A stretch of DNA of 62,913 bases, the filler included, from Hyphochytrium catenoides (lineage: Eukaryota; Protista; Hyphochytriomycota): NCBI GenBank assembly GCA_900088475.1. It is 5 parts of 5 records of this genome, joined end to end, with 100 filler letters (N's around TTAATTAATTAA, not from the genome) between each part and the next. Parts side by side here need not be neighbours in the genome. Positions count along the whole stretch, not along the records: positions 23,319 to 36,535 come from FLMG01003212.1; 4 more parts are not named here. One strand, 5' to 3'. Of this stretch, positions 1-62,913 are shown piece by piece. The position numbers and the translations under genes were made by a program. Every line of letters starts with the position of its first letter. Positions within the stretch are counted from its first letter, which is position 1. The notes below the pieces were generated by a model. The model was not told the DNA's origin. It worked only from the letters and a program-made list of their open reading frames with translations, and did not search any database.

Positions 1-240
1 GGACGAGCCAGAAGGCTAGATCTCAGCCGCTGCTTATTGTCTAGAAGAGCCACATCTCTCAGACTTGGCTGGCCTTGTTGGTCTCGCTTCCCTATGATGC
101 GAAGTGGTCCATAGATAGAAAGACGACAGTGACATACCCGAGGGCGAAGATAGTCCTCCTAGGCGATCGAGAGCTTTGCAAAGTGTACGCACGACCATAA
201 AGAAGTAGCAATTAAAGCTCACGTAGTTAGGACACTCCCT

Positions 241-1182
241 TCATTCGGCTTTATATCGTCGAGACTGGGTAGTAATGAACTCTAGCAAGGTCGCAATGTT
301 GTCCTCTCTGTTCGTCACGTCATGGCCCTCATCCTTCACTATCACATAATGGGCCAAGTCCTGCCCAAACATTTTCTGGACCTCGGCCAGGCCAGCGTAA
401 GGGACGATTGTGTCCTTGTCGCCCCAGACGACGAGTTTCGGGAAAGACTGGACGCTAACAGCTTCATAATAGGGCAGAAGACCTTGTAATGGAAAGTGGC
501 GAAGAGTGCTAAGCATTGCTCTCAGGTAACCAGGATGCTCCCGCGCTTGGTCTTCTAGAACAGCCGTCACCGCTGCTGCGCGAGGGTCCTCTGTACCTCG
601 AGGATAAGCAGAATGAACCTTACTAAGAAGCATTCTCAGCCCTAGAACCTTCATAAGCAACTCGCCCAGTCCAGGAACGTGCAGCACCTTTGCTGGCGGA
701 GGAAGAGGCATTTGCAACGCGCCCACAGGAGCGAAGAGTGCCAAGCTCTTGATGCGTTGAGGATAAGTGGCAGCGAATGTCGTCACAATGCCGCCTCCAA
801 GGGAAAGCCCACAGAGATGGAAGGGTTCGGCCCCAAGCTTTAGCGCGAACAGAAGTTGTGCCAGATGGCCAACGAAGAAGGACTCACTGTACGCATCGTC
901 AGGTGCGTCCGAGGTACCTCTGCCCGGCAGATCGTAAGTCAATACTCTGAGACCCTTCTCAGCTAGCGCTCTGGCGGCCTTGCCCCATGCTTTATGGGAC
1001 GGGGTGGAGATGCCGTGTACCAGCACCACTAGCTCACTGGACTCCTTGCCGGTGAGGCGATATCCTGTCTTGCCATAAGAGGTCTGTACGAACTGAATGG
1101 CGGGAAGAGCGACACCGTCAATGTCGTTGGGGTCCTTGAGCGGCTCTGGCCGAGCTATAGTTCCAGAAGGGAAAGTTAGCAT
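241..1182 (-). CDS. Alpha/beta-fold hydrolase (abhydrolase_1 type), intronless, 313 aa
   Basis: LVHG oxyanion motif, YDLPGRGTS, nucleophile elbow GLSLGG, acid WGDKD and His in EGHD; one uninterrupted ORF. Confidence 0.9.
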   Translation of the reverse strand: MLTFPSGTIARPEPLKDPNDIDGVALPAIQFVQTSYGKTGYRLTGKESSELVVLVHGISTPSHKAWGKAARALAEKGLRVLTYDLPGRGTSDAPDDAYSESFFVGHLAQLLFALKLGAEPFHLCGLSLGGGIVTTFAATYPQRIKSLALFAPVGALQMPLPPPAKVLHVPGLGELLMKVLGLRMLLSKVHSAYPRGTEDPRAAAVTAVLEDQAREHPGYLRAMLSTLRHFPLQGLLPYYEAVSVQSFPKLVVWGDKDTIVPYAGLAEVQKMFGQDLAHYVIVKDEGHDVTNREDNIATLLEFITTQSRRYKAE

Positions 1183-1604
1183 TCTTGGGGATACAGGAGA
1201 GAGAAAAAAGAGTCGCGTGGGCAGATCGTATGATGATCGACTGCAGCGAAGGAGACAGAATGAGGAGCTCTATAGACTCAGCAGACAGAGGAGGACGTTA
1301 TCTTTGAAGACTTGGGGGCCAATGTCCTGTCTCTCCGTGGTCTGTGTGAAGGCCTTTTGACGCTAAGTTCTGGAATCTCTACTGCTGCCTTGATTACCTC
1401 TCAGTTCCGATATTTTCCTCTCTTCACTCTCGGTCTTTCTCCCTCTTTCTCTTCTCCTGCACAGTCGCTTTCCCTGCTCTTGTTTATTGTTCTGCAATCT
1501 TGTCTTTATAGTAGGAAGAACTATTATTCTCCCCCTCCCTCTCTTCTCTCTCTCTGTTAGTCTCTCTCTGTCTGTTAGTCTCTCTCTCTCTCTGTCTCTC
1601 TCTC

Positions 1605-1635
<31 letters not shown>

Positions 1636-1725
1636 TTCTCTTCTCTCCCTCTCCCTCTGTCATCTCAATCTCTCTCTTTCTACTCGTACTCTCTTTCCCT
1701 CCTGTCTTCGCTGTGCCCACGTCAG

Positions 1726-2235
1726 AACATCTCACACGATTCGATCGAGGTCAGGAAATAGGCGTTATCGGCTAACATTCTGGCTCTCTGTGGTTTGTGT
1801 GAGAATCCCCTCAACCTACATAATAAGCCAGCCATTCTACATACACAGCAGGCAGGGGAAGCAAGCAGATGAAGACTCGTCCACCAGCAGACTTGTACGT
1901 ACCAGCTCTTGACATCAAACGTTTACCGTGCTGTCTCTCTCTCTCTCTTTCTCTCCTTCACTCTCTTCCTCTCTCTGTCCTTCTGTCCATGTGTCCCTCC
2001 CTCTCTCCCGTGCTCTCTTGCCAAGATCGAGATTGTCTCGTCGCTTTCTTACTCGGTCCGCTATGATGCCATGATGTTCAAACCCTCCCTCTCTATGGGT
2101 CTCTCAACCTCTCTCTCTCTCTCTCTCTGTTCTCTATATCCTTTTTATCTTTTGTCTCATCGTGCTCTCCAGGTGCCTACGGCTCCCAATGTCACGAGAG
2201 CCAGTAGGAAACTCCTGAGCTTGGACATTGTATAA
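1726..2235 (+). other. Putative small spliced transcript with micro-exons (1726-1749, 1856-1894, 2026-2055, 2173-2235); 5' end and product unknown
   Basis: Short non-repetitive blocks bounded by AG/GT between CT-rich introns; lengths 24, 39 and 30 nt keep the frame open to a TAA at 2233-2235. Confidence 0.3.
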
Positions 2236-2400
2236 GACATCATAGTTCAACACGAGTAAAAAACTTAAGAGATACTGCTACGGAGAACAAGGTATGAACC
2301 TCAAGCACATATGTAGATGAAGGCATAAAGGGAGGCCAACGCCAAAGAGCGCGTAGACTCTCACAAAGACAGAGAAGGTCCTATAGAGGAAGGCTTAGAT

Positions 2401-2757
2401 CTATAAGCCAAAAGCTTCAATGATGAGTCGCCCGAAGCCATCTTGCTGAGCAGCTGGTGCACTAATTGGAGGCGTCTCTCTCTTCCTCTCGCTCGGGGAA
2501 GACTCGTCATGGCTAACCGGGAATGCCAGCAGATACTGAGTGAGGAAGGAGGGGAAGGCCACCTGAAAGATGGAAGAACGAGGGGCGGAGAAAAGAGGGA
2601 GAAAGGATAAGAAGAGTGAGAAAAGGAGAGGGAGAAGCGGCAGGGGAGACTACGATCAGAGGAGACTGAACCAAGGTAGCATTTTTTGAAGGCGGATAAA
2701 AACGCCGACTCAGGAGAGAGCAGGAGAAGGAGAGATGTGACAGCAAGAGATGCACCA

Positions 2758-2816
<59 letters not shown>

Positions 2817-5800
2817 AGGAGAGAGAAAAGACAGGGAGAGAAAGAGAGAATAGCCAGCAGAAAAGGTGATCGAGAAGCCCCATCTTAACGAAGACTTTTA
2901 CCTTATCATTAGAGGGCTTCTCTGGCCCTTTGGGATCTGGCTCCAGATGATCTTTTTCCTGGTTGAGTGTCTCCTGCTGTGCGCTCCTTCCTGAAGACAG
3001 AAGCGTCGTCAGATGATTTTGAGCGAGTTGACGGTTGTAAATGAAGACAGAAGACACAGAGGAAAGAAGAGTAAGAGAGAGAGAGAGCAAGGAAGAAGTA
3101 GAGGGAGAGAGCGCTTTGCTGCTCAGGTCGGAGTAGGCAACCCCCGCCAGGAAACTCTCTTGCTGCTCAATTATTTATGGAGTTCGGTTGGCGGGTGATG
3201 AGAGCCCACCATGGAGAAGGAAAGATCGAGAGAGAAGCGAGACAGGTTACCGACAGAAGAAGCCACTTGTACCTTCTAGCACCGACGTATCAGGCTGTTC
3301 ACGCCTGCCCAACACCTCTTTCTCTCGAGCGTACACGATATTTTGCAGCTCTCGCACCTGGGCAGCTAATTGCTCGATCTCGGCTTGAAGGCTTCTAGCA
3401 AGCTCCTCTTTCTCTGATAGTTGGAGAGCAAGAGACCGTTGGTGCCCGGCTACCGTGACGAGGACATCAAAAGAAGCCATTCAAAAGAGAGAGGTAGGAA
3501 GAGGAGCAAGCGTGAATCTAGAGGTTCAACCATCTAAAGTTACCTCGCAGCTGGGCTGAGGCACAGTTCAGCTGTCCTTCTGTCTCCTGGAGAGCCAACC
3601 TTAACGCCTTAATCTCGCCAGTCGCAGTAGCCTCTTTCTCTGCCAAGAAAGCAACAAATTACTGGTGAGTTGAAGCTCTTTCCGGGATGGGAAGTGAAGT
3701 CGAAGAGAAGGACAAAGATACTGGAAGAACGGTAGGAAGAGATAAAGTGCCTGAGCAAGGAAGGGAAAACGGCAGTAAAGAAGTTGGGAGAGCCAGGAAT
3801 GAGTCTGTTGCATCAGAGTCTTGTTGGGATTGCCGTTAACAGAGGAATGGAAGGCAAAGAAACAAAGCTGAGAGAGGGTTCGGGATGATCATATTGTCTA
3901 TTTTACCTTGTAGCTCAACAACTGACTCTCTCGCTTCTTCTCTCTCTCGCTCGCTTGCTGCCAGTTTAGCTGTCGCCACAGCTAAGCGCTCTTTTGTCTC
4001 CTCCAGCACGAGTCTCAAACCTCTCAACGCACTCTCGGTCTCCTCTTTTTCTGTCCCAAGAGGAAAGCACTGAAAGGTGAGTGCTTCTCGTCGCATCTAA
4101 ACGTGAGAGAGAGTGACCAGCTCAAAGATAGAGTGTCATGGAGCGATGTAAAAAGACGTGTGTGTGTGCGCGCGAGAGAGGAAATGCAGGAAGCGCTGAA
4201 GCAGAGGGAGAGAGAGACAGGCGTATCACCTTCTAGAACACCTTCCAGCTGTTCCAATTTTCCTTGCACCTCTCTGCCTCGCTCATCCGCGATCTCCGTC
4301 ACCTGTCGCAGCTGGGCAGAGAGCTGGTCTCTCTTTGCTTGAAGAGTAGAAGCAAGCTCCTCTTTGTCTACATCAGCAGAGAAGAGGAGATCAATGTCAT
4401 TTTCTTATCCCAACCGTGGGACCAGGAGAGAGAGTGATGTCAGTAAGTCCTAGTGTATAAGGTACCTCGCAGCTGGCTTTGCAGCTCAAGAACTGTCTCT
4501 CTGGCGCCATCTCTCTCCAACTCCCGAGCAAAAACCCTGGCGGAGGCACAGTTTAGCCGTTCTTCGGTCTCCTGCAGAGCGGTTCTCAACGCTTTTATCT
4601 CGCTGTCCGTAGTAGCCTCTCTCTCTGTCACAGAAGAGGACAAAAGCAGTTATCGTCGGTGAGTGTGAAGGTTATTTGAACGAGTGAGGAGCCAAGACAC
4701 AGAGCTAGAGAATCGAAAGGGTGGCTGAGTGACGATCAACTGAACGGAAAACGGAAGGTAAACGCCCGGGCCAGGAAGAGGAAACTCTGAGTTGCCGAGT
4801 AGGTTAAGTCAGGTTCCTCTCGTGCAACAGCATTGATAAGGAAAGGAGTAACAGAGGCGATACGCGGAAAGAAAGAGAATAATGGGGAGAGAGCGAGCAA
4901 CAGCTACCACTTCTAGAGTTACTTACCTCGGATCTGCCGCTGGAGCTCCGTCACTGACTCTCTTGCTTGATCTCTCTCCCTCTCGTTTGCCTTCATTCTC
5001 TCACTGGCGACATCCAAGCGTCCCTGCGTCTCCTTAAGCACCACCTTCAAGCCTTCCAATTCTCTCTGTGCCTGGCTATGTTCTGTCCAACAATCAACCC
5101 AAAATTGATCAGAAACCGGCAAGAAGGAAGTGCTCAGATAGTAAACGAGTGATTGGCAGAAAAGGCCGCTGTGTAAGAGAGAAGAGAGAGAAAACAGATA
5201 TATCAAGTTACCTTTCAACGCACCTTTTAGCTGCTCGCCTTTGCTCTGCAGCTCTTTGCGATGCGCCTTCAACAGGTCTCTCAGCTTCCGCAAATGCGTA
5301 GCAAGTTTGTCTCTTTCGGCTTGAAGAGTTTTCGCAAGCTCGTCTTTGTCTGTATCGAGGAGAAGAGGCGCGCGAGTTTTTAGCTTCGTGATCGACCGAA
5401 GGAAGTCAGAGATAGCACGAGATATAAGAGCCAAGGAGATCTCGTAGCTCATTGCTTGTGCTACCTCGCAACTGGTGCTGAAGCTCAAGGAGTGTCTCTC
5501 TGGCGCCATCTCTCTCCAACTCCCGAGCAAGAACCCTGGCGGAGGCGCAGTTTAGCCGTTCTTCGGTCTCCTGCAGAGCGGTTCTCAATGCTTTTATCTC
5601 GCTGTCCGTAGTAGCCTCTCTCTCTGTCACAGAAGAGGATAAAACAGTTATCGTCGGTGAGTGTGAAGGTTATTTGAACGAGTGATGAGCCAAGACACAG
5701 AGCTGGAGAATCGAAAGGGTGGCTGACTGACGATCAAATGAACGGCAAAACGGAAGGTAAACGCCCGGGCCAGGAAGAGGAAACTCTGAGTTGCCGAGTA

Positions 5801-8363
5801 GGCTAAGTCAGGTTCCTCTCGTGCAACAGCATTGATAAGGAAAGGAGTAACAGAGGCGATACGCGGAAAGAAAGCGAATAATGGGGAGAGAGCGAGCAAC
5901 AGCTACCACTTCTAGAGTTACTTACCTCGGATCTGCCGCTGGAGCTCAGTCACTGACTCTTTTGCTTGATCTCTCTCCCTCTCGTTTGCCTTCATTCTCT
6001 CACTGGCGACATCCAAGCGTCCCTGCGTCTCCTTAAGCACCACCTTCAAGCCTTCCAACTCTCTCTGTGCCTGGTTATGTTCTGTCCGAAAATCAACCCA
6101 AAGTTGGTCAGAAACCGGCAAGAAGGAAGAGCTCAGATATTAAACGAGCGATTAGGAGCAAAGGCCGCTGTGTATGAGAAGAGAGAGAGAACAGATATAT
6201 CAAGTTACCTTTCAACGCACCTTTTAGCTGCTCGCTTTTGCTCTGCAGCTCTTTGCGATGCGCATTCAACAGGTCTCTCAGCTTCCGCAAATGCGTAGCA
6301 AGTTTGTCTCTTTCGGCTTGAAGAGTTATCGCAAGCTCGTCTTTGTCTGTATCGAGGAGAAGAGGCGCGCGAGTTTTTAGCTTCGTGATCGACCGAAGGA
6401 AGTCAGAGGTAGCACGAGATAAAAGAGCCAAGGAGATCTCGTAGCTCATTTCTCTGTGCTACCTCGCAGCTGGTGCTGAAGCTCAAGAAGTGTTTCTCTG
6501 GCGCCATCTCTCTCCAACTCCCAAGCAACAGCTCTGGCTGAGGCACCGTTTAGCTCTCTTTCAGCCTCCTGCAGAGCCAATCTTAACGCCTTTATCTCAG
6601 TGTCCTTGGTAGAGCTTTTTTCTGTGACGGATGATAGAGGGAATAGTCACCAGTAAGTGAGAAGCTGTTGCCACTGGAGGAGAGAACATCGAAGACAGAC
6701 ATGGCCAGAAAGCGAGGTGAGAGCAGAGCTGATCGAAACGAAACCTAGCAAAAGATAGTAGAGAGTAATACAGAGAGAGAGAGGTTTTGAAGTCAAGACC
6801 TTTCAGCTCGTGCTGAAGCTCAGCTATTAACTCTCTTGCGTCGTCTCTTGCTTGCTCGCTCGCTGTAGCTTTTGCGTTGGCGACATCCAGGCGCCGTTCT
6901 GTCTCCTCCACCACCAGCCTCAGGCCCTTCAACTCACTCTCCGTTTCCTCTTTTTCTATTCGACAAAAGCAGTGGCCCGAGAGCTGAGTGGTAATCGGAA
7001 GAGTAGCAGACCCAAGAGCACTGGGACAGATGGGGAGAAGATCTGACAAGAAGACGGAGAGACACAAAGTATCTGGTGGTACCTTCCAATGCACCTTCGA
7101 GCTGCTCCCATCTTCCCTGCAACTCTCTGCCTCGCTCGTCGGCGACGTTCTTCAGCTCTTGCAACTGAGCAGCTAGTTTCTCCCTCTCAGCTTCAAGAGC
7201 TTTCGTGAGCTCTTCTTTCTCTGCTTTGGACAATAGGAGACCATAAGTTCTCGACTAGAAGAGCATGCGGAAAAGAGAAGGCCAAGAACAACGCCTAAAG
7301 CGAGAGAGAAAGACACGGAAGATGAAGAAGGAGGATGGGTTGATCATCTATCTAATGATAATATACCTCGCAGCTGGTGCTGAAGCTCAAGCAATGTCTC
7401 TCTGGCGCCGTCTCTCTCTAATTCCCGAGCAAAGACTCTGGCTGAGGCACAATTTAGCTGTTCTTCTGCCTCGTGGAGAGCTGATCTCAACCCCTTTATC
7501 TCCGTGTCTGCAGTAGCCTCCCTCTCCTCTCTCTCTGTTCAAGAGAAATGCAGAAGAGAGTTGATGAGTGTAGGCGCTTACGCATTGAACGAGAAAAAGA
7601 CACGGGAGACACACAGCCGGGTACGGAGCGCAGAAGCCGGGAGAAAAGTGCTCGAATTGAAGAAGACAGCGAGTTGTTGGACAAAGTGAGTTTGCAGCGG
7701 AGTAAGCAAGCCGACTGCCATGTCTACTCTTCGGCCATCTCTAATTCAAACGCCCTTCGAAGAGCACTAGAAGCGGAGGCGAAAGAACGGAGACAGTGTA
7801 CCAGAAACGCATTGGAAGCCAGTACCTTGCAAGTGCTGCTGGAGCTCAGCAATTAGCTCCCTCGCTTTGTCTGTTTCTCGTTCGCTCACTGTAACCTTAG
7901 CCGTCGCCGCATCCAAGCGTCCTTGTGTGTCCTCCAAGATCAGTCTCAGGCCCTTCAACTCACTCTCTGTTTCCTCTTTTTCTGTTCAAGAGGGAAGCAA
8001 TGGCTCTGAACGGTGAGTGGCCATCTCCAGGAAGCTAAGAGCGGAACAGCAAGGCTAAGGATGGTGAGAGGAGGGGCAATAATACCTTCCAATGCAGCTT
8101 CGAGCTGCTCCCATCTTCCCTGCAACTCTTTCACTTGTGCATCCACAATGTCCTGCAACTCTTGCACCTGCGCGGCTAGGCTCCGTTTCTCGACTTCAAG
8201 ACCTTTAACAAGCTCCTCTTTCTCTGATTATTGACGAGAAGAGACCGTCAGTCTCAACTAAGGTGAGTCGGACAACTGCACAAGCCGCCCAAACAAGAGA
8301 GAGAGGGAGAGAGAAAGAGAAAGAGAGAGAGAGAGAAAGGCAGAGAAAGAGAGAGAGAGAGAG

Positions 8364-8394
<31 letters not shown>

Positions 8395-10192
8395 TACCTC
8401 GCAGCTGGTACTGAAGCTCAAGAAGTGTCTCTCTGGCGCCGTCTCTTTCTGACTCCCGAGCAGAGATCTTGACGGAGGCACAATCTAGTTGTCCTTTTGC
8501 CTTCTCCAGAGCCGACCTTAGCTCCTGTATCTCGCTGTCCACAGTGGCATCTCTCTCCTCTCTCACTGTCCGATGGAAATATAGCAAGTCCACTGGTGAG
8601 TGACAAACTACCTCCATCACATAGAGCAACGGCAAGACGAAGAAAGATGGTTGAAAAGTGAGAGCGCAGAAGGAGAGGGAGGAAGAGAGAGAAAGAGAGA
8701 ACGAACGAAGATTGAGCTCTTGTGGGCACCTCTCAACTGCTGCTGCAGCTCAGCAACTGACTGTGTCGCTTCGTTTCTCTCTCCTTCAAGTGTCATCATG
8801 CTGGCCATGGCCACCTCCAAATGCCCCTGAGTCTCCTTCAGCACCACCCTCAGGCCGTTCAAGTCACTCTCTGCATTTTCTTTCCCTGTGCAACCATTGG
8901 GGCAGCAGAGATTGGTGAGGGAGGATCAAAGCTAATCAATGAGTGAGGAGATTATGCAGCGACCGAAGGACAAGAAGGATAGAGAAAGAGGCGGATTACG
9001 GCTCAACAATGCTGCAGAAGAGACAGAATACTCGTTTGAGAAGCCTGAGCAATGCCTGAACGACCGACAAGGCACACAAGAAAGGACCAAGGTAAACCAA
9101 AGAGCGTGCGCCTGTCCTTGGCAGTCGGAGTCCTCTTTGAAGAGGAATAAGATTGAGCTCAAGCACTATGGACACATAAAAAATAGGCCGATGAAGGCAC
9201 CTGCAAGAGCCTCCTTTAAGGCTTGACCTTGCCTCTCTGACTCCTCGAGCTGCTCTTTGAGAGAGTTGCAGAGCTCCACGGAAGACTCTGTCTTCTGCCT
9301 GGTCTCCACCAACTCTCGCCCCAACTGCTTGAGTAGGTCCCGCAGATGCTCTCTCTCGTCCTCAGCAATCGTTCTTATCTTCCGCTCTTTCCTTAGATCT
9401 TTAGTGGGAGGAAGACCGGTAGACCAGTATGCGGAAGACCAATGGCATTAGGGACCTTGAAGAAAAGAAACTGTCTGAATGGACTGCTAAGTTTCTGGAA
9501 AAAAGACAGACAGTCTAGGAATGTCAACATACGGCCTTCAGAACCGAGGAGGAAGTCAGTCAAAGAGAGGAAGATCAGATCGCATCCCTGATGCGAAGCA
9601 AGAGAGTCGTCTGTGAGGAGCAAAGGAAGAGCCCTAAGGGTGATAAAGAGAGGAATGGTAAAGTGAATGGGCATGGTACCAGCTAAAAGGCGTCGAGCTC
9701 GTTCCTCGGCTGCCTTTGAGGCTTCTTTTTCAGCTTCTAGCTCGGTTTTGACCTTCTCCATCTGCATCGCAATCTCTTCTCTGTCCCGCACTAAGTCTGG
9801 CAGGAAGTGGAGCAATAGTGGAGGCTATTAGGCACGCAAAAGCCAAGAACAAGACAGGGCAGGAAGGCATACAAAAGAAAGAACTTCATTTGAGAGCATC
9901 TCTCTCACCTCCAAGAATCTGTTCCTTTTCCTCCTCACGCTTACTGGCCGCCTCGAGGGCAGCTCTGAGAGAAGAGGCGAGGTCATGCGCAGCATCTACT
10001 TCCTCTTGAGCCTTTTCCAGCTCTTTCTTCCGGGTCACTAGTTCTCCTTCCAGGTTGGCCCTCTCAACTGACCACGCTGCCCACTCTAAAACCATTGACA
10101 GGAAGGCAGAGAATGAGATAGGAAAGCTGACCGAAGCGACAAGGGCTACTGAATCCTAATCATGCCCTCTAAGAAGCGTTTGGCAATAAAGA

Positions 10193-10223
<31 letters not shown>

Positions 10224-12383
10224 ACATAGGGAGATGCTCAAAGGGGATTTACCTCCGGCAAAAGAGTTCTCCGCGCTGGGATCCTCGAGTAAAGTAGGCG
10301 TCAGGAGGGATGGGTCTGGGGGCGGAACATGGTTTCTATCTGACTGGGGACCAGCTTCAGGGGCAATGCCTCGGAGGGTCAACAGGGCGGCATAGACGTT
10401 GGAGGTCTCAGTCTGAGAAAGTTTCCCGTCGGTATCTGTTACTTGCTGACCGCTGACAACTGAGGATGATCAGAGAGAGAAAGACAGCAGAGAGAGAGAG
10501 ACAGAGAGATGCCACGGGTCATTAGTACTCTTCAAGAGTCTTTGGAAAAGGGGATGGTCTGACCATCGTCGTCATGCCGGCTCAAATAAGTCTCAATAAC
10601 TACTGCATAGCGCTCATGGCTCTTGAATGTCTCACTGTTCAAAGAGGAAGAGAGAGAGGCACCCGAGTGTAAACAATGCCATTTCGCCGTAAGTCTATGC
10701 TGAAGGATTGTCCAAGAGGCTTACATCGCTTTTCGAAGGAAGGATTGACTTTTGATCTCAAGCAGTTGACAGGACGCCTCCTCATACCGTTTTTGGGCCA
10801 GTAAAACCTGCAGAAGACAGCAGAGGCAGTGAGAGGGAGGTCATTGATTAGCAGTTAAGAGCAAGAGAAAGATTTCAAAAGTCGGGAGAGAAAGACACTC
10901 TCCATTCCCGGACTCTATAGATAGGAATACGCAGGCTTACGGGAGAGGGAGGCAGAGAAAAAGGAAGATGGAAAGAGAGGCGAGAGACCGAAAAGAAAGA
11001 GGTTGCATCTTCTGGCCACACCTTCATATACTCCGCCACCAGTTCATCCTTTAATTCTTGCATGAGGTTTCGATCTTCTGCTTCCAACTGCGTCACGTCA
11101 TGGCTCGCTTCCAACTGCGTCAGCACGCTCAAAGCGCATCTATCATCAGGGAGGTGAGACGAGGAAGGGGAAGGGGGTGAGATGAGTCTACATTGGAAGG
11201 TTCCTGGACCTATCGTGGGCTCTTTTTTCTCCCTCTTTTCTCCTCTGTCTCTTTCACCTCTTTTATGTCTTCCTTCAGAAGCACTTACTCTAGGTCTTTC
11301 GCGCTGGATGGCAGCTCCTTGAGATAGAAGGACAAAGCTGCCTTTCTTCCGAGGAGCTCCCCAGTCGTCAGCCATCCGCAACTGAGATTCTCTGACACAG
11401 CGAGGGCGTTGGTGTACAGGTCCTGGGAGGCGCAACAGCAAGGTCGCCGTTTAGAAGCGTGAAGAACAGATACTGATCTTACCCTCTTGTCTCCTTATGT
11501 TTATCCCTTCTTCTCTTCTTTTCTCCACTTCTCTCTTGTTCTCTCTCTTTTTCTTCCAGTCTCTCGCTCTCTCTTCCCGTCTCTCTCTTCTTCCTTATGT
11601 CTCTGGACTTCTCCTCTCTCTGGCTCGCTTGTTCGACACGCGTCCCCAATCTGTGGCGGCTGCGCCTATCGTTGCCGTTCCTTGCCTTTGCTGCGTAGTA
11701 GTTATCGCGGGCTATCTCCTCATCTGCCTTGGTCATTATCTCAAGAAGGTAGGAGAGATCTTCAGTATTTGACGAATTGACCTGTTGGTGGCCTTCTTGG
11801 CCTTCTGATCCTCCTCCAGCGTCAGCGCAAGCTAGCAGCATGAAAGCGGCAACAGCAGGGAGATTCAATCATTAGACCAATGGGATCATGGATTTGAGAG
11901 TGAAAGTGTTCTCCGTAAGTTCCCAGTGGAGGAGATGAGGTGGCGGAAGAGTTGCGTGATGACCAAAGGAGAGAAAGAAAAGAGAGAGAGAGTGAGGGAA
12001 GAGAGAGAAGAAGAAAGACCGGCTAAATTGAAGGGGAAGAGAGAGAGAAGACAAGGAAAAAGACGGAGACTAGACTCTAAGCGGCTAGGTAATGGCGATA
12101 GAGCATGCATACCTCCGAGTCTGGGCTCGGCTTTTATCTTCTCTTCTTGCGTTTTCAATATCACATCCTCGGCCATAATTGTCTCTCCTTCAAGCAGGAG
12201 TAGAGGAGCGGCGCTGCGCTGTCTTCTCCATTGCTCTCTATAGGCATGAACCGCAGGCCAAATGATAGCCCGAGTAAATACTTTCTTCAGCACTGCCCAC
12301 ATGCAGAAGCTCAGCAGAAGAACTGCTACGACGCTCAGTGAAGCTGAAGCCATAAGGCTACTGCCCCTTAAGTCAATCATCAT
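2401..12383 (-). CDS. Large (~30 exon) protein: N-terminal hydrophobic anchor, TPR-like helices, long heptad coiled coil made of repeated exon modules
   Basis: Hand-spliced in frame: 12113-12383 (TM SVVAVLLLSFCMWAVL), 11686-11831, 11289-11422, ~11022-11139, 10725-10807, 10564-10634, 10253-10459, 9909-10085, 9680-9796, 9201-9398, 18 module exons ~8885-3270, ~2901-2990, terminal exon ~2561-2401 ending IIEAFGL-TAG. Confidence 0.75.
3270..8885 (-). repeat. Tandem array of six ~0.9-1.0 kb three-exon modules (B-C-A) encoding coiled coil
   Basis: Recurring exon peptides 'EKEETESELKGLRLVLEETQGRL...ELQQQLRG', 'EREATTDSEIKALRTALQETEERLNCASAR...ELQHQLRG' and 'KEELAKTLQAERDKLA...EQLEGALEG'. Confidence 0.9.
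4463..6460. repeat. Recent near-identical direct duplication of one module (~4463-5461 and ~5462-6460), introns included
   Basis: Long shared intronic strings, e.g. 'aacgcccgggccaggaagaggaaactctgagttgccgagtagg' at ~4761 and ~5760; period ~1000 bp. Confidence 0.92.
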
Positions 12384-23419: not shown

Positions 23420-25390
23420 ATGGCGTCAAGAGATAACGAAGGCACTGCCTCCATAGTGGCCAGCGCCACAAAGGTCTATAGCACGGAGACTCTACGTAAG
23501 CACGGGCCTTCTGCCACCGTGCAGGGACCAAACCCCAAGCTCAGGTTATTAGGCGACCAGGACCGAATTTTCGAGGATGGGCCCTATCCGCGGCCATTTG
23601 AGTTTAATGAGGAAGTAGCGCAAGTCTTTGATGACATGGTGACGCGGTCGGTCCCCATGTACAGAGATGTCATCGATACACTCATCTATTGGGCCCATCG
23701 GTTCTATCAGCCTGGATCTGCAGTGTACGATCTTGGGTGCTCCACAGGGACCACTATTGATGTCTTAGCACAGACACTCGCCGATGGCGCCACATTCGTT
23801 GGCATAGACAACTCTAGGCCTATGACCCACAGAGCCAACGCAAAGCTCGCGTGGGCTAGAGAGAAGCACAACGTAAAGATATTATGTGAAGACATCACTA
23901 AGTGTGACTTCAATGACGCATCGCTGGTTATCATGAACTATACCTTGCAGTTCATCCCCTACAGTCAGCGGCACCGGCTCTTAAAGCGGATCTATAACGG
24001 ACTGCGACCAGGAGGTATTCTCTTCATCTCGGAGAAGGTAAGGGCGGCATATCCTCTCTTCCAGGAAACCGCCACGTGGATCTATGAAGACTTTAAGGCT
24101 CGGGCAGGATATTCGCAGAATGAGATTGCCAGAAAGAAGGAGGCCCTCGAAAACGTCTTGGTGCCACTAACGGACGCTGAACTGGCCGAGATGTTCCAGG
24201 CAGTAGGCTTCCAGACCTCAAATCTCATTGTGAAGTGGAACAACTTCTCCACGTTTGTGGCTTATAAGCGAATAGAGGACGAAGACCAGAAAGGAGCGAG
24301 GAAAGGTGGGAGTAACGCCTCGCCACAGGCAGCAGAAGAGAGAGAAAAGAAGTCAGCACATGCTTCTTCGGAGCAGAACCCTCTGAAAGCTCTTCCCTAT
24401 TCTGCGTTAAACGAGTTCTTCGACGAAGATCCGGATTACCTCTATCGACTCTTGAGCCACGAGGACGTGCAGACATTGAACGAACTGCGATGCAAGATCT
24501 TCGCAGAGAAACGGCCCCGTTTCAAAGCTCTGGAGAAAGTTGCTGCCATTTTGAAGTCTCTTCCACGCTTCCCATCTAAACGGCTAGTCGTGAATGAGTC
24601 CTCTGTGCACATAGGCGAGGTAGAGGAGCTGTCAGCGGAGCAGAGAGAGACTTTCTCCCAGTGTCTACGAGAACTCATCCCCTGGAAGAAGGGGCCTTTC
24701 ACCCTCTTTGGGACGGAGATTGACGCAGAATGGCGATCGGACTGGAAATGGGAGAGAATACGACCCCATATTAGCAGTTTGGAGGGCAAGGTAGTGGCTG
24801 ATGTAGGATGCGCCAACGGCTACTTCATGTACCGAATGTTGGAGCAGCATCCCAAGCTGGTGATTGGCTTGGACCCTAACGTTAAGGCTTGGATGGAGTT
24901 CCAGTTGCTGCAACACTTCGCATGTAGACGAGAACTTCAATTCGAGGTGCTGACAGTAGAGCATATGGACCTCCTGCCTGGCTGCTTCGACACCATCTTC
25001 TGTCTTGGAGTACTTTACCATTGCGTGGATCCCATTGGCATGCTACGGAAGATGTTCACCGCGCTGAAGCCAGGCGGGGAGATTATAGTCGATTGCCAGG
25101 GCATACCAGGAGAGCTACCGATGGCCCTTGTTCCGAGAAAAACGTATGCTAAGGCTAAAGGCATTTGGTTTATCCCCACCAGGTCCTGCTTGGAGAATAT
25201 GCTCCTGCGAGCAAACTTCAACGATCTTGAGTGCTTCTATGATGAGCCTCTGGAGGTGGACGAGCAGCGCGCAACCACTTGGGCTCCCATCAACAGCCTC
25301 GCAGAGTTCCTGGACCCAGAAGACCCCACAAAGACTGCAGAAGGCTATCCCGCCCCTAGGCGGATCTACTTCCGCGCCAAGCGTCGGTGA
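23420..25390 (+). CDS. cmoA-cmoB: CmoA-CmoB fusion: carboxy-S-adenosylmethionine synthase (N-terminal) plus tRNA ho5U34 carboxymethyltransferase (C-terminal), intronless, 656 aa
   Basis: CmoA: FEFNEEVAQVFDDMVTRSVPMY, YDLGCSTG, GIDNS, NYTLQF, PGGILFISEK, FKARAGYSQNEIARKKEALENVL. CmoB: PWKKGPF, IDAEWRSDWKW, DVGCANGY, GVLYH, EQRATTW, SLAEFLDPEDPTKTAEGYPAPRR. Confidence 0.95.
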   Translation: MASRDNEGTASIVASATKVYSTETLRKHGPSATVQGPNPKLRLLGDQDRIFEDGPYPRPFEFNEEVAQVFDDMVTRSVPMYRDVIDTLIYWAHRFYQPGSAVYDLGCSTGTTIDVLAQTLADGATFVGIDNSRPMTHRANAKLAWAREKHNVKILCEDITKCDFNDASLVIMNYTLQFIPYSQRHRLLKRIYNGLRPGGILFISEKVRAAYPLFQETATWIYEDFKARAGYSQNEIARKKEALENVLVPLTDAELAEMFQAVGFQTSNLIVKWNNFSTFVAYKRIEDEDQKGARKGGSNASPQAAEEREKKSAHASSEQNPLKALPYSALNEFFDEDPDYLYRLLSHEDVQTLNELRCKIFAEKRPRFKALEKVAAILKSLPRFPSKRLVVNESSVHIGEVEELSAEQRETFSQCLRELIPWKKGPFTLFGTEIDAEWRSDWKWERIRPHISSLEGKVVADVGCANGYFMYRMLEQHPKLVIGLDPNVKAWMEFQLLQHFACRRELQFEVLTVEHMDLLPGCFDTIFCLGVLYHCVDPIGMLRKMFTALKPGGEIIVDCQGIPGELPMALVPRKTYAKAKGIWFIPTRSCLENMLLRANFNDLECFYDEPLEVDEQRATTWAPINSLAEFLDPEDPTKTAEGYPAPRRIYFRAKRR

Positions 25391-25823
25391 CCTCATCACC
25401 AACGCTGACAATAAAAGACAGAACAACGCTTGCCCGCTTTCTCTATCCATTCTTGCCTTTCCTGCCATCATCACAGACCTCCTCCAGGTCCATTTGTAAC
25501 CAACTATACTCGAATAAAAAGGCACCCGAGCTCATATGCTGAATGTATATTTCTTGAGACTCGGGGGCATATTCGGGTCATTCCAGGATGAGTTATATGA
25601 GGGAAACGGAGAGTGTGGCCTGGAAGTTCCTCTTCGGCACTGGAGCGCCGCCTGTCGCTGATCGCTTCTCGCTCCTCCCGTCTCTCCATCCCATGCTGCT
25701 CCTGACAATAGATGAGCCAGTGCGGAGGATAAGGGCAAGAGCAGGAAAGGCATCGATGTATGCTGCAGGGATCGTGGCTTGGCATCGTAAGGAGCTGTTT
25801 CCTCCGGTCCAGGGCTTTGCACA

Positions 25824-28800
25824 ATGGCTGGCTTGGGGGAAGAAGAGAAGCAAGACCAGGTAATCTCTCACGTACGCCTATCAGTCCTTATAAGTTGGCC
25901 TGTGATCTCTTGCATAATCATTCCTTCTACTTGTCATGGTCAGGTTGAGAGTAGCTTAGCGGCAATAAGCTTTGCCGATATTCAAGTGCAAACTTTGGCA
26001 GGTGCAGGCGTCTCTATACAGCAAGAAGTGAAACAGGTCCGTAAGGATGTTGAGGCGGCGAAGGCACTTCTCGTGGTTGGGGTCACAAGGAGACAAGTTG
26101 CAGAAGAGCTTCGTCAAGTTCTTCAGGTTGCATCCTGGTCCTTTATACGGGGCGATACTCAGCATCTGTCTGGGGCTATCCGGCCGCTATGCTTTGTCAT
26201 CCTGCTCAGGGTCCTGACTCTTAATCTACGCTACAAGGTAAAAGATGGAGTTCCACTCTCTAGGCCTTCTGTGCCGAGGAAAGATTCTAAAATATCAACA
26301 GCCTCTATCCCCATGCGTCTTCTCTGTCCCTGCCACATGTCACATGGCACTTCTTTTGCTCTCTGTCTTAGCCCACCCTGCGCAGTCACTCAGCGCGATA
26401 CTCCTCTGGAGGTCTAGCTATCTCTTTCCCGACTTTCCTCTCTATGCCTAGGCAGTCTCTGCTTCCACTGGTCTGCTAATGCTTGACCTCCGCCCCATGC
26501 ACTTCCGCTCCACGTCCAGTCACGGATAGGCTACCATCTATCCTATCGCTTAGTCCTTAACGACATCTTGGGGCCCGTAACAGTTGAATCCGATGCCGGG
26601 CATTACCAAGCGAGTGAGAAGGGAGAGGCATCCGAGGGTCTAAGTGCCAAGAAACATCATCTTAAGGGTTTTGACAGAGAAGTTCCTTTCCGGTATCCAC
26701 CGACGCGGTGCTTGAGACTCCGCGTGCGGCACTTTATTATCTCACCGCCGGTGGTGAGGGAGGTCAAGGAATTTCATGCAGCCATGGCAGAGATTAAGTC
26801 CTTTCGGACAAGGAGGGAAGACTGCATGAAGGAAATTGAGGCGGTTAAGCGGGTAATTGAAACCTCAGTTTGCCTCTTGTTGTCCTTGTCCAGTTCTTCT
26901 TCTATCTATTCATTGTCCTTCCTTTCTACGAGCGCATCTCCTGTCAGCATTGATTAGCAGGCGTTAGACGCTAAACAGCTCATGTGGCTAAGGAACTTTC
27001 TCCTCTTCATTTCTCCTTTAGATCCACGACTGTCCAGACAATCAACACGGCTGGCTTGACCGCTGCCCATCGTGCCGCCTCATCTTGAATTGCCATAAAA
27101 AGTTCGTTGAGAACTGGTACCTTGAGTACGGGGTGCGGTGCGCTGTGCAGCTTGATTGGTACAGCAGCTTTCTGCTAGAAGACAGGGAAAGGCTGGGCAT
27201 GAAAGTGGATGAACTGCAGACGAAGGTTGTCGAACCGGCAAAGCTCATTGGAAGGTGTGCTTCACGGCACCCAACAGCATGGGGAGCTTTGCGTCATATC
27301 AACCTCCCTTTTCTCACTAATTCTTCCTAACCTGCTAAGTCTTTCTCTGATCGTCGCGTGCTCTGTCTTTCTCTGTTGCGTTACCAGCTTGGTCCGCACA
27401 GTATGCTCCATAAGCTTGCGAGATCCTTGCTTGAAATATGTGCATAGTTCTCACTGTGCAATCGTCCCCTGCGCACCTCCTATGTAGACGTTGTGAGGAG
27501 CAGCTAGGAGCCTGGCTGAGAGTCTGCTGGCTCCTTAAGCAATCTAAAGTCCGGGATCGGAAGCTGCAAAGCTCTCTAACTCGCTTAAAGGAAAGAAAGG
27601 AGGAAGCTCTTCGTCGATTAGCTGAGCGGAAGGAGACAGCTAGCACAAATCTACAACGACTATGGAGAGGCCACTTAGCAAGAAGGTACGACAGAGCTGT
27701 ATTGCGGGGTCCCGTTCAAGGAAAAGAGAGAGGGAGAGAGACTATCTACAACTTGAAGGATGATAGAGAGAGCTAGCACTCTAACAAGCCATGGAACCAG
27801 ACATGCTCTTCACCTCAAGCAGGAAAGGGACCTAGTCATGCGGAATCAAGCCAAACTGCAAGCGGAAAGGGAAGCTGAACATCTTCGGCAGAAGCGAGAG
27901 CAAGACTTCTTGGACAAGCTTAGAGCCGATGAACAGAAGATCGCATCCTATAGTTGCCCCTATGTCCGTTGCCCTAAATTCAGGCGAACAGGAGCCTTTA
28001 AAAGCGTAGAACAAATTGAGATTCACCGCCAACAGCATGAAGAAGAAACTCGAATGGAGGAGGAACAGAAGAAGAGGGAGGCTGAAGAGGCGGAGAAGGA
28101 GAGACAGAGAAGGAAAGAAAGAGAAGAAGAGATGCTACGAAGAACAAGAGACGAAGCAAAAGACTATGCAAGAGAAAGAGAACAAGAAGAAGAGAGCCGG
28201 CGAGGTGAGCTGATGGCCCTCGTAGCAGAGTCTTGGGAGTCCAAGCTTGTCTACAGCCATGAAAGAGCGAGAAGAAGAATGCGGAAAGAGCTATCGGCCC
28301 ATGCAACATTCCGTCCTGACATAGAAATGAGATGCTCTCGTAAGAAGTGCGCACATATCCTCTTTCTCTCCCAAGCGCAGTGGAGGATGCATGAGCGCTT
28401 CCATAAGGAAGACGCAGCACGAGAGAGAGAAAGAAGGAAGACTGAAAGCGAGGTTGCACAGCGGTCAGAAGCAGACACAATAGAGCGGCGGTTCGTTAGG
28501 GAGAGAGACTTCCTAGCAAACCTAAGGCAGCAGAGAGACATTGGTCGAAGTTGTCCTTCTCCCGTAATATCTATCCAACCAAGCCCTTTAGCTTCCTCTT
28601 CGCTCCCTCAACAAAAGCAGCTGGACGCTCCGTCTCCGAAGCCCATGCCGCCAACGTCTTTGGTGGACCTCTCGGCGCCAAAAACCAACCTCAAAAACAG
28701 TCCCAATAGATCGAAGTCACCCAGCAAGCTAGTGTCGTCATGTCCCGTTGCACTGCGTTCATCGCTCCGTACGAGTTCTCGGTTCTCTGAGCCCGTGGGT

Positions 28801-29352
28801 CAGCTGGTTCTCGTGTTTGGCCTCTCTTCAGCCGCCAATAGCCAGGATGATGTGCAGGACACGGCAGAGTACATCCGGAAGGTGAAGTGCCTCCCGTCTG
28901 TCATAAGCATTTGCAAGGCAAAGGTGGTGATAGGTAGAAGCTCTGACTTTTGTGACTCGATTGTGGACTCGGCTCGTTTTCCTCTGTCTGTCAGCCGGCA
29001 GCACCTGGCCATCACGGTCTCGAGGTCTGCCTTACACGGCCTAGCTGTCCACGTTGAGGACCTTGGGAGTGCGACAGGGACTTACGTACATAGGAGACAG
29101 GCGGTGGAACGACAAGAAGCCAACCTTTCTGAAGAGTCGCGAAGAGACATTACCAGAAACGAAGTCATCCGCCTTGCTCCTTATCAGCCCGTTGAGCTTG
29201 GCCCAGGGGATAGGCTTATTCTGGGTGTAGAGTCAGATAATCGGCCAGAAGCTCTGGAGCCTTGGACTGAGTCTGATGTTATTTATGAACTGGCCTTTAC
29301 GGCTGTAGGCAAGCTCCATCCAGTAGCGGTGAGTGGCAAGCTTAGAGGGTGA
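25824..29352 (+). CDS. Multi-exon protein with IQ motif, charged coiled coil, two C2H2-like fingers and C-terminal FHA domain (5' exons uncertain)
   Basis: IQ: TNLQRLWRGHLARR; fingers YSCPYVRC..F....QIEIHRQQH and CSRKKC..F.....WRMHERFH; FHA: VVIGRSS, SVSRQH, VEDLGSATGTYV, LGPGDRLILG. Confidence 0.72.
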
Positions 29353-29552
29353 TCAATAATTTATTGGCCGCGCGATAAATACACAGCGTAGAGATCTAGG
29401 GCACAGACTCCAAACCTGAAGCGTCCATTTCGACACCAGGCCAGCTTCTATTTGCCTCACTCTCTTCCAATACTGCCGAGTCTCCTCTGTGCTCTTCGAT
29501 TTATACCTGCAACCTGTCCCTTGCTTAAGCTATCGTTCCTGCTCTAGTGGGC

Positions 29553-32500
29553 CTACCAGTCTTCGTCGTGCTGCCTGGTGATGGAGTCTTGGGAGAGAGA
29601 GGGAAAAGGGGAAGAGACATGGGTACTTCTGCACCAGTTGTTGAAGGCACTTCTAGCAGACTGCAGCAGTTCTCCTCTCTTAACGAAAACGCGCAAATTT
29701 TTTTCCATAAAGACGCTGGGGGCATGCTCTTCATAGTGTTCCTTTGCCACAGGAAGACAGCCTTCTTCAAAGGTGCCTTCCTTGCGATAGAAGCGAACAT
29801 GCTCAACCGGGTCCATTGACCCCTTGCCGTGATGTATGCAGTGTATGTCCACGATAAGATCCTCTGGTGACAACTGGGGCATCTCCCTATCAATATGTTA
29901 GCGACATCGGCATATAATAAAGCGCGAGGAAATAAGGTAGAAGAGGAACAGGTGCCAGAAATGACAGAGAGGGTTTATGGAGAGAAGTGAGGTGGGCAAA
30001 TATTGGAGATCAGGGCAACGTACTCATCTGCATATTTGACAATGTCTGCCGCTAGCTCCTTCATAGGCTTGATCTTCCCATTTCTGCCGGTGCACCAGTC
30101 CGGGCAAAGCTATGTACCACTCAAAGTCAGAGCCTGAAATTTAGCGGTCACCCAGCTTGGCGAAAGAAAGCGTTGTGAATGAGACAAGTAGTACCCTACC
30201 TCAGCGCCACACTCGTGTGAATCCCAATTCTTCAGTGCCGCCTTCCCACAATATCGATAAATGTCTCGGACCTATGAACCCAACCCAAGGAATGAGAATT
30301 CAGATTTTTAGGAGGTCAATCTCAGCCTTCTCGTCGGCCGGAAGAAGTGGCCTTTTAGGGCAATCACCTTTATCCTCTTGAGGATCTCCTGGGCCGGAGC
30401 CAAGGCTGGAATGGTGGAGAGCTCCAGTAAGTCCAGAATGGAGTCCGTCAAGGAGGAATACGCCACCATATCAGTAAAAGCTTCAGAGATCTTGACAAGC
30501 ACCTTAGTGCCATCCTGAGTCCATCATGGAGGACAAGCGAAGACAATCAAAATGACAGCCTGTAGATGGAAGGACACTCCCTATTTCAACTAGGTATAAG
30601 CGTACCCCTACTATAACAACTAGCAGACGTTTACCTCTTTTGTTCTGCCAGGAAGAAGGAAATAGTCGTTCGCTGCTTCTAAGACGTCAACTATCATGTG
30701 CTCTATCGCGACCACTGTCTTGTGTGTATACATCGTGTGATGAAGCGTGAACCGTGTCTTAAACACCTATGAGAGGTTATGAAACGTGGGTCAAGGTATA
30801 CTATGCCAGGTTGCGAGCTAGAGGCTGCCTTCAGAGCGATTTACCTACCTCCATGACCTTGGCGACCAGCTTCTCTGGGAAGCAGATGCGCAGCGGGCTC
30901 AAAGGGTCCGTTAGGTCTCGTGAGACTCTAGCGGACATCATCTGGGAGGAGAAAACGTTTAAACACAATCATCGCTAGCAAGCTGCAGGGGACACGAAGG
31001 AGACAGAACAAACAGAGGTAGAGCTGTGGGGGTGTCGGCGAGGCTAGGGCGATGCAAAGAAGTATCAGATAGATTGACAATTAGCGGGGGATTACCAATA
31101 GCATGAAGTCATTGTTCGTCCGTATGCCTCCCATTTTGGCGTCACGTTTAAAATAATCCAGCTTGTCGACATCGAGACCCGACAGTGTGTTGTTGATGAT
31201 GTCATACAGGAACTCCTTGTTCTCCTCTCTAAGACGGCCCAGTCTCTGCCCTCCTCTCCCATAGCCTCGACCGGTGATCATTTCCTTGATGAAAACGATG
31301 TCCCGTTCTGCGAAGCCGTAGTCCCTCAGGTCGATCTCATTGTCCTTCAGCATATGGTCGAAGAGATCTATTGACCCTTGTTCATGAGTCCATTTACAGT
31401 CTGGGTTTACTAGTTGGACATAAAGAGAGAGGATGGGCAGAGAGGAAGAACCTCCGTAAGCAGTTAAAGCAAGCCTACGACAGGTGGGACGGAGACAAAC
31501 GACATGAGAGACTGAGAGGGAAAAATGATAGCAAACCACGACCAAACCTTTTCTCATGAAAGGTCCGTCGTAAAGATGGCTGAACGGGCCATGGCCTAGA
31601 TCGTGACAGAGTCCCGCCAACTTGACGCATAAAAGGTCCTATAAAGGGACATCGAAGCGCCGAATCAGAAAAGAAGTAGTGTCTTCCTAGGTGTAGATAC
31701 GACATTGCAAAGTGAAAGAGGCTTAATGGTCCTCTTGAAGAAGAAAGATCTGTGGGGATGTCCTTCACTTGATGACGAGGCCAACAGAAGGGCTCCGCTT
31801 ACTGTGTACGTAATGCTGAGGTAAGGCTGAACTTTGCGAAGATTCTCAACAAAGGTCTGAGCGAGATGCGCCACTCCTAAGCTGTGCACAAAGCGATTAT
31901 GGGACGCTGTGGGGTAGACATAAGAGCAGACCCCTAGCTGCTTTAGGCCTCTTAAGCGCTGGAACTGCGGGGTGTCAATGATCCTCATGCATACGGGTTC
32001 GAACTCCATCACACCGTGCACCGCATCATTTATCATCTATAATGGGCATCGTTGGGCATGTCTTAGTGCTGTGAGTACTCTTCGCTACTGGGATAGGGCT
32101 CATGTTATACCTTATTCGCTTGAAGGTAGTGCTTACCGCTGACAGGCTTGCCTGAGCGGTCAGTGCGGAGGGGGCTATGAAGTCTACTAAGGTTCCTCTT
32201 GCGCCTGTTCGTCATCGGACGCTGAGCGCTATGCGATAGCACCATTCATGGGCGCTATTGTGCACTTACTTTGAGTCATTTCTCATGGGCGTTGGAGGCA
32301 ACCCTTCCTTCTGCCGCACTTCACCCTTGTCCTCTTTGGTAGGGGTCTTCGCTGACTTGCTTTCTCCGTTCTCTTCTCTCTTTCTCTTCACTATAGTAGG
32401 ACAATACTTATAATCAGCGGGCGAGAACAGGCCCATCATTCTTCAGCGTCAATGACCTACATTGGCTACTGCCTTCAATAGAATTGCCGTGCGCAGCTTG

Positions 32501-32790
32501 AGGGGAGCACGCTGGCGACCTATCAGGCAGAAGAGCCAGCAATTCAGATAGGCACCACCGGATTGACATAGAGAGGATTACCGACCTCCTATCACCTTCG
32601 GCTCCTACATCTTTCATCAGGTCCCGGAACGAAGTGGGCTTCATCCTTCGCTATTAGGTATGTCTGCCTTACTCTCCAACAGCCCAAGACCAATCGCCTC
32701 TTCAACAACTGAGAAAGCAAGCTCCCTACTCCGTACGGGCAAAGCAGAAGTCATTAAATCTTCAATCTCTCGATCTGGCATAGCCATCAG
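29553..32790 (-). CDS. SAMHD1: SAMHD1-like HD-domain dNTP triphosphohydrolase (multi-exon; both ends approximate)
   Basis: INDAVHG, IIDTPQFQRLRGLKQLG, YPTASHNRFVHSLGVAHLA, AGLCHDLGHGPFSH, WTHEQGS, DVDKLDY, FKTRFTLHHTMYTHK; exons splice in frame with GT-AG. Confidence 0.92.
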
Positions 32791-33290
32791 AATCTGGACG
32801 AAGGTCCATAGACGCGCCACCTGCACTTTCAAAAACAGTCAGAAAAGAAGCCAGAACAGCGGATGAGTTACGACCGATTTTTGCATTTTCGGAGACGAAG
32901 TTATCGAAGAATCAATGCCCAAGAAATCAAAGAAGCCACAATCCCAAAGATCACACGATTACTGATATAGTAACTATAAATTAGTTATTTAGACTGATTC
33001 TCTCTCTGTGTTGGTGAGGAGAAAGTTTTGCGGAGTCTGTGGTGGATCTCTCAGATGGCACTTGAAGCTCCACTTTCATAGGCAGATGGAGCTTTGGAGC
33101 TTTGATAATTTCCAAAGGCTCACGTTGTGGGAGACCTAAAATCATTGCTGGGGGCAAAAGGCGCTTCGGGAAGGACTCTAGAAGCGTAATACTGGAGGAG
33201 AAGAACTACTGTTAGTTGGGCAGGCTGGACAGAGCAAACTCACAGTCACTTGCTACATACTAAGGATACTTCACACATCTTTCCACCCCG

Positions 33291-35970
33291 ATGGCGGCCA
33301 AAGACGCCACTGAGGATCAGCAGAGGCTGACCAAAAACCAAAAGCGTAGACAGAAGAAGAAAGAGAAGAAGAAGCAGGTGCGTGCTTGCTTGAGTTGTGC
33401 GTGAGGTAGCGCTGTGCGTTGACTCCTATCTCTAAGGCGAAGGAGTTACACTCTGAACAGCCAAAGCCAGATCCTACGGACAATGCTCCCACAGAGGTAA
33501 GGAAAGCTGCACATGCCGTATCTACTGATGGCCTAACGATCCGTTGGGCAGAGCGAGTCTGAAGTAGATGTGGAAGTTGAATACGTAGCTCCTACTCTCG
33601 AACCCGAGCAGGAAGATCCTGCCTTCGCAGAGTTCAGGAAAGTCTTCGAGCGTTTCACTGCCGGCGATGAGCAGGTAGCGGCACAGGAAGAAACTGGGGA
33701 GAAGGAGAAAGAGAAAGATGAGGATAAGGACGACGAGGATGACGAGGACAATGAGGGAAGAATATCACGAAGGCAGAGGAAGCGGATCAATAGACTTAGT
33801 GTAGCAGAGCTCAAACAACTGGTCAACAGACCAGACGTCGTGGAGGTCAGTGACTTTTCTCCAGGGCTTACTGGCACTGTCTATTTAGTATGGTTGCTTG
33901 GCTTCCTTTCGCCCTACTCTTGCTTACCTTGGCCTAGCAAAACGTCCTTCACGTGCTGATCACAGGCGGTCTTTGGGCCACCACCACGATACGGCTGTTC
34001 ATTTTCACTTCTTCAGACTCTTGTCGGACTGCGGTGTTCCATCTCTAGTTATAATGTTGCGGTTATTGGAGTCTCGTGGAGGCCCTTACCTTTTGTGATG
34101 CTTTTGTTCTCTCAACTCTCTTTGTCTAGGCCCATGATGTAACATCGTCAGATCCGAAGCTGTTGGTACATCTGAAGGCCTACAGAAATACGGTCGAAGT
34201 GCCTCGACACTGGTGTCATAAGCGGAAGTACCTTCAGGGCAAACGCGGTATAGAAAAACCAGCGTTCAAACTGCCCGACTTTATCGAGGCAACTGGCATT
34301 GCAAAGCTCCGAGGAATGGATCAGGAGGAGGATGACAAGAAGGGAGTGAAAAGGAGACTAAGGGAGCGGATGCAACCCAAAATGGGAAGGATTGATATTG
34401 ACTATCAGCTCCTGCACGATGCATTTTTCCGGTTTCAGACGAAGCCCAAGATGACGATTATTGGCGATTTGTACGTTCAAATGGACGAGCTTGACTTCTT
34501 ACTCGATATGAGTCCGTTTCTCCTCTTTCCTTCGATCGTACTTCTCAAAACTGCCTTGACTATCTATTATTGGGTGGTCTCCTAACTCTTACGCTGCGCA
34601 TCAGGTATTACGAAGGCAAGGAGTTTGAGACCCGCATGGTAGACAAAAAGCCTGGCATCCTCTCCAACGAACTTCGACAGGCTCTAGGCATGGGTCCGAC
34701 CTCTCCTCCCCCATGGCTTATCAACATGCAACGCTATGGACCGCCTCCGTCCTACCCTAATCTAAAAATCCCAGGCCTCAATGCCCCTATCCCTCCTGGA
34801 GCAAGCTTTGGCTATCATGTTGGAGGATGGGGCAAACCTCCAGTGGACGAGCATGGACGCCCCTTGTATGGTGATGTCTTCTTCGGGACAGAGGACGGCC
34901 CTCAGACGCAGATAGAGCCTGTTGACAAGAATATCTGGGGCGAGTTAGCAGAGGAGGAAGAGGAGGAGGAAGAAGAAGAAGGTGAAGCTCAACTTTTAGT
35001 CCTCTGAGAGCCTAATCCTTTTGCTAGCACTTCAATAGGACCCGAATCACTGAGTGTACTCTAGTGGTCAATCCCCGTCGGCAACTTATGTTCTAACCGA
35101 GTACACTTCTCTGCAGAAGAAGAAGAGGCAGAGGGAGGACAGGAAGATATTGACATGAGCGGCATTATTACACCCAGCGAGGACGGAATGACGAGCGTAG
35201 CCTCTGGGTTGGAGACACCAATGTCCGCTGTGAACCTTAGGAAAACGACGTAAGTATTGGTGATTTGTTGTTGTCTCCTTTATGCTCCGAACGAAGTGCA
35301 ACCTATCTCTAGTTTCTGCTTTCCTTTATCATTGATAAGTGTCGGCTCACGATAGATTATATGACAGTGCGCAAAATGGCCTTGAGACGCCTGAGGCCCC
35401 GAAAGAGCTATTCAAGGTGCTGGAACAGAAGGACGTGGGCGTCGGTGGAGCGATTTACGGTTCCAGCCATGCATACGTCTTGCCCGGGAAGGCTAAAAAA
35501 GACGTAGGAGGCGTACAGGCGTCGATTGACGCTGCGGAGCTCGAAAATCTTGATGAAGAGACGCTGAAGCAGAAGTACGAAGAAGGCCTCGAGGTATGCA
35601 CGAACGATGTTGGACCAGCATCATAACCACCTTCTTTCTTAGCTTGCCCATCCTGTATACCATCTAGTTCTCGTATCCGTATGCTCCTTTCTTTCTCCCT
35701 CTCCGATGTAGTGGGTCTTAGCCCACAAGCTGCGTGCAACTCGCCGTCGCTGAGCGCTAAACTCGATTTATCTCGCCTAGCTTCATACGTATTGTCGACT
35801 TCCTCTATAGTGGTGGGTCGCATTTAAGTAGGCTAAACCATTGTTCGCAGGAGAAGAAGGCGACCAAGGAGGATATTAGCGATATTATGGAGGAGCACGA
35901 GAAGAAGAGGAAGAGGAAGTTAAAGGCGCAGGATGCAAAGAGCAAAAAGTACAAGGATTTTAAGTTCTAG
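33291..35970 (+). CDS. SF3B2: Splicing factor 3B subunit 2 (SAP145/Cus1)
   Basis: RLSVAELKQLVNRPDVVE|AHDVTSSDPKLLVHLKAYRNTVEVPRHW, KRKYLQGKRGIEKP, GDLYYEGKEFE, PPWLINMQRYGPPPSYP, GGWGKPPVD, C-terminus KKYKDFKF. Confidence 0.97.
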
Positions 35971-36127
35971 AAAGGACTCGTGAGAATGCCTGCTCTGCCT
36001 GGCTATTGACAATAAATAAATGGGACAGTCTTAGCTTTGAGGCCTGTGTCTGTTGTCTTAACCTATTCTCATCCGTCTGCTTTTTACCTCTGTGAGGTTC
36101 ATAGAACACTATCCCTGCAGTGCTGGA

Positions 36128-37253
36128 TTATTGCTTCACTATGCCTTCTGCCTCGCTCGGCGCAAGTACCTGTATTATAGGAGCAGTTAGATATGCGGAT
36201 TGATGACACATGGCATCGGGGCATAAACGCCAATACCGTTGTCTTCTACATATCCGCTGCTGCCGACTGCTTAGTCTCTTCATCACTATAGTATGAACAG
36301 TCCGTGTTTTGATGGAGGAAGGACTAAGAGATCTCTGGCGGTGTATGGTACTGGTGTTCAAGGTTTGCAGTGTAGAGCGTTGGGGGAAAAGCTGTCTTCT
36401 TGGCCGCAGCGACCTCCTTCGTTGTCGTCCTCCTCGTTCCCCGTCTTCTGATTGACTTTGCTCTGATGTGTGAAGAGTCTGCTCGTCGAGAAGCAAGGAG
36501 GATGCACTGGTGTCACTACATGTCGCGCTCTCGTCNNNNNNNNNNNNNNNNNNNNNNNNNNNNNNNNNNNNNNNNNNNNTTAATTAATTAANNNNNNNNN
36601 NNNNNNNNNNNNNNNNNNNNNNNNNNNNNNNNNNNTCTCTCTCTCTCTCTCTCTCTCTCTTTTTCTCTCTCTCTCTCTCTCTCTCTTTTTCTCTATCGCT
36701 CTTCCTCTCCACGCACTATAGAACTATCTTACCCTCTTCTTCTTTTCTTCATTCTCTTTTTCTAACCTTTCCATAGCCGGTTTTTCTGATGCCCCTTCAT
36801 CCTCTACAACCTGAGGGTAGCATACGAGTTCAACAGAACTGAAAGATACGGGACCTTGAGGCAGAGAAAGCAAAGAGACGGAGAGAGAGAGCTTTTTGTC
36901 AGAGAGAAAGAGAGGCACGAATTGGGATTAATAAGGAAGGAGAAAGAGACAAGAGAGAGAAAGAAGGGGCAGACGAAGAAGAGAAAGAAGAAATTTGCCG
37001 GGGAAGAGGGAAGGACAGGTGAAATTTGACGAAGAGTATCTCTGATCTGAAGCCAGGAAGAAGAGAAGCGTGGTCACCAGTAGATGAAGAGGAGGAGGGA
37101 AAGACGTGGGTGAGAAAGAGATCCGTTCTTTCTTTGGCGTGTGCCATCATCAATAGTGTCTCTTCCGACACAGAGATAGAAGAAGAGAGGAATGATAGTA
37201 TGTGCTGAGAGAGAGAGAGGAGAGAGAGAGAGAGANNNNNNNNNNNNNNNNNN

Positions 37254-37285
<32 letters not shown>

Positions 37286-38063
37286 GACCAGCGATAAAAG
37301 GATGAAACAAGGATAGGCATCAAGGATCGATTTTCTGCACTACTATTCGGAGGAGGAAGAAGCCTTGTTCAACGTTCTCTCTCTTTCTACAACTTTCTCT
37401 TTCCTCAACTTCCTTACCTGGTGGTAAATTAAAGAGAAAGGAACCGTCTGACTGACAAAAAGGGAGACGTAGGCCCGAGATACAGGCAAGCGAAGGTCAA
37501 AACGAGAGAGAGAGAGAGGAAAAGAGAGAGAAAGAGAAAGACCAAGAAGCGAAAGAGGGAAAGCCAAACCTTTTGACAGGACGTGGCTGCCAGCTTCTCT
37601 CTTCATGTTTAGCCTCCTTCCCTAAGTAAATAAAGAGGTGCAAAGTGCGGTGCCGGTTGTTTCTTCTGATACTGAAGCTACAGCTCCACACGGAAGAAGA
37701 ATGAGAAGGAAGAGATATCCTTCGTGGTGAGAAAGAAAGCACACAAGAATAAGGTTATGGATGGTGCTGCCGAAAGAAGGGCCAACCATAACATCGAGAG
37801 ACAGCAGACATAGGTTCACATCATGGAGCAACCGAAGAGAGAAAGAGAGAGAGGGAGAGAAAGAGAGAAAGAGAAAGAGAGGAAAGGGAAAGAAGAGCAA
37901 GAAGAGAGAGAGAAGTCGTCGATCACATGGCAGAAAGGCAACCCACCAATGATCCCGAACTCCACCTGATCCTTCCACTTTGTAACTTTCTTCCTCACCA
38001 TCGTCACGTCGTCTGAGCCCCCAAAACACCGCGGCTCTGGACCTTCAAACCTCGCCATTGCCA
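36128..38063 (-). other. Possible fragmented minus-strand gene of unknown product, interrupted by gaps
   Basis: ATG-initiated block MARFEGPEPR...KWKDQ followed by a GT donor, and several short non-repetitive AG/GT-bounded blocks; could not be spliced into a recognisable protein. Confidence 0.25.
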
Positions 38064-38135
38064 TCTTCCCTTCCCTGTTCGCGTCTCTCTCTCTCGTCAT
38101 AACATCTCTCTAGAAGCTTGCACACCAGCTTTACA

Positions 38136-40024
38136 ATGGGAGGCGGAGGCTTCATTGACGCCGGAGGGCGAGAGTCCTCTCTTCATCACTTCCAAGCCAT
38201 GGAAAACGGTGTGGAGAGAGAGCCAAGGCGCCCTCCTCTCGCTCTTTGGAAGCTAGTCATCATTACCTCTGTCTTCATCCCTATCCAGTCTCTCTGGGCG
38301 CTAGAGTTCTGCGTGGTAGTGCCTTACCTTAGAAGTCTGGGTCTCTCTTCCTCGACTGCGTCTCTCACTTGGATCTTTGGACCTATAACCGGATTGTTAG
38401 TGCAGCCCATTGTTGGCACTTTCTCTGACTCGTGCACCTCAAAGTATGGAAGGCGCAGGCCGTACATTATCGGCTTTTCCGTGCTGCTTGGCGTCTGCTC
38501 TGTGCTCTTCGCCAGCACGAAGTTTCTGTTCTCTTCTGAGGGCGCGAGAGTGGCCTTTGGCACCATTATGTTCTTCCTGATGGACTGTATGATCAACGGC
38601 GTGCAGGGGCCGTACCGCGCCTTTGCCTCAGATCTTAGCGCAAAGGATCAACAGAGCTTGGCGATGGCGCTTTGCACGCTATTCATGGGCATCGGAGGAA
38701 TCGTAGGCTCTCTTCTGGCCTCCGTCTTTGAGCCGCTGCTGGAGAACATGGTTGAGGTCTTCGTGGTCTCCCTTGTACCGGTGAGAAGTCATAGGATAAG
38801 AGTACCTTTGAGGTAGAGAGATGGGCGAGCGCGAGGAGAGAGAGAGAGAGAGACATAGGAAGAGGAAGATATATGGATATTGAGGGAGAGGAAGGAGAAG
38901 GCCATAAAGTAGAGAAGGAAACGGGGTTCAATAGCTGCGGACTCAGTACCATGTGTTTGACGACAACTTTCTCTTCTTTCTCTCTCTCTCTCTTGCCCTC
39001 TCCAATTCTCTCTCTCTCTCTTCTAGCTCTACCTCTTCCTAGCTGCCGCATGCTACGTTGGTTATGAGAAGCCCCTGGACAAGGCAGCAGTCGGGGAGAG
39101 GCAGAAGTGGTATGTCCCTCTCAAGAACCTCGTGGCTGGAGTACTGAAGATGCCAAACTATATCGCCAGAATCTGCATTGCACTCAGCGTCCTATGGCTC
39201 GGATGGTTCTGCTACTTCCGTAAGTTCTCTCTCTCTCTCTCTTCTCCTCTCCTTTTCCCTTCTCTCTCTCTCTCTCTCTCTCTGCCGCCTCTTTAGGAAT
39301 CTCTTTCTCTTTTCAACGGCTCCTAGCCTAGCCTTCCCTATTACTCGTGTCTTACACACTCTCTCTCTCTCTCTGCGTAGCCTACGTCACCGAGCTCTTT
39401 GCTAGCTACGTCTATGGCGGATGTCCCGAGGATGATCCTAGCGTCTGCGCTCCTGAGAAGTACAAGGCTTACAATGAGGGCATCACCTACGGCTCCCACA
39501 CCTCAATGGTCTACTATGGACTCCTCATCGTCGCGTCTTTCCTTCTGGAGCAAGGCACCAAGCGCTTCTCTTACTCTCTTCTCTTCTCTCTCTCCATTGC
39601 CATCACCGCCGCCTCTCTCTTGCTGGCTGGCATAGTCACAGTTCCTATGGGCAGAGACGGCGCCACTGTCACCTTAATCTTAATGGCTCTCCCTGGCATT
39701 GGCTTTGCCGCGACAATGATCTTCCCCTTCGCCGTTGTCGGGATCATCAATGCGGCAAGAAAGGATGAAGAGTCGAACAACACGGGCATGCAGATGGCCA
39801 TCCTTAACTGCTTCATCTGTCTCCCACAGATCGTCTCCACCATTGTTAACGCGGCAATCATCAGCGCCATGGACATCCGGTTCATCATCATCTTGGGCGG
39901 TGTCTACTTTGCCCTGGGCGCAGCCGTTGTCTGGATCATCAAGGTCCCAGCTCAGCCAGAGGAAGAGGAAAGAGAGAGAGTAGGATCAGTTGAAGACCTT
40001 GGAAAGGTCTCAAAGACTGTGTAG
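38136..40024 (+). CDS. Sucrose/H+ symporter-like GPH/MFS transporter (SUC/SUT/SLC45 family), 3 exons
   Basis: WIFGPITGLLVQPIVGTFSDSCTSKYGRRRPYI, NGVQGPYRAFASDL, WLGWFCYF|PYVTELFASYVYGG, GMQMAILNCFICLPQI. Confidence 0.92.
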
Positions 40025-40163
40025 AGAGACAAAATGAAAGAGAGAGAGAGAGAGAGAGAGAGATTGGGGAGAGTCGAATGGACGGCCTATGTATTTGTAT
40101 ATGAATAGCATGACACAACCTTTCTTTCCTTCACGAAGAACTACTTCTTCCTTTATAAATTGT

Positions 40164-40203
<40 letters not shown>

Positions 40204-40462
40204 AGGAGAGCAATCAACCGGGAAGAAGACGAAGTCGCCGAAGGAAGATGATCTCTCGTCGCTTCCTTCTCTTGCCATTCCCATCTTCCTTCTCCGCCTG
40301 AACTATCTAGGGAAGAGAGAGAGATTCTTATGAGGGAGGCAGGAAAACTGGCCCGTAAAGGAAAGATGTCGATGACGTGAGCGAGAGTAGGCGCGCCGGA
40401 GAGGCTCGAGAAGAAATCGAGAACTGACAGAGGGAGATCGCTTGAGCGCGGATGGGGAGAGA

Positions 40463-40501
<39 letters not shown>

Positions 40502-40530
40502 GAGAGAGAAGAGAGAGAGAGAAGAGGGAG

Positions 40531-40568
<38 letters not shown>

Positions 40569-41372
40569 AAAGAGAGAGAGAAAGCTGGATATGAACCTCC
40601 CTAATAGGTTCTGCGAGTTATAGTGAGTTCATAGACCTTCCCTATGGACAAAAGGTTTGACCTTTCGATGATGGACCATAGTAATTCACAATGGTCCAAC
40701 TTGTAAGGTTTCCTGACCATCCCAGCTCTACGATCACAAACCTGTCTCTCTTCTCTGCATGTGGAGCTTGATGAGATTTCTCTCTCTCTCTCTCTCTGTC
40801 TGTCTCTCTCTCTGTCTCTCTCTCTCTGTCTCTCTCTCTCTCGCTCTCGCTCTCTCTCACTCTCTTGTGCTGCCCCTGCGCCTGCTGCTTCTGTTGCTAT
40901 GAGGCGAAAGGAGAGCCTGTAAAGCACAGCAAGAAGCCGCAAGCTCCAGGGGCGCAGAACCTTCCTGTTGATCCGCTTTGGAGAGAGAACCTCTTTGGTT
41001 TCACTGTCTCCGTCAACCTTGTGCTCTCTTTCTCTCATTCTGTCTCTCTTTTCCTAGCATAAGCTATAGCTTTAGATCTCTGGCTCTCGCTCTCTCGCCC
41101 TCTACGCGTCCTCCTCTCTGTCTCTCTCACTCTGGTTTTGCCTTGCACTCTCTCTCTCTCTTTCCGGTCACTTTCTCGTGTGGCTCTGGACGAGCTCGTT
41201 GAGCAAGGAAAGGTTGGATCATACGGGGAAGAGACAGAAGGGAGAAAGAGAGATTAGAGAGACAGAGAAAGAGAGAAAGAGAGAAAGGACTTCCCAATAA
41301 GAGTGGTCTGAGGAGCGTTCAAGAGGGATAGCCCATGGCAGATAGCGCTCTCTCCTCTGCAGGACCAAGAGA

Positions 41373-41807
41373 ATGACGAACGAAGGGGAAAAGGAAGACG
41401 ACTCTGTCTTTCCCATGGGAGCAGCCTCGCGCCAGCAAGAGAGAGCGTCTGGCGCTCACCTTAGCCAGAAATCTGGTGAAAGAGATGTTGCAGGAAGAGG
41501 AGAGAAGGAAGTCCAGGAAAGAGAGAAAGAAAGTCTCTCTCCCTGGATGTATCCTATTGCCTTCCTCGACCTCTTCGCCGCCGCGATCATTGTCCTCAAC
41601 CTCCCGAACTATGTGCACTCGCTGGAGTCAGCCGGTGATCGCCGCTCGCTTTCTCTCCTTTTTGCACTTCTTTTCTCTCTCTCTCTGTCGTTCTCAAACC
41701 TGCTTTCTCACTGCTCACTCGCTTTTTCTCTTGGGTCTCTGCTCCCAGCATGCTGTATAGCGAATGGGGTTCCGTCTTGCCTGAATATATCTCTCTTTCT
41801 CCCTCTT

Positions 41808-41865
<58 letters not shown>

Positions 41866-44800
41866 TCTCTCCGGGTTATTGCTTGCCCGCGAAATGAGTT
41901 TGATTGTTCTCTGGCTAAGTAGCTGAACCGCACTTTCTCCCTTCAGGTCCGGTGGCAGCTGGTCTCATCCTCTCCGCATATGGCGCCGTGCAGTTCTTTT
42001 CCAGTCCCATGATCGGCTACCTTAGCGATACGCTTGGGCGGTAGGTTCTTCCTCTCTTTGTGAGAGTAAACGAGAGATGGAGAGACAGCGAATGTTCAGC
42101 GCTGATGGGCATGAAGAGAAGGACGTCCAAGACAGACCGACAGACAGAGAGGACATAAGAGAGACATTAGAAGGAAGACCAAGGAAAAAAACGGCAGGAG
42201 AGACAGAGAAGAGAAGGCTTCAGGCAGGAGAGAGGGTTAAGTCGAAAGAGGAGAGAGAGAAAAGACAGGAGAGAGAGAGAGAAAAGACAGGAGAGAGATG
42301 CCTCTCCTGTCATGGAAGATAAGAACGATGCCCTTGACATCCTTTCAAAAGGACAATCGTCAGCTAACCTCCTTCCGATCTCTTTTGTGCTATATAGGAA
42401 GCCAGTGCTGTTACTCTGTCTCGCAGGCTGTACGATAGGATACTTCCTCCTTGCCCTGGTGACATACTCGTCCCCTATCTCCTCTCCCTGGACCCCTTGG
42501 CTTGTGTTTCTCTGCCGCGTGCCTTGCGGAGCCTTCAAGCACACGCAGGACCTTCTGAAGATCATTGCTTCAACTTCCTCGTCCCATACCTCGAGGTAAA
42601 TGCCGCTTCCCTCTCTGTTAACTGGGACCGCTCTCAGGCTTTTGATTCTTTCCACCCTTGTCCCTTTGACAAGCTCTCTGTGCTCTCTTTTCTTTTGGAT
42701 CTCGGTCTCCAGGGCAGGCTCTCTCGGGTTTCTAAACACTGCAGGCAATGTCGGTAAGCAAGAAGTGTCCATTCCGTCTGATGCTCTGTATCTGTCTTAT
42801 AGGCCAGGCAGTGGCGCTACCGCTTATGGCGTGTATTAGAAGTACATCTTCTGCCACGCTCGATCCTTTCTCTGTTCTCTTTCTTGCTCTCCTGCCAAGT
42901 GGACCGGTTCATCCTCTTTATCTAAAAAATCATGTCAACCAGGCTTTATAGCTGGGCCCACAGTGGGAGGAATCCTCCTCTCCTATTGGGACAGTCGGGG
43001 CGTCCCTGGTTTTTCCGCGGTCTGTCTCTTCTCGTCCTCTCTTTTTCTCGCAAACTTTCTATTAGTCTCTCTCTTCCTCAATGTCAAAGAAGAAGAACCA
43101 TCGCCAACTACTGTCGAAACGCGAGCCGAGAAAGTACAGGTTAAATTCTCTGGATAATTTTCCGCCATCTTTCTCTCTCTCTCAGTTCTCTAGCTCTCTC
43201 TGTGTCTTCCCGTTCTTCTCTCTCTCTCTCCCTCTTTGTCTTTCACCCGATCCCTCTTCTTTCATATCTCCTCTTGGCCCGCTTGGCTTACCTCTGCATG
43301 ATTTATGACGCCCTACAGGTCTCTTGGCTTCAGTCTCTACAATCTTCGGAGGGTCTTTCGCTCCTGATCGCCCAGAGGCTTCTAATGGCGCTGGCGGTGA
43401 TTATGCATCGCAGCTACTTCACAGTTGGCTTGGAGAAGGTGTACGGAGCGACTCCCGAACAGCGGTATAGGGCACCGCTTTCTTGTCTCACTTCTATGTC
43501 TTAGCTTACTCTCCCTCTTCCCTTCTCATCTACGTCGGGTAACTCACTTCCCTTTTCTAAGATGCCTCGAGGCCACTCGCCCTCTGTCTCCCTTGCTTAG
43601 CTCAGTTACGCTTTCTTCTCTTCATCTCCTTTCTCACTTAACCCTTGGAACATGTTGGTTTGGGGCCAATACACTGACCCATAAGTACACACCTGATGGT
43701 CCAGTTCGTCCTCACTTTCTGGTCTCAGTCGGTATCCTTACAACTCAGGCCCTTCTTGGTTATAACCTGTATCTCCTTACCTCCCTCATGTTTTCTCCAG
43801 AGGATACATCGTAAGCTTTATGGGTGCGATCTCTGCCACCAGCAGCCTCTTCGTCGGTCCCCTTCTCTTCTGGTAAGACAGGCAGTCAGACGACTGCACG
43901 GTGTCAGCCTGTCTTCCAACTGCTTCACTTAAGGGAGGAAGAACACTGACAAACGCATGATCACGTCCTTTGCTCCAATATGCCCGTGGCAGGATGAGAG
44001 CAGAGATCAAATTGATGAGACGGATGGCGCTTCTGCTGTGGATGACACTGGGCTTAATGGCCTTTGCTCCCTCTCTCTCCGCTCTTCTCCTCCTATTGCC
44101 CCCTCAAGACGGAGCCATCAGCGTTCTTAGAGTTGCCACTATGTCAGAGCTATCTGCGCGAGTGGAGAGGAAAAGTCTAGGCAGACTGATGGGGATCTCC
44201 AGCTCCATGACGGTAGGGAATCCATGACCTCTACCAGCCAAAAAGGCAATTCTCTTTTTGAGAGATAGAGAGATTTAATAGGGTTGAAGGCTGGTGTCCA
44301 CGTGGAGGTGACTAGAGGAAGGTAGCTAACATGAGGCAGTGAGAGCTTGCCCTTGGACGAGTGGAGGGCTAACAGAGAGAGAATGTTCATCCATCATACC
44401 CTATGTCCTGCCTTGCTTTCTATACCTTCCTCTTACCTTTGACTGCTCCGTTCCTCTCTTTCCTTCCGTTCAACAGGCAGTGGCGCGGGCGATAGGTCCA
44501 GGTAAGCATTTTCTAAGAGGAGAGATCAGCGCGCAATAGCCTTGTAAGAGTGGGTTGTGAGAGCAGCCGTACAAGAAACGAATGGACCACAGTCCGCACC
44601 CTAGCAAGGAGGCGGGAGGCTCTAACCCCATGCTAACTNNNNNNNNNNNNNNNNNNNNNNNNNNNNNNNNNNNNNNNNNNNNNNNNNNNNCTACAAGGCA
44701 TTATCACCGCTTATCTGGGGATGCAGGCCTCAAGTAAGCTTTCTTGCTTCTCACCAAGACACTGCCTGTCGAATCTAACTCTGTGTCATCCTGTCCCTTC

Positions 44801-44919
44801 GTTTGCTCCCTTTGTGCCCCTTCCTATATATCTCGGGTTCAGCGCTGTTGTCTGCCAGTCTCGTTCTCCTTTCATACTTTCTCATCCCGCCGCCACAGAA
44901 GCAATTGAAAGCAGATTAG
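41373..44919 (+). CDS. MFS transporter (TetA/SLC22A18/MFSD9-like), multi-exon, spans a small gap
   Basis: YPIAFLDLF, SAYGAVQFFSSPMIGYLSDTLGR|KPVLLLCL, RVPCGAFKHT, GFIAGPTVGG, GRLMGISSSM|AVARAIGP. Confidence 0.85.
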
Positions 44920-45335
44920 CAAAGCTGTGCTGAAGAGCGTTGAAGGGATCCATTAAAGATGACGGAGGTCAATTAGATCCCTATAGCCCCAGCGCGGACC
45001 AACCTGTGCGGTTGATGACAGGCTAGGACTTATAAATAGGAGGCACAAGGCCAAAGCTGACGGTACCGTTAAAACATAGAGGCGACCCACACGGCTCTTA
45101 CGCCGCCCTGAGCATCTTCCCAGTGACCTGGCGGCTAAACCAATGGGAGCATGACATGCTAATCGGAACAGCACCCAAAGCAGGATGTGGATAGTTTCCT
45201 AGACGAAGTCTGGAGAGGACCACGGAGCCAGCAGAATCTGGGACCAACGCAACAGTGGTAGGTAGGTAGACCACTGCAATGCTTTGTATCGAGCAGGCTG
45301 GGGATATGATTTCTTGGGACTTTGCAGCACCAAGG

Positions 45336-47859
45336 TCATAGAACGATGAGACCCCTCCTGGTGAAAAAGACCATCACGGATAGGATGATAAGGATAATAA
45401 TAGATATGGTCATTGCGTTGATCACCCAGAAGGCTGTAGTGCTCCCTTTCAGACCGTTGGACAAATTCATGCCTGTGAATGAACAGCCGGAGAGATGTGA
45501 GTGAGCAGTGGACGCTCAAAGCCGCACCAAGAAGCTTTTGAAAGTAAGTGTCACCCCCCACAACGCTTTCATCGAAGGACGGAAGTACTTACCGAATGCG
45601 CCAGTAATTAGCATGCCAAAGGCCAGGGCTAGACTACATAGATTGAGAACCATGTCTGCCGTGAGGAGATAGTTTCGAATAGAGTCAAGTTTTAGCATCA
45701 CAATGTCCTCTGTGTTGTCGATGTTCGACCGGAGCAACTGGATCCTAGTCCTTACTGAGTGCACCTCCTGTGTTAGGAGAATGGCAGCAATGTAAGTATC
45801 GATACAAGCTCATTGTAAGACGCTATGAGCAACTGCCCTACTATCCGATGCTGCCATGACAGGTGTCTAGCATCAAGCCTCACCCTCAACTAGGTCTCTT
45901 TGAGGGTATCCCACAAATGCATGAAAATACTATGACACGAGGAAAGGAATGGTGCATAGCAGACTAAGGGAAGAGAAGGAAACTTAAAAGCATACGCAGC
46001 AAGATGCTGCAGGCTAAGTGGGAAGATACCTGCAGGTATGATTCTGCCATTACTTCTGAGTCCTCAAAGTCTAGCGCATCATCCAGTTCTCCTTTTGCCA
46101 GCTAGGGAGGAAGGTCAGACACATGGACAACGGAGAGAAAATTGTTCAAGAATGAAGCTTTCAAACCTAGCACGAGAGTCTAGAGAGAATCTACTGCAGG
46201 AGGTCCCCGAAGTCAGAAAAATAAAAGGGTGAGAACAGTTCACTCTTAACTTGGATGCACCTTGGTTAAGTGCAGCATCCTTAGGTCATCTTCTTCGTCC
46301 AAAATGTCTATTATGGCCCGACGAAGGCCCTCCACCTGCTGATCCAGCTCATTGACCGTATTCTTCAGTTGACGAAGCGTCTCTAGCTCCTGAGGATTAT
46401 TCTATGGAAAACATGTCAGCCGGTCAACTGGATAAATGTAGTCTGAGACAACACTTGTAGAACAACCCTGGAAGATAGGGTGTATGCACTTCAAAAGGTT
46501 TAAACTGCTCTTACAACCGCGAAGACCCACCTGAGATTTCTCCAAGCTCCGTAAAGTCTGGATGACAACAGGCTCGAGTCGGTTCATGCTGTTAGCCATT
46601 ATTCTACGCAAAAGTTCCCTATATCAGAACGAGGACGACTGACGGTAGAAACATCTCCCGCCCAAGACTGGCTCGATGTTGACAACTGTATACTGACTCC
46701 TTCCTCACCAGGTTTAGAAATGCAACCCATGGAGACCTTGGCCCTTATCTCGCCTTACTGAGCATACTCCTTCTCCTTTGCTACACCGAATCTCTCTTTT
46801 GCTCCATGCGAGATGGCCCATGCCTCGGATGTGGATTAAACCAATGTCTTACTTGGTAACAGAGGTCAGAATGGCTTCATAAGCTATAAACTCAAAGTCC
46901 ATGCTCGTGATATCCGGGTTCTTGAACTGGTTCTTGATGACGCTGATGATACTATCAGCCCCGTCAGGTACAAGAACAAAGCACTTGTCACTAAACACGA
47001 TCGCACGTATTGGATCTGGGTAGAGCGTCAAGGAGAAGAAAGAGATTAGCGCAGAAGCGAACCGGCAACCATCTCTGATTTGGCAATTTTGACTTAAGAG
47101 GAGCCTACCCCCAATCGACCGAGCATCGAACCTGTCATTTCAGGAGATAATAAAGGTAATCTCTCCTTGTGAACAGGCACGGAAAGCCAACAAAGTCTTC
47201 ATAAATGGCATCTCTCTTGAACTCTCACCTGCATTGATAATGACAGCATGTCTTCGCACTACAATAGCAGGTTCATTTGTTACAGCAAAGACTTCATTGA
47301 GCTTCCGGAGGTCCCGGGCCTAGTAGCGATCATAGTCTCAGATTATTTTAACCGTATGCGGCTGAGGCGAAGAAGATATGTGGACTAACAGAACGAGGGC
47401 GCTTATCAGGCCAGCTGAGGCCCATGGGATTCGTCATGGGGCTAGACGGAGAGGTGAGATAGATCTGCTCTGACCGTTATGGGGCGATAGGCGTTCCTGG
47501 CNNNNNNNNNNNNNNNNNNNNNNNNNNNNNNNNNNNNNNNNNNNNNNNNNNNNNNNNNNNNNNNNNNNTCTCTCCTCCAGGATGGTATGTGAGCGCGACC
47601 TTCAGGATATCCTCCCTGGTCATCTTGAAGCAATTAAGAATGAAGAAACAGCGAAGTGATGAGCAAAGGTAAGAAGGGGAACAAAACTTCTAGGAAGGCT
47701 CCGGAAAAATGACAAGAGATTTGTGCTCACCTCCATAAATATTCCTGTACCTGTCTTATCAAAGACCAGGACAAGCATCTGCGAATCCGTAAAGAGATCT
47801 TCATCAGCCGTAAGAATCGACAGCTCTCTGCTTGGCCTCCAAGGTCGGTGAGTACCCAT
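45336..47859 (-). CDS. MRS2: MRS2/CorA-family Mg2+ transporter, paralog 1 (start approximate)
   Basis: ARDLRKL, PAIVVRRHAVIIN|ADPIRAIVFSD, DFEFIAYEAIL, NIDNTEDIVMLKLDSIRNYLL, ITGAF|GMNL. Confidence 0.9.
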
Positions 47860-60527: not shown

Positions 60528-62913
60528 GGAGATATCCTAGGGATGCGGGAGAGGGGGCGAAGAGTACAGGAGGAGAAAGAGAACAAGAAGAAGATGCAGG
60601 AGAGACTGGGGGAGAGGGGACCGGTGAGAGAGAGAAACAGAGAGAGGGTACAAGCGCGCTCGTGAAAGAGAGAAAAGCTGGGCAAGTGGTAGAGAAACGG
60701 ATGAGAATATCAAAGAGAAGGAGCTTCTGTGTGTTCTCTTACAGCGTCATCTCAGAGAAGAAAAGAGACTCTGGAAAAAGAAAGTGCAGATATTTTCTCT
60801 TTCGTGCGGATGGTCCTTTCCTGCTATGTTTGTTCTTCTCTCTGCCTCTCTCTGCCTCTCTCTGCCTCTCTCTTGGTCTAGCTCTCTCCCTTTCTTTCTC
60901 TCTCTCTCTCCCCTTTCTTTCTCTCTGTTTCTCTCTCTCCTTTTCTCGCTTTTCAGGAAGTCCTAGGACACGCCCTTCTCCTCGTCATTTATTCCTGCAA
61001 CAAAATTTCTGCTTCTATTGAAGAAAGGCAAGCGGTTCTGGAGTAGTTCTACGTTCTGTCCTTCTTTCATTTCCTCTTTCTCTCTCTCTCTCACTAGTCT
61101 GTCTACTAGTCATGCTCGTGGTTCTACGTTCTTCCTTTCGCGATTTTTTTTGTGTCTCTCTCTCTTTCTGGCCGCCGCTCTGCTTCTCTGCTTCGATTCC
61201 TTCTGCTCTTTCTCGTCGGCTAGTTCTTATAAAAGTAATAATTCCCTACCGTCAATTTTCCCTCAATTAGTCCTAGGAAGAGGAACTTCCTAATAATAAG
61301 TGGAGAAAGAGAGAGAGCCGGAGCTAGAAAGGGAGAGAGTTGGTGGAAGGGGAAGCACCACTCTCCATGACGAAACAGTAGAAGGAACTACAGAAAGGCA
61401 GAGTGAGGGAGAGACCAGAAAAGTTTGAGATCTCGTATAGAGAGCGAGCACGGAAGAGAGTGAGAGCGAGAGAGATAAAGTGAGGGAGAGAACTGGGAGA
61501 GAGCGGTAAGAACCGGATCTGGGCACCCAAAATGTAGAAGCTCTCAGCGTCATTCAGTCTCCTAGAAGACCAAAACTTCTATTAGAAGAAAAGAGAGGGG
61601 AAAGGAAAGAACAGAGAAGCCCATAGAAAAAACAGGAAGGTGCTCACTCGCTGGTAGTTGTAATAGTGATAAGACTGAACGCGTTCCCCCAGTCAAGGAA
61701 CGCATTAGGGTGAGAGCCTTGGTTACATAGATGCAGAATGTTATAATTGGTGGACATCTCTAACTTCTTGTCCTCCTAATCTGCACGATATTATTCGCGT
61801 GAGTACCGAGCTTACTCCAATGAAAGGCCTACAGTAATAATGGGCCTGCCATTCAGAACAGCTATTTAGGATCATCAGTTGCCGTAGCCCCCTAATAATA
61901 AGGCATGACCGTCAGGGACCAGACTTTGGGTTGTCAACACTCTACTAACATGTGCCGCGTACGGGGAGGGAAGACATTCCTCTTTGTGATGATTGACAAT
62001 GACCATCAGCTTGTTGTCGGTTATCGATTGAAGGAAGGATCACAATAACAAACACGTACACTCCAGCCCAGCATGGATAAAATTTCTAATTAGTAGGTAG
62101 TACCGTTATCCGTAGTAGTAGTTCTAGGGTTGAATCAACTTTCGTCATCACCAACAGTGTACTTCTAATGGTGGGTTTTATAATAATGATGAGGAAAAAC
62201 AAAGAGCACCAAGCGCCACTGCTGAGATGAAATGTTTAATCACTGATTTTTAATATATAAAGAGTAAGGAACTGAATAAAGCTATTGAGCAAAGCCAATC
62301 CTTGGCAAACCTCTTCGTAGAGGTTTGCCGAGCTCATCTTGTTTCGCCCACCATCCTCGTCACCCTACAGTAATTATCGTACTTAGCCGTACTGCACAAA
62401 CGACGAATGAGCTTGAAGGAATCAGACGCCGCTCTTTTACATTCAACAACTACAATAGTAGTTCTACAATGTTGTCCGTTATACAGTAAATACACTACTG
62501 AACAGTACAGTACTGTTTTTGGGCCCACAATTTGGGAGCTCTTATCCGATATAACTACTTCTATCCTCTCCATTCCTCTTAGTCATACATGTACCTTTAT
62601 CCAACTTCTTCATGATTCCGAAATCTACGACTTCTCCCAAGAGGTGGCTTTTGGGCTCAGATGAGGGCCTATCGCTTCATAAAATTCTTGATGCTTTCCC
62701 ATAGAAACACTAACAACAAACTTAGTGCACCGCTGACCCGCACGACGGAGTTCATCAATCGACCAGCGGACCTGAAGGATTTGGGTGACCATGTTCATGA
62801 CTCCAGTCTGACTGAGTGAGACGGTCCAGGCCACAGCAAAGCCTGAGATAGAAAGTCGTGCCGACTAAAGTGCACCTCTTGACGGTAACTTCATTTTTAC
62901 TGCATACTGCTCC

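Follow-up and report, generated by a model that had tools for sequence, protein, structure and literature searches.

Carboxy-SAM (Cx-SAM) and the wobble modification cmo5U are treated as bacterial in the literature (Byrne et al.). The enzymes with which the present gene is most closely compared are those of E. coli, in which Arg199 of CmoA forms a salt bridge with the carboxylate of Cx-SAM (PMC3663124), and K91, Y200 and R315 of CmoB bind the carboxylate/carboxymethyl group of the same cofactor (PMC10491745). The combination of Cx-SAM synthase and carboxymethyltransferase chemistry is shared by TglE/TglF of the 3-thiaglutamate pathway and by MccS of microcin C, which use peptide or nucleotide-peptide substrates and are encoded in biosynthetic gene clusters (PMC10491745).

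In eukaryotes, cmo5U was not detected in tRNA of Arabidopsis, yeast or calf (PMC2956550) and xo5U was not found in the chloroplast tRNA of Chlamydomonas (PMC8877259). That xo5U occurs in eukaryotes was proposed from homologues of trhO, and from its fusion to trmR in Phaeodactylum and Phytophthora, a suggestion based on the spread of trhO (Sakai et al. 2019, PMC6599085). The TrhO-TrmR fusions resemble the gene reported here in that enzymes of a bacterial xo5U pathway are united in one stramenopile gene (PMC6599085), but, judged from their description, they join a hydroxylase to a mo5U methyltransferase. Literature searches on cmo5U and CmoB in connection with diatoms, chloroplasts or fusions returned no description of a eukaryotic CmoA-CmoB fusion. 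Such proteins are already present in public databases, and apparently they have never been studied.

The fused gene and its contig

The window analysed, a 62,913-nucleotide stretch of joined genome parts of Hyphochytrium catenoides (assembly GCA_900088475.1), contains a fused CmoA-CmoB gene at positions 23420..25390 of the plus strand as an intronless, complete ORF of 656 codons plus stop. An in-frame TGA is present at 23387, within genome sequence, and the ATG at 23420 is the first start after it; there may be a further exon upstream of 23420, with an AG at 23413-23414 in a piece that begins at 23319. On the 3' side of the stop codon, two AATAAA hexamers at 25410 and 25513 (25410..25518, plus strand) are candidate poly(A) signals by their sequence. 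No tRNA genes were found within 23319-28000. The gene is followed on the contig by an FHA-domain ORF (27760..29352, plus strand), a SAMHD1-like HD-domain gene of several exons (29556..32036, minus strand; 5e-23 to SAMHD1) and the exons of an SF3B2 gene with DUF382 plus PSP (33537..35967, plus strand; 1e-51 to human SF3B2). The original prediction, which had been made from the sequence before any search, had named the single 656-aa ORF, the AATAAA-like signals behind it and, as spliced genes, all three neighbours; the ORF, the signals and the neighbours were each found in place.

Its central claim, that of a real, intronless CmoA-CmoB fusion of bacterial ancestry in a eukaryotic nuclear setting, was likewise borne out by the profile searches, the trees and the spliced neighbours. 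We consider it probable, although well short of certain, that the gene is an intact nuclear gene of the eukaryote which encodes a bifunctional enzyme and descends from a bacterial cmoA-cmoB gene pair.

The CmoA and CmoB domains

Profile searches, a check suggested together with the original prediction, gave scores above curated NCBIfam equivalog cut-offs for both halves. The CmoA (carboxy-SAM synthase) domain, located at 23594..24268 (plus strand; aa 59-283) and predicted by AlphaFold with a pLDDT of about 90, scored 218.7 bits with the CmoA equivalog TIGR00740 (cut-off 193.3) over aa 59-283, while with the narrower enterobacterial model NF011995 it stayed below the cut-off (151.8 versus 285). 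Among solved structures, a sequence search matched CmoA entries 1im8 and 4gek at about 1e-41, and the identity to E. coli CmoA was 39% over 223 residues. The class I methyltransferase fold is the same as in E. coli CmoA (PDB 4GEK, 4IWN) and H. influenzae YecO (1IM8); the protein differs from E. coli CmoA by its fusion to CmoB, by an N-terminal extension of 45 residues and by a lysine in place of Arg199.

Eight of the nine E. coli CmoA cofactor contacts compared in the alignment were identical: Y39, D62, G64 and N90 correspond to Y81, D104, G106 and N131 of the H. catenoides protein, and D117, N132, F137 and E164 to D158, N173, F178 and E205. The claim of a complete CmoA domain was upheld. The sole exception among the contacts checked is Arg199, which aligns with Lys240 (codon at 24137..24139, plus strand). 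This lysine was invariant in 25 of the 25 fusions of alignment A1. From the sequence, the change appears to be conservative, with the positive charge kept.

The CmoB (tRNA U34 carboxymethyltransferase) domain follows at 24458..25384 (plus strand; aa 347-655) and includes CmoB's own N-terminal helical part. It scored 346.8 with NF011650 (cut-off 209) over aa 347-655, covering positions 13-323 of the 324 in the profile, 343.1 with TIGR00452 (cut-off 275) and 9.9e-95 with the Pfam family Methyltransf_9 (PF08003), and it matched the CmoB structures 4p7c, 4qnu and 7ct8 at E values of 1e-61 to 1e-63. The identity to E. coli CmoB was 40% over 281 residues. The three Cx-SAM motif residues that had been predicted for this half align with the E. 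coli triad: Lys424 in PWKKGP (codon at 24689..24691) with Lys91, the residue of Cx-SAM selectivity, Tyr533 in GVLYH (25016..25018) with Tyr200, and Arg648 in PAPRR (25361..25363) with Arg315, all on the plus strand. Their equivalents were invariant across the aligned eukaryotic fusions. Both the triad and the CmoB-specific N-terminal part are common to this half and the CmoB proteins of E. coli, Pseudomonas and Vibrio (4QNU, 4P7C, 7CT8), from which it differs in being the C-terminal half of a fusion that is nuclear-encoded in a eukaryote. A search of the ESM Atlas returned bacterial CmoB clusters alone. The likeliest reading of these residues and profiles is a protein with two functions, carboxy-SAM synthase and tRNA U34 carboxymethyltransferase, in one chain.

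Linker, N-terminus and predicted structure

Channelling of Cx-SAM between the halves had been put forward as a possibility in the original prediction; the AlphaFold model consisted of two confident domains separated by a disordered linker, with a pTM of 0.54 and the arrangement of the domains not fixed. The linker is charged and of low complexity, as had been predicted, but it proved shorter than claimed: between the domains, low confidence (pLDDT below 50) was confined to aa 289-325 (24284..24394, plus strand), and from about aa 331 the chain already belongs to the N-terminal helical part of CmoB according to both AlphaFold and the profile. In alignment A1 the length and composition of the linker varied between the fusions.

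The N-terminal extension (aa 1-45; 23420..23554, plus strand) was modelled with low confidence and has neither a membrane helix nor an obvious targeting peptide, although it aligns with a hydrophobic anchor region of the crown-clade fusions. In most of the latter, the chain opens with a hydrophobic (membrane) helix and continues with basic residues. The best 19-residue Kyte-Doolittle score was 0.23 in the H. catenoides protein in contrast to 1.5-2.5 in most other fusions. Extensions that are about as long and equally helix-free occur in P0019 and P0052, which are among its nearest relatives, and by hydropathy the membrane helix was absent from the N-termini of P0019, P0052, P0049 and P0051. 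The N-terminal helix is, on this sequence evidence, a trait of the crown group and not of the whole clade. Since neither a membrane helix nor a recognisable targeting peptide is present, a soluble enzyme located in the cytosol is the likeliest case for H. catenoides. In most other members, the helix and the basic residues probably anchor this catalytic unit at a membrane.

A clade of eukaryotic fusions

The full-length database search produced 66 clusters, mostly of fused proteins, including a protein from the diatom Chaetoceros tenuissimus, MMETSP transcripts (among them P0034 from Chaetoceros curvisetus) and EukProt entries. The C. tenuissimus fusion, GFH58728.1, carries the automatic annotation 'tRNA (mo5U34)-methyltransferase'. 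The original prediction had left open whether such fusions are already in databases; the fusion is in fact not specific to the H. catenoides genome, being present in public databases for diatoms and other protists. Compared with the eukaryotic fusions in these databases, the H. catenoides protein was 42-52% identical over 94-99% of its length, with the CmoA-first order in common. Short fusion matches of 570-640 aa had the look of bacterial proteins, but proved to be eukaryotic genes that a prokaryotic gene caller had truncated at an intron.

Separate phylogenies of the two domains, which had been proposed as a check, both recovered the other eukaryotic fusions and indicated a single history for the two halves. 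The eukaryotic fusions formed one clade with SH-aLRT support of 95 in the CmoB tree, 96 in the CmoA tree, and with support of 100/98 in the concatenated tree, and the H. catenoides protein together with L091 made up its basal branch (100/99). The members of this branch are the H. catenoides protein, L083, L091 and P0019, all without an N-terminal membrane helix. The terminal branch of the H. catenoides protein was short, 0.14-0.28 across the trees. Its closest relatives were L083 (72% identity) and L091 (66-71%), both of which carry GT-AG introns, in contrast to the intronless H. catenoides copy. Elsewhere in the clade, fusion genes adjoin genes for histone, HSF and a Vps15-like kinase. This placement makes the H. 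catenoides gene a member of a single, old clade of fused eukaryotic genes, among them those of diatoms.

Bacterial relatives and origin of the fusion

Bacterial loci were found with two degenerate patterns derived from alignment A1, one of which, KK[ED]AL[ME]NV, spans the Lys240 site. In the trees, the sister of the eukaryotic clade consisted of cmoAB from Oligoflexia and filamentous cyanobacteria (Lyngbya, Arthrospira, Trichodesmium and Microcoleaceae), the joint clade being supported at 100/100. The closest bacterial relatives found had a BLAST identity of about 50-55% per half, and values as high as 62% were reached when the trimmed CmoB columns were compared.

The two genes were separate ORFs in all 69 of the best genome-contig loci with both genes, and in 15 of these 69 they shared a frame and were divided by just one stop. 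In contrast to the eukaryotic fusion, the operons of Oligoflexia and cyanobacteria have two adjacent or overlapping genes, sometimes divided by one in-frame stop, and no linker. With genes that abut in this way, often with one in-frame stop, the loss of a stop codon would be sufficient to fuse cmoA and cmoB. An already fused bacterial donor was not found among the 69 best both-gene loci. Only two loci of the sister clade had an identifiable flanking gene, namely ettA and prfC in L023 and dusB in L004.

The only true bacterial fusion found was P0087, a metagenomic protein of 562 aa from a Gram-negative context, in which CmoA also precedes CmoB in one chain. It differs from the H. catenoides protein by having no linker and no N-terminal extension, and in the trees its very long branch is remote from the clade of eukaryotic fusions, with identities to the H. 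catenoides protein of 31% for CmoA and 42% for CmoB. The P0087 fusion arose independently of the eukaryotic one. The original statement that bacterial cmoA and cmoB are separate genes therefore stood for all 69 loci but not for P0087, with its independent origin.

A likely course of events would be the transfer of an adjacent bacterial cmoA-cmoB pair and its later fusion into one gene. The shared phylogenetic history of both halves fits such a sequence of pair transfer and fusion, and the agreement of the CmoA, CmoB and concatenated trees accords with the predicted transfer of a bacterial operon. In the best tree the eukaryotes were placed outside the cyanobacteria, while a clade of eukaryotes plus cyanobacteria gave p = 0.069 in the AU test; an endosymbiotic origin from the (cyanobacterial) plastid appears, from the tree and this test, neither supported nor rejected.

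Proposed function

In the proposed pathway, the N-terminal half would produce carboxy-SAM from SAM and prephenate, and the C-terminal half would use it to carboxymethylate the 5-hydroxyuridine in position 34 of the tRNA, yielding cmo5U. In addition, the pathway would depend on a TrhO homologue as U34 hydroxylase and on a supply of prephenate. Extended to the whole clade, this would mean that a range of eukaryotes, including H. catenoides, diatoms and other protists, synthesise carboxy-SAM and modify their own cytosolic tRNAs with cmo5U, with the crown-group enzyme tethered to a membrane and facing the cytosol. We put this extended reading forward tentatively and regard it as possible but doubtful; if true, it would link eukaryotic decoding to prephenate, an intermediate of the shikimate pathway. 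An active enzyme would bring a new cofactor into eukaryotic metabolism and a new wobble modification into eukaryotic decoding, and would clearly exemplify the conversion of a bacterial operon into a single eukaryotic gene by loss of a stop codon. With a fusion of the two cmo5U enzymes that is conserved and transcribed across eukaryotes, the suggestion of xo5U in eukaryotes becomes directly testable in culturable diatoms.

Alternative explanations

The absence of introns from the fusion gene and its GC3 of 0.61, slightly higher than the 0.51-0.56 of its neighbours, are what might be expected of bacterial contaminant DNA misassembled onto eukaryotic sequence. Such an artefact is, however, very improbable. 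The protein falls inside the well-supported clade of eukaryotic fusions, apart from all bacterial sequences, and its closest relatives have spliceosomal introns; none of the 69 bacterial loci with both genes was fused and the lone bacterial fusion is distant. The overall GC and trinucleotide composition of the gene were within the range of the contig, and two DNA runs obtained independently from this organism, in 2011 and 2017, contained 0.95 and 0.91, respectively, of the words sampled from 23319-26000. We give equally little credence to the view that the gene is a remnant of an ancient transfer, now out of use and either silent or in decay, considering that the frame of 656 codons has remained open on a short terminal branch, all tested cofactor-binding residues are kept (with Arg199 of CmoA replaced by lysine, as described), and transcription of homologues elsewhere among eukaryotes is evident from the MMETSP transcripts.

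Two further alternatives concern the acceptor and the compartment. The same chemistry might serve an acceptor other than tRNA U34, for instance a small metabolite, the thiol of a peptide, the head group of a lipid or a different nucleic acid, especially in the membrane-anchored crown forms. In TglE/TglF the carboxymethyl group goes to a peptide thiol, MccS serves the biosynthesis of microcin C, and the Cx-SAM-binding residues are kept in these enzymes too, so that the acceptor is not identified by them (PMC10491745). Recruitment of Cx-SAM synthases elsewhere is also illustrated by P0065, a natural fusion of CmoA to a DNA C5-methyltransferase, and cmo5U itself is unreported in eukaryotes (PMC2956550, PMC8877259). 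An N-terminal transmembrane helix, as present in nearly all of the crown-clade fusions, is uncommon among tRNA enzymes and appears to count against the tRNA reading; should the acceptor indeed not be tRNA, the anchored forms would hint at an unknown carboxymethylation pathway. Against this, membrane-tethered tRNA-modifying enzymes that face the cytosol are known in eukaryotes. Furthermore, both CmoB equivalog cut-offs were well exceeded over nearly the full profile, with the CmoB-specific N-terminal part included, and the sister bacterial cmoAB adjoins translation and tRNA genes where flanks could be identified, with no RiPP or microcin cluster context either at these examined loci or at the H. 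catenoides locus with its FHA, SAMHD1-like and SF3B2 genes. An acceptor other than tRNA is, on balance, unlikely. Action of a cmo5U enzyme inside a mitochondrion or plastid, on organellar tRNAs of bacterial type, we judge to be decidedly unlikely. It would agree with the bacterial ancestry of the protein and the presence of cyanobacteria among its nearest bacterial relatives (the AU test of the joint clade having given the above p value), and also with the use of U34 for four-codon boxes in organellar tRNA sets (PMC8877259). The diatom members moreover have a conserved A-[AS]-S-[LF]-A-T-Y stretch. The H. catenoides protein and its nearest relatives, in contrast, have no hydrophobic or amphipathic presequence, their first residues including Asp and Glu, and the best tree shows the eukaryotic clade as sister to the cyanobacteria and not nested among them. 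In the anchored members, basic residues come directly behind the hydrophobic segments, similarly to signal anchors, with which the catalytic part stays on the cytosolic side. The diatom stretch might be an ASAFAP-like signal-peptide cleavage motif, which would favour the organelle. The fusion is carried as well by the EukProt entry P0027, whose name prefix Pgem presumably stands for an ichthyosporean, a plastid-free organism, and this speaks against the organelle.

Gene structure and catalytic residues

The fused CmoA-CmoB gene of Hyphochytrium catenoides occupies positions 23420–25390 on the plus strand as a single reading frame of 656 codons. An in-frame TGA at 23387 lies inside genuine sequence and not in the artificial filler, and ATG 23420 is therefore the first start downstream of a real stop. 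Both halves exceeded the curated cut-offs of the NCBIfam equivalog models used for the domain calls, bearing out the CmoA and CmoB assignments of the original prediction: the CmoA domain (aa 59–283) scored 218.7 bits with TIGR00740 (cut-off 193.3), and the CmoB domain (aa 347–655) 346.8 bits with NF011650 (cut-off 209) and 343.1 with TIGR00452 (cut-off 275). The protein also matched Pfam Methyltransf_9 (9.9e-95) and the solved structures of CmoB (4p7c, 4qnu and 7ct8; E 1e-61 to 1e-63) and CmoA (1im8 and 4gek; E ~1e-41). Based on 25 fusion proteins, the AlphaFold model gave two confident domains (aa 79–288 and 331–656, pLDDT ~90), with low confidence at the N-terminus and in the linker 289–325; the pTM of 0.54 leaves the relative placement of the two domains undefined. 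A CmoA-family and a CmoB-family catalytic domain, both intact, are present in one eukaryotic polypeptide.

In an alignment with E. coli CmoB (locus L089), K424, Y533 and R648, the carboxy-SAM motif residues already predicted, corresponded to K91, Y200 and R315, the ligands of the carboxy-SAM carboxymethyl group (PMC10491745), and did not vary in the alignment of the family. Of the CmoA contact residues that Byrne et al. describe (PMC3663124), eight were identical to those of E. coli CmoA, the sole exception being the key Arg199, replaced by Lys240. This lysine was present in all 25 aligned eukaryotic fusions, so that the substitution characterizes at least the eukaryotic clade; the site is spanned by KK[ED]AL[ME]NV, one of the two alignment-built peptide patterns used for the bacterial genome scan. 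Judged from the alignment, the substitution does not look like decay.

Residence in the nuclear genome

The same 13.2-kb piece (FLMG01003212.1, positions 23,319–36,535) carries, as predicted, an FHA-domain ORF, a minus-strand SAMHD1-like gene (matching SAMHD1 structures at 5e-23) and a plus-strand SF3B2 gene (matching human SF3B2 at 1e-51), the latter two split into exons. GC content was uniform along the piece and the trinucleotide composition of the 2-kb block with the fusion gene was inside the range of the other blocks, while GC3 was 0.61 in the fusion gene against 0.51–0.56 in its neighbours. Two DNA runs of this organism, dated 2011 and 2017, contained 0.95 and 0.91 of the words sampled from 23319–26000. 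The closest relatives, loci L083 (72% identity) and L091 (66–71%), contained the same fused gene broken by canonical GT...AG introns. The spliced neighbours, matching composition, intron-bearing relatives and two DNA runs together speak against a bacterial contaminant, and the gene's identity, bacterial ancestry and eukaryotic residence are very likely. Downstream of the cmoAB stop codon, the approximately 2.3 kb up to the FHA ORF (25400–27760) contained only ORFs without Pfam matches (25824–26417 and 26568–26957).

Distribution of the fusion

A full-length search with the protein returned 66 clusters, mostly fused proteins of 570–860 aa, with a top identity of 51%. They included Chaetoceros tenuissimus GFH58728.1, automatically named 'tRNA (mo5U34)-methyltransferase', several MMETSP transcripts (among them P0034 from Chaetoceros curvisetus) and EukProt entries. 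The fusion is therefore already public and not unique to H. catenoides, a point that the original prediction had left to database checks. An exhaustive search across 1.84 billion representatives yielded about 10 clusters of fusions at 50% identity. A bacterial source was rejected for the matches of ~600 aa: they are eukaryotic genes that a prokaryotic gene caller had ended at an intron. Other fusion genes adjoin histone, HSF, FKBP, Vps15-like kinase and JmjC genes. The eukaryotic fusion proteins in databases bear automatic names only, and full-text literature searches found no description of a eukaryotic CmoA-CmoB fusion. The H. catenoides gene is a new member, basal and lacking the anchor, of the eukaryotic version, recorded but unstudied, of a known bacterial system.

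A very divergent, long-branched eukaryotic fusion (P0115, L088:3605–5473; 27–34% identity to the H. catenoides protein) adjoins histone, HSF and FKBP genes, and its fast evolution may reflect a changed function. Another CmoB fusion, P0157 (529 aa), carries a complete CmoB domain (aa 230–528) preceded by ~210 residues matching no NCBIfam model.

Phylogeny and origin of the fusion

All eukaryotic fusions, including that of H. catenoides, formed one clade in each of three trees: CmoB (214 rows; SH-aLRT 95), CmoA (163 rows; SH-aLRT 96) and a careful concatenated tree (62 rows; 100/98). In the latter, H. catenoides and its L091 relative made the first eukaryotic branch (100/99), sister to all other eukaryotes (100/99). 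The sister of the eukaryotic clade comprised Oligoflexus, Oligoflexales and filamentous cyanobacteria (87/79), with the joint clade supported at 100/100. A clade of eukaryotes and cyanobacteria was not rejected (AU p = 0.069), and the donor would therefore have been either a cyanobacterium-like or an Oligoflexia-like lineage. The agreeing histories of the two halves fit the bacterial gene pair, transferred and then fused, that had been proposed from the sequence: an adjacent cmoA-cmoB pair would have been transferred once, fused once, and then spread among eukaryotes, vertically or by further transfer.

The bacterial scan, using one genome per species, returned 80 loci from Oligoflexia and other Bdellovibrionota, filamentous cyanobacteria, Desulfobulbales and Oceanispirochaeta. 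Both cmoA and cmoB were present at 69 loci, at every one as separate ORFs, adjacent or overlapping, and at 15 of these (L005, L006, L007, L008, L011–L017, L019, L020, L054 and L065, near locus position 4700–4750) they shared a frame with exactly one stop codon, that of cmoA, between them, so that losing one stop codon would make a fusion. A single point change could thus have created the fused gene, and its variable charged linker would have grown afterwards. A genuine bacterial fusion, P0087 (562 aa), was found on six metagenome contigs (L085:6001–7689, also L086 and L087) in a TonB/TolB/Pal/Ppx/Lgt neighborhood; it was phylogenetically far from the eukaryotic clade, indicating that CmoA-CmoB fusion arose at least twice.

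N-terminal region

Nearly all fusions of the crown clade, i.e., the eukaryotes outside the H. catenoides branch, start with a hydrophobic helix (19-residue Kyte-Doolittle 1.5–2.5), after which come basic residues and a conserved LGP motif. The helix was absent from the H. catenoides protein (0.23) and from P0019, P0052, P0049 and P0051. The three members of the H. catenoides branch have 44–45 residues before the CmoA core, which supports the annotated start codon, albeit with a slight possibility of a further exon upstream, past the edge of the piece, given the AG at 23413–23414. The H. catenoides protein is probably soluble and cytosolic, while the crown forms are read as membrane-tethered. 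Within the hydrophobic segment, diatom-clade fusions (P0006, P0007, P0009, P0010, P0013, P0028–P0030, P0032, P0037, P0041 and P0092) conserve an A-[AS]-S-[LF]-A-T-Y stretch, which could belong to a membrane anchor or, alternatively, act in plastid/periplastid targeting as an ASAFAP-like signal-peptide cleavage site.

Predicted function

By analogy with the pathway established in bacteria (PMC6599085, PMC10491745), the N-terminal half would convert SAM and prephenate to carboxy-SAM, and the C-terminal half would use this to carboxymethylate tRNA ho5U34, yielding cmo5U; the pathway would additionally require a U34 hydroxylase. Sakai et al. (PMC6599085) report that homologues of trhO are widespread in eukaryotes and that Phaeodactylum and Phytophthora have trhO-trmR fusions, and on these grounds suggest eukaryotic xo5U-type modifications. 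The H. catenoides protein is likely an active carboxy-SAM-dependent carboxymethyltransferase.

The main alternative is the same chemistry with an acceptor different from tRNA U34, for which TglE/TglF and MccS (PMC10491745) are precedents and which gains some weight from the membrane anchors seen in the crown group; a CmoA fused to a DNA methyltransferase (P0065) was also noted. At the two sister-clade bacterial loci with an identifiable flanking gene, cmoAB adjoined ettA and prfC (L023) or dusB (L004) and no biosynthetic clusters; a tRNA role is accordingly favored for this family branch. On balance, tRNA U34 is the more likely acceptor, with action on cytosolic tRNA a possibility, and the eukaryotic cmo5U pathway of the original prediction makes a good hypothesis.

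In the 765-aa P0065 of the bacterium Reichenbachiella carrageenanivorans, the CmoA domain (aa 3–235; TIGR00740, 193.6 bits) is joined to a Dcm-type DNA cytosine-5 methyltransferase (aa 302–643; TIGR00675, 127 bits), and this domain combination may represent a natural system carboxymethylating DNA via carboxy-SAM.
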